Part shown: one piece after another, positions 1 to 64,000 of the stretch
How the letters are laid out: each line of letters begins with the position of its first letter
Numbering within the stretch: position 1 is the first letter of the stretch
NCBI GenBank assembly: GCA_000004985.1
Contig: GG738868.1
DNA from: Naegleria gruberi
Lineage: Eukaryota
DNA: 64,000 nt
Reading direction: 5' to 3' (one strand)
Position numbers and translations under genes: made by a program
Notes under the pieces: generated by a model
The model's input: only the letters and a program-made list of their open reading frames with translations
Databases searched by the model: none
Told to the model about the DNA's origin: nothing

Positions 1-798
1 GACTCCAAGAGTTATAATGTTAGATGTGGCAATGTTATTTCTACTGTTCAGGAGGCTTATTCTTTATTCCTTCGTTATTCTAATCAATTGAATTCACTGT
101 ACAAATATCCTGAGGATTTACTAAACTCATTTATTGCCTATTCATACCTGAAGAAATTGGGATTTTCAGTTCAAAGACACTCTATAGATCACATTATTAA
201 GGATGAAAAAGAGTCAAAGAAGAGAAAGGTAGAGAACAATACACCTATTGAGACTAAACAAACAAAATCTCAATCTAAAAGAAAAAAGAAGGAGAGAAAG
301 GCATGTGATTTCCCTAATACATATCCATATACCATGACTAATCAAGAATCAATAGATGTATTATCAGACGAATCTAACAAACCTCTTGTATATAATATGA
401 AATTGGAAGACAGTCAAGAATTGAATCTCCAACAATTATTCAACACTCTCAATATTGTTCAACATGAAAAATTCAACTCTAATGTAAATAATGAAACAGA
501 AAGAATAATGTTTGATGTTTGGAAATCTGGAACTACAGATCTCAAAAGTCCTCCAGCCATGGTTGTAATTATTACCTCATTTTCCAGAAGTACAGTTCCA
601 CCGATAGAGGACGTTTTCAGAATGCACAACATGTTTGGAACTATTCCAATATTCTATTGTATGGTTGGTGATAGTGGTTCAATACTTTTTATGAATATTG
701 CTCCATTCGAAATTGAAAATTTAAATATGCCTTCTCAAAATTCTATTGCAAATGACAATAATCAACAAGAGCAAGCATTGAACTCTTTGATTGTATAA
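1..798 (+). CDS. Hypothetical protein, 5'-partial: the reading frame is open from window position 1, and the track 'M' at 88 is a TTG codon. Basic KRKKKERK stretch, Asn/Gln-rich C-terminus.
   Basis: The frame containing the 88..798 ORF has no stop back to position 1 and no in-frame ATG near 88. Composition is coding-like. No family recognised. Confidence 0.35.
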   Translation, partial: DSKSYNVRCGNVISTVQEAYSLFLRYSNQLNSLYKYPEDLLNSFIAYSYLKKLGFSVQRHSIDHIIKDEKESKKRKVENNTPIETKQTKSQSKRKKKERKACDFPNTYPYTMTNQESIDVLSDESNKPLVYNMKLEDSQELNLQQLFNTLNIVQHEKFNSNVNNETERIMFDVWKSGTTDLKSPPAMVVIITSFSRSTVPPIEDVFRMHNMFGTIPIFYCMVGDSGSILFMNIAPFEIENLNMPSQNSIANDNNQQEQALNSLIV

Positions 799-915
799 AA
801 CCTTAAGTAATTAAAAGTTCAACTAAATATTGCCCTTACAATTTCAATGCGCCAATTTTGTTTTTTGAACGTTTTAAATTAAAAATAGATTTAATGTCGT
901 CACTCCAACCAATGA

Positions 916-1806
916 ATGAACAAGGAAAATTCGAAAAAAAAGAAAATGAATGCACGATTTGCACTCTATTTGATATTGTTGATTGCAATGCTCTCCTCCG
1001 TATCACTCGTGCTGTTCGTTAAATACTTTTCATATAGACAACAAATGATAATTCAAACATCATCGGAACAAAAGAGTAGCATTCTACATCCTCCTTCAAA
1101 TTTAAAGAAGGATGGAGAAAAGATTAGCAATAATAATGGACCAAGAATTCATGACACAACTAACAAGGATACACAAACTAATTCATTGTTGCAACAAGCG
1201 GAAAATCAAGAACCACAGTCTTCTGACAGTTTTAATGTACAAAAAATTGAAACAAAGAAAAAGAATCACCAAACTTCAATTATTGATGGATTTTTTGATG
1301 ATAGGATTGATTTTCTAGATACAAAGACCACAATCACTCAAATTGGAGAAAATTTGGACTCTGAAAAAGACAACTCTCTCAAAGTTAAAGTAGAAAATGT
1401 GCAATGTAGAAATACTAAACAAGGAGCTGAATATATTACTGATAGTCTTGGATATGTTTGCTCAATTATGCATGTAGATCCAAAAACTAGATGTTGTAAA
1501 CACATTGATGACGAACAAGCTAGAAAGGATGGTCTTCCACCAATTGAAAGATATTCATGCTCGACATGTCACACTAATCAATGTTGCTCATCTTATGAAC
1601 ATTGTGTCAGTTGCTGTATGGATATTGACAAGAGAGAAGAACTCCAAAGATCATTCCAACAATGGAAGGATGAAAAATTATTTAAGGGCGTAAAAACAGT
1701 TTTTGAACTTTGTTTATTGAGATGTAGAACAACCAGTAAGAGTGTACAAAATGAAACCAGATACAAAGACTCTAGATATAGATATTGTTATGGATCTATT
1801 AATTAA
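916..1806 (+). CDS. Type II membrane protein with N-terminal signal-anchor and C-terminal cysteine-rich domain (about 20 Cys; possibly DUF2054/SPRING-like, unverified)
   Basis: Real ATG at 916. Hydrophobic segment LYLILLIAMLSSVSLVLFV near the N-terminus. C-terminal Cys spacing CRNT..CSIMH..CCKHIDDE..CSTCHTNQCCSSYEHCVSCC. The stop codon overlaps the stop of the convergent gene at 1803. Confidence 0.5.
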   Translation: MNKENSKKKKMNARFALYLILLIAMLSSVSLVLFVKYFSYRQQMIIQTSSEQKSSILHPPSNLKKDGEKISNNNGPRIHDTTNKDTQTNSLLQQAENQEPQSSDSFNVQKIETKKKNHQTSIIDGFFDDRIDFLDTKTTITQIGENLDSEKDNSLKVKVENVQCRNTKQGAEYITDSLGYVCSIMHVDPKTRCCKHIDDEQARKDGLPPIERYSCSTCHTNQCCSSYEHCVSCCMDIDKREELQRSFQQWKDEKLFKGVKTVFELCLLRCRTTSKSVQNETRYKDSRYRYCYGSIN

Positions 1807-3586
1807 TAATGGTTGTATGATACTCTTGGACTTTGCTTAGGAGAGGCCATACTTCTAGCAATTACATTGATGGCGGATGAATTAATTGCATTTGAACCTT
1901 GTCTTGTTAAAACAGGTGATTTTGAGGTAGTTCTAACCTTTTCAATAGGAGCTGTAAATGAGTGCACAGATCCTTTGGTAGGGCTATAGAAACCAAAGCT
2001 ATATTGTTTGTCAATTGGTGCACAACCATTTCCACCGAACGAAGAAATAAAACCTCTAGGCGATATCATCTTTTCCTTATCCTTATCATCTGCTCTCAAT
2101 TTTTGTTGTACAATATTTGGATTTGAACTTTCATATCTTAATCCACTATTAATAAACTGTGGGAGTGATTTGTCTCTTGTGAATTCCTCTCTTCTTGGTG
2201 TTGCTGTTTGGAATCCCTTACTGACAACCCATTTGTTTTTTTGGTCAGGTCTGAAAAAATTATCCTTAGGGTCTTGATATGGTCCAGCAGTTGTAATATA
2301 CAATCCCTCAACATCTGCTACTGAAAATGCAGGAGATTTTTCATTGATTGCAGAGTATAACTGAGATTTTTCATACTGGTCCAAGTTGTCAAGAGGTTCT
2401 TGCGGATATTCAAGTCCAGCAAGGTAGTTTGTTGTATTGTACAAAATTTGAGGTTGAGAGTAAATTTTAAGGAACGGATTACCATCCGAGGCCAATCTTC
2501 CTTTTCCTTTTTGAAGGAAATTCTTCTTTCCAGAAGAGGAGGCAGAATCCGATGAATTACTCAAATCACTCATTGATAATTCTCTAATTTTATCCCCTCT
2601 TGGTCCAACAACTCTTGGACTACCAGATCTAGGTCTCTCCTTAATCAATGACATTGATCTTCTCTTCTTTAGCTTAGCATAATCTTCTTCATTCATTTCA
2701 ATTTCCAAGTGTAAATTTCGAGGAGATAATTGTTGTTCAACTAGTGGTGCGTGTATTACATCTTTTTCTTCTTTCTTTTTTACATAGGATCTTCTTGGAG
2801 AAATCTCTGAAGGAGAGGAATGTCTTGGTTTTTGTACATTCATTAGCTGTTCTTCAATCATTTTTCCAACTCTGGACATTTGATCACTAAAAGAATTATT
2901 ATCTAGATTGTGTGGAAGCTCAATATCTGATGGTGTTGGCTTCTTTTCATTATTATTCCCTTTTTCCCATGAATAAATTGGTTTTACTTTCTTTCCAGAT
3001 TGAGCCTTTGATTTGTTAATGGCTTGTCTCTTTAAACCATCTAGTAATGATTGCTTAGTCGAACCCGAGTTTTCTGGCTTATTTTCTAAAAACGGATTAT
3101 TTTCCTCTGTAATTTCATATTTATCATCAATAGTTGTTGGAGTAGATTGTTTTACAGCAAATAGGGCTGTTTTTAATTCATCAATTTTAGATAATGTTGA
3201 TACATTGTAAGCATTAAGGAGGCTTTCAAACTTGGATTTAATATCTTTCAACTTGTTCGAGAAGTCTACATAAAGTAAAATTGATCAAGCCATACTATTA
3301 CACTATACTACCTACCACTAGAGATATTCAACTTCCTCACTTCATCAATTTCCTGTATACGTTCTTTGATGGCAATAGATAATTTGTTGAGTACTCCCAT
3401 CTTATCAACGTAATTCATTTGTGATTTGGGCTTCTCGGCATCTTTTGGATGTTTTAACAAGTTGTGGATTTCTTGTTGTTTCTCCAGTTTTAGTTGGAGA
3501 AAGAGCACTCGGTAGAGTTCGGCAATTTCAAAGGCTTGCTTTTCCACTTCCTCAGTGCTATTGATTGATAATTGTACCCATTTCAT
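1803..3586 (-). CDS. Ser-rich hypothetical protein, 2 exons: exon 1 3586..3316, 50-nt intron 3315..3266 (GTAGGT...TATGTAG), exon 2 3265..1803
   Basis: ATG at 3586-3584 (MKWVQ...). Track ORF 3308..3586 ends 13 codons before the 1803..3251 ORF, whose 'start' is a TTG. A GT..AG intron joins them in frame (...NISS|DFSNKLKDIKSK...). N-terminal coiled-coil-like region, then long Ser/Pro-rich low-complexity region. Confidence 0.55.
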
Positions 3587-3720
3587 GTCGATGATGCGTG
3601 TTCCTTAGACGTTGGGAGCATATATTTTTTTTAATAAATCTTGAAAAATTTTACAACTGTAAAACTAGACGTTCCTTAAGGAAATGGTCTAAGCCTTGAT
3701 TAAAAATTAACAAAATGAAT

Positions 3721-3791
3721 TGCATTAGCCGGGAGTCGAACCCGGGTCACCAGCTTGGAAGGCTGGTATGATACCGTTACACTACTAATGC
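3721..3791 (-). tRNA. tRNA-Gly (anticodon UCC)
   Basis: Reverse complement is GCATTAGTAGTGTAACGGTATCATACCAGCCTTCCAAGCTGGTGACCCGGGTTCGACTCCCGGCTAATGCA. Perfect 7-bp acceptor stem GCATTAG/CTAATGC. Anticodon stem CCAGC/GCTGG with loop CTTCCAA (anticodon TCC). T-stem CCGGG/CCCGG with TTCGACT loop. Near-identical to canonical eukaryotic tRNA-Gly-TCC. Confidence 0.9.
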
Positions 3792-4125
3792 TTCTCTCTT
3801 TAAAATTAATTGATCAATGTGGGTTGATAAGTATCCCTAACCTGGAAGGTCCTTTTTCCAACAAGATCTGTTTTTCTGTACTATTCGCTATTTACTCTTT
3901 ACTTAATAGTAATTTTTATGATTGATTTAAGGTAAGGAGTCAGTATTCTTAAAGAAGGTAGAGTTCATAATAATTATTCCAATTCAAGTAATTTCATCTT
4001 AATTGTAGTTAAAATTACCCAATAAATCCAAGAGCTTTAGCGAAAATGCATCTTGTTCCTCATCCCCAAACGGACATTGAAGAGTTACTTGAAAAAAAAC
4101 ACCTTTGAAGTGTTAGAATCATCAG

Positions 4126-4875
4126 ATGAACCCAACAACTTCCTCTCATTCAATTTTACTTCAACGAACAACAGCAGAAATTATCACGATGGAAATTGAT
4201 GAAAGCAGTTCTGAAAGTTGTGATACTGTTGTGAATGTTGGCTCTTCTGATATTTCACCTCAACAACTACACAAATTTTCCAGTAAATCTCTGCAACCTT
4301 GCTCACCTTCTTCTTCACAGGCACCGGCAGCAGAAAGCAAATTTGAATTAACCCACGTTTTGTGTATTGAACAGGTGGAATCTGATTTTACCCCCATTCC
4401 TTGGAGGACATCTACACAGAGAGGACAGTTCAGTTGTGAAAAGGATGAAAGGGGGAGATATGTTATAAGACAGCCTCCTGAGTTGGATTACTTGTTTCAA
4501 TTTGTTGTTGGAGTTGCCTCAATGTTTATTGTTCCTTGCATTGGAATTATAATTTTCATCTCAATATTCTTCACAATGGAATTTAACTTGACTGTTAGCA
4601 GTGGTGAATTGACAATTAATACATTTGGAGCCTATTGGAAAAACAAGAGATTGGAAACCAGCATGAGTGTTCCTATACGTAATATTGCTGCATTAAGAGT
4701 GGTCATGAATCAAACACAAAAGAGAGAAGGCTTACCCGATGGAAAGTTGTTTATCATAACAAGAGACAATTTGACCATTGAGGTGCAGAAGGATTATGTT
4801 AATTATTACTCTGTTCTTGCAATGGCTCAAAAGGCAACAGAGGTGATTAATTCCAATTTGAATCTGAGTGCATAA
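4126..4875 (+). CDS. Hypothetical membrane protein (one strong transmembrane segment FVVGVASMFIVPCIGIIIFISIFF)
   Basis: ATG at 4126, 249-aa ORF, Ser-rich N-terminus, central TM helix. No family recognised. Confidence 0.45.
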   Translation: MNPTTSSHSILLQRTTAEIITMEIDESSSESCDTVVNVGSSDISPQQLHKFSSKSLQPCSPSSSQAPAAESKFELTHVLCIEQVESDFTPIPWRTSTQRGQFSCEKDERGRYVIRQPPELDYLFQFVVGVASMFIVPCIGIIIFISIFFTMEFNLTVSSGELTINTFGAYWKNKRLETSMSVPIRNIAALRVVMNQTQKREGLPDGKLFIITRDNLTIEVQKDYVNYYSVLAMAQKATEVINSNLNLSA

Positions 4876-5379
4876 AACATTCTATTTTGGAAACGACTCA
4901 AACACCTTTTTTGAAATTGTTGGTGAGGAAATTGTTCATCATAATGATCGTAAGCTGTTCTTGTATGTGTACAGGGACATTACAGAATAAAACTTCGAAG
5001 TTTCATAAAGTTAAATAAATTGAATAGCTGTAAAAGAGTAACTTTCTAATTGGATGAAAAATTGCTATTGCATCCACTGAGTTGTTAATGAAAAGTAGAG
5101 CTGTACAACAGTTTGCACTGATTTAAAAGCTATTAACCATGTGTAGCAATATGTTAAGATTCAATGGTTCTTTACAAAATATCAAAAAATGCCAACACTA
5201 ATAATATTGCATGATTCATTGTTTTGTGATCATGAAAATGTTATCAAACTGAAACAAAAATTCACTTATCAAAGCAAAGGAAAATGTAAATGGATTCATA
5301 ATAGATTAAATTGTGGTGCCATCTTCCGATCGAGTTTGCGCATGATAAATTTTATATTTGTAAATTTCTGCAAAAACAC

Positions 5380-6226
5380 ATGTTTAGGAATGAATTTAAT
5401 ATTTGTGATGAGTGGTTTGATGAGAAGGTAGATCTTTTTTTCGATAGGATCAAAAAATATGGATTATTGGACTACTCAATTAGAACTCGCAGTGATAGGA
5501 TTTATTGCAATGAAATATTGCAAAACAGTACAGAATTTATTTTTCAAATAATTAAGAATGAGGAAAAGGCAAAGAAATATGCTCCTAAGCGTGCAAATGA
5601 GTGCTATGAAGAGGATGAGATAGTTGAAACTAACACAAATTCAGAAATAGATTTGGAGGACAAAAATTCAATTTTGAATGATCTGAAAAAGAGGTCTGAT
5701 AGTTACATTTTCAAAAATATTTCACCAAGTTTGAAAGGTGATGCAGAATTTATTTTACAAGCACTCAAATATTGTCCTGATGCTTATATTTTGGATTTTG
5801 TTGATTCGACGCTGAAACAGGATAGAGAATTCATTAAACAAGCTGTGAAGGTAAATCCATATTCAATTGCATTTGCAAGCCAATTTTTAAGAAATGATTT
5901 TGAAATTGCTAAAGAAACACTGTTACTGAACGCAGATTGTTTCAGATATCTATCCTATGAGTTAAGGTCAAATGAGGAATTGGCCATGATGGCTTTGAAA
6001 GAGTTACCATTTCTTTGGACTTATCTTAGTGAAGATCTTTTTAACTGTGGAATTTGCATTGAAAGCCATTGAGTATGCCAATGCAGCTGTCATTAAATAC
6101 TTTCCACAAGTCCCAGAACAGATGGAGATAGTTGCAGTGAAAGCAAATGGATACTATCTCAATTTTACAGAACAACTACTTGAGGAACGTATTAATCATG
6201 AATACTTTGGAGCTAAATTGTTCTAA
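5380..6226 (+). CDS. DUF4116-repeat protein; reading frame is interrupted (possible pseudogene or homopolymer sequencing errors); 5' end uncertain
   Basis: DUF4116-type repeats (..DAEFILQALKYCPDAYILDFVDSTLKQDREFIKQAVKVNPYSIAFASQFLRNDFEIAKETLL..) in track ORF 5311..6072. The repeats continue in another frame in ORF 6029..6226 (..EFALKAIEYANAAVIKYFPQVPEQMEIVAVKANGYYLNFTEQLL). The switch occurs at a T5 run (6037-6041); removing one T restores ..SEDLLTVEFALKAIEY. A separate ATG-initiated frame (5189..5431) overlaps the 5' end, and an A3 run at 5308-5310 could be a second indel site. The first in-frame ATG of the DUF4116 frame is 5380. Confidence 0.4.
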
Positions 6227-6232
6227 ACTTGT

Positions 6233-7582
6233 TTATAAGAGTGATTGATTTTCACCATTTTTCTTTTTCAGTTTCTTGAGAATCGAAAAGAGAACACTCA
6301 TTATTAAGACAACAATCAACACTAACAAGATGAACCCTCCCACACTTCCAAAGATAACCCCAATCAGAGTATAGTCCTCCTCCTTAGGATTGTCGCTGCT
6401 ACTGATACTGCTTGAATAATTATTGTAAATAATACTGCTTTCTGTTGTAATCCAATAGTTCAAAATGCAATTTTCATACTTTCCCATTGTATCCAATAAG
6501 AAATGTTGCCATCTTTGATTTAGTCTGTCAAATCTATAGAATGGATAGCCAGAGGAGCAATCAGAATTACCTATGAATATTTCACCATCCATTGTAAAGA
6601 TTTGAGCCATGTATCCTATTGGAGTTCCAAACTCTGTCCATGTCGAAGAGTCTGCATCAAGTGATATGGCAGCTCCTTCCACTCTTGAAGCAAAGTACTT
6701 GGAATTAACAGAATCAAATACTATGGAATTGATTCCAATTGAATTGTTTGATCCAAATAGCTTCAAATCTTCAAGAGTAAACGTAGCAGTATTGAATTGA
6801 ACTCTTGCCGAGTTTTTAATTTGATCAACTGAGAAGGTACCAACAACAATTACTGATATTGAACTTGTGTCCTTTTCAGAGATTAGTAGAAAATCGTTCA
6901 AACTATTCTTGGTAGAAAAAGGGATAGAACATTTTCTTGTTTGTAAATCCACTATAAACAAATTACTCTTAGAGGAAACCACCATAAATCTTCCATCCTT
7001 ATTATTGCAAACTCTAACCTTTGTAAATGCTGCAGATGTAAACTCAACTGGAGCATTGTTAACTTCAAAATTAGTCCACTTTTCCTCTTTAACATTCCAC
7101 ACAACAATCTTGCTGTTAAATTTCTGATTCTCATATGAATATCCAACAATATACACAAGTCCATAATCTTCCTCATAATCAATATCCTTCACAGTTACCG
7201 AACTGTCTAACCCTCCTTTCATATTGTCCCACATCTGCAAATCAGCCTTAAATTGAGCTACCCCTTTAAAACCATTACCTTGGAAACTTCCACCCACAAT
7301 CACCAACCTTTCCCTACTCAAGATTTTCATTGCGAAAACTTCATATCCAAGTGGACGTCCATTCACATCTTTAAATGGAAAAGGAAGAGAGTTTCCGACG
7401 GCATGCCAATCGGATCCATGACCCTCTTGCAAAGATGCCAGAGAATCAATGAATTTACCTGTGACTGGAGATGTGGTTCTGTAATCTCCACCAACAACCA
7501 GTGTGAAATTTGGGTTCAGGCCAGCACAAACCAACTCTAGCACTACTAGGACCAACAAAAGTAAAAGTGTGAGTGGAGACAT
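6233..7582 (-). CDS. Type I membrane protein: cleavable signal peptide, large extracellular domain (beta-propeller-like, many N-glycosylation motifs), single C-terminal TM helix, short basic tail
   Basis: ATG at 7582. N-terminal MSPLTLLLLLVLVVLELVCA signal. C-terminal LIGVIFGSVGGFILLVLIVVLIMSVLFSIL followed by KKLKKK. No specific family recognised. Confidence 0.55.
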   Translation of the reverse strand: MSPLTLLLLLVLVVLELVCAGLNPNFTLVVGGDYRTTSPVTGKFIDSLASLQEGHGSDWHAVGNSLPFPFKDVNGRPLGYEVFAMKILSRERLVIVGGSFQGNGFKGVAQFKADLQMWDNMKGGLDSSVTVKDIDYEEDYGLVYIVGYSYENQKFNSKIVVWNVKEEKWTNFEVNNAPVEFTSAAFTKVRVCNNKDGRFMVVSSKSNLFIVDLQTRKCSIPFSTKNSLNDFLLISEKDTSSISVIVVGTFSVDQIKNSARVQFNTATFTLEDLKLFGSNNSIGINSIVFDSVNSKYFASRVEGAAISLDADSSTWTEFGTPIGYMAQIFTMDGEIFIGNSDCSSGYPFYRFDRLNQRWQHFLLDTMGKYENCILNYWITTESSIIYNNYSSSISSSDNPKEEDYTLIGVIFGSVGGFILLVLIVVLIMSVLFSILKKLKKKNGENQSLL

Positions 7583-7816
7583 TTTTTTAACGATACTCCT
7601 GACATTATAATGAATAAATCAAAATTATTTAAATTTTCTAAAGAATGCAAAGGTTAAATTTCCTGCAAATCTAAAATAAAGGGAATTCTTAAAATGTGTA
7701 AATGTGAAGAAGCAGAAAATGGTCTAGAAGCTTTAAAATTGGTATCAAAAGATTTGAACTATTTTTTGAATAGTTTTATATAACCGCTTGATGTCAATTT
7801 GAAAAATAAATGTGAA

Positions 7817-7877
7817 GGCGACATAGCTCAGTTGGGAGAGCGTAAGACTGAAGATCTTAAGATCCCTGGTGTCGGCA
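7817..7877 (+). pseudogene. tRNA-Phe(GAA)-like sequence with precise deletion of the T-loop and 3' T-stem (truncated tRNA or tRNA pseudogene)
   Basis: GGCGACATAGCTCAGTTGGGAGAGCGTAAGACTGAAGATCTTAAGATCCCTGGTGTCGGCA. Canonical D-arm and anticodon arm (loop CTGAAGA, anticodon GAA). After the 5' T-stem CCTGG the sequence jumps directly to the 3' acceptor strand TGTCGGC+A; about 12 nt (TTCGATCCCGGG-like) are missing relative to canonical eukaryotic tRNA-Phe. The acceptor stem has one G.G mismatch. Confidence 0.6.
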
Positions 7878-7997
7878 TATTTTAAGTTTATACCTGTTTA
7901 TTTGTGTAACAAGCTGTTTAATTTTTGCAACAACATTGTCAGAGAAGATCGAACTATTAAAACGATGACCAATGAACATTTACTAGCCTAAAGCTCA

Positions 7998-8459
7998 TTA
8001 AAATTTAATTTTCATAAGAGGGAATTGTTCTAAGTAGGCCTCCAACGGTACTTTTTGAATATTAGGTGTTGTTTCAAAGAAATGATTTAATTTTGCGTTC
8101 AACTCATCTTCTGTACAAGGAACGGAAGTTTGAAGAGAATAATGGTCGGTGTGTTCATGAATAAGAACCAAGTCATCTGGAATGGCAACTCCTTCAGGAA
8201 TCAGAATTAGCCCAACCTTTTTTTTGTAGTGGGCAAGAATATGCCCAAGAGTATGACCTCCTGGACGCAAGGAAAGACCATTAGGACATTCAAAAACATC
8301 ACCCTCAGCTGGTTGTACCATTCCGTTTCGTAACACAAAATCAAAAGATTTTTTTCCAGCCTTTGTTTGTCTGCGATATTCTCTTAAAGCAATTTTTTTA
8401 AAAGTGTCTATTCTGTAGAGATTGCATGGAAACTTATTGAAGCGAGTTAGTGTGGACAT
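7998..8459 (-). CDS. Hypothetical 153-aa protein (conserved-looking core ..FVLRNGMVQPAEGDVFECPNGLSLRPGGHTLGHILAHY..); function unknown
   Basis: ATG at 8459, single exon. Globular composition with His-rich motif. No confident family assignment. Confidence 0.45.
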   Translation of the reverse strand: MSTLTRFNKFPCNLYRIDTFKKIALREYRRQTKAGKKSFDFVLRNGMVQPAEGDVFECPNGLSLRPGGHTLGHILAHYKKKVGLILIPEGVAIPDDLVLIHEHTDHYSLQTSVPCTEDELNAKLNHFFETTPNIQKVPLEAYLEQFPLMKIKF

Positions 8460-8776
8460 TTTTTTAATATTAAATTATTAGATTTAAAATTGTCTAACGA
8501 AACAAAATACATGTCTAACAAAAACTACTGATGTTATATTATTTTCTGATTATCATATTATCACTACTTCAAGTTGATTATCGGAAGTAAGAATTAACAT
8601 TGACAGAGAAGATTGAAAAATTTGAAAATCCAATAGGATTGGAGTCTCTTACTACGATTTCTGAAACTGTTGAATCATACCCTTTCTCACTTGATTCCTA
8701 CAAAGAATTGTGTTTTAATCTCATGGTCAATTATTGGTTTAACATATGAGTGGATGATAATAAATATGAGAGATTA

Positions 8777-11700
8777 TTAATAATAATGTTTTGCAGTAAG
8801 ACAAACATATAAAGGTCTTTCAGGGTCTGCGTATTGTCTCCAACCGAAATAGACTCTATTTTGATTTCTGTGCAATCTTGAAATTTTGTTTGGATATAAT
8901 GGATGGTTTTCAGTGTAGGTATGAGTCCAATTGTCAAAATTAATCTTTTCTGTTGCTGAAATCCAAAATTCATAACTTTGTCCATAGAAAACACACTTTC
9001 TAAATGCTTGTTCGATCAAATTAGACTGCTCAGGAGCATACTTTTCGAATAATGTCTCTGCATCACGAGTGTTATTGCCGTGGAGTGACAAATCTATTGA
9101 AATGTAGTTTTCCTTAGTTGGGTTTGATGGCATTTCCTGTACTGATTTGAACCATAAAGCTTGATAGGTATGCTCTTTCAGAAGTGGTAAGCGTTCTGGT
9201 GGTACCTTTTGATAGGCGTCTTGATAAAAGTTCAAATCTGTTGGATGAAAACTTCCAATTTGTGTTCCTGGATCCACTTGTAAGAATTCAATTTTTTGTG
9301 GAGCTGTTGATTCTTGAACTGTGTTATTGAGAATAGACTCCATATTATTAAGAGAGTAAATGAAATACGGTTTCCAATTAGCTTCACGACTTGATTTAAT
9401 CTCTATATCGACTTGAGGCAATCTGGAATCTTTCAGTAATTGAGTGTTGTGACGAACATTTTCTCTTATTTTTCTCTCATTGTTATATGATCTTCTCCAT
9501 CTTGACCCTCTGCTGTTAGTCTCTTTATCAACTACAACCTCGGTGGTTGGACCTTTTCTATTGTGTATATTTTCTGTCACTGTTTTAGCTTTGTTTAACA
9601 TGTTAAAAATAGTTGCCGGTGGATATCTATTATTTTTGATAATTCCCAAATCTAAATAATCAGATTTTGGATTAATTTCTCCACCTAAAATCATGGCTTT
9701 TCTTTCTTCTTTTTGTTGAGCTGTTCTAGAAGGGGTGTCATAGTTTGCCAAAATATATTTTGGATTTTTGGCACGACAAGAAAAGTCATAAGCAAGCAAA
9801 CGAGCCAATCCGTGCATTAAATGCTCCATACTGGAAAATAATAATCTTCTTGGGTATTGAAGAAGTTGATTTTTAACCTTTTCTGGATTAAAACCTGGAA
9901 TGGCTACGCTAAATCCCCTTCTACTATATTTGTACAATCTATACTCGTAGGTAGTTGACTGACGATCAACATCTACCAAGTTAACTTGATGAGTGAGTGA
10001 TCTAATACATCTAGGACTAGCCCAAACTTGATTTCCATCATATCCAATACACGCACAATCTATATCAAAACCTAAAATTACTTCAGCTGGTGATTTGTAA
10101 ATACGAAGAACAACTTGAATTGGTCTAATATGATATCCATAAAAAGTTACTGCATATTTTGTTCTTACTACCAAAATATCATTATTAACAATTGTCTTTT
10201 GTTTTTTGAAAACCTTATCAGATACTTCCAGTAGATTAGGTTCCGAATCTTGAAGAATGATTTTGGACATATTTTCCTTGATAACATTATAGATATGAAT
10301 CAACTTCTCTTCAGCTTCAGCTTCTGTCATTCCATAGAGGAAGAGATCAATATCTGACTTTTTGAATGAATAAGGAATGGGTGGTTCAGGTACAGCCCTA
10401 CAATCGGTAGTGTTTGTAATAGTAGACTCAATACCAGGATGAATTCTCTTATTATGCATTCTGGTATCATATCCTCTGCTATAACTATAAGCTATTGAGT
10501 TTCCGACAGACTCAGTTACTTTGTATTCAGAAAGGTCATATAAACCACTGTGATCAAATGTTGGAGTTTCTCTCTTCCAATATCCAAAATCGCTTGGGTC
10601 ATCTTCATCATCCTCATTTTCGATCAATGAAATTTTCTTTTCCATTTCTTTCTTTTCCATGTAAGACGTTGGGTATAATCCAGATACTGGTGTTATTGAA
10701 TCATAGTCTGGTATTTCCTTCAAGCAGCACCCCAATACACCACCACCTGCTGCAAACACGCCTGTCCAGTCCAGTCCCTCCAAAGTTGACTGTGTGAATT
10801 TGTAAAAGTTAGACTTGAAAGTTTCAATTCTATCAACAAGATTAGGAATAGTACACTGTCTAGAGTAGGTAGTTTTGTCAGAGAGATCTAATATTTTAGG
10901 ACAGTCATTAAAATTGATTGGATAGAGAGTTTTTGAATTGATTTGTTGAATACTGTCAAAGAGTGGAGAAAGTAACAAGTATGGATTATCTAACAATGGT
11001 GAATCTCTTTCCTTAGCAAAAAGAACTCTGAGTTTGTCCTCTTTTTCCTTCAGTTCAATATTTTCTTTTCCAAGTAATTCTACAGGATATCTAAGAGGTG
11101 ATATATACTCGCTTATCATAGTATTGATTCCATAGAACTGTGCTTCTTTTTCCAATTGTAATGTTTGCTCATTTGACAATTTTGAAGGAAAATGATTGAA
11201 TTTACCACCGGAAATCAAATATCCATATATAAGAGAAAATAATCTTGGATTTCTATCAATAAAAATAGAGTCATTCTTGTTTTCTCTAAAGCTATTAGAA
11301 TTAATGAACTTGGTAATAATGCAATTTGGATGATTTGCCAAATGTTTAATAGGTAATTCAAATACCTCTCCTCCCACATTAATTCTCACACATAAATTCT
11401 CATCCTTTGTGGAAACAAGACTCTTGTACTTTTCTGTGAGTTCTTTTGATATTTTTGAAATTTCCAACTTAGATTTCGTAATGCTTTCTTCCATTTTCTT
11501 TGTTGTTTGATTAATTTTCTCTGTATTGTATTGGAAAGGAGATACTTTTTTAGTTTCAGCATTATCATATGGTGTTGGAAGTAAATAATTTGAGAATAGA
11601 GATTCATTTCTATGATATTTGTGAATTAAAAACATAATGTACTCTGACAACTTTTCAGTAAGGAAATACTTGGATTCTTCTAAAATTAACTCCAATTGAT

Positions 11701-12259
11701 TAAGTTGTAATTTTTCAATACCAAGAGTTTTCACCTTACCACCCTGTCTCAAGTGTTCCAATATGTATTCAAAGTAATCTGGATTTCTGTCAGGAATCGA
11801 AATTGCTGACTTGTTCTCAACCTTTTCAATACCAAACCCACTTTCAAACATGACTTTGAAAAAGTTATCCTGTGGTTCAACAAACTCCAATAGATAAGGA
11901 ACAGACTCTGGATTTTGTGTCATTGTGGCACGTTCTCCAAGTAATGTCTTTTTAGTTGTGGTAAAGTACTTTCCACCAACCAAAAGTTCCACAACTTCAT
12001 CATCTTGCATTTGATGAAGAATGTTCATATTATTATCCTGATCTGATGAGGTTTTTGATTTTGCACCATCATCATCATGTTCTGCAGCTTCACGAGATAA
12101 CAATTTGGAGAGTAATTGTTCAGTCTGTTGCTGAATGGTGAGGTTATTCATGGCATCCGATAATTGATCAAGATGTTTTCCTGTCATTTCATCGAGAGGT
12201 GTTGATTCATCCTCTTCCTTCCTCTTCTTTGATTGATGTTGTTGATCTTCATCGGTCAT
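8777..12259 (-). CDS. Large (1160 aa) protein with two BTB/POZ-like (K+ channel tetramerisation/KCTD-like) domains and an uncharacterised C-terminal region
   Basis: ATG at 12259. T1/BTB_2-like motifs VVELLVGGKYFTTTKKTLLGE and VRINVGGEVFELPIKHLANHPNCIITKF. Conserved-looking C-terminal block GFDIDCACIGYDGNQVWASPRCIRSLTHQVNLVDVDRQSTTYEYRLYKYSRRGF of unknown family. Confidence 0.55.
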   Translation of the reverse strand: MTDEDQQHQSKKRKEEDESTPLDEMTGKHLDQLSDAMNNLTIQQQTEQLLSKLLSREAAEHDDDGAKSKTSSDQDNNMNILHQMQDDEVVELLVGGKYFTTTKKTLLGERATMTQNPESVPYLLEFVEPQDNFFKVMFESGFGIEKVENKSAISIPDRNPDYFEYILEHLRQGGKVKTLGIEKLQLNQLELILEESKYFLTEKLSEYIMFLIHKYHRNESLFSNYLLPTPYDNAETKKVSPFQYNTEKINQTTKKMEESITKSKLEISKISKELTEKYKSLVSTKDENLCVRINVGGEVFELPIKHLANHPNCIITKFINSNSFRENKNDSIFIDRNPRLFSLIYGYLISGGKFNHFPSKLSNEQTLQLEKEAQFYGINTMISEYISPLRYPVELLGKENIELKEKEDKLRVLFAKERDSPLLDNPYLLLSPLFDSIQQINSKTLYPINFNDCPKILDLSDKTTYSRQCTIPNLVDRIETFKSNFYKFTQSTLEGLDWTGVFAAGGGVLGCCLKEIPDYDSITPVSGLYPTSYMEKKEMEKKISLIENEDDEDDPSDFGYWKRETPTFDHSGLYDLSEYKVTESVGNSIAYSYSRGYDTRMHNKRIHPGIESTITNTTDCRAVPEPPIPYSFKKSDIDLFLYGMTEAEAEEKLIHIYNVIKENMSKIILQDSEPNLLEVSDKVFKKQKTIVNNDILVVRTKYAVTFYGYHIRPIQVVLRIYKSPAEVILGFDIDCACIGYDGNQVWASPRCIRSLTHQVNLVDVDRQSTTYEYRLYKYSRRGFSVAIPGFNPEKVKNQLLQYPRRLLFSSMEHLMHGLARLLAYDFSCRAKNPKYILANYDTPSRTAQQKEERKAMILGGEINPKSDYLDLGIIKNNRYPPATIFNMLNKAKTVTENIHNRKGPTTEVVVDKETNSRGSRWRRSYNNERKIRENVRHNTQLLKDSRLPQVDIEIKSSREANWKPYFIYSLNNMESILNNTVQESTAPQKIEFLQVDPGTQIGSFHPTDLNFYQDAYQKVPPERLPLLKEHTYQALWFKSVQEMPSNPTKENYISIDLSLHGNNTRDAETLFEKYAPEQSNLIEQAFRKCVFYGQSYEFWISATEKINFDNWTHTYTENHPLYPNKISRLHRNQNRVYFGWRQYADPERPLYVCLTAKHYY

Positions 12260-12852
12260 TATTGTGTATTTTTTTAATGTGGTTTATCCACCAAAGAGAA
12301 GAAATTGTTAAACATTGAATATTGTGTTTCAATATTGGGTTGACTTTCACTGTGTAGGAAGCATTATGGGTGAAGGTTGAAGGAGGTGATAATAAATCCA
12401 TTTCAAGTTGAATTGACGCAAGTTTCCAAAAATTCTTCAATAAAATAATTGACTCGTTAGTTTCGTTTAATTCGTTTTCAACAATATTTATTGTCTTCAC
12501 TTTCCCAAGAGTAGAATGTTCAAGAGTCATCATTTCTTTGAATGAGGCTTCCTGTAACATTTGAATAAGTATAGACAATTCTCTAGTTCTTACTAAAGAG
12601 TTTGTCCCAAAGTCCGTTCCATGAAGAGGAACGAGTGAGTGTTTTGTTAGAATCATCAGAGAGTGGAGAGATTGAGCCATTTAAATGATGTGGGTGATAA
12701 AAATGATCTTTACCATAGTTCTTTACAGCGTGAATATCTTTGCAGAGAGAAACCTGAATATAAACCATTACTCTTCCTTCTCGGATTTTGTGTTTTGTGT
12801 TTGAATAGATACTAGTGAGGTAAAGCTCGCTTGTTTTTTTGTTTGGTTTCAT
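12249..12852 (-). CDS. Candidate small 2-exon gene: exon 1 12852..12714, 121-nt intron 12713..12593 (GTAAAG...CTCTTTAG), exon 2 12592..12249; function unknown
   Basis: ATG at 12852. Two ORFs of 89 and 143 codons in different frames are joined in frame by a canonical GT..AG intron. No homolog recognised. Its stop (12249-12251) lies 8 nt inside the downstream same-strand gene (ATG 12259-12257), which is unusual, so the model is tentative. Confidence 0.3.
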
Positions 12853-13743
12853 AACGAATGTCGATCACTTCAACGCAATAAAGCAATCTCGTTTATTTTC
12901 TTTCTGGCTATTTTTCCAAAACCGTACTATCATCACATTTTAATCGAGGGCGTAACTTGGAATTTCTAGGGTTTTGTTAGAGTTTTGTAAAGACGATTTC
13001 AATTTTATTGGTCTGTGACTTGTTGTAGTGGCAAAAACGCGAATTTTTAGTTGGACCACAGGCAAATTGTATTAAGTGGCTAATGAAGCGTCCATTTAAT
13101 GTAGGAACAATGAAAAATATTTGGTTCATTGCCGTTATGTGTAAACATACTATCAAGCGAAAATTCTTGGTAGAACTTGTAGGTACTTGAAGTCCAACCA
13201 GTATTGAAAATAGATTTTCGATAAGGAATAACAATGAAAAAACGTTAAAGAGTTAATAAGAGAAATGAGTATTAATAGGATTTTGAGAATTGGAAGACTT
13301 ATCTATTATTGAAATTGTTCAATGCCTTTCAATGTTATTATTAATAGATATGGTTTTGATTCAAATTGAATCATTTTCTTCTTTTGTGTGCATCTACAGA
13401 AATATTACAAAGTTTGATATTAATTTTGGATTTACAGAAGTTGTAAACACAATGCCAGATCCTTAAAGGAAATTGTTAGACAAAACCTTGATACAGACCC
13501 AACAATGAAGCAAATATCTCGAACAATATTCTTTAAAAACATGTGGTTATTCCAAGTTTTCTAATATCAAATGAAGTCTATGAATTCGGAAATAAAACTT
13601 TATGCGTTACTTTGAAAATCATTAATAAACAAGGATGTAGACTCAATTAACATGGATAATACGCCAATTATTTGCATTGTATGCAGTTCAAACTGAGTTA
13701 ATCAAGAAAGTGCTAATTTACTTTAGAATAATGATTGTTTTAT

Positions 13744-15681
13744 TTAAACCTTATCCTTATAGTACAAACATGGTTGTTTGGAACGAGAGAACCAACCATT
13801 ACCATTTCTACATGATGTATCAGCATGGTTGATATTACCACTGTAGAAGTCAGAGCTTTGAAGAGCAGTGAATGTTCCAGTACAAATGGATGAACAACTA
13901 GAACTTTCCAACAAACCATCATTTGGATTACTGATATCAGTAGTTTCAGCCAAGGCAGTCAAGATAAGTGAATATCTTGAAAGGATACCAATTGGTGAAG
14001 TACCACACATTCTACCAGCTGGTCTATAAGTACGTGAAAGGTTGCTGGTATAGAGTTGAGTAGTTTTAACACCACCCTTTGCATAATTCTTGGAGAGAGA
14101 CAAATAACCTGGATATGGTTTACCAGTAGCTGGATCACAATAACCATATTCAGTGGCCAAATAACCATAGTAATAGTCCTTGCTTAAGAGATTGGTTGGA
14201 TTCTTATAGGCAGAACAATAAGCAGTTAATCTATCAATCATTTCAGCACCTTCAAATGGAGTAGAAATAGAATACCAACTTGAAGTACTATCGAGGGCAC
14301 ATTTCTTATTATTCAAAGCAGCTGACATAACAAGACCACCTTGAGAGTGAGTGAAAATCACAACATTCTTCAAATATGGAACACCTCTAACAGTTTGATT
14401 GACACCAGATTCTTTAACGGCCAAATCACAATAGTACTTTTGGAGAGAAGCATCATCCCAACCAATAGTCTTGGTATTTCTGATAGCAAAAACTCTCTTC
14501 TTACATTGTGGAGTCCAGTTTTCGACATCTCCCCAATATGAAGCATAATGATCATATTTTGGAGCTTGATCATAAGGACCACCTGCACCATGAATAAAGA
14601 TACAAGTCTTGGTTGGTTTAGTTGAACTGGAGCTCAAATAAGAAGCACACTTGGCACCATCAGCCAAATAAGATAAAGTACAACTTTCAGCTCTACTTTC
14701 AAACCAGAAAGTAGGTCTAGAAACACCCTTTTCAAGAGCCTTCTTATTGTCCAAACTATCAGACAATAATTCAGCAAAGTATCTATTACCCAAAGTATCA
14801 GCCAAACGAGCATCGAACTTATCCAAAGCCAAACATCTCTTTGAAACTTGTAAATATTTACCTTTACCCATTGATTTGCCAACTTTGATAACCAAATTTC
14901 TTGTAATGAAAATATTTGGTGAGTTATTTTGTTGTTTAGCTGGTTTCTTAGCACATGAAACAATAGATTCATCACCAATTAAGAAAGCATCAACTCTACT
15001 CACACCATTAGCAGTGGTACATAATGTATTAATGGCAGAATCATACTTGGTGGTACTTGTAGCAAAGTTGTAAACCTTTTGTTCACCAGCCAAGAGAGCA
15101 CTGGCAAATTGAGAAACTTTAGTCAAGAGAGTTGAATTCTTTGGAATGAAATTCAAAGTGAAACAAAATCTATTTTGTCTGACATCAACTCTAAGAGTGG
15201 AAATTGTTGGTGTAGCTCTAAAGTGATAGGAAATTTCATTGCTATTTACATCAATAATCAACCATTGTGGTTTTGGATTGGCATGGATCTGTAAGAGACC
15301 CTTGTATGTCTTCTTTTCACCAGTTCTCTCAGTGAGAGCAAAGGCGAAACCATTAGTATCACCAATGGCTACAGTTGAGGCATTCTTACCTGGGAGATAG
15401 GACCACAAACCAGGGAATAATTGTTTCAAATTTTGAATGGTAGTGGAAGTTGAAATGGATGTAGTAGTTGAGGAAAGTGAGTCATCGGTAGTGGATAATG
15501 TATTAGTTTCGGTTGGTTGATTATTCGAAGCGGTTGTCTTGACAGCCAAAGTTATTGAAGCCATGCAAAATGTGCTACTGAACAATAAAATCATCATGAT
15601 AACGGCCATTGAAGCCATTCCAATATTATTATTTCTTGCAGAGTTCATACTTGAACCTCCACATTTCAAGTTGTTAGCCAT
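13744..15681 (-). CDS. Secreted alpha/beta-hydrolase, lipase-like (signal peptide/anchor; GHSQGG-type nucleophile elbow)
   Basis: ATG at 15681. Hydrophobic N-terminus (MAVIMMILLFSSTFCMASITLA). Thr/Ser-rich linker. Lipase/PGAP1-like core motifs IFIHGAGGP and VIFTHSQGGLV (GxSxG). Many Cys residues (disulfide-rich, extracellular). Confidence 0.6.
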   Translation of the reverse strand: MANNLKCGGSSMNSARNNNIGMASMAVIMMILLFSSTFCMASITLAVKTTASNNQPTETNTLSTTDDSLSSTTTSISTSTTIQNLKQLFPGLWSYLPGKNASTVAIGDTNGFAFALTERTGEKKTYKGLLQIHANPKPQWLIIDVNSNEISYHFRATPTISTLRVDVRQNRFCFTLNFIPKNSTLLTKVSQFASALLAGEQKVYNFATSTTKYDSAINTLCTTANGVSRVDAFLIGDESIVSCAKKPAKQQNNSPNIFITRNLVIKVGKSMGKGKYLQVSKRCLALDKFDARLADTLGNRYFAELLSDSLDNKKALEKGVSRPTFWFESRAESCTLSYLADGAKCASYLSSSSTKPTKTCIFIHGAGGPYDQAPKYDHYASYWGDVENWTPQCKKRVFAIRNTKTIGWDDASLQKYYCDLAVKESGVNQTVRGVPYLKNVVIFTHSQGGLVMSAALNNKKCALDSTSSWYSISTPFEGAEMIDRLTAYCSAYKNPTNLLSKDYYYGYLATEYGYCDPATGKPYPGYLSLSKNYAKGGVKTTQLYTSNLSRTYRPAGRMCGTSPIGILSRYSLILTALAETTDISNPNDGLLESSSCSSICTGTFTALQSSDFYSGNINHADTSCRNGNGWFSRSKQPCLYYKDKV

Positions 15682-16240
15682 TTCTCTATTTAAAAAATTA
15701 GCTAATGGTTATTAATGTACAATGAGTGTTGGTTGTTTTTTTGTTATTGTGATATTTTCTTGCTGAACCACCTGCCGCGACTTTATTGTATTGGTTAGAT
15801 ATTCATATTCATGGTGCGTTACGTTTGTTGAACAGACGTTGACTGGGCTTGGTAATAAAACACTAGGATTGGTTGGGTGGTTACTAATGGAGAAGTCTGC
15901 GTTCAAAAATGGTGAGATACCGGTTTGATTCTTATGTAAAAAGTACCCTACATTTGTAATGTAAATTTGCGAACAAGCCGTAGTCAATTAGCAAAATTGT
16001 ATTACTTTTGAGTTTGTTTGGTAATGTACAGATTCATGTTTGTTTACAATGGCTTCGTCATGTATTAAGTTCGTAAGATTATTTGTAAATATTATATTTA
16101 AATATTCATTAAATGTTGGCTGAAAGCATGCCCTCATATCAACCATGAAGGAACTTTGATAAGCTCCATAACTTTGGGAAGGACAGTAACATATCGGTTT
16201 AGATACTGAATTTAGCATTGTAATGTAAACGAAAAGGATA

Positions 16241-19195
16241 TTAAAGAGAGAGCAGGCAATTAGTAAATTCAACGTCAATAATTTCGTTTTGAAAAGCTTG
16301 AGTAATGGTATTTGTTAAATCTGTTGCCAGAGTTAATCTATCCTTATCAATTACGTCTTCATTACTCGGTTCTTTTACCAATAACTTTCGAATAAATTTG
16401 ATCAATTGTCTAGCAGATATTAAATCCAAATTATCAGCGTATGCTTTCAACATCTGTACAATAATTTCAACAAATAAATTAGCAACTTCAGGATCTGAAT
16501 AAAAATCATCAGAATTTTCCTCGTACCAATCAGTGATAATTTCTTTAACGTAAGTCATGTCTTCTAAATGGATAGAATTAAATAAATACGGGAAGGTGAC
16601 TTCCTCAACAGTGCTGTCAATATCTCCATTATTTTCGCTTTCCTCTTTGTGTTTTTCCTTCTCTTTTTGTTCCTGTTGCTTCTTTTTCCAAGTTAGATCC
16701 TTAATTATATCTCTTTTAATATCCCAAGGCATTTCTTCAATGAACGAAAATGATATTGGTTCGTTTAGACCTCCCTTAGCCAACTTGAGTTGTTTTAGAA
16801 TAAATCAATCATTAAAAAACATACATTTTCCAATTCACAAAATTCATCCAGTCTGAAGGCATGTTTTTCCTTCTTTTTTTGTTGAGCTGATTTCTTTTCT
16901 GTAATAATTGTAGTTTTAGTTGAGGAATGGCTTCGTACTAGCATTGTAGAATCTTCATTGTCAATAATATCCTCATTCTGGCTATTTAAAACTTCTATTT
17001 GTTGCTCTTCTAATTGCTGCGCATCCTTTTTAAGGTATTTGGTCAAGGAGGAATTGTTATTATTGCGAGTAACATTCAATTTTTGAATTTGAATCGCTAT
17101 CCCTCTCAAATCTTCAGCTTCTATCTACGAATATTAACAATTAACAAAGTTGGACTCAACTTACAGATAACTGGTTGTATAAATCTTTCACTTTTCTTGA
17201 AATTAAATCACTGTCATCAGTAAAGTAAGGAACAGTACACGATTTCGAAAAATTATCACAAATACCATGTCCTAAATATTTTTTTGCTTCTGGGGCTTCA
17301 TCTTTGCGCTTCTTGACTTTTAGAACTATTGCTTTACCCTTAACATTTTCATTTTTCAATCTGCTTGTCACTTCTATTGAGAGCTTGTCAATAAATTCAG
17401 ATACTTGAGCCATTTTAGTGAATCTGATTCCGTAATTAACTTCCACGCCAACTGACTTTCTTCCAGTATCATCAAAGAATGGTCTCTTGTCTATTCCTCT
17501 AAGAAAATTGTACAAAGTTTCTCCTTTCTTCTCACCTACTAATTCTTTCAATTCAGTTTTGGAGTAACTCAATAACTGAGAACATTTAGTGATGCTCATC
17601 TGATTAAAAAACTTTTTAGTTTTCCAACCAACTGAGGGTATTTCTTCGATGTTTAAATTTTCTATAAAACTAACAGCCTCTTTGGCATCAAGATAGAATT
17701 GCCCATTTGGTTTTGCCTTTTTAGTTGCAATTCTGGCTAAGAGTTGGTTTGTTGACATTCCAGCAGAAGCTGTACATTTTGTTTCCCTCTCTATTTCATT
17801 TCTAATTTTTGAAACTAACTCATTCAATTCTTCCACAGTATTATTTTTCAACTCATTTGTAATTTCAATGAAGGCTTCATCTATGGAAATAATTTTAACT
17901 CTTTCACAATGACTGTTCAAAATTTCATCAATTTTGGATGCAGCCTCATTATACTTTTCAAATTCGTAAGGAACAACAATGAGATCTGGACACAATTCTC
18001 TGGCCTGTTTCATCCACATTCCTGCTCTCACTCCAAAGTCTCTTGCACAATAGTTTGCTGAAGAAATGTCACCTGTTCCATCAGTTGAATATGATACTGC
18101 AATAGGTTTGTTCTTCAGTGATGGATTATCTCTCATGGCTATTGATGCAAAGAAGCAGTCCATATCAATATGTACAACAAATACCCCTTTCTTATCAGCT
18201 GTTGAACTAGTTGGATTTTTGCTTCTTTGCTTGTTTTTCCAGGTACTAATAAAGTGTAATCTACTACTTTTCATATAATTGCCAATAAAATTGGGATCTG
18301 ATGCAGCACTCTTTGCCATTAAATCTTTTAAAGGTCTAGACTCTTCAACACTCTGATTCTTTTCAGATATCATAAAAGTTGTAGAATTGACTATTGGTGC
18401 TCTTCTTTCTGGAATTATAAATTGTTGTCTATTGAAATTGTTATTCGTCTCTATTGGAAGAGGTGTAATATTATTCTGAATTGTTGGTGGGGTACTGGAT
18501 GTATTTGATTTCTTCTTAATTCTCAATGTTGATTTTCCAACTGGAGTTGACGAGGGAGAAAGAGCAAAATTATAATCTTCTTTGTTTTTAGTTTGATTTG
18601 ATGTTGATGAAGAGCAAGCTTTTGAATTTTCTATTGAATTAGAGGAGTTTGATTCAGATGAAATAAATTTTTGTTGATTATTCCTATTCACAGTTGTGAA
18701 TGAACGCATATCCTTGTGTTGAACAGTATTTCTCGAATTATCCACAATTAAATAATCTTTTACAGAGAGTAAAACTCCTGACTTTACACAATCCATAATC
18801 CACCTCGGATGAACAATATGGGGAGGGTTCCTTCGTTTGACCAATTCCTTTAATTTTGAATGTGCTAATTGACATGCCAACAGATGAGTGACAGTACTAT
18901 CAAAATATTGTCGATATGATCCTCCGTGTTTCGTAATTAATCCAATTAAAATTACAGAAGATGGTTCCGTATGACCATCTATATTCATAATTAACCCTTC
19001 AAAAAACATTGGAATATCGCTCTTCTCTGTTGATGAGCCCTTTTTGTATTGATTTGATGATGCAGCAGATCCTGGTCCTTGCCATTGTTCATCTAACTTT
19101 TTCTTTTTCACTTTGAAATAATGATCCCTATCTGTCCAACCCTCATCTTCTATTATGGAATGTTTCTTATTGTTAGTATTTGATGATTCCGACAT
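16241..19195 (-). CDS. REV1: DNA repair protein REV1 (BRCT + Y-family polymerase + C-terminal four-helix-bundle domain), 3 exons: 19195..17165, 17124..16825, 16783..16241
   Basis: ATG at 19195. N-terminal BRCT (..IMNIDGHTEPSSVILIGLITKHGGSYRQYFDSTVTHLLACQLAHSKLKEL..). Y-family/IMS catalytic core: VFVVHIDMDCFFASIAMRDNPSLKNKPIAVSYS...ISSANYCARDFGVRAGMWMKQARELCPDLIVVPYEFEKYNEAASKIDEILNSHCERVKIISIDEAFIEIT. Track ORF ends at 17156, but a GTAAGT donor sits right after ..YNQLS (intron 17164..17125, 40 nt). A second 41-nt intron (16824..16784; GTATGT..CTCAAG) joins ORFs 16795..17109 and 16241..16783. The final exon resembles the REV1 C-terminal domain (VKEIITDWYEEN..PEVANLFVEIIVQMLKAYADNLDLISARQLIKFIRKLL versus human VKTLLREWITTISDPMEEDILQVVKYCTDLIEEKDLEKLDLVIKYMKRLM). 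Confidence 0.75.
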
Positions 19196-19266
19196 GATGA
19201 TTTGTTAGCTTTTCATCTTGGTATTTTTTTTAAAAGTTCTATCGTTGAGTGGAAGAGTAAAAAGTT

Positions 19267-20868
19267 TTATTGTTGATAGTTTGTGTGGTATGGTTGAGAA
19301 TATTGAGGATTATACTGTTGTGGAGGTTGTTGGTATTGATGTTGATATTGTTGTGGAGGTTGTTGATATTGGTGATTTCTTTCTTCTTCCAATATTTTTC
19401 TTGCTTGGCTATCATAAACACTGATTGGGATTGGAGGTAAATTATAAGCCACACCTTTATCTAAGGTTGGATACAGACCCATACTGTTATCATCTTTGTA
19501 TTCATAGATGTCTGTGGATTCTTGTTCTGGAGGGGCTGATCCTTCCAACATATTCATTTGTTCATTATGTTCTTCGTTAGGTCTGAATTCTTCGAATTGG
19601 GATTGATTTCTTCTGAGTGGTTGTTGTTCTGGCTGAGATTGAGATTGTTGCAGGGATTGTGCGTATGGATGAACATAAGGTTGAGAATAGTTTGGTTGTT
19701 GGAATTGATTTGGAGTTTGTTGAGGAGGTTGTTGGAATTGATTCACAACTGGTTGTTGAGGAGAATTATTTACAAATGGAGAAGCTGCAGTAACAGGTTG
19801 ATTGAGCGGTTGAGTGAATTGTTGAGTTTGTTGAGGTTGCATTTGTTGGAATGGTGCATGTCTAGCTCTATTGGCAACATAAACCAATTGTTCATAATCA
19901 AGATCAGTAGCCATACTTATTTTACCTGTTAATTTCAATAAGTAATTTACATTTACAAGAGTGCCCATCTTTTGATGTGTGAACACACTTTCAACGCAAA
20001 AATCAGGAACCTTAACACCAGTTTGAGGATTAAAAGTGATAACCTTTCTTTCTTTTGATTTTAATTCACCTAAAATAATTTTCTTAATAACATAAACATC
20101 ACTCTTAAGTGGCTCCTTATAACCTTGTCTCATACAATCAACTCTTTGAATAAAGCTCAATTCACAATCTGTAGCAGTTTTCTGAGAATTATTTTCAATT
20201 GTCATTTGTCCAAGAAGAGAGTCTCCAGTTAAGAAAACTCTAGTAGGAAATTGGATTGTTGTTGTAATACCACCACTTGCAAACATAAATGTTTTAACTT
20301 TAGAATCAGTATATGGAACAGTATTATTTCCGAGAAATGATGGTGTCATCAAACTTCCTCCGATTGGAACAGCAGCTGATGAAATCAAGTTGCCAACAGA
20401 CTTATCTGTGTTGAGGCAGGTACATCTTAATTCGTAATCAATAGATGGCAAACCATAATTACTCTTACTACCACTGATAGCATTCATATTAGTCTTATAT
20501 GTTGGAGGTAAGAAATCAGGCAAAGGAATATCAAAATCATATCTATATACACCAGGTTGAAGAATTGTATTAGTTTTCTTTGAAAGTAAGCCAAAGAATT
20601 GTTTTTCTTCAGTCTTGGAAGAACCCTTTCCTTCTAATTTTGTCGTATGTTCATAGAAGATATTAGTAACACGTCTGTTAGAATTTGTCTTTAAAGCTTC
20701 TTGTAAATTTCTTGTATAATATTCTCTTCCGAAAATATCAATCTTTACACCAAGAATACCCATCTGTGCTGGTATCCTCAATTCTGCATATCCAATCACT
20801 CTCTCCCCAGAAAAGAACAATTTGGTTGGGAAGAAAATTAGCAACTCGGCTCTGTGCATCTCGTTCAT
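19267..20868 (-). CDS. Arrestin-domain-containing protein (ARRDC-like) with Gln/Pro-rich C-terminal tail
   Basis: ATG at 20868. Arrestin N/C-domain-like beta-sandwich region (ELRIPAQMGILGVKIDIFGREYY...; ..VYVIKKIILGELKSKERKVITFNPQTGVKVPDFCVESVFTHQKMGTLVNVNYLLKL..). Then a Q/P-rich low-complexity tail with PPxY-like motifs (QPPQQYQHQYQQPPQQYNPQY). Confidence 0.5.
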   Translation of the reverse strand: MNEMHRAELLIFFPTKLFFSGERVIGYAELRIPAQMGILGVKIDIFGREYYTRNLQEALKTNSNRRVTNIFYEHTTKLEGKGSSKTEEKQFFGLLSKKTNTILQPGVYRYDFDIPLPDFLPPTYKTNMNAISGSKSNYGLPSIDYELRCTCLNTDKSVGNLISSAAVPIGGSLMTPSFLGNNTVPYTDSKVKTFMFASGGITTTIQFPTRVFLTGDSLLGQMTIENNSQKTATDCELSFIQRVDCMRQGYKEPLKSDVYVIKKIILGELKSKERKVITFNPQTGVKVPDFCVESVFTHQKMGTLVNVNYLLKLTGKISMATDLDYEQLVYVANRARHAPFQQMQPQQTQQFTQPLNQPVTAASPFVNNSPQQPVVNQFQQPPQQTPNQFQQPNYSQPYVHPYAQSLQQSQSQPEQQPLRRNQSQFEEFRPNEEHNEQMNMLEGSAPPEQESTDIYEYKDDNSMGLYPTLDKGVAYNLPPIPISVYDSQARKILEEERNHQYQQPPQQYQHQYQQPPQQYNPQYSQPYHTNYQQ

Positions 20869-21275
20869 TGTTGTGTGGTGCGATTATTTTTTTTAAATGA
20901 AAATCCAAAAGGCGAAATCAACTCCTTTATGAACACTTCATCTTCGATTCTTCTCTTTTTCCAACGTTGAATTAGAAGCAAGCAAAAGGAATCGGAGACT
21001 CAAGTTTGAAATTCTCCCTTGTTTCAATTGAATAAACAAAGATGAATAGAGATGGTGGGCTACTGCTCCCGTTTCAAGTATTGTGTTCATTAAGTCTTCA
21101 ATAGAGATTGAAGACGTCACAGTGTTAATAAAACAATGTTGCCATAAACTTCTTGTACCTTACGACAATCTAATTGTTTACTTCCCAACTTTGTTTCTTG
21201 CAAATTCAAACAAATAAATCGATGTGAAACAAATTAAAATCGAAAAGAAAATAATTTATTGCAGTACGTGAAAAA

Positions 21276-23661
21276 ATGTCAACACCAGATTTATGTTCCA
21301 TTCAGTTCAACAAGGAGCTGACGGAAAATCTACTCACAATAAATTCGTCTCCAATAAATCTAGAAAATGCTTCCTTGAAAGAATGTTTTGAACCCTATAG
21401 AAATTGTTTGAAATTAGCCCAGTTGTGGATTTTACAAGATTTAAAGAAAAGACAAGAAAACGAAAGGAGAAGAATTAAAGAAATGAAAGATGCCGATCCG
21501 AAAAAGTGGGCAGAATGGACAAAAGATTTGCCTTTCGAAGTCAAATGTGAAATTATTTCGTTTGTTCCAACGTTTAGTCCAACGAGATTTGTTAATGATT
21601 CTCAGTTTTTGAGTGTAGATCAATTAATGCCAGATCCATTTTTTGTTTCGTATTTGAAACATAGATTGGTTTCGAGAAATGTGAAAAGATATTTAGAAAG
21701 TTTGATATTTGAGAAAATGTCTAGAGATTGTGTCGATTTATCCAAATTCTATTGGAATGTTTCTCCTCTCACTAAATTCAATAGAACAAATCTGATTCTT
21801 GCTTTATTGCGAGGAAATGAACAACATATGACAAATGATGGTTCAGTAGAATTAAATTTTCAACCTACAAACTTGGTTAGTTTTGAAGATGATCTTCCAA
21901 TGATGGAAAAGTTATTTCCAAGAGATGAAAAATTGGAGTTTTATGAGGAATCAAATTTAGATTATAGCATGTTGGAGGTATGCAAGTCAATTTCTGGAGA
22001 GGAAGAATTAAAATTAGAGAAGCAAATTGTGGATGAAATGCCAAATGAAAGGAAACAAATGAAAGTTAAATTTCAATCCGAAACTGAAAAAGATTTGAGT
22101 GATTTAAAAATATTAGCAATGCAAAATACCGAGAGAAATGATATTCACACAGCCTTTTCATATGAGGCACCTTTTTTCCGTTACGAGCAACAAGAGAAAC
22201 TGGAGGAGTTCAATAAGGAGGATTCAAATTTCACAAATTATTTTGTGAAAAGAGTACGCTTATCCTTCTTTAGTACACTTGGAATGTTTAACTCTGTCCC
22301 TAGTCTCTTGTTGATTGTTTCCAGATTGAAAAATCTTCAAGAATTAGAAATTGAGGTGGTTTCTTTCATTTCTCTAATTGAATTTATGCGTGGATTGAGT
22401 AAGGATACTTTCTCAGATTTGAAATCGCTCAGAATTTATTGTCATGCTTATCTTTCTGCTTTTGTTAGACATTTTATCAAAACAGAAATAGCAAAGAATG
22501 TGTACTTGACTGCTTTGATAGATAGTCCGAATGATCTGCAACATTTGACTTCCTATTACAATGTATATTTGAACAATGAATTAGTGGATGGACAAATTTA
22601 CGACTCTAATCGTCCCAATTTATTTATTGAACCGTTTACAATGAGTGATGTTAAATCTCTTGATGATCCAATTACAACCAGATTACTGGCCTATATTACA
22701 GCTCCAGAATTTAATCTCTATAACATTCATGAGAAAAAGGAAATGATAGAAATTATAACAAAGCGTTATCCACTCACTAGTAAGTATTTCATCTTTATTC
22801 TTCAATGTTTCATTCCATTAATTAGTGTGTTCTCAATCAATGTTTAGCAATATAACCAATCATTTCCCAATTTCTGTGGCCCTCCTTCAATACATGATCT
22901 ATCTGAGTAATATCCATCATGATGGTATAATTTTCTCATCTCTTCCAAATAATTTCACTGAGGAATGCATCCTATTCATGATACACAGTGGATGGAATAT
23001 GACCAATAATTTTATGCAAGTCGTTGGAAACCTTGGACCTTCTACAACTGAAATTGTTCTCAAACATTTGTCTAAATTAATTGAGGAGAAAGTATTCAAG
23101 ATTGACATTGTTAAAGCTAGAACATTTCTCCTTACTGTAATGAGCGAAAAGTACTGCAGATTATTGAGATTTATTTGTGAACATTGTAATGAGGAAGAAA
23201 AAATCTATCTCTTTAGTTCTGTCAGATATTTCGAAACCTCAATCTCGTATTATGAAACCACTATTTTCAATCATATGATTAACAATTGTAGAGATCTAGT
23301 TATACCATACATTCTGCCACACATTCCTCCATCTTGCTTATTGGAAAAATCAACAAGAAAGACAAAAACCAGTGACAGATACTTCACATCTCTTCATTAT
23401 GCTATTTGCAACTCAAATATTAGTACTCAATCGATTGCGAAAATTGTAGAATGTCAGCCATCCTTAATTGAAATGCCAGATAATGAGGGAATCACTCCTC
23501 TTCATTTGATTGCTATCAATATTAACAGATGGTCTCTTGTTGAAGTTTGGAAGACATATGGAGTTGATTTGAATGTAAAAAGCAGTAGAGGACTAACTCC
23601 ACTAGATTATGCCAAAATGGAATATCCAAAATATGCATTAATATTTGAGGAACAATTATAA
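21276..23661 (+). CDS. Ankyrin-repeat protein, 2 exons: 21276..22779, 46-nt intron 22780..22825 (GTAAGT...TTAATTAG), exon 2 22826..23661
   Basis: ATG at 21276. The two track ORFs overlap in different frames. A GTAAGT donor after ..RYPLT and an AG acceptor restore the frame (..PLT|M|CSQSMF..). C-terminal ankyrin repeats (..SLHYAICNSN..GITPLHLIAIN..GLTPLDYAK..). Confidence 0.6.
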
Positions 23662-23835
23662 GCCTCTCAATATTCCTCTTCCAAATCTTTCACATTTCGT
23701 CCTTTCCAACACTCATCTAATGACTCACAATAATTATTGTAAATTCAATCTCTGCATAATTCAATACATAATACTCCTTGTACTTTTTTCGAAAAAATCG
23801 TTCGGAATAAAAAATTGAAAGGAAAATTAAAAAAA

Positions 23836-24871
23836 ATGCCATCATATAAAACACAGTACAGTGGTTACTCTGTCGAGTTTTCTCCATTCGAAGATGATAA
23901 ATTGGGTGTTGCTACAAGTCAACATTTTGGAATTGCCGGACAAGGTAGACAATATGTTTTACAAAATGATCGTGATTCGCAAACTATGAAAAAATTACAT
24001 ACTTTTGATAGTGCTGATGGATTGTATGATTGTACTTGGAATGAAGAAAATGAAAATCAAATTATTAGTTGTTCGGGAGATGGAAGTATAAAAGTTTTTG
24101 ATACCACAACTGCTTCGGGAGGTGAGGGAGCTCCTGTGATGAATTTTGCTGAACATTCTAAGGAAGTTTACTCTGTAGATTATAATACTGTGAATAAGGA
24201 TTGTTTTGTTAGTGGTTCTTGGGATAATACTATCAAGTTGTGGAATTTGAGTGGTGGTAATGGTAGTTCAATGGAAACTTTTGATGAACATCGTTATTGT
24301 GTATATTCTACAATTTTTTCTCCGATTAATGGTGATCACTTTATGAGTTGCAGTGGTGATATGACCATGAAAATTTGGGATATTCATGATATTTCTAGTT
24401 TACAATCAGCTCAAGTTCACAATTATGAAGTTTTGGCATGTGATTGGAATAAGTTTAATGAACATATTGTTTGTACAGGATCAGTAGATAAAACCATCAA
24501 AGTATGGGATTTGAGAAATTTAAATCAGCATAGATCAGGAGCTATCATGGGTAGTGGATCATCTTCAAATCAAGATTCATCAATTTGTACTTTAACTGGA
24601 CATGGATTTGCTATTAGACGTCTCAAATTCTCACCACACGATGAAAATATAATTGGTAGTGTAAGCTATGACATGTCATTGTGTATTTGGGATACTGAAC
24701 AGGGAAGTGATAATGCACTGTTGGAAAAATACGAACACCACTCTGAATTTGTTGTTGGTATTGATTTTAACTTGGAAATGGAGGATGAAATTGCTAGTTG
24801 CAGTTGGGATGAAACTGTCTATGTTTGGATGAGAGGAGAAGAACCAGTTCCAACACACGAAGAAGATGAAA
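23836..24871 (+). CDS. PEX7: Peroxisomal targeting signal 2 receptor PEX7 (WD40), 3' end truncated by assembly gap
   Basis: ATG at 23836 (MPSYKTQYSGYSVEFSPFEDDKLGVATSQHFGIAGQGRQYVL..), the typical PEX7 N-terminus. Six WD40 blades (..SGSWDNTIKLWNL.., ..CSGDMTMKIWDIH.., ..GSVDKTIKVWDLRNL.., ..SCSWDETVYVW). The ORF runs into N's at 24872. Confidence 0.85.
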
Positions 24872-24921
24872 NNNNNNNNNNNNNNNNNNNNNNNNNNNNN
24901 NNNNNNNNNNNNNNNNNNNNN
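24872..24921. other. Assembly gap (50 N) between convergent genes PEX7 (+) and the 24934..26328 (-) gene
   Basis: A run of 50 'n' characters. Confidence 0.95.
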
Positions 24922-24933
24922 AATCTTTTCTTT

Positions 24934-26328
24934 TTACATGAACTCTTCCATATTCTCCTTATTTTCTTGTTGGAAACTCATATAATAGGGCAACCAATTT
25001 TTCAGAATTGCTATTACTTGTTGGTTTGAGGTATCAAAGATACCACTCGAAACATAATCTATCAAAACTGCAGCTAAGAAAAACCCAGATCCCAACAATT
25101 TTGAACCATCACCCCAATGAAGAAATTTTACCTTCAAATCCCCTTCTTTTGTTAAAAATCCATCCAAATCGTAAATTTTAAGTAACAATTCACCAAACAC
25201 TGATCTAATGTCTCTAATGAGAGAATAATTTCCCTTTTCATCTTGAAATAAATCTCCAACATATGTCAAATCTTTATCTACCAATGCTCTAATATCTGAA
25301 TCGCTTAAATGTAAGCCATACACTAATGCATCATGGACTTTTTTGTTTTTTTTTTGTTGAGTTGTGTTATGTATTGACACTCCTACAGAACTCTTCTTAT
25401 ATGCCCTTTTTTTTCTATCTTTAAATAGAGTTTTCAAATCAAATTGTTTCTCATCTCCATATACAATTGAAACAAAATATCCTCCTTTAGTTGACAACAG
25501 ACATTTCTTGATTTTAGGATCATCAATTTTTTGAGAAACAGAGCGAGCTATTTCAGACTTATTCAATTTTAGAAATTCAGTTTCTCCACTTTCTAATTTT
25601 TCATCAATTGTTTCAACAATTAACTTTTTCAATTCAGTGGTAAAATAATTGGGAACTCGTTTGAATTCAGGTTTTTCGTGTAGTTTTCGTTCCTTGTATT
25701 GCTCTACTGTTTCCAACTCAATACCTTTCCGTAACTTTTCTTGCCCATTTTGAGGAAGATATAATCCTCTATTCCTTTTAGAATAACCTAAAGTTTCATC
25801 TTTTAAATATTGTTGTTGAGATTTTGCACCTTCCATTCTTGAATTATTTAATTGCTTATTCCATTCCTCTACGGATAGAACAACATAATTTTCATCAGAT
25901 TTTAAAATTGAAATCATCTGATCACGAAGTCCTTTTTCCTCAATGAATTTCCAAAGTTTTTCACAAATAGCCAATTTACCATTTACTGAATATTCCGAAA
26001 GCTTTGATGTTCCATTACATAATTTCACATGATTTTTAATTGGCCATCCTTCAATAATATACACAGAATTTTCATTCTTGCTAAAAGTGATGTTGTGATT
26101 GTCATATCTTTCATGTATCATGGTTAAATGATGTGAATTATTTAAATTATTATTGTTCAGTTCCGAAACACACTTTCCGTGTGTGCTGGCAAAATTGGCT
26201 GATGATACATATACATCATGTAAAGAACAATGTCTCAACAAGCTTTTTCCACAGTTACATTTATTTTTACCGATAAGAAACTCACTATGATTAATATCCA
26301 CACTACAACGATATGATGGTCTGTTCAT
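24934..26328 (-). CDS. Hypothetical 464-aa protein (Cys/His-containing N-terminal region; Lys-rich); function unknown
   Basis: ATG at 26328. Stop at 24936-24934, immediately next to the gap. No family recognised. Confidence 0.45.
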   Translation of the reverse strand: MNRPSYRCSVDINHSEFLIGKNKCNCGKSLLRHCSLHDVYVSSANFASTHGKCVSELNNNNLNNSHHLTMIHERYDNHNITFSKNENSVYIIEGWPIKNHVKLCNGTSKLSEYSVNGKLAICEKLWKFIEEKGLRDQMISILKSDENYVVLSVEEWNKQLNNSRMEGAKSQQQYLKDETLGYSKRNRGLYLPQNGQEKLRKGIELETVEQYKERKLHEKPEFKRVPNYFTTELKKLIVETIDEKLESGETEFLKLNKSEIARSVSQKIDDPKIKKCLLSTKGGYFVSIVYGDEKQFDLKTLFKDRKKRAYKKSSVGVSIHNTTQQKKNKKVHDALVYGLHLSDSDIRALVDKDLTYVGDLFQDEKGNYSLIRDIRSVFGELLLKIYDLDGFLTKEGDLKVKFLHWGDGSKLLGSGFFLAAVLIDYVSSGIFDTSNQQVIAILKNWLPYYMSFQQENKENMEEFM

Positions 26329-26673
26329 TTTCCAAAATTTTTTTGAATTATTTTTTTTTATTGAATTTTTTAAAATGGAAGTATGAGTGGTATGAGTGCG
26401 ACTGAGTCAGGTGGAGAAGATAACGTACCCGAGAACTCCTAATAAAAATAAAAAATTCATATTTTTTAAAAACCAAAAGCAAACAAAAAAATTTAAACCA
26501 CAAAATTTGCAGATGTGATTTTAACATCATGTTGAGTAATGATGACAACTTTATAATATGAAATCCAACAATATCTGTTTATACTCCAAAAATTAAAACG
26601 CAATGATAGGCCTGACATTCACCTAAAATTCTTCCACAAGAGAATTTAATCACTTGTATGATAACAATACTTT

Positions 26674-28392
26674 TTATAGGTCAGAATTTCTACTTCCAAA
26701 ATCAGAGTACGATTGAGATCGTTGTCTTCCTTGCACTTGTTTCACTGCATCTTTCTGGAATCTACTAATCATGAAACTTTTAGGTTGACCAGTAGATAAT
26801 ATACTATTTCTAGGTGATGTTGGTTTAGCAGATGTTGGTGAGCTTGGTGACGAACTTCTCCTTAATAAATTTTCAATAATTTCATCTTCGTCAATTGTTT
26901 TGGGTTGTTGTAAATCTTTCACTATCTGAAGGAAGCTATCAAATTCAGTTTCTAATACTTGTCTTCTCTCCTCTGTTTTATATACAATGCCATCGTAGGC
27001 AACTCTGAAAATTTCTAATTGTTTATCCTTCTCCCTTAATAGTCGATTATATTGTTTCTCTTGTTCATTGTAAAATGAATCAAACTCTTCCTCCTCACTA
27101 TCATATTTGGTTAATCTTTGATATTCCATTCTCAAATGTTCTTTTTCAAAATCTCTCTTCATGGATTTTCTGAGTTCAATCTTGGTTGTTGTTTCATCTT
27201 CCAGCTTGTGCACTAGTTTTTTGGAACAGTCAACCAATTCTTTCATGTTTGAAATTTGTTCAAAATATAAATCTTTCAAAGTATCCAAATTTGGCTGTAA
27301 TGCCTCCATTCTTTTCCTAAGAATTTGAACTTCCTTCTCTAACTCCTTCTCTCTGAAATTTACTGGTGTTTCTTTCATTGATTCAACAGACGTCTTGTCA
27401 AATGAATTTCCACTTATTGAATTTCTATAAAAGTGAATATCTAATTCTCTAGATAAAACCTTCTTTTGTGTTGCAAGTTTTTGCTTTTCCAACTTGAAAA
27501 CTTCTTCATTCTTTTTTCCTCGTTTGTTTTCCTCAATCATGTCTCTATATTCCAATTGTTGAATGGTAATGTCACCCTTCAACCGCTGAATTTCTTTCTG
27601 CCTTTCTATTTCTTGATGTTTAAGAGCTACATTTCGTTCTCGAAATATTTTCACTTCGTGCTTTAGTTTTTCATTTTCTTCAAGTAAATCAGAAAATGAC
27701 AGCGCATCCTCTTCAATCTGCCTTTTCATAACCACAATCTGACCTTTCAGAGTTTCATTCTCAGTTTCTGCCGATTCTCTTAGTGAAATTTCCATATCTA
27801 TTTCTATTTGTTGTGAAGTAATAATTTCTTGAAGTTCTGAAAAGGCTTCTTGAACTCCTTCCTGAATTGATTGAGTAGCTTCTGTTATTCTAGTTTCTAT
27901 TGATTCTTCCATAAGTCTTAGTGATTTTTCATGCTTTTCTTTGAGAGTTTGTAATTGATCGTGAGTTGAATTACAGTTTTCAATCAAGGTTTGCATTGGC
28001 GTTATTTCATGATGATGACTTTCTTCCCTATCATTTTCCTCATCATTGCCTAGTTTTTGTTGATTATCATCTTTAACATCTTCACATGAAACTCTCAATT
28101 CCAGCATTGCCTCATCTGCATCTTGTTGATCTATTGGATTATTTTGTTTTGTTTCTGAAAATTCAGGATCAGAATAGTAATCATCATCATAATTATCCTC
28201 TATCTGAAAGGTCATTGGTGAAACAATCAAACATTCACCTTCTGGTTCTCCATCCACTCCATTTCCAAAATATTCAATTGTATATTCAACTTTATCATCA
28301 TCACTTGAAAGCCATCCATTATCCTCCACATCATACACCTCCTCTTCAGAAACAGAGTGGGGTACTAGATAAACCCCATGATCACCATTCAT
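26674..28392 (-). CDS. Coiled-coil protein (acidic N-terminus, long heptad-rich central region, Ser/Pro-rich C-terminus)
   Basis: ATG at 28392. 572 aa with strong Glu/Lys/Leu periodicity (..LQTLKEKHEKSLRLMEESIETRITEATQSIQEGVQEAFSELQEIITSQQIEIDMEISLRESAETENETLKGQIVVMKRQIEE..). Confidence 0.5.
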   Translation of the reverse strand: MNGDHGVYLVPHSVSEEEVYDVEDNGWLSSDDDKVEYTIEYFGNGVDGEPEGECLIVSPMTFQIEDNYDDDYYSDPEFSETKQNNPIDQQDADEAMLELRVSCEDVKDDNQQKLGNDEENDREESHHHEITPMQTLIENCNSTHDQLQTLKEKHEKSLRLMEESIETRITEATQSIQEGVQEAFSELQEIITSQQIEIDMEISLRESAETENETLKGQIVVMKRQIEEDALSFSDLLEENEKLKHEVKIFRERNVALKHQEIERQKEIQRLKGDITIQQLEYRDMIEENKRGKKNEEVFKLEKQKLATQKKVLSRELDIHFYRNSISGNSFDKTSVESMKETPVNFREKELEKEVQILRKRMEALQPNLDTLKDLYFEQISNMKELVDCSKKLVHKLEDETTTKIELRKSMKRDFEKEHLRMEYQRLTKYDSEEEEFDSFYNEQEKQYNRLLREKDKQLEIFRVAYDGIVYKTEERRQVLETEFDSFLQIVKDLQQPKTIDEDEIIENLLRRSSSPSSPTSAKPTSPRNSILSTGQPKSFMISRFQKDAVKQVQGRQRSQSYSDFGSRNSDL

Positions 28393-28721
28393 TCTTATGT
28401 TATTTCCTTAATACTTCTATTATATTATCTTCAAGATAACTCCCTTAACAAAAATTCCCGATTCAACACCACAACAATCTAAATGATAATGTAACGACAC
28501 TGGTGTGATCTCAGAGTGGTATATTGTGCATTCAACAATGACGCAACTTTTTTTTAATTACCACACTCAAGATCAGCTCCATAAACAGTGGATTACAGTA
28601 TGTTTGGGATCAAAGTGCTAATAATGGCTTGTTGAAACATTTGTCTCACGTATACGATATTGGGAATAGTTCTTTCAATGGCGATTGTTGTGGGTAGGTG
28701 GTTTATTGATGATGGATGGGA

Positions 28722-29648
28722 TTAGAGTTTCCATCTGGCAATAATTTCATTATTAACTCTTGCTGGATGGCTCAAATTGGCTGGAACTGGATATTTTTCA
28801 ATAAGGGTGAAACCTTGTTGTGTGAGGAGTTTTTCAACAAGTTCGAAATTTAATAGGTAAGGTGGACCAACAGTTGGATCAGTTTCAAGTTGACCATTCT
28901 TGTTATATTTGAAGAGTGGGAAAATGAGGGTAACCAGTTCAGATTGAGGATTTTCCTTACTATTCAAAAGATTTTTCATTTGTTTAGCCCAGGATTCTCT
29001 AAGAGAAAGTGGAAGAGCACACAGGAAAGTATCTTTGTTTAATTTAGTAAATTCAAATTCTCACCAACTTACAATCAAATATAATATCAAACTTTTTATC
29101 CACATTGAAAAAGTCTCCACAAACAAAGCTCACTTTTGAAACTTGTCCATATGAAAATGATTCCTTTTTCTTTAATATTCCAATATAATGTCAAATAATT
29201 TCAATTATTATTAAAATAAATCCACAAATTCGCTACATACTCCATTAGCACTTTCAACAGCAGTCTCAGAAATATCCAAACCGGTCACTGTTTCAATAGA
29301 TTTGATTCCAGACATTAAATCAGCATCATATCCATTTCCACATCCAGGAATCAACCCATGTTTCAAATCCGATCTATTATTATAAACATTCTCCACTAAA
29401 TGTCTTAAAATTGGACAGCCTTGTTTAGTGTCCCAAGGTGTTTGATTATTTTGCCACAATTCATCCCAATTCTTTCCCATCATTCCTCCATACTTTTTAA
29501 TTGTTGTTTCTTGTTCAGAGGAAGAGGCTTTAATTGTTGATGAGAATTTTCTACTATTAAAAGAATTAATATTCATCACAATGGATGATCGGATATGAAT
29601 GTCACTTCTACCACTGATCAATTTGTTTAATCTTTGCATTTTTTTCAA
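28722..29648 (-). CDS. Thiol/halide S-methyltransferase of the TPMT superfamily (HOL-like), 3 exons: 29648..29241, 29169..29073, 29032..28722; N-terminal presequence-like extension
   Basis: Exon 1: ..WDELWQNNQTPWDTKQGCPILRHLVEN..GLIPGCGNGYDADLMSGIKSIETVTGLDISETAVESANG, then GTATGT (intron 29240..29170, 71 nt). Exon 2: KKESFSYGQVSKVSFVCGDFFNVDKKFDIIFD, ending in GTAAGT (intron 29072..29033, 40 nt). Exon 3: (Y)TFLCALPLSLRESWAKQMKNLLNSKENPQSELVTLIFPL..GPPYLLNFELVEKLLTQQGF... Aligns collinearly with Arabidopsis HOL1 (..[60 protein letters not shown]..). The first ~50 aa are Ser/Arg/Lys-rich and acid-poor (possible mitochondrial targeting). Confidence 0.8.
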
Positions 29649-29718
29649 GAATATTTAATTTGTTAATAATTTTAATAAACAATTAAAATATACTACTATT
29701 GCTTAATTCCATCTCAAA

Positions 29719-32700
29719 TTATTGTTTATTGAGTTTTACTTGTAGTTCAAGTTCTTTAATTCTTTGTAAAAGTTGATAATTTTCCTCAATTATTTGACTC
29801 TTTTCATTCATTGTTTGAGTGTTTTCTTCTAGTATTTGATTGTAGCTCTTCAAAGGTGCAACTGTTCTATATTCTTTCATACTTGTTTCAATATCTTTGA
29901 TAGTTATGTTTTTACCTTGTAAATGTTGAACAATATCAGAAAGAATTGTTTTGTGAGTCCAACAATTCAATCTTTTAGAGGAATCTCTTTGAATCATTGT
30001 AATTATGAATCTAATTAATAGAGTATTGACATTAAAACTTGAATCAATAGTTCTATTGATCAATTTGTCAATAGCATAATGTAATTTAGTTTCTCCTTCA
30101 ACAGTTGTTACAACTGAAAAGAAATGTTTACCATATCCAGTAAAATACTGATAGTTCTCATCATATTTCTTAATTTCAGAATCGCTAATAAATTGTTGAT
30201 CCAATTGTAAAGAGCAATTTGTTAATATTTTCAATAGAATACATCCTAATGAAAACAAATCGCACTGAACTGTAATTTTACCAACATTTTGAGCTAGTTT
30301 TTCGTCATCATTTTGTTTTAACAATTCATCACTATAATTATCATATGAAACTTCAGGTGGCATGTATGAGGCCTTGCCTCGTGCAATAGTGATTGAATGA
30401 CCTGTCTTGATTACTTTAGCAGTGTCAAAATCAATGATTTTGTACTTGTCTTTCACCTTAACTATATTCTTTGGATCTAAATCTCTATGAGAAATGTTAT
30501 GGTCATGAATTGATTTTACAGAATCTAAAATTTTGATAAATATACTAAGGAATTCAATAAGTTTTTCTCTTGTTATATTTGCAGAATTTTGGTAGAGTGT
30601 TACATTTCTATTAATATAATCTAATAGGGTTTCTTCTCCTAATTCCATTACTGAGTACATGTAATTATCAATTAGTTCACATTCGTAACATATAATTTTC
30701 CCCTCAATATCATTTCTTTTAATAAATTGAACTCTTTCAAGAGATGATTTCTGATCGAATTCTTTATCAAATTTAACTTTAACAGCAACCAATTCTTTTC
30801 TAATTCTATCAAACCCTTTGAATGCAACTCCTTCTCCTCCATATCCTAAAACTGATAATAAATGAAATTTCTTATTGAAAAACGAGTAGTACTGATCTAT
30901 AATTTTGATTATTTTTGAAGAATCTCCAAATAGTTCATTATATTTTGTTAATGTTTTCTTGTAGTTGTCAAATGAAGAGCTGTTTTCAGTCCAACGAGAG
31001 AAAAAGTACAATATCATTTCTACATCTTTTGCTGAATAATATGATGTCTCGAATATGGATGAAATACTATCAACTTGCTTTCTCAGATTTGAAATAGGGG
31101 TTGGAATAATCTCACTTTCATTTTCTTCCAAAAATCTAGTTAATAATAAGCAAAACAGATGATAGTCAACTGATTCAAAAGTAGAAGCTTTGGTAAATGG
31201 ATGTTTTGATACTATATTTTTCACAATTTGCAAAATAATTAACTTGGTTATGAAATCAGCAGAGTATTTGGCACTAAATAACTTGAGAATTGGTTTTGGA
31301 AAAGTTTCATGTAAATCCAAGCAATAAAATAAATAACTTTCATCACAATACTTGTTTGAATACATTCCAACAATGTCCTTAGAAAGCTTTGTAGTCATTG
31401 GATCATTAGATTTTTCAATAAAATTAAATAACAAAGAGTTGATTTGATTAGCTCTTGTGGGATTAGTTTTTGTAAGTAAGTGGAAGAATGTTGTATCTGA
31501 AAGTAAGTGTGTATCTATGAAATCAATTGCAGTTGGGGTTTGTTTAACAGCTTCTAAAATTATATCCCTATCTTGAAGTAATGACTCGTCAATAAATAAA
31601 TACAGTTCACCATCTTGTTTCAAAGCTTCCAATACTATTTCTCTGTCTTTTGTTAATGTTTCGTCTGCATAGTAGAATGCTGTGCTATTTTGTTTTACAG
31701 CTTCCAACACGATTTTTCTATCCTTCCTCAATGAATCATCGGCATATCTAAGTACTTCTCCATTTTGTTTAACAGCTTCCATTACAATTTGCTTATCCCT
31801 TCTCAATGATTCATCAACTTGCTCAAGAGTATTTCCATTTTGTTTAACAGCCGCCAACGCAATTTGCTTATCTTTTTTAAAGGACTCATCTGTTGAAATT
31901 ACATCGCCATTCAATTTAACAGCTTCTAACACAAATTTTCTATCCTTCCTCAATGAATCATCTGCATATCTAAGTGCGTAGCCATTTTGTTTAATAGCTT
32001 CCAATACTAATTCTCTATCCCTTTTGAATGATTCATTGGCATAGTCAAGTGCGTAGCCATTTTGTTTAACTGCCTTCAAGACAATATCTCTGGTTTGTTC
32101 AAAGTTTGAAAAGGCGAAGTTTGTAAATAGCCTTAAAGCTTCTCCATTAGATTCAATTGCTTCCAAAATAAAGTCTGTGTTATATTTAAGCGAATCATCA
32201 ATAAAATCAAGAGCTTTTACATTTTTCTTTGTGGCCTCCAACACAATTTCTCTATTTTTAAAAAGTGAATGGTTTGTGTTTTTGAAAGGTAATCCATTTC
32301 GAATAGCTTGGATAACAATTTCTCTATCAATATTCATGGAAATATCAGATAGTTTAACACCATCTTGCTTGATAGCATTCAATTCAATTTCCTTTTTCAA
32401 TTTTTCAGCAATGGTAATATAGGCCAGGCCGTTTTGTTTAACAGCTTCCAATATAAACTGTCTATCACTTCTAAATGAACTATCTGCAAGTCTAAGTGCA
32501 CAGCCATTTTGTTTAATAGCTTCCCTAACAATTTCAATGTCTTGTTTGAATGATGCATCTATATACGGCAATGCTTCACCATTTAATTTCACAGCTTCCA
32601 ATACGAATGCTCTGTCTTTCTTAAATGACGAATCAGCATGACTGAATGCACTTCCCTTTTGTTTAATTGCCATCAGTACTATATTTCTATCGTTTTTAAA

Positions 32701-33048
32701 TGAATTGTCAGCAAACTGTAATGCAGTGCCATCCTGCTTAATGGCTGCCAACACAATTCTTCTGTCTCTTTTAAGAGTTTCGTCTGCAATCTCTAGTATT
32801 TGGCCATAGTTTTGTTTGATGGCTTCCAAAACTAAACCTCTATCTTTCCACAGTGATGGATCGGCATAAGATAATGTGTGACCATGTTTTTTAACTGACG
32901 CCATCACAATTTCTCGATTCGCCTTTAATGAAGAATGTGCATATAAAAGTGAGAGCGAACAATCTTGTTTAATACCTTGTAAAATGTATTTTTTATCTTT
33001 TTGCAACTTTTCATCGTTCATAAGTGATGAAACATCATACTCTTTCAT
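29719..33048 (-). CDS. Giant DUF4116-repeat protein (about 25 tandem ~36-aa repeats) fused to a C-terminal Ser/Thr protein kinase domain
   Basis: ATG at 33048. Repeats of the form ..DR.IVLEAVKQNG.AL.YADDSLRKDR.. across residues ~20-520. Kinase domain with LGYGGEGVAF (Gly loop), VAVKVK (VAIK), HRDLDPKNIV (catalytic loop), IIDFDTAKV (DFG variant), SYMPPE (APE-like). C-terminal coiled coil. Confidence 0.75.
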   Translation of the reverse strand: MKEYDVSSLMNDEKLQKDKKYILQGIKQDCSLSLLYAHSSLKANREIVMASVKKHGHTLSYADPSLWKDRGLVLEAIKQNYGQILEIADETLKRDRRIVLAAIKQDGTALQFADNSFKNDRNIVLMAIKQKGSAFSHADSSFKKDRAFVLEAVKLNGEALPYIDASFKQDIEIVREAIKQNGCALRLADSSFRSDRQFILEAVKQNGLAYITIAEKLKKEIELNAIKQDGVKLSDISMNIDREIVIQAIRNGLPFKNTNHSLFKNREIVLEATKKNVKALDFIDDSLKYNTDFILEAIESNGEALRLFTNFAFSNFEQTRDIVLKAVKQNGYALDYANESFKRDRELVLEAIKQNGYALRYADDSLRKDRKFVLEAVKLNGDVISTDESFKKDKQIALAAVKQNGNTLEQVDESLRRDKQIVMEAVKQNGEVLRYADDSLRKDRKIVLEAVKQNSTAFYYADETLTKDREIVLEALKQDGELYLFIDESLLQDRDIILEAVKQTPTAIDFIDTHLLSDTTFFHLLTKTNPTRANQINSLLFNFIEKSNDPMTTKLSKDIVGMYSNKYCDESYLFYCLDLHETFPKPILKLFSAKYSADFITKLIILQIVKNIVSKHPFTKASTFESVDYHLFCLLLTRFLEENESEIIPTPISNLRKQVDSISSIFETSYYSAKDVEMILYFFSRWTENSSSFDNYKKTLTKYNELFGDSSKIIKIIDQYYSFFNKKFHLLSVLGYGGEGVAFKGFDRIRKELVAVKVKFDKEFDQKSSLERVQFIKRNDIEGKIICYECELIDNYMYSVMELGEETLLDYINRNVTLYQNSANITREKLIEFLSIFIKILDSVKSIHDHNISHRDLDPKNIVKVKDKYKIIDFDTAKVIKTGHSITIARGKASYMPPEVSYDNYSDELLKQNDDEKLAQNVGKITVQCDLFSLGCILLKILTNCSLQLDQQFISDSEIKKYDENYQYFTGYGKHFFSVVTTVEGETKLHYAIDKLINRTIDSSFNVNTLLIRFIITMIQRDSSKRLNCWTHKTILSDIVQHLQGKNITIKDIETSMKEYRTVAPLKSYNQILEENTQTMNEKSQIIEENYQLLQRIKELELQVKLNKQ
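31490..32990 (-). repeat. Tandem array of ~108-nt coding repeats (DUF4116 units) inside the 29719..33048 gene
   Basis: The reverse-strand ORF 31682..31981 shows a periodic shadow translation (..FCLTASNT.FLSFLNESS..). The protein shows ~36-aa periodicity over ~500 residues. Confidence 0.6.
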
Positions 33049-33147
33049 TCTTCTTATTTTTTGATTTTAATCATCACGTTTGACACAATAATTTTCATTC
33101 GAACGAGAAAACAGATTTCTTTGGAGAATTAAACAAAACAATAAAAA

Positions 33148-33912
33148 ATGGGACAAAATCAAGGCTCACCATCATCTGGACAATTAATAAATATTCCATC
33201 GTTATCAAAAGATTTATTAGATAAATTGGCTCATCAGACACATTATGATAAGAAGGAAATTAAACAATTACATACTCAATTCTATTCCGAAGTACCTAAT
33301 GGGGCTATACCTAAAGAGGTTGGTTTTTTAGATCATCAATTTTTAATTTTATTGTGATAGGATTTTTGTCAATTAACGGAATTGATGGGAATTAAAGATC
33401 CATTCATAACTTCATTGGTATTTAATGCTTTTGATAGAAATTGTGATTCGAGTATTTCATTTGATGAGTTTTTGATATCGATGAGTATAATGACAAGGTA
33501 GGTTTGATTAGTTTCGAATAATTGATTAAAATTATTCGAAAAGAGGAAATGCTGATGAAAAATTGGAATTTGCTTTCAAGTTATATGATCTCAATCATGA
33601 TGGATATATTTTGAAAAGTGAAATGACAAGAATTGTAACAGCTCTTTATCAAATGTTGGGTGATTTACTGACATTGCAAGGTGATTTTGGTGGGTTTTAT
33701 TGGAATTTATTTGATTAATTTTATTATGATTTCAGATAAACCTTCAAAACTTGTAGATAAAATCTTTGAGGAAATGGACACAAATAGAGATGGAAAATTG
33801 GTATGTATTTTGGAATACGAATGTTAACTAATTTACAAAATAGACTTTTGAGGAATATAAAATTGGAGCAAAGAAATGCCCAGAAATTGTAAATGGACTA
33901 GCACTTTTCTAA
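33148..33912 (+). CDS. N-myristoylated EF-hand calcium sensor of the NCS/recoverin/frequenin family, 5 exons: 33148..33318, 33361..33497, 33544..33680, 33736..33800, 33844..33912
   Basis: MGQNQGS.. (G2 and small residue at position 6, myristoylation consensus). The spliced product aligns with NCS-1 throughout: ..KKEIKQLHTQFYSEVPNGAIPKE|DFCQLTELMGIKDPFITSLVFNAFDRNCDSSISFDEFLISMSIMTR|GNADEKLEFAFKLYDLNHDGYILKSEMTRIVTALYQMLGDLLTLQ|DKPSKLVDKIFEEMDTNRDGKL|TFEEYKIGAKKCPEIVNGLALF. Introns are 42, 46, 55 and 43 nt, all GT..AG (donors GTTGGT, GTAGGT, GTGATT, GTATGT). Confidence 0.85.
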
Positions 33913-33939
33913 ATAAATTATTGTAAATTATTCTTGTAA

Positions 33940-35319
33940 TCATTCTCTGGATAATTGAAAGAGTGAAAACAAAGAAATTGGATAAATTTCATCACCATCC
34001 ACGATTAAATTACCTGAATCATGAAGAGCTCCGAGTTGTTGCTTAAAGTTAGATGGAATTGGCTCTTCCTGCAGGGCTATCCACAACTTCATGGCTTCAG
34101 AATACTTCAATGGAGTGAAAGATTCCAAATTGGCCTTTCTCACCTTATTCATATCGAGTTCAATATTTTCCTTAGAAAGTGAGAAATCAAATAATCTTGC
34201 CAATATTCCTCTATTATCTGAACAAAGTGATTCAAAAAATTCAGTATTGATTTCCAACATTTTCTTTGTAATTTCTAAAAGGAATTGATTTGAATCATCA
34301 CCAAGCTTGTGAGAATCAGAGATGGAGTAGGAAATATCCAACTCTTCCATCACTAACAATTTGCTTATTTCCCTCATGTTTCCTCCTGTGAGGAAGGTTA
34401 TCTCATTGGCTCTTCCTGATTTACATTTCAGGAACTCTTCAATATTCTTTGAGTTGGTTGGTTTCACAGAAGGGAGTCTAATTTCCAAGAACTTGCTTGG
34501 GGAGAATGCACGTTCTGATTTGAATGGAATGTTGACTTCAGATGAAGGAATGAAATTGGAACAGCTTAGAGTTACGGGAATTCTTCCACTGGAATCCCCT
34601 GCAAGAGTGGACAACCAGGCAATATGAGCATGTGCTTTTGGAAAGTCTTTGGTGTTCAATTCATAAACTTTCTCAACATTGTCAATTATTAACATTAAAT
34701 ACTTGTCGCTTGATTCGAGAAGGGTTGACAATTCATGAAGCTTATCACTATAACCTGACTTTTTTCTCTTCAACGAATGTTCCCTTTCCAATTCACTGAA
34801 AATCAAATCAATTGGTACAGTTTTCTTAAAGCTCTCATTTCCACAAATATGTTCGTATGTTAAATAAATTGGAATAACCTTAGGGTGGAAAACTTGGCAT
34901 GATTGAACAAAGTTTTTGTAGGTCATACTCTTTCCAATTCCTGAATTACCAACAAGAATGATATTGCTCACTCCAGTCTTTCGTACGAAATAACCACTTT
35001 CCAATAAGAAAGCTCGATGGGAAAGTTGCTTAAAGATAGAAGCATGAACAGGAGTATTCGCAATCTCGCTAACAGTAGAAGGATACTTCTCCTTACATGA
35101 TTTAAACATCCTTCTCCATTCCTCAAAAGTTACTGTCTGACTGTTGTAAAATTGTTTAAGTTTCAAAGTCAATGGATTATTCCTATTGGCACTCATTAGA
35201 AAAGAAGACCATTTCGATCCAATAGATGATTCTGATTTGCTGTACATTCTTACCATTACCTTGGGCTTAATCATCCTCAACAGATGATTGGAAGTACAAA
35301 GTTTGTGAGTTTTGAACAT
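33940..35319 (-). CDS. P-loop NTPase-domain protein (Walker A GNSGIGKS, Walker B-like LMLIIDNVE); STAND/AAA-like, function unknown
   Basis: ATG at 35319. ILVGNSGIGKSMTY and YLMLIIDNVEKVYE motifs. Basic N-terminus. Convergent with the NCS gene; only 27 nt separate the two stops. Confidence 0.5.
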   Translation of the reverse strand: MFKTHKLCTSNHLLRMIKPKVMVRMYSKSESSIGSKWSSFLMSANRNNPLTLKLKQFYNSQTVTFEEWRRMFKSCKEKYPSTVSEIANTPVHASIFKQLSHRAFLLESGYFVRKTGVSNIILVGNSGIGKSMTYKNFVQSCQVFHPKVIPIYLTYEHICGNESFKKTVPIDLIFSELEREHSLKRKKSGYSDKLHELSTLLESSDKYLMLIIDNVEKVYELNTKDFPKAHAHIAWLSTLAGDSSGRIPVTLSCSNFIPSSEVNIPFKSERAFSPSKFLEIRLPSVKPTNSKNIEEFLKCKSGRANEITFLTGGNMREISKLLVMEELDISYSISDSHKLGDDSNQFLLEITKKMLEINTEFFESLCSDNRGILARLFDFSLSKENIELDMNKVRKANLESFTPLKYSEAMKLWIALQEEPIPSNFKQQLGALHDSGNLIVDGDEIYPISLFSLFQLSRE

Positions 35320-35665
35320 TTTTTTGTTAATACTTGAGGAAAATCTTAATATGTGAATTTCCTTATAAATAATGAAAGATGCTTAACTGGACACATCAAA
35401 GCTAGTTCCTCAATTAATTGAATCAATAGTCCCAACTAAACTTTGCTAAATGCTTTCACCTGGCTTTATTAATAATTACTTTTGACTTGAGTAAGCTTGG
35501 ATAAACTTGTTGATCTAAAAAAAGATTCAAATTTCCAACAAGAAAAAATACATCAACCTGGTGTTTGGTGGATCCTATTAATAATACATTTTTAAAAAAA
35601 CACTTGTACATCAATCTTATTTCCTTGTGATCAACAAGATTTAAATAATATAATACAACATCATC

Positions 35666-37104
35666 ATGGGTAACGCACCGAGTGGAGGACAACAACCTTT
35701 CCAACTTCCTGGCGCTGGAAAAAAGCAGAATAAGGACGATAAGAAAAAGAAGAAGGAAAAGAAAAAGTTTGAACAACCAGTACCAACCCGTATTGGCAGA
35801 AAAAAGAGGAAAAAGGGTCCACAAATTGCTGAAAAGCTTCCAGAAGTTACACCAGTCTCAAAATGTAAACTTAGAATACTACGATTGGAAAGAGTTAAAG
35901 ACTATCTTACAATGGAAAAAGAATTTGTTACTAATCAAACAAAACTTTTGACTGCCCAAGAAAAGAGCAAGGATATGGAAGAGGAACGTAACATGGTCGA
36001 TGAATTAAGAGGATCACCAATGGCTGTAGGAACTCTTGAAGAAATTATTGATGATAACCATGCTATTGTTTCTAGCAGTGTTGGTCCTGAATTCTATGTT
36101 TCAATCCTTTCAATTGTTGATAAGGATCAATTGGAACCTGGTTGTAGTATTTTAATGCACAATAGATATTTGGCTGTTGTTGGTATTCTTCAAGATGAAG
36201 CCGATCCAATGGTCTCTGTCATGAAAGTCGATAAGGCTCCTCTCGAATCATATTCACAAATTGGTGGTTTGGAAGATCAAATCCAAGAAATCAAGGAAGC
36301 TGTCGAATTCCCATTAACACATCCAGAACTTTATGAAGATATTGGTATTAAACCACCAAAAGGTGTTATACTTTATGGTGAACCAGGTACAGGAAAGGTA
36401 TGTAGTAATTATTTATACAACAATGTATTAATCATCATCATTATACTTATATTATTGAATATGTATAATCATATTAGACACTTCTTGCCAAAGCTGTAGC
36501 CCATCACACCAGTGCTACTTTCTTGCGTGTTGTTGGTTCCGAACTCATTCAAAAGTATCTTGGTGAAGGTCCAAAACTTGTTCGTGAATTGTTTAGAGTT
36601 GCTGAAGAATTGGCTCCAAGTATTGTATTTATAGACGAAATTGATGCTATTGGTACAAAGAGATTTGATTCAACATCAGGAGGTGAACGTGAAATTCAAA
36701 GAACTATGCTTGAATTGCTTAACCAATTGGACGGTTTCGATTCCAGGGGTGACGTTAAGGTTATCATGGCCACTAACAGAATTGATTCTCTTGATACTGC
36801 TTTGATTAGACCTGGTAGAATTGATCGTAAGATTAAATTCCCATTCCCAGATGTTAAGACAAAGAGAAAGATCTTTGAAATTCACACTCGTAAGATGAGT
36901 AAGGCTACTGATGTAAATTTGGATGAATTTATTTCCTCAAAGGATGAATTGTCTGGTGCTGACATTAAAGCTATTTGTACAGAAGCAGGTTTGTTGGCTC
37001 TCAGAGAACGTAGACTCCAAGTTACTCAAACAGACTTTACAAAGGCCAAGGAAAAGGTTTTGTACAAAAAGCAACAAGGTATTCCAGAAGGTCTTTACAT
37101 TTAA
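35666..37104 (+). CDS. RPT2: 26S proteasome regulatory subunit Rpt2 (PSMC1 ortholog), 2 exons: 35666..36397 and 36478..37104 (80-nt intron, GTATGT...CATATTAG)
   Basis: [49 protein letters not shown].. (myristoylated Rpt2 N-terminus). AAA+ core [12 protein letters not shown]|[62 protein letters not shown].. split by one intron after GTGK. Near-identical to human PSMC1 over the ATPase domain. Confidence 0.93.
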
Positions 37105-37451
37105 ATCTACTACCTGCACCTAAAGTGTATAATAAAATTTATTGTATTGAATGTAATATTAACAAATTTCAATGACCTTGAACATTTAGTTAATGATTCA
37201 ATTTTGTTGTTATGTAATGCTATTAGAAAGATGAGGTGAATCATTTTCTTAGAACCAAATAGACGAATAATCGTAAGCGAGCAGATATCAACAAATTGAG
37301 AATGTGAAACTATTGTTACTAGCTCAACAACATCCAAGTCAACCTTTAAAGTTCTCCAACATGACCTAACAGCGATACAAAAGTTAATATTGAAATCCTT
37401 TACAATGAGTTTGTATTTCTTTAAAATCTTCCGCCCAAAAACTACAAAAAA

Positions 37452-37756
37452 ATGAGTCATCCTTCCACACCACAAAACGGCACCTCAAGACAACGCTTAT
37501 TTCTGGGTACTCTTGATCCGATTGAATATTTGGATCAGACACTTGTGACAGCACATTTGAAGAATGCTCTCACTCAAGGTATGTTGTTTAGAGTTGATCT
37601 TATGATTGAACTTATTTCTAATAGTGTTGGAGGTGAAACCTGATGATCCTTTGGAATTTCTTGCAGAATAGTAAGTGTTGAAGTGTATGGATGTATTTGT
37701 TTATTCATTAAATTAGCTTTTCGGAAGTGAACATCGAAAAGAAAACTCATCCTTGA
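37452..37756 (+). CDS. DPY-30-domain protein (69 aa), 3 exons: 37452..37578, 37625..37670, 37717..37756; both introns exactly 46 nt
   Basis: The spliced product MSHPSTPQNGTSRQRLFLGTLDPIEYLDQTLVTAHLKNALTQ|VLEVKPDDPLEFLAE|YFSEVNIEKKTHP matches the DPY-30 dimerisation motif (..[38 protein letters not shown]). Donors GTATGT and GTAAGT. Acceptors CTAATAG and AAATTAG. Confidence 0.65.
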
Positions 37757-37895
37757 AGACACTCGCTCCATTGGTTTTCATCAACAGAAAATAGATGAAA
37801 ACCAGAAATTGGAACGATCTAAAAATTTGCTTACCGTTACAATTTCCATCAACTCTAATTTTCCAAAAAATAGAGGAAATAAATTATTAAAAAAA

Positions 37896-38963
37896 ATGTG
37901 TGGAAGAAGTAACCTCTCTTTACCTCCTCAACGCTTGAGAAATGCCGCAGCACCACATATCGGAGCAAATTTAAACACTACCCTGTGGGTCAATCAAGCT
38001 CTCTACCAACCAAATTTTAATTTAACCACTGGAGCTCACTTGCCACTTTTCTTTGTTGACAAGAATTTAAACGATCAAGAAAAGGACATAAAAAAGGAGG
38101 TTCCTGACAGTTGTGATAAGAAGAAATTAATTAAATTGGAGGCACAAGTTAAAATAGAAGAGCCAACATTGGCTACTAAAATCAAGGACGAATTTGTTGA
38201 AGTGAAGAAAGAAGATAACCAATCGAATATTATTCTAAAATCGGAAGAAATTGTAAAGAAGGAAGAATTGGAAACTATTGAAGGACTATGTATAAGAACA
38301 ATGAATTGGGGAATGTACTCACAAAAGGCCAAGGCGTTTTCAATGAATATTAGATCAGAATCAGTTGCTGAAAAGTTTGGATCCATTTTGAGAAGAAATA
38401 GAGCTATTTTATTTGTTGAAGGATTTTATGAATGGAAGAGTTCTACAAGTGGAGGAAAGGGTCAACCTTATTATATTCATCCAAAACAAAAGGGCAGTCT
38501 GATATGTTTGGCATGTTTATTTGATAAGAAGAAAGGAGAGTCAGGAGATGATTATCAATTTTCAGTATTGACTGTTGATGCTGACAAGACATTCTCACAA
38601 ATACATCACAGAATGCCAGCCATTCTTACAAACATTGAGGATGTAAGAAAATGGTTAGGTATCTCACCAATCAAGGAAGAAAATCAACTACAGTCTCTTC
38701 TCTCCCTCTTGAAACCTTATGAATTTTCACAACACCTTGAAATGTACAAGGTTTCAGATTTTGTAAATAGCACTGCCAACAATACCTCCAAATGTATCAA
38801 ACCACTCTCTGAAATTCAACAAGGAAAAGGAAGCTTACATTCCTTCTTTAAACCTCTATCAAAGAAAGCCCCAGCAGAAAAACGTGTCAAAGACGAAACT
38901 GAAGATTCCTCTTCACATCCATCCTCAAAGAAAATCAAATCAGAACCAATAGAAATTGATTAA
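37896..38963 (+). CDS. HMCES: SRAP-domain protein (HMCES/YedK family abasic-site sensor) with a ~70-aa Lys/Glu-rich insertion
   Basis: Begins MCGRSNL.. (catalytic Cys2 after Met removal, hallmark of SRAP). Conserved blocks ..[12 protein letters not shown].., ..[25 protein letters not shown].. and ..[22 protein letters not shown].. align with human HMCES (..APMRWGLVPSW.., ..RRCVVLADGFYEWQ..QPYFIY.., ..[22 protein letters not shown]). Track ORF start 37809 is a TTG. Confidence 0.85.
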   Translation: [355 protein letters not shown]

Positions 38964-39141
38964 CTCAATAAACCATGCATTTTATCAATCGCAAGAAATA
39001 CAAAAATCAGACGGTCAACCCCTCTTTATTGTAAACCAAGACATTCAAAGCTGAGATTGAAAGTTTGAAACTCTGCACATTTAATAATAGAAAAAAATAT
39101 CTGGATATCGAAACTAGGCCACACACTTTTAATTTTTAAAA

Positions 39142-39864
39142 ATGAACTTTCAAGCTATTCATCAATCATCCTCTTCCTCTACCTCATCAGGATCATCATC
39201 GGAAAAGAAAAGAGGTGGTAGAAGAGAAATGGGAGAAACAGAAAAAGTTTCCCGAGCACTTTCTAAATTATTGAGACATAAAGCCGATAAAACTAAAGGA
39301 ATTAATTTGAGAGCTGATGGATATGTTCTCATTCGTGAAATTCTTGCATTGAAGGATTTTAAAGGAGTCACTCAACAAATGATTGAAGAATGTGTAAAGA
39401 ATAATGATAAACAAAGATTTAACATGACACAAGATGCCACCACAGGAGAATATATTATTAGAGCTAATCAAGGACATACCATTGCTGTTGAAGTGGAAAT
39501 GGAAGAAATTGATTCACCATCTAAATTGGGAGAATATGCCAATACAGTCATGCATGGAACTTATCATGATGCCTATGATAAAATTGTGCAATCTGGTGGC
39601 CTATCAAGAATGTCAAGACAACACATTCACTTTGCAATTGGAGAACCAGAGGAAGGTCACGTTATTTCTGGTATGAGAAAGAGTGCAGAAGTTTGTTTCT
39701 TTTTAGATGTACAAAAGACCATTGATGAAGGTATTAAATTACTCAAATCATCCAATGGAGTTATCCTCTCACCAGGTAATGATAAGGGACTCATTCCAAT
39801 GCATTGTTTCTCTCAAATTATCGATAGAAAGACAAGAAAAGTACTCTACACTAACAAACCATAA
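39142..39864 (+). CDS. TPT1: tRNA 2'-phosphotransferase Tpt1/KptA
   Basis: ATG at 39142. ..VSRALSKLLRHKADKTKGINLRADGYVLIREILALKDF.., ..NNDKQRFNMTQD..YIIRANQGHTIAVEV.., ..HGTYHDAYDKIVQSGGLSRMSRQHIHFAIGE..HVISGMRKSAEVCFFLDVQKTIDEGIKLLKSSNGVILSPG... Matches the Tpt1 family signature (HxR, RANQGHS, R.HIH). Confidence 0.85.
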   Translation: MNFQAIHQSSSSSTSSGSSSEKKRGGRREMGETEKVSRALSKLLRHKADKTKGINLRADGYVLIREILALKDFKGVTQQMIEECVKNNDKQRFNMTQDATTGEYIIRANQGHTIAVEVEMEEIDSPSKLGEYANTVMHGTYHDAYDKIVQSGGLSRMSRQHIHFAIGEPEEGHVISGMRKSAEVCFFLDVQKTIDEGIKLLKSSNGVILSPGNDKGLIPMHCFSQIIDRKTRKVLYTNKP

Positions 39865-40023
39865 ATAAATGTTCCATTTGGTCAACCAATTCAATTGAAT
39901 CATTGTAATCATTCGCAGTTAGCAAATAAATGGACTAATTAACATTGCAACCAATCAACTGTGCATGTAACCCATATTGATAATATCATTACGGTAAACA
40001 CTTCATATTGGTTATAAAAAAAA

Positions 40024-41248
40024 ATGAACGACACATACGAAGAACAAGTGGATGAAGTTGGTATCAGTGGTGGTGGAGGAGGTGTTGGTGGATCATCAGC
40101 CTCCAATCAACATCGTTATTATAGTGCAGGAGATTTAATGGATGAAAAATCAAAGAAACGAGTTTCTAGAGGTTTTATTGCCATTGCTGCTTTTGTTATT
40201 TTGGTAATTGCTTTGGGATTGTTAGCCTTGTTGATTTTGTCGATTGCTTTATATTGGACACGAGCAAACAAACACTTATATCCGAATCCCGAATATTCAC
40301 AGAGTACAGATTATATGCATTTTGTAGTTGTAGGCGACCAGGGAAGAGGAAATGATGCACAAAAAACTGTTGCTGCCTCTATGGGAAAATATTGTGAATC
40401 AAGTGCAAGTATTGGCAAAGCATGTCAATTCGTTATTGGTGTTGGAGATAATATTTATGATAATGGTGTCACTGATATGTATGATCAACAATTTAAGACC
40501 AAGTTTGAAGATATTTATGGAACTATTGATGGTTTGAAGGATTTGAAATGGTACATGATGCTTGGTAATCATGGTATGTAACTTGTTAATTAATGAGATA
40601 TTAACTGAGTTTTTAGATTATAGATTGAATCCTGAAGCTCAAATTCAATATTCTCAAATTAATCCACGTTGGATTATGCCAGATTATTTCTATTCATTTG
40701 AAAAGATATCAACTCAAGGAGGATTCAATGTTTCATTTGTTGTGACTGACACTAATCCATTCGTTAAGAGTTATTTCTCTAAATCAGTAATGAATCAAAC
40801 TGCTTTAAATAATAGAAAGGTCAATAATACCGATCAATTAACCATGATTGAAAGTATCATGGAAAAGAATTACAAGAATCCAAACAAATGGACTTTAGTT
40901 TTCGGTCATCATCCTGTATACTCAACTGGTGTTCACTATGATACTCCTGAACTTTTGGCAAGTTATGAACCAATTTTTGATAGATATAAATTACCACTTT
41001 ACATGAGTGGTCATGACCATTTATTGAACTGGCTCTCCAATCCAAAACTTCCATACACTCAATATGTAATTTCTGGTGGAGGTGCTGGTAATACCAAACC
41101 AATTTTGTACAATGCAAATTCCTTGAACGAGTGGAATGATTCTGGATTTTTCTCAATTGAAATTCAATATTCTTTCATATTCGCCAGAGCTTTTGATAAG
41201 AATGGAAAGGAATTGTGGAAATTTAGAATTGACAAACCAACTTATTAA
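40024..41248 (+). CDS. Tartrate-resistant/purple acid phosphatase (ACP5-like metallophosphoesterase) with N-terminal membrane anchor, 2 exons: 40024..40573 and 40617..41248 (43-nt intron GTATGT...TTTTTAG)
   Basis: ..HFVVVGDQGRGND..CQFVIGVGDNIYDNGVTDMYDQQFKTKFEDIYG..LKWYMMLGNH|DYRLNPEAQIQYSQINPRWIMPDYFYSF..VSFVVTDTNPF..WTLVFGHHPVYSTGVHYDTPEL..LPLYMSGHDHLLNW.. aligns with human ACP5 metal-ligand motifs (GDWG, GDNFY, GNHD, GHxP, GHDH). The N-terminus has a TM helix (FIAIAAFVILVIALGLLALLILSIALYW). Confidence 0.8.
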
Positions 41249-41359
41249 ATATTTTATTGATAATTTAAATGAACTATCATGTGAATAGTATTATCTTCAC
41301 AATTTCAAATCTTAAAATATGTTTTTCTAAATTTTTGTTGAATTTCAAGCAACAAAAAA

Positions 41360-41856
41360 ATGGCCAGAAAGAACAATAAGAAAATAAAGAAGAGGTAAGA
41401 AAAATATTTGAACTTTTGCGATGCTGAGACAAAAATCAATTTCCGTTCGGTTTTTATTATTAATTTACCATCATGATTATTGATTGTGTAAAATCTTGTG
41501 GAACAAAACTTCGGATTGGATGTGATTAAAATTGTCATCAATTATTATTCAACAACAACAATAGATATAACGATTATTTACTCGAGGAAGAAAAGAGAGA
41601 CGAGGAAAAGAAAAAAGCCAAAGAAGAAGTTAGAAAACAAAAGAGAGAAAATGAAGAAATGTTGGATGAAGTTAAGAACAATCCTCTTGTAAAGGAAGCA
41701 AACAAACAAGCTAAAATAGCCGAAAAGAAGGAAGCCAAAAAGAAAAAGGATGAAGCTGCAATGCAAGATGTTCAATCAGAAGACAAAATGACAGACGAAA
41801 GTCAAGACGTTGAAAAACGACCAAGACGTCACAAGCAAAGAAATAAACCATACTAA
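41360..41856 (+). CDS. Small Lys/Glu-rich protein (about 108 aa), candidate 2-exon gene: 41360..41394, 170-nt intron 41395..41564 (GTAAGA...CAATAG), exon 2 41565..41856
   Basis: MARKNNKKIKK|R|YNDYLLEEEKRDEEKKKAKEEVRKQKRENEEMLDEVKNNPLVKEANKQAKIAEKKEAKKKKDEAAMQDVQSEDKMTDESQDVEKRPRRHKQRNKPY. The intron is longer than others in the window. No family assigned (ribosome/nucleolar-associated-like composition). Confidence 0.35.
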
Positions 41857-41857
41857 T

Positions 41858-43879
41858 TTATTCCACTTTTTCTTTTTGTTTGAAAAGAGAAATTATTGAG
41901 GTTCCAACCAAGACAGTCCAAGTTGGAATCATGACAACACAGAAACTGATATAGAATAGGTTTTGAGGTAGGTCAGTAATTGTGAAAAACCATTCGAGTT
42001 GACTTGAAATAGCTTCTCCAAAATAGTGTTGTCTTACAAGAATATTTACAATAATCAAATTGAATGGACAAGCTGCAAGTAAGGATACAAGCTGAACAAG
42101 CTTGGCAATAATGTTAGTTGGAAAAACTGTTGTCAAAATGCACAAAATTGATAAATAAGAGGAAAGGAAAATACACAAGGCACTCGAATAAATCATGATT
42201 GCTCCTACCATAATTCCAGAAAAAGCAATAGAAAGAGATTTGGCATATCTCCAATGGATTGGATTTGGTTTAGCTTTGAATAAATACTCGTAAATTCTAT
42301 TAACAACTGGGTAGAACAAAGTGAGAGAAGAAAGTACCAAAATTACAACTATTGAGATCCAATAAGTGGCAAATTGTTGCGAATCAAGAGCCAAATGACG
42401 AAGAGTATCCTTCAATATAATTGGTGTCAAATAAATTAAAACTCCATTAGCAAAATTAGAAATAACAAAAATGACTGCATGAGCAAGTTCTTTTTCGGAT
42501 GCAGTACTGGCATAGTAGTTTCCAATAAATTGAATAGCCAAACAACCAAGGAACATTAATAAGTTTGGTAAATAATGTTCAAATCCATAATAATGTTGTG
42601 AATCAGTAACATAGTACAAAAAGAACGATTGATGCAACTCTTCAATAAGGTTGTTCAAGCTTCTTATACTAATTTCCATAATTCTTCCCATCATGTAATA
42701 GGTATGCATGACACCAATTTTTGTAGTGTGCTGAGTAACAGAGTTAGTCAAAGTAATTGCATGAGTTAATTGTTGTCTGAACCAGGCATGTGGGCCAGTT
42801 GGGATGGAAATCAATTGATTATACCAATGGTTCAATACAATAACACTTCGTTCCATAAAAGAGTTTGGCAAATCAATTCCAAATGATCTAATCATTTCCA
42901 AAAATGCATGATGTAAATAGATAAATGCTGGTACATGATCCTTATAGTTTGGATACTGTTGCATGGTGGCATCAACATTTGGTGTTGCAGTCAGGTCAGC
43001 TTTAAAGAAAGTAGGAAGACCACCACGACCCATATTATAATGACTTTCACTCAATAAACCAGTCACAACATTGACCATGTCAAGATTTGGAAGTTCTCCA
43101 TTGACACCTTCAGTAAGAACAGCAACTTGTTGAAAATCAAATGATTCCAAATCCAAAGTAATGGCCTCTCTCATTCTACCAGTAGGAATAGCAGCAGATT
43201 TGATAAAAGCTTCTTCACCAGCCCAATTATGTTCATATCCATCACTAATAACCAAAATAATATCATGATTAAGCCATTTAACTCTTGAAATATATTTCAA
43301 CAATGCCAACGAGAAGGCCAAACTTTCAGATTTAAAATATGGAACTGTCAATATAATAGATTCCTTTCCATTACCTCTTCCTGGTCTAATAGCAATATAT
43401 AAATTTTCACCTCTCACATTTTCAATCCTATTAATATATCTTCTTTCAACACTATACTCATGTCTCTTCATTTCACTATAAAAAGGAATACTCTCAGAAT
43501 TTAAATAACTTTCAACAGCACTATAAGTTTGATTTCTAAAATCCAACTTGGCTGATCTACTATCCAATGTTTTTAATTGATTCAAAATTGAAACTCCATA
43601 ATCAGCATCTTGTTGATTAAATTCTGGTGTATGAAAAAACACAGAGAGAGCATTCTCCGAATAATAAATGTTTTTCGTAACGAAGGGCCAACATAAAAAC
43701 CATCCAATGGCTCCGATAAATAATAAATAGGAAACAATATTAAAGTATTTAAATAGGTGAAGAATAACTCTTCTCATCATGGGAACTTGTGTTGTATTGT
43801 TATTATTTTCATCAACATTAGGATCTCTTTCATGATCACCACGAGCGATCACTTCCTTCTCTTCGTCTATTTGTTCCAT
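41858..43879 (-). CDS. GPAA1: GPI transamidase component GAA1 (GPAA1)
   Basis: ATG at 43879. Conserved blocks YYSENALSVFF.. (human YMSENAMGS), GENLYIAIRPGRGNGKESIILTVPY ([25 protein letters not shown]), NGELPNLDMVNVV (NGQLPNLDLLNLF), LIEELHQSFFLYYV (LLERLHQSFFLYLL). N-terminal TM helix plus multi-TM C-terminal region. Confidence 0.88.
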   Translation of the reverse strand: MEQIDEEKEVIARGDHERDPNVDENNNNTTQVPMMRRVILHLFKYFNIVSYLLFIGAIGWFLCWPFVTKNIYYSENALSVFFHTPEFNQQDADYGVSILNQLKTLDSRSAKLDFRNQTYSAVESYLNSESIPFYSEMKRHEYSVERRYINRIENVRGENLYIAIRPGRGNGKESIILTVPYFKSESLAFSLALLKYISRVKWLNHDIILVISDGYEHNWAGEEAFIKSAAIPTGRMREAITLDLESFDFQQVAVLTEGVNGELPNLDMVNVVTGLLSESHYNMGRGGLPTFFKADLTATPNVDATMQQYPNYKDHVPAFIYLHHAFLEMIRSFGIDLPNSFMERSVIVLNHWYNQLISIPTGPHAWFRQQLTHAITLTNSVTQHTTKIGVMHTYYMMGRIMEISIRSLNNLIEELHQSFFLYYVTDSQHYYGFEHYLPNLLMFLGCLAIQFIGNYYASTASEKELAHAVIFVISNFANGVLIYLTPIILKDTLRHLALDSQQFATYWISIVVILVLSSLTLFYPVVNRIYEYLFKAKPNPIHWRYAKSLSIAFSGIMVGAIMIYSSALCIFLSSYLSILCILTTVFPTNIIAKLVQLVSLLAACPFNLIIVNILVRQHYFGEAISSQLEWFFTITDLPQNLFYISFCVVMIPTWTVLVGTSIISLFKQKEKVE

Positions 43880-44014
43880 TTTTTATTTATATTTTAATTC
43901 AAGTATTTATTATTAATTAAATTTACTATTTAAACTTTATATTTTGAATTAATAAAACAAGAGAAAGCCTTTGAATCAAGATGTTGATATGCTTTCAATT
44001 CCCATCTTTAAAAA

Positions 44015-44960
44015 ATGGAATTGGCAACACCACTTGCTAACAATACCCTCTCTGATGATCATCATGGTAAGTAGATGATGATCGGAACAAATATTGAACA
44101 ATTAGGAATTAATTAGATTATTCATTTCCTGATGATATTTGCTTTGAAATTTTGTCATTTCTTGATCCGTGGTCGATTTTGAAAAGTTGTTTATTAATTT
44201 CCAAGCAATGGATGACAATTATTGAACAACGTGTTCAGCTTTCGTTAGAGTTTACGGAAAGGATGAATTTAAGATCGAGCCAATTGTTTTTAAAGAGCCA
44301 ATTTTTAGGAAATATTATCAATCTACAATTATCAGATAAGCAGATGAGTCTTGAGGTTTGGGAAAATGTTGTGAATGCTCTATTGTCTATGGGGAAATTA
44401 AGAATATTGATGGTTGAGAATAATGTGGATATTGAGGGAGCTAAAGTTATTGGAAATATCAAAAGTTTAACCAAGCTCAATATTAATACCATGTCAGTTG
44501 ATTTTTATAGTAGATCTTTTTGCAGACAGGTAAAGAAGGAGCTGAATATTTAAGCGAATTAATCAATTTGAAAGATCTTGATATTTATGATGATAGTATT
44601 GGTGATGAAGGAGCTTTGTCAATTTTTAACTTGAGCAACCTTACCCACCTTGATATTTCAGCAAACGAAATTAGTGATGAAGCTGCGAAATCAATTGGTA
44701 ATTTAAAAAATTTGACTGTTCTTATAATTGGAGCTAATTTAATAAGTGATGAAGGTGTTAAACCAATCACTAATATGAGCCAACTGACTCATCTTGATAT
44801 CAGCAGCAACCTAATCAAATCCACTGGAGCAAAATCTATTAGTGAAATGAAGAATTTAACACATCTAGATGTTTTTGAAAATAATATTGGTGAAGAGGTA
44901 CTGAGTGGAATGAAAAATTTGAAAGAATTCAGAGAAAATTATTGGGACTTTATGAATTAA
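44015..44960 (+). CDS. F-box/LRR-repeat protein; exon 1 44015..44066, 50-nt intron 44067..44116 (GTAAGT...AATTAG); frame switch near 44497-44525 (29-nt GT..AG micro-intron or T5 homopolymer indel)
   Basis: ATG at 44015 (MELATPLANNTLSDDHH|D|YSFPDDICFEILSFLDPWSILKSCLLISKQW = F-box). RNI-like 24-aa LRRs (..LTHLDISANEISDEAAKSIGNLKN / LTVLIIGANLISDEGVKPITNMSQ / LTHLDISSNLIKSTGAKSISEMKN). The track ORFs 44152..44553 and 44520..44960 are in different frames. Removing GTTGATTTTTATAGTAGATCTTTTTGCAG gives LTKLNINTMS|TGKEGAEYLSELIN, a perfect 24-aa LRR. Confidence 0.6.
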
Positions 44961-44985
44961 ACAATTATTTGAAGACGTTATATAT

Positions 44986-46527
44986 TTAAGGTAATTTCAT
45001 AAGTCTGACAGTGTGGGCCATATGATTGACAGTTTCAGCACCAATTACTAAGACTACCAGATCGCCAGGTTGGGCAAATGACTTTTCAACCAAATATTTA
45101 CAACAAAGCTCTTCGACACTGTGAGGACCTGTGATGTAATCCGTGTTATGGATTAGTACAGGAGTAATTCCCCAACCTAATGTGAGACGATTGAATGTAA
45201 ATTCTTGATCTGTCAATGCAATGATTGGAACATTAGGTCTGTATTGAGAAATACTGACAGCTGTTTTCCCTGAATTAGTGATACAACAAATTAATTTAAC
45301 ACCAGAGTGCTTATTTGCAATAGTAGAAGCAGCCATGCAGCTAGCATTTTCAATAGAGTCAGTGGCATTACTGTTGAAATCATTCTCATGAGAGTCCAAT
45401 CTACCAAACTTGTGAGAATTGATGTCAGCTGTTCTCACAATTAAGTGCATAGTTTTGACAGAAAGAACTGGATATTTTCCCATAGCTGATTCATTACTCA
45501 ACATGACTACATCTGTTCCATCAAAACATGCATTGGAAACATCTGTAACTTCAGCTCTGGTTGGAATTTTACTTTCAACCATAGATTGCAGCATTTGGGT
45601 GGCTGTAATATCAATTTTACCTGCTTTGGAGGATTTTTCAATTAATTCCTTTTGGAAAATTGGTAATTCATGGAAATTAGTCTCAATCATCAAATCACCT
45701 CTATGTGAAATAATTATCAGAAAAAAAATCATTCTACAAACTTACCTTGCAACCATCAATCCATCAGCTTCCTTAAGAATGGCATCAATATTTCTAATAG
45801 CTTCAATTCTCTCAATTTTTGCAATAATTGGAATAGTTTTACCAGCAAATTTCATCATTAGATTCTTGGCATCAATAATATCTTGAGCAAATCTGACAAA
45901 ACTCAAACAAACATAATTAATTTCACCACATTTCATACCAAATTCCAAATCAGCAATATCTTTTTCTGTCAATGCAGGGGCTGAAATAGTTGCCCCTTCA
46001 TCAACCATATTAATTCCCTTTCTTTGAGATAACATTCCTCCTGTTACAACTTTACAAACCATTTCAGTTTCTTCTTGATTTTTAGAAACAACGTGCACTT
46101 CCAAATAACCATCATCAATCATTAATTTAGAGCCAGGTCTACAATCCCTAACCAAATTTGGATAAGAAGTAGAAACTTTTCTAGGTCTAGTTTCATTATC
46201 TTCACCACTCGCAATAACACTCTTATCTGTAGTGATCACAATTTCCTCTCCCTCAACAATCATGAAAGATTTACCCAATTTACCAATTCTAATCTTTGGA
46301 CCTTGAAGATCTTGAACAATTGCAAATGGAATTCCACCCAATTCCTTCTGTGCCTCTCTAATCTTTTGAATCGTCTCCAAATGAACGTTGTGTTCTCCAT
46401 GACTAAAGTTTAATCTAGCTGCGTTCATTCCTTCCATCATCATTTGCATTATTATAGATTTATCGGAAGAGCTTGGGCCGATCGTGCACAATATTTTGGT
46501 TCTTCTATCAGATGCTGTTCCGTTCAT
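44986..46527 (-). CDS. PYK: Pyruvate kinase, 2 exons: 46527..45746 and 45700..44986 (45-nt intron GTAAGT...TTTCACATAG)
   Basis: ATG at 46527. ..RRTKILCTIGPSS..MQMMMEGMNAARLNFSHGEH..LQGPKIRIG..MVDEGATISAPALTEKDIADLEFGMKCGEINYVCLSFVR..IIAKIERIEAIRNIDAILKEADGLMVA|R|GDLMIETNFHELPIFQKELIEKSSKAGKIDITATQMLQSMVESKIPTRAEVTDVSNA.. The intron splits the invariant MVARGDLGIE motif (phase 2). Confidence 0.92.
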
Positions 46528-46781
46528 GTTGTTGTGTTACTGTTTTGGTGAGTGATCAAAAAATTGATTAGATCAAGCTTGATGGAACAGATTAATGTGG
46601 AGATATTTTTTTGCTTGCTTGTAATTTGACAAGTTCATTGTAAGGGAAAGGTTTGAAAGAGCATTCTGGTTGTGATGATGAGATGTTCACAATGAATTGT
46701 CTAATGGCCAAATAATTCATTGGACAAAGATGTAGAATTTACATTTATGGAAATCATTTTTAAATTGAAATTTAGAAAAAA

Positions 46782-48476
46782 ATGAAGGAAGATATTACCA
46801 GAACGCATCTTGTAACGAATTATGGTAATAGAGATTTCTCGCATAAGCATCGATCCAATATTTACAAGCAATATCGTCAGAGTTTTAAAAATTCACCTCA
46901 GACAAATGAACAATCTGGCCATGATGACTCATTCGTCCAGAGTCGATTAGCAACACTGCTACAACAATATTTGTTTAAAACTAATCTCAGTTATCAGGTA
47001 GAAACAATTAGTGGAGAAGAAATGAGACTCTTAGAACAGTACAATGAATTGGCTTCGTATAAGAGACAATTCGATCCAGAAGGTTCACCTCCAGAACTTC
47101 CTGAATTCTTAAATGAACCATTCTATTACATTATTGATTTGAGAAATCTCATGTCAAGACCCAATTTTAAAACTCTCTTTCCAGAGTTTGCAAGAACCGC
47201 CTTAACTGAAGAATTTCGACAGGATTTGGAAATATTTTGGAGGGCGTGTTGTAAAGTATTGAATAGAAACTTTGCATTCATAACCCATTTAGATTTGGGA
47301 GAGAATGATTTGGAAAATCTAAAGCCATTCAGAGAATTATCTCAACTCAAACGTTTGACATGTCTTTCATTAAGAAATAACAAGATTTTATTCATTCAAG
47401 AATTGAGATACTTCTCTGGATTGGTTATTAATGAATTGGATATGTCTGGTAACCCATTCATTAACACTGGTGGTTATGTGAGGGAAGATGTCATTTACAT
47501 GTTGTCATTGTTCCCATTTTTAGAAATAGTGGATCAAAATTTCATTCCAGACGATGTCAAAGAAGAGATTGTTATTCACTCATCTTCCAATGTGTCTTTG
47601 TTACCAGATATTAATATTCAAAGTACATTTGAAAGTCAAGAAGAAAGGGCCTGGATTGAATGGTTTCTCAATAATTACTTTACAACATTCGATACTAACA
47701 GAGCTGAAGTAATGTCATGTTATCAACATAATGCAATCTTCTCGTTTTCATACGATATCAATGCCTATGCTGATTTACCTGAGACATTCGAATCTAAATT
47801 AAGTTTAAGATATCTGAAGCCATTCTCCAGAAATTTACTTTACATTCTCAGAGATTCTACTGCAAGAGAAACTCTTCTGAACGAATCTCTCACTCTTCGA
47901 ATTGGAAAAGAAGCAATTTATGAACTTCTTATTGCTATGCCAAACACAATTCACAATTTAACAACTAATTTAATTGATGTATCGTCATATGACGTTATCA
48001 AAATAGTAGATGAACTCAATCCATATCAATCCCCAATTACTAAACATATTATGGTCAATTATCATGGACAATGCCAACAAATGGACGAAAAAGGTATTAA
48101 ATATCCAAGGTCAATTGATTGTCAATTGATTCTCACACCTAATTTGAATCCACTTACTCAACAAACTCTTCGTTACCTCATCCAAAATCAACAATATCAA
48201 ATTAGACCATATGTTTCACTCAGTTTGACCAAGATCTTCAAAGGACATGAAATAGAAAGACCTTCAACTCCTTATTCTTTCGTTGATACTGGATCAAGAA
48301 CTGAATTAACAGCGCTACACGAAAGCATAATAGTTCAATTCACATCAATTACTGGATTAAGAAGAGAATATGCACTTCCATGTTTGGAATATTCAAATTG
48401 GAATATTAGTAACGCAATTAACACTTTTAACACGGAAAAGATGAATGGAAATATTCCACTCTATTGTTTTCAATAA
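46782..48476 (+). CDS. Nuclear mRNA export factor NXF1/TAP/Mex67-like (LRR + NTF2-like + TAP-C/UBA-like)
   Basis: ATG at 46782. LRR region (..ITHLDLGENDLENLKPFRELSQLKRLTCLSLRNNKI..LDMSGNPF..). NTF2-like domain (..WIEWFLNNYFTTFDTNRAEVMSCYQHNAIFSFS..). C-terminal UBA-like (..LTALHESIIVQFTSITGLRREYALPCLEYSNWNISNAINTF). Confidence 0.72.
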   Translation: MKEDITRTHLVTNYGNRDFSHKHRSNIYKQYRQSFKNSPQTNEQSGHDDSFVQSRLATLLQQYLFKTNLSYQVETISGEEMRLLEQYNELASYKRQFDPEGSPPELPEFLNEPFYYIIDLRNLMSRPNFKTLFPEFARTALTEEFRQDLEIFWRACCKVLNRNFAFITHLDLGENDLENLKPFRELSQLKRLTCLSLRNNKILFIQELRYFSGLVINELDMSGNPFINTGGYVREDVIYMLSLFPFLEIVDQNFIPDDVKEEIVIHSSSNVSLLPDINIQSTFESQEERAWIEWFLNNYFTTFDTNRAEVMSCYQHNAIFSFSYDINAYADLPETFESKLSLRYLKPFSRNLLYILRDSTARETLLNESLTLRIGKEAIYELLIAMPNTIHNLTTNLIDVSSYDVIKIVDELNPYQSPITKHIMVNYHGQCQQMDEKGIKYPRSIDCQLILTPNLNPLTQQTLRYLIQNQQYQIRPYVSLSLTKIFKGHEIERPSTPYSFVDTGSRTELTALHESIIVQFTSITGLRREYALPCLEYSNWNISNAINTFNTEKMNGNIPLYCFQ

Positions 48477-48539
48477 ATTGTGATTTAAATTATTGTAAAT
48501 TATTTGAAAAATCATTATGAAAATTTCAAATAACCAAAT

Positions 48540-49628
48540 ATGAACCTTCAAAATTGGTTAACAAACTTGGATTTGCAGCATTTCATTAATTTTAAATCAA
48601 ATTTTAAAAAAATGAGAAAACAATTAATAAGCAAACTCTCACAAATTGTCTCCCGTGATTTGGGTAATCGTGGCATTGGAAAATTAATAGAAAAATACAC
48701 AAATAACTCTTCCGATTCTACTATCAAACAATCTGAACTGTATTGTGGCAATGAACATTCTATCGGAAAGATTGTTGATGAATTTATAATGCCAAAGGTT
48801 GATTGCCAAAAAGATGTTATTTCTAACAAGTACATTTCGATAATTACTGGATTTTCTGTGCCACCAAATGGATTTTCGGAGAATGATGGACCTTTGGGTG
48901 CAATTTGGATTGGATTGGGAATTGTGAAATATTCCAATTTGAATGTTTTATATTTTGTGGATGAGAATCAATACAATGCAATTTCCAAGTTTGCCAATAT
49001 GGTTTTTGAATCAATGAAAGATAGAATTAAAATTGTTAAAATTACAAAGAGTGATTTGGATAATGTAAAACAATCATCAAGTATTTCTGAATGTATTGAA
49101 AATATTGATTCAATGATTTCTATTGAAAGAGTTGGAAAAACCAAAGATTCTAATTATTATAGTATGAGAGGAATTGATATTTCAAGTTACAATTTGTCAA
49201 TGGATAGATTAATTGATCATGTCAGAGAAATCAAACCAGAAACTCAACTAATTTCTATTGGGGATGGAGGTAATGAAATAGGAATGGGAAATGTAATTGA
49301 TGGAGTTGCACAATTCATCCCAAACGGTGATAAAATAGCATGTGCTGTCAAATGCAATCAGTTATTAATTTGTGGCGTCAGTAATTGGGGTGGTTACTTA
49401 CTCTACCTATTATTTGAACATTGTAATTCATCGCTCACTCTTCAAACAATGCAAGGTATTAATATTGAACTCGATAGAAGCTATCTAGAATATATGAATA
49501 ATGAATGTAAAATGGTAGATGGTGTTAGAAATCAGCCAACTATGAGTGTTGATGGTCTTGAGTATGATCTAGTTCATGCCAACATTCTAAAGGAATTAAA
49601 TGAATGTTTCCAATCATCTAACCAATAA
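48540..49628 (+). CDS. Conserved protein with GDGGNEIGMG motif; possibly DUF4392/D-glutamate-cyclase-related (tentative)
   Basis: ATG at 48540, 362 aa. Motifs ..LISIGDGGNEIGMGNV.. and ..CNQLLICGVSNWGGY... Family assignment is from memory and unverified. Confidence 0.4.
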   Translation: MNLQNWLTNLDLQHFINFKSNFKKMRKQLISKLSQIVSRDLGNRGIGKLIEKYTNNSSDSTIKQSELYCGNEHSIGKIVDEFIMPKVDCQKDVISNKYISIITGFSVPPNGFSENDGPLGAIWIGLGIVKYSNLNVLYFVDENQYNAISKFANMVFESMKDRIKIVKITKSDLDNVKQSSSISECIENIDSMISIERVGKTKDSNYYSMRGIDISSYNLSMDRLIDHVREIKPETQLISIGDGGNEIGMGNVIDGVAQFIPNGDKIACAVKCNQLLICGVSNWGGYLLYLLFEHCNSSLTLQTMQGINIELDRSYLEYMNNECKMVDGVRNQPTMSVDGLEYDLVHANILKELNECFQSSNQ

Positions 49629-50389
49629 AAATTGGTGTACCCATTCCATAATTATTAATTTCAAAGATTATATTCAAAATCAACCTTGGAATTAAGGATG
49701 AAAATGAAAACTCTGAAAACGATAGACATCTGAATAGATTCTTTCTCTAAATTCTAAAAATCTCAATATTTTGACAATAAATATATCAAATCTAATCAAA
49801 TCATCATAACGATTTGAAAAACTCATTCAACAGATTGAACGACTACAATCCATTTCCTCAAAAGCTCACTCGTCAAAACTTGTATACAACCACATTTAGG
49901 ACACCACCTAAATTGGTGCCAACTGAGAGACAGTACCCACTAACTCCAACCATTCAAAACAACAACAAATTATCGATATTATTAGACTATTTGATTGCAA
50001 TATTAAATACTTACAAAACACATGTTTGGTTGGTATAATTAAAATGTTCCCGATTATTTTTACTTGCTTCCTTCTTAGGTGGTGAGAGAGGACACATCAT
50101 CAACAAAAGCCGCGCAAAAGAATGCCTGGTAGTAGCTATTATTAATTTTTTGCAACTCAAAAAAAAACCTTGCGCTTCTTTCCGCAATTACAAACACAAA
50201 AGAATCTTCGGGTGCTTAGCCTGCAAAGCGAATCACAACGACGACAACAACTTTTTTGATTGTTTTTATTTCCCTTGTTATAACAACAACCTGACATCTT
50301 TTTGGAACTTTTTGTTCGCAAAAGCAAATTATCATCCATAGTATTTTTTAATACGTAGTAGTAGTACAATAATTGAAATCACTTTGAAA

Positions 50390-51089
50390 ATGCAATTGTT
50401 TAGAGATTTTAGTTTTTTGAATTCTCCGCATACAAATAATAAGAAATCTACTCAGGTTTCTTGTTACACTAAAGACACTTGTGGTGTTAAGGAGAACTTG
50501 TACTTCTTCAGTCATGATGACGGTAGAGGGCCTATTCGCTATTTTTGATGTGGCTCTTTTTACCTTGAAGGAAATGGATTTCCACTATCGTCCTCTTGCT
50601 ATGGACGACTCTAACCTCGACTCTCTCCAATATTCTCTCACTCAACAACTCGACCAATCTATGAATTTCCTTTCCAATACTACATTCAAAAATACCCAAA
50701 AACTTTCACCAAAATCTGTAATGTTTGTTTATACTATTGGTGATGAATTACCAGATTATGACGATGCTTCATCAGAATCATCATTGGAATCTGACTCAAG
50801 TGATGCTAATATTAGAACTGGATTTACTGGTATTATCGACTTTGAAAAGAACGAAATGACAATTTATCCACCTTCTAATTCTTCATGCATGAATAAGGAT
50901 TCTGTTATTAATCTTATGGACATGGCTGATTGCCTCGGTATTTCAACTTTGTACATGTGTATTGAAAAGAACCATCAAGAAATTAGAGAGTTTTCTCGTG
51001 GTTTCATTTATGCTGGTTTCGAATTGATACAACCAAAGATTAAGCAATTGTCTTCAACTGAATGGGTTGTTTTTGGTGCTGAATTGTAA
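50390..51089 (+). CDS. OAZ: Ornithine decarboxylase antizyme homolog, predicted to require a +1 programmed ribosomal frameshift: ORF1 50390..50548 (52 codons, ends UUU-UGA), ORF2 continues in +1 frame from 50547 to 51089
   Basis: C-terminal half of ORF2 (..MTIYPPSNSSCMNKDSVINLMDMADCLGISTLYMCIEKNHQEIREFSRGFIYAGFELIQPKI..) matches the antizyme ODC-binding domain (..LYVEIPDG..VFICFHKNREDRAALLRTFSFLGFEIVRPGHPL..). Upstream ORF1 starts at ATG 50390 (aaaATGc) and ends ..CGC-UAU-UUU-UGA-UGU; skipping the U of UGA reads GAU-GUG-GCU.. (ORF2). The track ORF 50481..51089 starts at a GTG. Confidence 0.6.
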
Positions 51090-51502
51090 AAAGATTTTTT
51101 CGGAATTGGAAAGATTTTTGTAAATATTTAATTGGTCAGAGAGAAGGAAACGAATTCAATCTACACGATATCTTATAGAACTTGCAAACCAAAACTTTGG
51201 ATGACGGATTGAGCATTGTAAACTTGAATAACGTCGGTTGTTTGGGTTTTGTTCTTTGTTCACATAATCTTGATAGTGGAGTTGTTGGAATGCAATCTTT
51301 CTATTTTAGAGGATGACTGAAGATTGTCTTTGAACCCTTTTCTCATTTTAATAAAGAGAGAGTTCGAATAATACTTTTACTGTTTCTTTAATTTGAGTCT
51401 ATGACAAACAGAGAAGGTAGATCTGAAGATGTTTTCAAGGTTGTAATTTGAAATCAATAATTTTATTCCAAAAAGATTCACATAATGAGAACAGGCGATA
51501 GT

Positions 51503-54500
51503 CTAATCAGAGTCTGTACTTGCATCTCCATAATCATCTTCCTCTTCAACCTTCATAGTTTCTTCTTCCTCAGGATCACTATCACCATTGTCATCAATAT
51601 TGTCTTCCTCCTCTTCTTCATTCTCCTCATCACTGTCAAAATCAACTCTTTTTTTAGCCTTATAATTAATCAGAGAAGGATTCATTGAAGAGGTATATCC
51701 AAAACAGAATACTTGAAAACCACCAACTCCATTCAACAACATTTGAGTTTTTTCACAAATTTCCAATTCACACCATCCTCTTTCAGCTGCCTCCTTCTTT
51801 GTTGGAGTTGGATTTTTCTTTCCTGGATTGGCACTAACTGTGAGTAAGGTTTCCTTTCTCAATTGATTTTCTGGTTCTTCCCAAAAGTCATCTGAGCTAA
51901 TTGGTAAAATACCTTCCATAGAAGGTAAGAAATAAGTATTCACAGCAGAAGTCAAATAGGAAATAGTATGGGTTGGTCTCTTGAGATTATGAATCTTGTT
52001 TTTCAAACTATCATTCACTTGATAGTTCCACATAGCTACTCTTCCAATATGTTTCTTATTGTCAAATATGGATTCCAACTGTTCAACCAAAAATCTTGCA
52101 ATTTGAATGTCAGGATTGTTGAGTTGAATTTCTTTCAATAATTCAATAAATTGTTGAGGATTGTGAATTATTAATTTAAGAGTTGATTCTGAGGATACTT
52201 CATTAGTAATTTCTGTTATTCTACTATTATACTTTTTTCTTGATGGACCTTTGATCGATTTGATATATTCATCCAAAATGTCCAACAAGTGAAATCGTCC
52301 ATTTCCCAATTCTTCAATGATTTGATCAGTCAAATTGTATTTTAACTTGAGTATTTTCAAGCAATTAGCTGCAAACTCCGGTTCCAGTAGAATTTCTTTC
52401 AACTTTGCAAATCTAACCCTAGAAACGTTTGGATTAAATAGCTCAGTATGTAAAACTTTTTCCATAAATTGTAAACTTCTGAGCATTGATGTTTCATGTG
52501 AAACAAACAATTTTTGTTGTCTACTATATTCATAAAATTCTAAAATGTCATCTTGAATAATATGAATGCATTCAAGTTTAAGAAATTGACCAATTGCCAA
52601 AATTGAGGAATGAACAATGCCAGGTCCAAGAGGCATATTAGATTCCAAAACAATAAAATTGTAGTCATCCACTCTATTTCCATTAGATATAATCCATTTC
52701 TTATATCTATTGATATATTTTGATTCTGTTACAATGGTTACACAATTTGGAATTGAATCTGAATGCAGCTTCTTCACGAAATTAGAATAGAGATAAGGTT
52801 TCCAAAATTTTCCTCTTGGTCTTGATTTGATAAATAGAGGTTTCAATCCATCACTAGTGAGCGTTGAAATCTGTTTCAGTTTAGTCAAAAAGCTTTCTTC
52901 ATTATAGGAAATTTCTAGAATTTCATCATCTCTATTAAACTTGACCAATATTTCGTTATCATTCGAATAGTTTCTATCCATTACTTTAACAGGAATTGTG
53001 TATCTATCTCTCTTCTCGAATTTGAATTTCAACAAGGCATCGTTATGTGAGCAAAATGATTTTTGTTTTTCTTGCTTTTTTGCTTTCTTCTTTTCCTTCT
53101 TCTTCTTTTCCTTCTTTTCAGGGACAGGAGGTCTTAAATCAGTTACACTTTCAGATTCTTTATCTGGAAGATCTAATTTACATTCTTCCAATCTTTGTGG
53201 GAATGGATATTTGTCTTCAATGATTACCTCACCAATTGATGATTTCTTATTTTGGTACTTTGTCAATAGTTGTTTAACATTTTTGTGTAAACCAAAACTC
53301 AATTCTTCCCATGATTGGACAGTTTCCTCAAATTGAACACTAAAATCATGTTCAAAATCTTCCACTGCTTGCACAATATCTAGAATTATCTTTTCCTTTG
53401 ATTTGTCCTTTTCCTCAAAATTTGGATTCAAAGAATAGCACAAAGACTGGACCCACTCTAATGGAATGATAGTATCACTTCTCAGGTATGATTCTTGCAA
53501 AATAGATGTTAATTTGGCTTGGAATCTTTTAGTAAGAGTGTTGAAACAACTTAAAAAGCTCTCTAATTTTAAAAAAAACCCACTGTTAAAATACCCAAAG
53601 CATTGCTTCCACCTCTTGATTCTCTGTGGTACTTTCAATTGGTTTAGTTTCTTTTGTTTTGTTTTTTTCAATTCAGGTACAATTTCTTTCCTTTGAAAAC
53701 CTAATACAATAGGATTGGTGTAATAGGATGAAAACTTCTTTACGAAAGAATCTATTGTCTTTTCTTTTAAGGCATCCACATCAGGTATATTTTCTTTCAA
53801 TCCATCAATAACACTTTGCAATTTCTTCTGAATTTTCTGGATACATGACTTCAATTCTTTCACGAACTTTAATGGAAACTTTTGTACTTTCTTAATAGTT
53901 GTATTAGACAGTACAACAATAGCCATGTCTCTTAATTGACTAATATTGTTTGATATAATCTTTTTTCTATTGTTTTCAATAATTGATTGTAAATTGGAAA
54001 CAAAGTGATCTCTCATTTCAACGTTGTTAGGTGGTGGAAAACAAACTAAATCAAAATTATCATATAATCCCTTTACAAAATCATACTTGTTTTCCATATC
54101 AATTTCATTGGTATTGATATTATTGGCTTCTAATTCCAAGTCGAAAGGGACATCATCTAGCTCACAATCGAAATGAAAAGCAAGTTGCTTTCCATATGAT
54201 TCTTTCATGGGTTTGAAAACGTTTTTTGTCATAACCTCATTCTTGTAGCTCTCCTCATTCATTACCTTATTATTAGCTAAGATTGCAATGTAAGGTTGAT
54301 GGGTTTGTTGTGGTTGATGGATACCATAATCCCACACCTTTTGTACAATACCATCATCAAGAATGATCCTTTCATTTTCAATACCACACAATAACAAGCA
54401 GGTGTCATATAAACTTTCTCTTATCAAATGCTTGTAGGATACATTTTCATGGACATTTACTGGATCAGTAGTTTGCTTTTCATCATATCCAGGCATATCT

Positions 54501-55243
54501 CTGAGAATTATTTTGCTCCTTTGAAGGAACTTGGAAGGGATTTTCAAGATTAACTTCTTAATATGGACTTTCTTAAAGTTGGTGTCAGCATCAAACTCTA
54601 AAATCTTGTTACGTGCTTTAGTGGCCAGAAATTCATAAAGTTCCTCTTCAGAATTTCCATTGTCAATAATATAATTTGATTGATTGTCAATTTCACAATC
54701 TTTCAAAGTATCAGTAGCAAGTTGTTCAACTTTCCTTGCACACAACTCTTGTTGTGAACAATACTGAACAGTCAAACTGTAAGTTGGTGAATACTCAACA
54801 TCAACAACTGTACGTGTCAAACCCTTTCCAAACTGAACAGCAGAAGGAAGAGGAGCATTAGTCATTTTGAAATCAGACAACAATTGATCAATGATGAAGG
54901 ATTTACCATATCCTGGCTTACAAAACAGGGTAACCACAACTTTGCCCCGAAAATCCTTGATGATTCCCTCCATAGACTCTAAATGTTCAGAACACATTGT
55001 CCTAATGGATCCCTTCTTATTGGAACCGTTTAAATGTTCCTTGTAGAATGTTTTAACCTTATCAAAATCCTCAGTTTCTGTCTTCATTTGTTTATCCTCC
55101 TGCTGTTCATTGCCATTCTCTGGTGATGGGTCCATTTTGATTTTCTTGGGTGCTTGTTCTGTAGATGATGAAGCAGTTGCAGCAGCAGCAGCAGTAGCAG
55201 TAGTAGCACTCGGAGAGTGAGTAATCTTTCTCTTTCGAAGCAT
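51503..55243 (-). CDS. Large (1246 aa) P-loop NTPase-domain protein, possibly dynamin/IRG-like GTPase; acidic C-terminus, Lys-rich internal stretch
   Basis: ATG at 55243. P-loop VVVTLFCKPGYGKSFIIDQLL; about 130 aa downstream KIILRDMPGYDEKQ (DxPG, resembling the dynamin-superfamily G3 DLPG). K-rich [20 protein letters not shown]-terminal EEEEEDNIDDNGDSDPEEEE. Shares the P-loop...DMPG arrangement with the adjacent 55848..57146 gene. Confidence 0.5.
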   Translation of the reverse strand: MLRKRKITHSPSATTATAAAAATASSSTEQAPKKIKMDPSPENGNEQQEDKQMKTETEDFDKVKTFYKEHLNGSNKKGSIRTMCSEHLESMEGIIKDFRGKVVVTLFCKPGYGKSFIIDQLLSDFKMTNAPLPSAVQFGKGLTRTVVDVEYSPTYSLTVQYCSQQELCARKVEQLATDTLKDCEIDNQSNYIIDNGNSEEELYEFLATKARNKILEFDADTNFKKVHIKKLILKIPSKFLQRSKIILRDMPGYDEKQTTDPVNVHENVSYKHLIRESLYDTCLLLCGIENERIILDDGIVQKVWDYGIHQPQQTHQPYIAILANNKVMNEESYKNEVMTKNVFKPMKESYGKQLAFHFDCELDDVPFDLELEANNINTNEIDMENKYDFVKGLYDNFDLVCFPPPNNVEMRDHFVSNLQSIIENNRKKIISNNISQLRDMAIVVLSNTTIKKVQKFPLKFVKELKSCIQKIQKKLQSVIDGLKENIPDVDALKEKTIDSFVKKFSSYYTNPIVLGFQRKEIVPELKKTKQKKLNQLKVPQRIKRWKQCFGYFNSGFFLKLESFLSCFNTLTKRFQAKLTSILQESYLRSDTIIPLEWVQSLCYSLNPNFEEKDKSKEKIILDIVQAVEDFEHDFSVQFEETVQSWEELSFGLHKNVKQLLTKYQNKKSSIGEVIIEDKYPFPQRLEECKLDLPDKESESVTDLRPPVPEKKEKKKKEKKKAKKQEKQKSFCSHNDALLKFKFEKRDRYTIPVKVMDRNYSNDNEILVKFNRDDEILEISYNEESFLTKLKQISTLTSDGLKPLFIKSRPRGKFWKPYLYSNFVKKLHSDSIPNCVTIVTESKYINRYKKWIISNGNRVDDYNFIVLESNMPLGPGIVHSSILAIGQFLKLECIHIIQDDILEFYEYSRQQKLFVSHETSMLRSLQFMEKVLHTELFNPNVSRVRFAKLKEILLEPEFAANCLKILKLKYNLTDQIIEELGNGRFHLLDILDEYIKSIKGPSRKKYNSRITEITNEVSSESTLKLIIHNPQQFIELLKEIQLNNPDIQIARFLVEQLESIFDNKKHIGRVAMWNYQVNDSLKNKIHNLKRPTHTISYLTSAVNTYFLPSMEGILPISSDDFWEEPENQLRKETLLTVSANPGKKNPTPTKKEAAERGWCELEICEKTQMLLNGVGGFQVFCFGYTSSMNPSLINYKAKKRVDFDSDEENEEEEEDNIDDNGDSDPEEEETMKVEEEDDYGDASTDSD

Positions 55244-55847
55244 TTTTTTTGTGGTTATTTTAAACTATGACGAAGAGTCCCAGCAAGAAATAGAAATTCG
55301 GAAATTAGAAATTTTGTCCGGAAAACAAATACAGAACAAACCTTTTTGTTTGCATGCAAATAGTGATTGAAACATTACAATTAAAGTTGAAGTTCCGACT
55401 GTAAATTGTTCTGAGAACAAGAATTCTAGTATGTAATTTAAATATTCATGAAAAAGCAATTCGTTGAAATTTGTAAAAGCTGGTTAATTTTGCACAAAAC
55501 ATTATTAAAATTGGAATAATATTATTCGTCAGCACACAACTTGATTAGTTTTGTATCTGTGATACGCTAGTAAATGTCATCGCGAACACAAGCTATAATT
55601 TTTACTAGTTCTGATTTTTTGAAAGGTATTTTGTTTATTTACAATTTCTCAGTTAGTTACCATGACGATTTACAATTTCTGATTTCAGTTACCATTTATT
55701 CTTTTACAAAGTTGATTCAAAAAGCTTGTCTTGCAACTTTTTTTCCAGATATTCAAGTTCTTATAAATCTCAGCAAGAGGTGCTGCTGCTTCTAAATCAA
55801 AAAAAGTAGAGTTGGAATAAAGAGTTGTTTATTTTGGAATTGTTCAA

Positions 55848-57146
55848 TTAATCATGAGACTTTTCATAATTATTATTTTTCTTAATAATTTGAATGGTAC
55901 TAGTTTGGGCCGAGGAAATTTTAGCATGTGCTACCTCAACCAACTTCAAAAGTAATTTCAAATGCATGTATTCGAAAATCTTGACAATTTCCTCATTTTT
56001 ACATTGGAATTTGGAAATGAATGGAATTGGATAGTCAGCAGAAACGATATTCTCAAAGTTTCCATCGCCCGTCTCTAAAATATCCCATTCATAGAACAAT
56101 TTCAATACATTGGCTTTGGTGATTTCAATTGGAACTTCATCTTGAGTTCTCATATCAAGTATTGGAACACTCTTCTCAATGTAATCTCTGAAAATGGAAT
56201 GGCCATCAATTTTAGAGTAGCAATAAATGCACGAGGTGGAGAATTCAGAGGAAATATAGGATGGAATCGATGTATAATAGTCAAGCATGGTTTCCTTAGT
56301 TTTAGATTCTGTTGAGAACATGGTTGGATTGTTAATAGGAATTGGAACAAACACAGCATGAGGAGCATCAAATTCTTGTGCAACTTGTTCAAAAACTGTC
56401 TTGAATAAATATTCAGAAAATTCAAACTTCTCAATGAGTTGCTTTTCGTTATCGAATTTGAAAAATCCTGGCATATCTTGAAGATAGATCTTTTCAAATT
56501 TTTCGACATCATCAATTGGGATCTTGGATACATCCTTAGTGAATGAATTGAGATAGTCTTTGGACGGATTTTTAGCATCAGAGAGGATCTTGTAGGCCAT
56601 TTCCATGAAACTTGCACTACCTTCCTTAAATGGAACTCGTTTTGATTTGAGTGTTTTAAGAATTCTATTCAAGATGGTTGATTTTCCACCAGATGCAATG
56701 GAGACACCAGCCAAAGTGATTTGATTATCACCAATCATCTCCAATTGAGTAATAATCTGTTCCTTCAGCATTTCACAATTAAAATCAATGTGTAACAGTT
56801 CTGTTGTTTCCTTTTTGAGAGATTGTACCATTACATTTTCAACTGAGTGAACTACTATTCCATCCAAAGTTTCAATTCTTGCATTGAACAGAATATTTTC
56901 TGGAACAATAATAGAACATCTAGCTTCCTTGGTTTCTTGATCATAACCATCTCCTGCCACAAAGAGCTTTTTTACAATTTTCTTATCGAGATAGCTTACA
57001 ACTACTTTGAAAGCTGTGTGGGCAGTTTCATTCACGATAGTGTTAAACTTGAATTGAAATATAACCTTGGCTAATCTGGTAATATGATGTGAAGGGTTGA
57101 ATCTTGGTGGTGTAACTTTGGTTTCGGCTGAGTATTGGTTTCCCAT
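55848..57146 (-). CDS. N-myristoylated P-loop NTPase, possibly IRG/dynamin-like GTPase (432 aa); paralogous to the N-terminal domain of the 51503..55243 protein
   Basis: MGNQYSAE.. (G2/S6 myristoylation consensus). P-loop ITLAGVSIASGGKSTILNRIL; ~80 aa later KIYLQDMPGFFKFDNEKQ. The promoter contains two AAACGTG motifs (57191-57195, 57228-57232). Confidence 0.5.
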   Translation of the reverse strand: MGNQYSAETKVTPPRFNPSHHITRLAKVIFQFKFNTIVNETAHTAFKVVVSYLDKKIVKKLFVAGDGYDQETKEARCSIIVPENILFNARIETLDGIVVHSVENVMVQSLKKETTELLHIDFNCEMLKEQIITQLEMIGDNQITLAGVSIASGGKSTILNRILKTLKSKRVPFKEGSASFMEMAYKILSDAKNPSKDYLNSFTKDVSKIPIDDVEKFEKIYLQDMPGFFKFDNEKQLIEKFEFSEYLFKTVFEQVAQEFDAPHAVFVPIPINNPTMFSTESKTKETMLDYYTSIPSYISSEFSTSCIYCYSKIDGHSIFRDYIEKSVPILDMRTQDEVPIEITKANVLKLFYEWDILETGDGNFENIVSADYPIPFISKFQCKNEEIVKIFEYMHLKLLLKLVEVAHAKISSAQTSTIQIIKKNNNYEKSHD

Positions 57147-57368
57147 CTTGTATTTTTTTAATGTTTTGAGTTTTGTTTTTGAATGTCAAAACGTGTTGCT
57201 ATTTAAATGAAAATCATGATATTCGAAACGTGAAGTGCTTCTGATTGGATGGTGGTTGTAAACTTCAATACGAAATGGATTCCTTCTTATTCAATGCAAA
57301 TTTAAAAATACTTTCACGTTTGATTAAATTTGAAAATATATTAAGGGAAAAACTGTAGATATATCAGC

Positions 57369-57500
57369 TTACTAAGCAGAACAAGCTTGGCATTAATGTT
57401 AGTTGGAAAAACTTTTGTCAATTTGCTCAAAATTGATAAATAAGAGGAAAGGAAAATACACAAAGCACTCGAATAAATCATGATTGCTCCTACCATAATT
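57369..57500. repeat. ~130-nt duplicated fragment of the GPAA1 coding sequence (copy of 42085..42216) in intergenic DNA; about 95% identical
   Basis: 57379-57497 agcagaacaagcttggcattaatgttagttggaaaaacttttgtcaatttgctcaaaattgataaataagaggaaaggaaaatacacaaagcactcgaataaatcatgattgctcctaccataatt versus 42091-42218 agctgaacaagcttggcaataatgttagttggaaaaactgttgtcaaaatgcacaaaattgataaataagaggaaaggaaaatacacaaggcactcgaataaatcatgattgctcctaccataatt. Same orientation; about 6 substitutions. Confidence 0.8.
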
Positions 57501-57526
57501 TTATTGATATTAAATAGTTAATTTTT

Positions 57527-58261
57527 TTATTGAGATGATTGCCTTAATATTTCATTTGCCTTATTTGAAATTTCATAATCTCCAAATCCTTTAATTGCTA
57601 TATATGGAAAATCAGAAGAAATACCATATTTAACTAGCAATATATCAGCTCCATTTGCATGTTCGCTATTTAGTTTTTTCGCACTTCTTGTTGGTTCAAA
57701 AGCAATTTGTCTCATTTTGACCTTTTTTTTAAGTTCACTTATCTTGAAAATCGTTTGAATTTTCTCATCCAATTTGGAATGATTGCAATTATATCCCAAA
57801 TAATACAAATTCTTAATTACTATTGATTCAGTTTCCCTCATAGCTTCGTTTACAGGTGTTTCTTGCGTTTTCTCTACATTCTTCTGATTTTCTTCATCAT
57901 CAGTTTCCTTTCCATGTGTTTCACCATTTTTCTTGACATTCTTCAATTTAGATTCGTCCACATATTCCTGAATTGGTACAATAGCAGCAGAACTTGTCGA
58001 ATGATCAACGCTCATCGTATTATAGTTGGTATTTTGATTTTCCTTATTGAATTCTTTTGATTCTTCATCCACTTGACTAGGATTTCTACACAATTTACCA
58101 ACTACAAGTGCAGGTTGATTGAAAACCAACAATGCCATCAACATCATTTGTAAATAAACAATATATGGAAGTAAGCCAACCAATAAGAAACCCAAAAAGA
58201 AGGCAACAAGTACATTTCGTTGATCCAAACATGTCTGAAAAAGATAGAGTGGTAGAAACAT
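57527..58261 (-). CDS. Membrane-anchored protein with conserved C-terminal domain (paralog A of an inverted pair); function unknown
   Basis: ATG at 58261. N-terminal TM helices (VLVAFFLGFLLVGLLPYIVYL..). C-terminal ~100 aa (..IVIKNLYYLGYNCNHSKLDEKIQTIFKISELKKKVKMRQIAFEPTRSAKKLNSEHANGADILLVKYG..PYIAIKGFGDYEISNKANEILRQS) about 75% identical to the 58650..59339 product. Confidence 0.5.
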   Translation of the reverse strand: MFLPLYLFQTCLDQRNVLVAFFLGFLLVGLLPYIVYLQMMLMALLVFNQPALVVGKLCRNPSQVDEESKEFNKENQNTNYNTMSVDHSTSSAAIVPIQEYVDESKLKNVKKNGETHGKETDDEENQKNVEKTQETPVNEAMRETESIVIKNLYYLGYNCNHSKLDEKIQTIFKISELKKKVKMRQIAFEPTRSAKKLNSEHANGADILLVKYGISSDFPYIAIKGFGDYEISNKANEILRQSSQ

Positions 58262-58522
58262 GATCTATTGTAAGTTAAAGAGAAATAATGAACTGGCCTT
58301 CTCATTGAGAAGAATTTGCTTGAATAATTTCCATTTTCCAGTTTCTGATGTTTCGTCGGCCATAGAATCGGCCCTTTTCACAAAACACAACATGATTGGG
58401 AAGAGATTGGCCAATAAACAAAGTAGGAAATGTGAGAAACCATATTGTTGAGTGGTTCTGAAGGAAAGTGTCTCAAGTTTCGTATAGGTCATCATACGAG
58501 AATATAACTTTAATTTTTTTCA

Positions 58523-58640
58523 ATACCTCTCTTCCAAACGTGATTCAAATATTTTGATTTATTTTCATACCTTTCTTCCAAACGTGATTTTGAAAAACGT
58601 GTAAGTTTACAATCCACCAGTATTCGAAACGTGATTCACT
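58523..58640. promoter_or_regulatory. Shared bidirectional promoter region of the inverted paralog pair containing four AAACGTG(A/T) motifs and a 23-nt direct repeat
   Basis: ACGTG cores at 58538-42, 58582-86, 58597-601 and 58629-33. Direct repeat atacctctcttccaaacgtgatt / atacctttcttccaaacgtgatt (58523-45 and 58568-90). attcgaaacgtga also occurs at 57221-57233 upstream of the 55848..57146 gene. Confidence 0.3.
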
Positions 58641-58649
58641 TTAAAAAAA

Positions 58650-59339
58650 ATGCTCAAATTTATTAGTGGAGTTGTTTGTGGAAGTGGAATTACAACACTA
58701 GCCCAGTTCTATGTATCGTCAACCAAATTAGAGAGTCCACCAGGCAGTGAAATTTCACAAGTTGAACCTTTACATGTTGTGATGAATGATTCAACTCCAT
58801 CACCCAGTCATTCATTGGCAATTCCAAGTACGGATTCATCTCTAAATGTTATAGGATTGACTTTGGGAGGAAATTTTGTTTTGATTTGGGTGGTGTTGTG
58901 GGAAGTGGGTAAAATCTTATTTGGTAAGAAGAACGAGAAAAGGGAAATGAGAAAGGAAGAAGCTCAACAAGACGAAACAACAAAACTGAATAATTCTGAA
59001 GGAAAAATTGAAACTGAATCAAGTATCATTAAGAATTTGTATTATTTGGGATATAATTGCAATCATTCCAAATTGGATGAGAAAATTCAACAGATTCTCA
59101 ATACTAATCAACTTGAAAAAAAGGTCAAAATGAGACAAATTGCTTTTGAATCAACGAGAAGTTTGAAAAAGCCAACAAGTGAACATGCGAATGGAGCTGA
59201 TATATTGCTAATTCCTTCTGGAGATTGTCTTTTTATGGATATTCCATATATAGCAATGAAAGGATTTGGAGAATATGAAATTTCAAATAAGGCTATTGAA
59301 TTATTGAAACAATCTGTACAAATAAATTCAAATTATTGA
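58650..59339 (+). CDS. Membrane-anchored protein with conserved C-terminal domain (paralog B, divergently transcribed from paralog A)
   Basis: ATG at 58650. N-terminal hydrophobic segments. C-terminal ..IIKNLYYLGYNCNHSKLDEKIQQILNTNQLEKKVKMRQIAFESTRSLKKPTSEHANGADILLIPSG..PYIAMKGFGEYEISNKAIELLKQS. Confidence 0.5.
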   Translation: MLKFISGVVCGSGITTLAQFYVSSTKLESPPGSEISQVEPLHVVMNDSTPSPSHSLAIPSTDSSLNVIGLTLGGNFVLIWVVLWEVGKILFGKKNEKREMRKEEAQQDETTKLNNSEGKIETESSIIKNLYYLGYNCNHSKLDEKIQQILNTNQLEKKVKMRQIAFESTRSLKKPTSEHANGADILLIPSGDCLFMDIPYIAMKGFGEYEISNKAIELLKQSVQINSNY

Positions 59340-60184
59340 AGATTATTCTGGGATGAACACAAAAAACGAGTAAAGCATGTTAATGGTGGAAGATTGATGA
59401 TGGAAATGGCTTTATATAATAAGGATGAGGTATTAAGCCATTTTTTGATATTGTTCAACAGTAATAGTTTTCTCTCGTTTATCGGAGCCGGACAGATATT
59501 AATGTCATTGAATTTTATTAAGGATTCCCACATGAAAACACTAACTCATGTTAATTGCTGACTGCTGACGAATATATCAGCAGGTTCCATCATCACATGG
59601 ACATTCACATAAGAACATGTCGTATTAATTGATGATACAACCAGTGAAGTGTTATGGTTGTTAGACGTAAAAAAGATTAACATAGAAAATTCATCTTCTT
59701 TATCTTCTAATTGAATTCATTCTTTGAATATTATTCATATTGGTTTGTTGTATTCTTTGCATGGTCTGATTATGTGTACGAATATTATTCATATGAGTTC
59801 TATGATTACTTTCATTGGTTCTTCTGATGGTTTCATTGGTTCTCCTGATAGTTTCTTGGGTTATTTAATTACTTTGAGAGAACAGCCAAGTCACAAAGCA
59901 TGGACACAACAAACCAGGTGCTTTTGGAACTTGTGACACTATTCATCAAACTTTAATTTGAGTGAGTTACTAAACTTTATCTTCACATTTATCGGAAACA
60001 GTGCAACCAACCAAACAATTGGATTTGTGCAAGTATTGTAAAGTGCGTATCCAAAACCAAGTTGACCAATAGAAGGACAACCAGGTTCTTCCGATGTTAC
60101 AATCACTAGTTTTGAAGATTACATTTCGCGACTCATAAATCGCCTTCAAAGCTGAATAAGGGAAAATTGTTTCTTTCAAAAAAA

Positions 60185-62077
60185 ATGTCTTCACTGCATA
60201 CTACTAAGAAGGAAACCAAACCAACAAGAAGACCTCTATCTTCAGCAGCTAAGAGATTACTTGAAGATTTGAAACAATTAAATCGTCAAAGTGAGCTCAA
60301 ATACATATCTGCTCAACCACTGTCTAATAATTTATTTGAATGGCATTGTAATCTGTATGGAAATGAAGAATCCATGTATAAGGAGTGTTGTTATCATTTC
60401 ATTATCAAGTTTCCAAAAGATTATCCTCACAATCCACCACAAATTGAAGCATGTTCTGATTTGTTACATCCACAAGTTTACAATAGAAAAGTATGCTTGG
60501 AATTGACTCAACAGAAGGAAGGCACCGAAGAGAATGCAGATGGATGGAGTTGTTCATATACTGTATTTTCAATTCTAATGCAATTGCAATCTTTCTTATT
60601 CGATTCCAAGGTCTCTAATAGACCAATGATTAAAATTGAGCAAAAAGATGCATACAATGTAAAATGCAGCAAATGTGGGCATGTACCAAGAGATGGTAAC
60701 ATATTTCCATATCATGAAATGAATTCCATTTGTTTCTCAGAGTTAAAAAAGGAATTGAGGAATTCTAGACCATCTAAATCAAGTAATAGGAAAAAGGAGA
60801 GAAGTAATATTGTAATTATTGAAAATGAAGAAGATATTGAAAAGATGTACTCAAATCAATCAGGACAATCCACTAGTTCTGTTCCAATCAAGAATGGAAA
60901 TACAATTTCCAAACAAGTACTTTTTCACATTTTCAAATTCTTGGAAAAATCAGAATTGGATTCGACCATGTTTAAAGTTTGCAAGGAATGGAAGGAAATT
61001 TCTCAACATCCTCTCTTTGGTAATAGAGAAAGAATTTGTTACTTTACAAAACAACCATGCAGAGATGAAGAAACCATTTTAGGATATGGTGTCGAACCAA
61101 AGTTTACAAAAACTGGAAGATTGATTAATATTGATTCACCTTATGAATATCTATCTTTTCATTCGTTTAGAAATTTGAACGTGAGAACTAGTGTTTGGAA
61201 TATTTCCTTCCAAAATTGGATTCCAATTCCAGTATTTACAATTCAAATTGGAAATGAATTGAAAAATGTGGAAGAATATTTGTTTAACCTATTTAAGGAT
61301 TGTGTATCAGAAATATATTACTTTCTTCAAAGTGATTCAACAGTTGAATTTCAATCTCTTGATTTGTTAGGTAAAATGATGAACTCTATAATTATTAACA
61401 TTCTCAGAAATCAAAGTCATGCATCTGTCAAAGCACTTGATGCCTACATCAATTTACACAGATGGTTAATTATGTTATGTGAAAAGTATCCAAATGTACT
61501 TTTACTCATTGATGAGAAAATTGAAAAATTCATCCAAGATGAAGAATTTAGAAGTAAGGAACATGTCCCTGCCCTTGGAGAATTCCTCTGCTTACTCTCA
61601 GTTTCAGAAAAGTTCACTTGGGATGAGATGGCACCTGCTATTATTAAGGAATCTCTTGATAGAGGAAGTTTGTGGGGTGTCTTTTCAAATGAAAAATTGA
61701 AAGATGTGATTGAATATCATTTGGAGGAAGATAAGGAAAGAGAACGAATGATTAATACATTCGAGGCAACAAAATCTAATCTGCATAATTTAGCTTTCCA
61801 TAGTTTCCTAATTAGATATTTCAGAATGAAAACTAGAGTTGAAACTGCTGAATATTATGATAGAAATTACTTGACTCCATATATTGTAAATTCAAATGAG
61901 AAGGATCAAGAGAGATTGAGAAGTGCTCTTGTGGAAATTCAATCCAAGATTATTAACTATTATGAATTCTTCAAATATGTTCAAAATGTTGAATTGGATG
62001 AGATTTCAATCATGTTAAAATTAAGAGTTGCCATGAAGAATATGAAAAGAAGAGGATATTATGAAGAAAATAAATAG
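60185..62077 (+). CDS. Ubiquitin-conjugating enzyme (UBC/E2 catalytic domain) fused to an F-box-like motif and a long C-terminal extension
   Basis: First ATG 60185 (MSSLHTTKKE..); the track start 60167 is a TTG. UBC fold: ..AAKRLLEDLKQLNRQSELKYISAQPLSNNLFEWHCNLYGNEESMYKECCYHFIIKFPKDYPHNPPQIEACSDLLHPQVYNRKVCLELTQ..WSCSYTVFSILMQLQSFL (HPN-like motif plus active-site Cys). Downstream F-box-like ..ISKQVLFHIFKFLEKSELDSTMFKVCKEWKEI... Confidence 0.7.
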   Translation: MSSLHTTKKETKPTRRPLSSAAKRLLEDLKQLNRQSELKYISAQPLSNNLFEWHCNLYGNEESMYKECCYHFIIKFPKDYPHNPPQIEACSDLLHPQVYNRKVCLELTQQKEGTEENADGWSCSYTVFSILMQLQSFLFDSKVSNRPMIKIEQKDAYNVKCSKCGHVPRDGNIFPYHEMNSICFSELKKELRNSRPSKSSNRKKERSNIVIIENEEDIEKMYSNQSGQSTSSVPIKNGNTISKQVLFHIFKFLEKSELDSTMFKVCKEWKEISQHPLFGNRERICYFTKQPCRDEETILGYGVEPKFTKTGRLINIDSPYEYLSFHSFRNLNVRTSVWNISFQNWIPIPVFTIQIGNELKNVEEYLFNLFKDCVSEIYYFLQSDSTVEFQSLDLLGKMMNSIIINILRNQSHASVKALDAYINLHRWLIMLCEKYPNVLLLIDEKIEKFIQDEEFRSKEHVPALGEFLCLLSVSEKFTWDEMAPAIIKESLDRGSLWGVFSNEKLKDVIEYHLEEDKERERMINTFEATKSNLHNLAFHSFLIRYFRMKTRVETAEYYDRNYLTPYIVNSNEKDQERLRSALVEIQSKIINYYEFFKYVQNVELDEISIMLKLRVAMKNMKRRGYYEENK

Positions 62078-62117
62078 TTGCCTAGTCAACCATACGGTTT
62101 ATTGACATTTGAGGCTC

Positions 62118-63392
62118 CTAATCTACTAATCCTTCAAATTCTCTCTTATCTTTCACTTTAAAGTATGAATAGAGATAGGTTCCAACTACTGTAAATGCAG
62201 AAGACAATAATCCATAAGTAGAAACATGAGTATTGTGAACTGCAAATGATAAAAATGATTCCACAACAGATTTCATTGAAATAGTGACAGAAGTAGTCAA
62301 TGGAGAGGTATAACTAATTAACATGAAATTAGAAATATTGACAACGTATGCTATTAGGGCTGTTGTTGTGAGAATTGCTAAAAACTTTGGTTCAAATAAA
62401 TAATTAACAGAAATTGCCTTTTCAAATTCTCCTGTAAAATAGCAAACAGGGAATAAAAACAAAATGGCACAAACAACGTTATAAATTAGAATAATCCAAT
62501 GATTTCTGTGTGAGGAGGACATTAATTTCTTTAAATAAATTGAATAAAGTGCCATAAAGCAACTGGACATCAATCCAAAAGCAAATCCAATCGACTGCAT
62601 TTTAGAAAGTTGTAATTCTTCAAATCCAGTCATGAAATATCCAATAGCAATCATTAAACATGCTCCAATAATTCTCTTCTGAACTTTTTCTCCCAATAAA
62701 ACTGATGTGAAAATCACCGTGAAACAAATACTAATACTTCTTGCAGTGTGATAGGTGTGAATATCTGCATAATCCAAACACAAATTATTAAAAGTAACCA
62801 TTCCAACATAACACAATGATACAGGAGCTATTTGTACTGCTGTATCAAATTTAAATTCAAAATCTGGTAAGAAACTAAAACAAGTTCTAATTAAATGATT
62901 AGTTTTTTTCAATTTGAATAAATCAATTACCAACCTATTTAAATTATAAGTACAAATAATACACAACAATGAGACAATCAAATGAAACCAAGCCATAGTT
63001 AATGGAAAATGAAATGAATATTCACCCATATCCATCAAGTATTTTGTCAAAAAGACAGATAGAATTGAAGTTACTGAAAAGAAAGAAATGGCCATTCCAA
63101 TTTGTCTTTTTTAAAACATGGGATTAATACCATTTCAACAAATGATGACTTACAAATTTGATGCTTCTTTCCGCAGCAAATGTTGGTGATGAGTGTTTAA
63201 TCTTGCAGAAGTAGGTGATATTGGTTTAAATTCTGTGTTATCCTCCGAATGTGGTGAGTGTTGTCTGTTATTGATTCCTAGTGTTGGTGGCGAGTGGATG
63301 GGTACTTGTTCCTCATCGTCGTCTTGTCTAAGTTTTGTTCTCACCACAAGATTTGGTCCCGAGAGAGAATTGTCATGATGAAGTGAAGACAT
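62118..63392 (-). CDS. TPT-family transporter (SLC35-like nucleotide-sugar/triose-phosphate translocator fold), 2 exons: 63392..63154 and 63105..62118 (48-nt intron GTAAGT...TTTAAAAAAG)
   Basis: ATG at 63392. Exon 1 (MSSLHHDNSLSGPNLVVRTKLRQDDDEE..HLLRKEASN) ends TT|GTAAGT. The acceptor restores ..L|QIGMAISFFSVTSILSV.. Exon 2 encodes ~10 TM helices typical of TPT/SLC35 (..MAWFHLIVSLLCIICTY.., ..IGYFMTGFEEL.., ..LFLFPVCYFTGEFE..). Confidence 0.6.
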
Positions 63393-63484
63393 TTTTTAGT
63401 TGATTTGTTGGTATTCATGTCATAATAACATGAAATATTATTTGCTGATGAGATTCTTTTATTTAGACACTAAGTATTCACATT

Positions 63485-64000
63485 TTAATTACGATGTTGT
63501 GGTGCTGTAGTATGGAAGAGACTGGATTGTTGTTGCTGTTGTTGGTAGGAAGGTCCAATTGTCAAATCAGAGGAAAAAAGTGAGCTATTGGAATTACTGA
63601 AAGGTGTTTGAACAAAATCACGTCTCATCGGTTGTGGAGGAGTAACTGGATTTTGGTGAGCATAAGTTTGTTGGTTTGGCCATTGTTGATACTGTTGAGG
63701 ATACATTGGTTGTTGCATCATAAATCCATTATTAGTATTCATTCTTGGTTGAGGTGAGAAACTATTCATATTGTTCATTCCATTAATACCACCCATATTA
63801 TTCATGTTATTCATGTTGTTCATGGTATTCATATTATTCATACCACCACCAATATTATTATTCATCCAATTCCATTGATTAGATTGTCCAAATAAGTTAA
63901 AATGTGAATTGACGTTTTGGTTATTTGAAAATCCAATACCATGACCACCAGCAAAATAATTACTGTGAGGTTGAGAAATGTGTTGAGGTTGTTGAGCCAT
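63485..64000 (-). CDS. Asn/Met/Gln-rich low-complexity (prion-like) protein; ATG at the very edge of the window, so 5' completeness is uncertain
   Basis: MAQQPQHISQPH.. Then NMN/NNM repeats (MNNMNTMNNMNNMNNMGGINGMNNMN) and a Q-rich tail. Encoded by 9-nt tandem repeats at 63799..63843. Confidence 0.45.
   Translation of the reverse strand: MAQQPQHISQPHSNYFAGGHGIGFSNNQNVNSHFNLFGQSNQWNWMNNNIGGGMNNMNTMNNMNNMNNMGGINGMNNMNSFSPQPRMNTNNGFMMQQPMYPQQYQQWPNQQTYAHQNPVTPPQPMRRDFVQTPFSNSNSSLFSSDLTIGPSYQQQQQQSSLFHTTAPQHRN

Follow-up and report, generated by a model that had tools for sequence, protein, structure and literature searches.

Enzymes that combine E2 and E3 in one chain are already known, as are F-box proteins and modules of the UBR type. 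In the hybrids UBE2O and BIRC6 the UBC domain forms part of a longer chain from which E3-like functions are also supplied. The E3 module of the very large human enzyme UBR4 is composed of a hemiRING and a UZI subdomain, for which the structures 8B5W and 8BTL are available in the PDB (Barnsby-Greer et al. 2024, PMC10873205). When the hemiRING and UZI were described in 2024 it was as a novel fold, the sole relatives of which were then the UBR ligases UBR1-3, and it was shown experimentally that UBE2A/B is bound and activated by the UBR4 module (PMC10873205). The single zinc of the hemiRING is held by Cys4838, Cys4841, His4887 and Cys4890, mutation of which abolishes activity, and the positions of UBE2A that are read by UBR4 are Arg7, Arg8 and Arg11 (PMC10873205). 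A full-text literature search brought up no published account of an E2 fused to an F-box, nor of UZI-type modules other than those of UBR proteins, earlier mention being possible, and neither arrangement is mentioned in the UBR4 structure papers, PMC10873205 included.

The gene considered here lies in a window of 64,000 nucleotides (the whole stretch of Naegleria gruberi contig GG738868.1 that was analysed), and its product consists, in order, of a UBC domain that is possibly Rad6-like, a Cys/His knuckle, a flexible linker, an F-box and a zinc-less hemiRING-UZI-type module (Table 1). An earlier note on this DNA had proposed that an E2 and an F-box were present in one polypeptide, followed by an extension, and had suggested that the whole might be a self-contained substrate adaptor and E2. 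We lean, with modest confidence, to the reading that the gene belongs, as a divergent copy, to a conserved family of protists and giant viruses whose products would be E2-E3 hybrids docking on Skp1, the binding of the E2 in cis and the activity of the hybrid being presumed.

Table 1. Features of the gene and of the domains of its product, with their positions in the window
Feature	Position	Strand	Basis or remark
Whole gene, 630 aa	60185..62077	+	Stop codon at 62075-62077; continuous open reading frame, colinear with full-length homologues
UBC (E2) core, aa 17-147	60233..60625	+	UQ_con 2e-22; PDB E2 matches; family profile nearest to Rad6/UBE2A/B
Active-site stretch HPQVYNRKVC	60467..60496	+	HPQ (aa 95-97) replaces HPN; catalytic Cys104
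Family-specific appendage, aa 148-177	60626..60715	+	Helix and CSKCGH knuckle (60665-60682)
Linker, low-complexity, basic/Ser-rich, aa 178-240	60716..60904	+	Variable region of the family
F-box, aa 241-282	60905..61030	+	Family profiles, model helices and Foldseek local matches; I-S at start, not L-P
Beta-rich subdomain, aa 283-358	61031..61258	+	Predicted to occupy the place of the UBR4 hemiRING; without C2HC ligands; Cys285 at 61037-61039
All-helical bundle, aa 359-630	61259..62074	+	Predicted to resemble the UZI subdomain of UBR4

The open reading frame extends from 60167 to 62077 on the plus strand with its first ATG at 60185, and in the 1893 bases from that ATG there is neither an internal stop nor a frameshift. 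The relative P0021 aligns with residues 21-626 of the query as a single HSP in a protein alignment, so that no intron is required in the gene, and the statement in the earlier note that no intron or stop separates the domains holds good for one frame of 630 residues. Both of the strings quoted in that note were found in the translation, HPQVYNRKVC at 60467-60496 and ISKQVLFHIFKFLEKSELDSTMFKVCKEWKEI from 60905. The window has a G+C content of 32% and elsewhere carries ordinary eukaryotic nuclear genes, including those for an NXF1/TAP homologue, a TPT transporter, a Rev1-like polymerase, an arrestin-domain protein, Gaa1, a DUF4116-kinase, an SRAP-domain protein, Tpt1, pyruvate kinase and ODC antizyme. 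A proteasomal ATPase is only partly contained within the open reading frame 35666..36499, and at least one gene in the window therefore requires an intron.

The extent of the family was established with HMMER by searching a profile of the C-terminal part against 1.84 billion cluster representatives, which yielded 2266 representatives at E<=1e-3, of which 693 reached E<=1e-30. A word-indexed protein search with the C-terminal part alone gave no match, and one with an alignment query gave 10. Among the best 151 of the 2266 profile matches a UBC domain was present in 95, an F-box in 97 and both in 72, and in every one of these 72 the order was UBC, F-box, C-terminal domain. The presence of an E2 and an F-box within one polypeptide is thus upheld, and the search of other protists that had been recommended for the same architecture revealed it in several eukaryotic supergroups. 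The fusion is not a one-off arrangement; a large conserved family is characterised by it. Named members were found in Naegleria gruberi (two paralogues), Balamuthia mandrillaris, Pyxidicula operculata, Protostelium nocturnum, Planopodium desertum, the diatom Seminavis robusta and the raphidophyte Chattonella, and at source the members are labelled 'hypothetical protein', 'ubiquitin-conjugating enzyme family protein' or 'ubiquitin-protein ligase'. For relatives in the protein collection that was searched, the pairing of the two Pfam domains had been computed beforehand. The identity of the window protein to the named members is only about 30% (~29% to the N. gruberi paralogue P0031). Both domains occur in Trinity-assembled transcripts of Pyxidicula and in P0017, which has an MMETSP transcript record, and the fusion therefore exists in the mRNA of relatives. 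There are also members with an F-box and C-terminal domain and no UBC, namely P0011 and its longer isoform P0168, which implies that the module can work without an E2 in cis.

A Foldseek comparison with predicted viral structures revealed the C-terminal domain in proteins of Terrestrivirus (A0A3G4ZRM4), Hyperionvirus (A0A3G5A9Q2) and Tetraselmis virus 1 (A0A2P0VP69), with E values of 5e-16 to 7e-17, query TM of 0.75-0.80 and identities of 18-25%, and weaker matches were obtained among other proteins of the Klosneuvirus type, one of them labelled 'RING finger domain protein'.

The distribution of the family also bears on the question of whether the gene is an artefact, that is, a read-through of two adjacent genes or a pseudogene in decay. 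An F-box score that falls just under its threshold and a few substitutions at positions conserved in the family would be in keeping with such an origin, but the 1893 bases are uninterrupted, the relatives are single chains that align with the window protein from end to end and are colinear with it, the domain order is the same throughout, transcript assemblies and members from several supergroups show the fusion as well, and every invariant residue of the family is present in the window protein. The worry expressed in the earlier note over a mis-joined gene model can consequently be dismissed, and the artefact, whether as mis-join or as pseudogene, is so improbable that it has been rejected.

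The Pfam profile UQ_con (PF00179) matches residues 24-147 with an E value of 2e-22 and a score of 79.7 bits, against a cut-off of 27, and solved E2s in the PDB match the window protein at up to 6e-16. The HPN-like motif and catalytic cysteine that the earlier note had picked out are confirmed as HPQ and Cys104. In the family alignment the position of Cys104 is occupied by cysteine in 55 of 57 members, and the third position of the HPN motif, Gln97 in the window protein, is N in 31 of the 57, H in 20 and Q in 2. The claim of a complete UBC fold within the N-terminal ~170 residues is correct as to the UBC domain and slightly overstated as to its completeness, as only positions 1-116 of the 140 in the UQ_con model are aligned and the last two canonical helices therefore go undetected in the window protein. 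Where the canonical C-terminal helices would be expected there is, past the cross-over helix, a helix specific to the family and then the motif F-x-C-x-x-C-x-H...P. Conservation in this region is high (C161 in 47/56, C164 in 46/54, H166 in 56/57 and P175 in 56/56), and C161, C164 and H166 probably form a small zinc site. Another residue specific to the family is His71 in the beta-sheet, which is conserved in 53/55. A Pfam match to RWD (21 bits) overlaps the UBC domain and was rejected.

When the family UBC profile was compared with the PDB, Rad6/UBE2A/UBE2B filled the top 12 places (7e-28, 100 bits), and UBE2D came next with 97.6 bits, so that the margin in favour of Rad6 is less than 3 bits; when the window protein is compared by itself, the best of the PDB E2s is Ubc7. 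The helix-1 consensus of the family, A-x-[RK]-R-L-x-[RK]-D, matches the Arg7/Arg8/Arg11 positions of UBE2A, a trio that is not kept in the window copy, which has K23, R24 and E27, the last at a position that is [RK] in the family. The G-W-S of loop 2 retains the serine equivalent to Ser97 of UBE2A. Taken together, these family data are suggestive, not decisive, of an ancestral pairing between a Rad6-type E2 and a UBR-type module.

The linker that separates the UBC domain from the F-box ranges in length from 19 to 846 aa among the relatives, and in some of them accessory domains (SPRY, S1, TerD, LigT, RRM) are present. For the F-box itself a Pfam call at residues ~250-290 had been set beforehand as the test. 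On this protein the outcome was negative, PF12937 matching residues 245-276 with an E value of 0.0044 and a score of 17.2 bits, under the gathering cut-off of 24.3, whereas at the level of the family it was positive: among 57 full-length relatives Pfam F-box-like was matched by 31 (best 5.2e-11) and F-box by 24, and the strongest canonical F-boxes with L-P gave values of 5e-11 to 6e-12. The L-P that opens helix 1 of most F-boxes is I-S in the window protein, in which nothing has been lost from the pattern of the hydrophobic core or from the V-C-K-x-W motif, and the proline is also missing in several relatives that score well as F-box. The pattern of the segment in the 57-member alignment is LPxE[ILV]Lxx[IV]FxxLxxx[DE]Lxxxxx[VL][CS]xxWxxL. 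A family profile of the segment retrieved almost exclusively F-box proteins from the PDB (Skp2 at 9e-10, FBXW7 at 5e-9 and FBXL5 at 1.5e-8), and a leave-one-out family F-box HMM, from which the window sequence was excluded, scored residues 244-276 at 19-20 bits. In the structural model helices were predicted at residues 243-250, 255-260, 267-273 and 276-282, and Foldseek gave local matches to the F-boxes of FBXL17 (probability 0.97) and Fbs2 (0.89). The F-box of the window protein has been accepted because the homologous segment across the family is clearly an F-box; its presence is therefore as the earlier note had it, and its boundaries are residues 241-282 in place of ~250-290.

It might be supposed that the hybrid is independent of Skp1 and that the window F-box is degenerate, being retained only to cap the UBR4-like module structurally on its N-terminal side or to contribute to E2 affinity. 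Such a role would be consistent with the sub-threshold Pfam score and the absence of L-P in the window protein, and there is a parallel in UBR4, where the ~100 residues preceding the hemiRING raise E2 affinity 75-fold (PMC10873205). However, the core pattern and V-C-K-x-W motif have not decayed in the window copy, many relatives possess strong canonical F-boxes with L-P, and relatives that score well without the proline do occur, all of which make a Skp1-independent hybrid distinctly unlikely. Docking on Skp1 accordingly remains part of the reading preferred here.

The final ~350 residues, designated simply an extension in the earlier note, yielded nothing above cut-off in Pfam, and Baculo_FP_2nd, Zn_ribbon_3, CpXC and ZapA, which were all under their respective Pfam cut-offs, were rejected. 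A full-length structural model built from a 4-sequence alignment had a pLDDT of 42 and was too poor to judge. An AlphaFold2 model of residues 235-630, made from an 89-sequence alignment and with no templates, had a pLDDT of 88.3 and a pTM of 0.87 and comprised the F-box helices, a beta-rich subdomain (~283-358) and a bundle in which there are about 11-12 main helices over residues 359-622. A Foldseek search of the PDB with this model at E<=0.001 returned 8B5W, the UBR4 E3 module, as its sole match (E=2.4e-4, probability 1.00, TM 0.54/0.61). The alignment covers 292 residues, which exceeds the ~235 of UZI alone and suggests that part of the hemiRING region is included. To judge from the model, the region is, by fold, a UBR4-like E3 module and not a mere extension, and it appears that the C-terminal domain had not been so assigned before. 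In sequence searches no UBR4 chain was found in the PDB with the C-terminal profile at E<=10, F-box proteins being the only matches, and there was no UBR4 family among the Pfam matches listed for the window protein and the 57 relatives.

A search of the beta subdomain of the 89 aligned members for CxxC or HxxC found none. The zinc ligands of UBR4 are therefore without counterpart, and residues 283-358 would represent a zinc-less relative of the hemiRING. The only conserved cysteine of this subdomain is Cys285, which is present in 89/89 and belongs to the motif C-[FY]-H-[TS]-[KR]; His occupies position 287 in 64/89 and position 354 in 85/89, the window protein having Phe and Gln respectively. 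The residues that are invariant in 57-89 sequences are C285, G300, P347, K458, G465, W479, E489 and R493, and all of them are kept in the window protein. The retention of Cys285 throughout the alignment, while all of the other zinc ligands have gone, has led to the idea that it might be a second catalytic site, located on the zinc-less hemiRING-like subdomain, and that ubiquitin might be relayed from Cys104 to Cys285 and thence to the substrate. This is a speculative idea that is very probably wrong, and if it were true it would define a new class of cysteine-relay E3 in which a UBR4-type scaffold is plugged into Skp1.

In the mechanism that is favoured, ubiquitin would be loaded onto Cys104 by E1, and the C-terminal UBR4-like module would then bind the tethered E2~Ub in cis, in the way that UBR4 does with UBE2A, favouring discharge. 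The F-box would dock the whole E2-E3 unit onto Skp1, and possibly also onto Cul1-Rbx1, and substrates would be brought in by the variable linker or, in some relatives, by the accessory domains. The suggestion of a substrate adaptor joined to an E2 is right in so far as there is an E2/F-box fusion, but the chain is better read as E2, F-box and E3-like module because the extension resembles the UBR4 E3 module. Counting against this explanation are the absence of the hemiRING ligands, the lack of a UBR4 match in the sequence searches described above, the slender bit-score margin in favour of Rad6 and the existence of relatives that have no UBC domain, as well as the atypical nature of the window copy, with its HPQ, Glu27, Phe287 and Gln354 and no L-P.

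Several of the same observations could be accommodated if the protein were a tethered E2 operating within a canonical SCF complex, its F-box being seated on Skp1-Cul1-Rbx1, the RING of Rbx1 activating the fused E2, and the UBR4-like domain, having lost E2 binding along with its zinc, acting as the receptor for a substrate or partner. The F-box is found immediately before the C-terminal domain and the two were modelled as one unit, with the pTM of 0.87 given above, which is the typical layout of an F-box protein; the zinc ligands of the hemiRING are missing; and there are members that have the F-box and C-terminal domain without UBC. On the other hand, the fold match is specific to an E3 module that binds E2, an E2 accompanies the C-terminal domain in the 95 matches counted among the best 151, and strict conservation of motifs across supergroups favours a fixed partner over diverse substrates. 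A canonical SCF role is thus a serious alternative, though on the whole an unlikely one, and E2 binding in cis by the C-terminal module is retained as the preferred reading.

The scaffold of the UZI/hemiRING type, as judged from predicted structure, is now also seen in small stand-alone proteins in several eukaryotic supergroups and in giant viruses. In the gene considered here it is fused to a probable E2 and an F-box, and the family may constitute a ubiquitin ligase that is complete in itself and is docked on Skp1. Should the pairing in cis be true, these proteins of 600-900 aa would provide natural minimal models of the way in which a UZI-type module handles a Rad6-like E2, a RING-like platform for E2 binding could function without zinc, and UBR-type and SCF-type ligases, which are usually treated apart, would become linked. 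The viral copies suggest that the module may be used by viruses for redirecting host ubiquitination.

A comparison with known systems reveals both likenesses and differences. With UBE2O and BIRC6 the family shares the principle that one polypeptide can perform both steps; these enzymes are not known to be homologous to the family outside the UBC domain, nor to possess an F-box or a module of the UZI type. The likeness to Rad6/UBE2A/UBE2B lies in the best PDB matches of the family profile, in the R-R-L-x-R-D of helix 1 and in the Ser97 equivalent in G-W-S, whereas the family differs in that a helix and a CxxCxH knuckle appear to substitute for the canonical C-terminal helices, that the Asn of HPN is just 54% conserved and that the window protein has K23-R24-...-E27. 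The SCF F-box proteins Skp2, FBXW7 and FBXL5 resemble the family in having an F-box directly upstream of a C-terminal domain, but here that domain appears to be E3-like and not of a usual receptor type such as WD40 or LRR, the chain also includes an E2 upstream, and the window copy of the F-box is sub-threshold in Pfam and lacks L-P. The giant-virus proteins are annotated only as 'E2 ubiquitin-conjugating enzyme', and their likeness to the family is in the predicted structure of the C-terminal domain. With the UBR4 module there is a common fold (8B5W), a bundle of about 11 helices and an association with an E2, possibly Rad6-like in the family, but the family has no C2HC zinc site and no detectable sequence similarity to UBR4, and its beta subdomain is ~75 aa in length compared with 114 in UBR4. 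Finally, whereas the UBR4 module terminates a scaffold of 574 kDa that has a UBR box, the module of the present family is preceded by an F-box and is fused to its presumed E2.

At least one gene in this window requires an intron. Only the OB_C portion of a proteasomal ATPase is found in the ORF assigned to it, so that the AAA part must sit in another exon, and introns therefore do occur in this genome. The pyruvate kinase match is divided between two neighbouring ORFs on the minus strand, one of which (45742..46527) covers barrel positions 2-247, and the other (44986..45732) positions 245-328 followed by PK_C; either a very short intron separates the two ORFs, or the split comes from a sequencing error or a frameshift. 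The window contains a single tRNA gene.

Features of the window, with coordinates and strand
Feature	Coordinates	Strand	Remarks
tRNA-Gly (TCC)	3721..3791	-	one gene
DUF4116, four copies	5311..6072	+	second DUF4116 ORF
DUF4116, ten copies, fused to protein kinase domain	29719..33048	-	1109-aa ORF
Proteasomal ATPase, part	35666..36499	+	OB_C portion only
Pyruvate kinase, two neighbouring ORFs	44986..46527	-	gap about 10 bases; barrel and PK_C matches
Ornithine decarboxylase antizyme	50390..51089	+	Pfam ODC_AZ in ORF2
Paralogous gene pair, divergent	57527..58261 and 58650..59339	- and +	immediately upstream of E2-F-box gene
Q/N/M-rich low-complexity ORF (NNMNNMNNMGG...)	63485..64000	-	extends past window end

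The paralogues next to the E2-F-box gene have in common a C-terminal region of ~110 aa (IIKNLYYLGYNCNHSKLDEKIQ...KKVKMRQIAFE...SEHANGADILL), and neither gave a Pfam match. Among the relatives of the E2-F-box protein itself, the UBC domain is missing from P0011 and its longer isoform P0168 (both from Planopodium), and from P0107 and P0138, in all of which the F-box and UBR4-like domain are present; in some such UBC-less relatives the UBR4-like domain is followed by a TerD domain and a zinc finger of the PBZ type.

In the ornithine decarboxylase antizyme gene, ORF1 starts at ATG 50390 and is closed at 50546-50548 by the TGA of the sequence TAT TTT TGA TGT, and the ODC_AZ match (E=6.8e-8) falls in the +1 frame. 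Frameshifting at UUU UGA U would fuse ...RYF with DVALFTLKEM and, judged from its sequence, the gene looks like a case of the classic +1 programmed frameshift.
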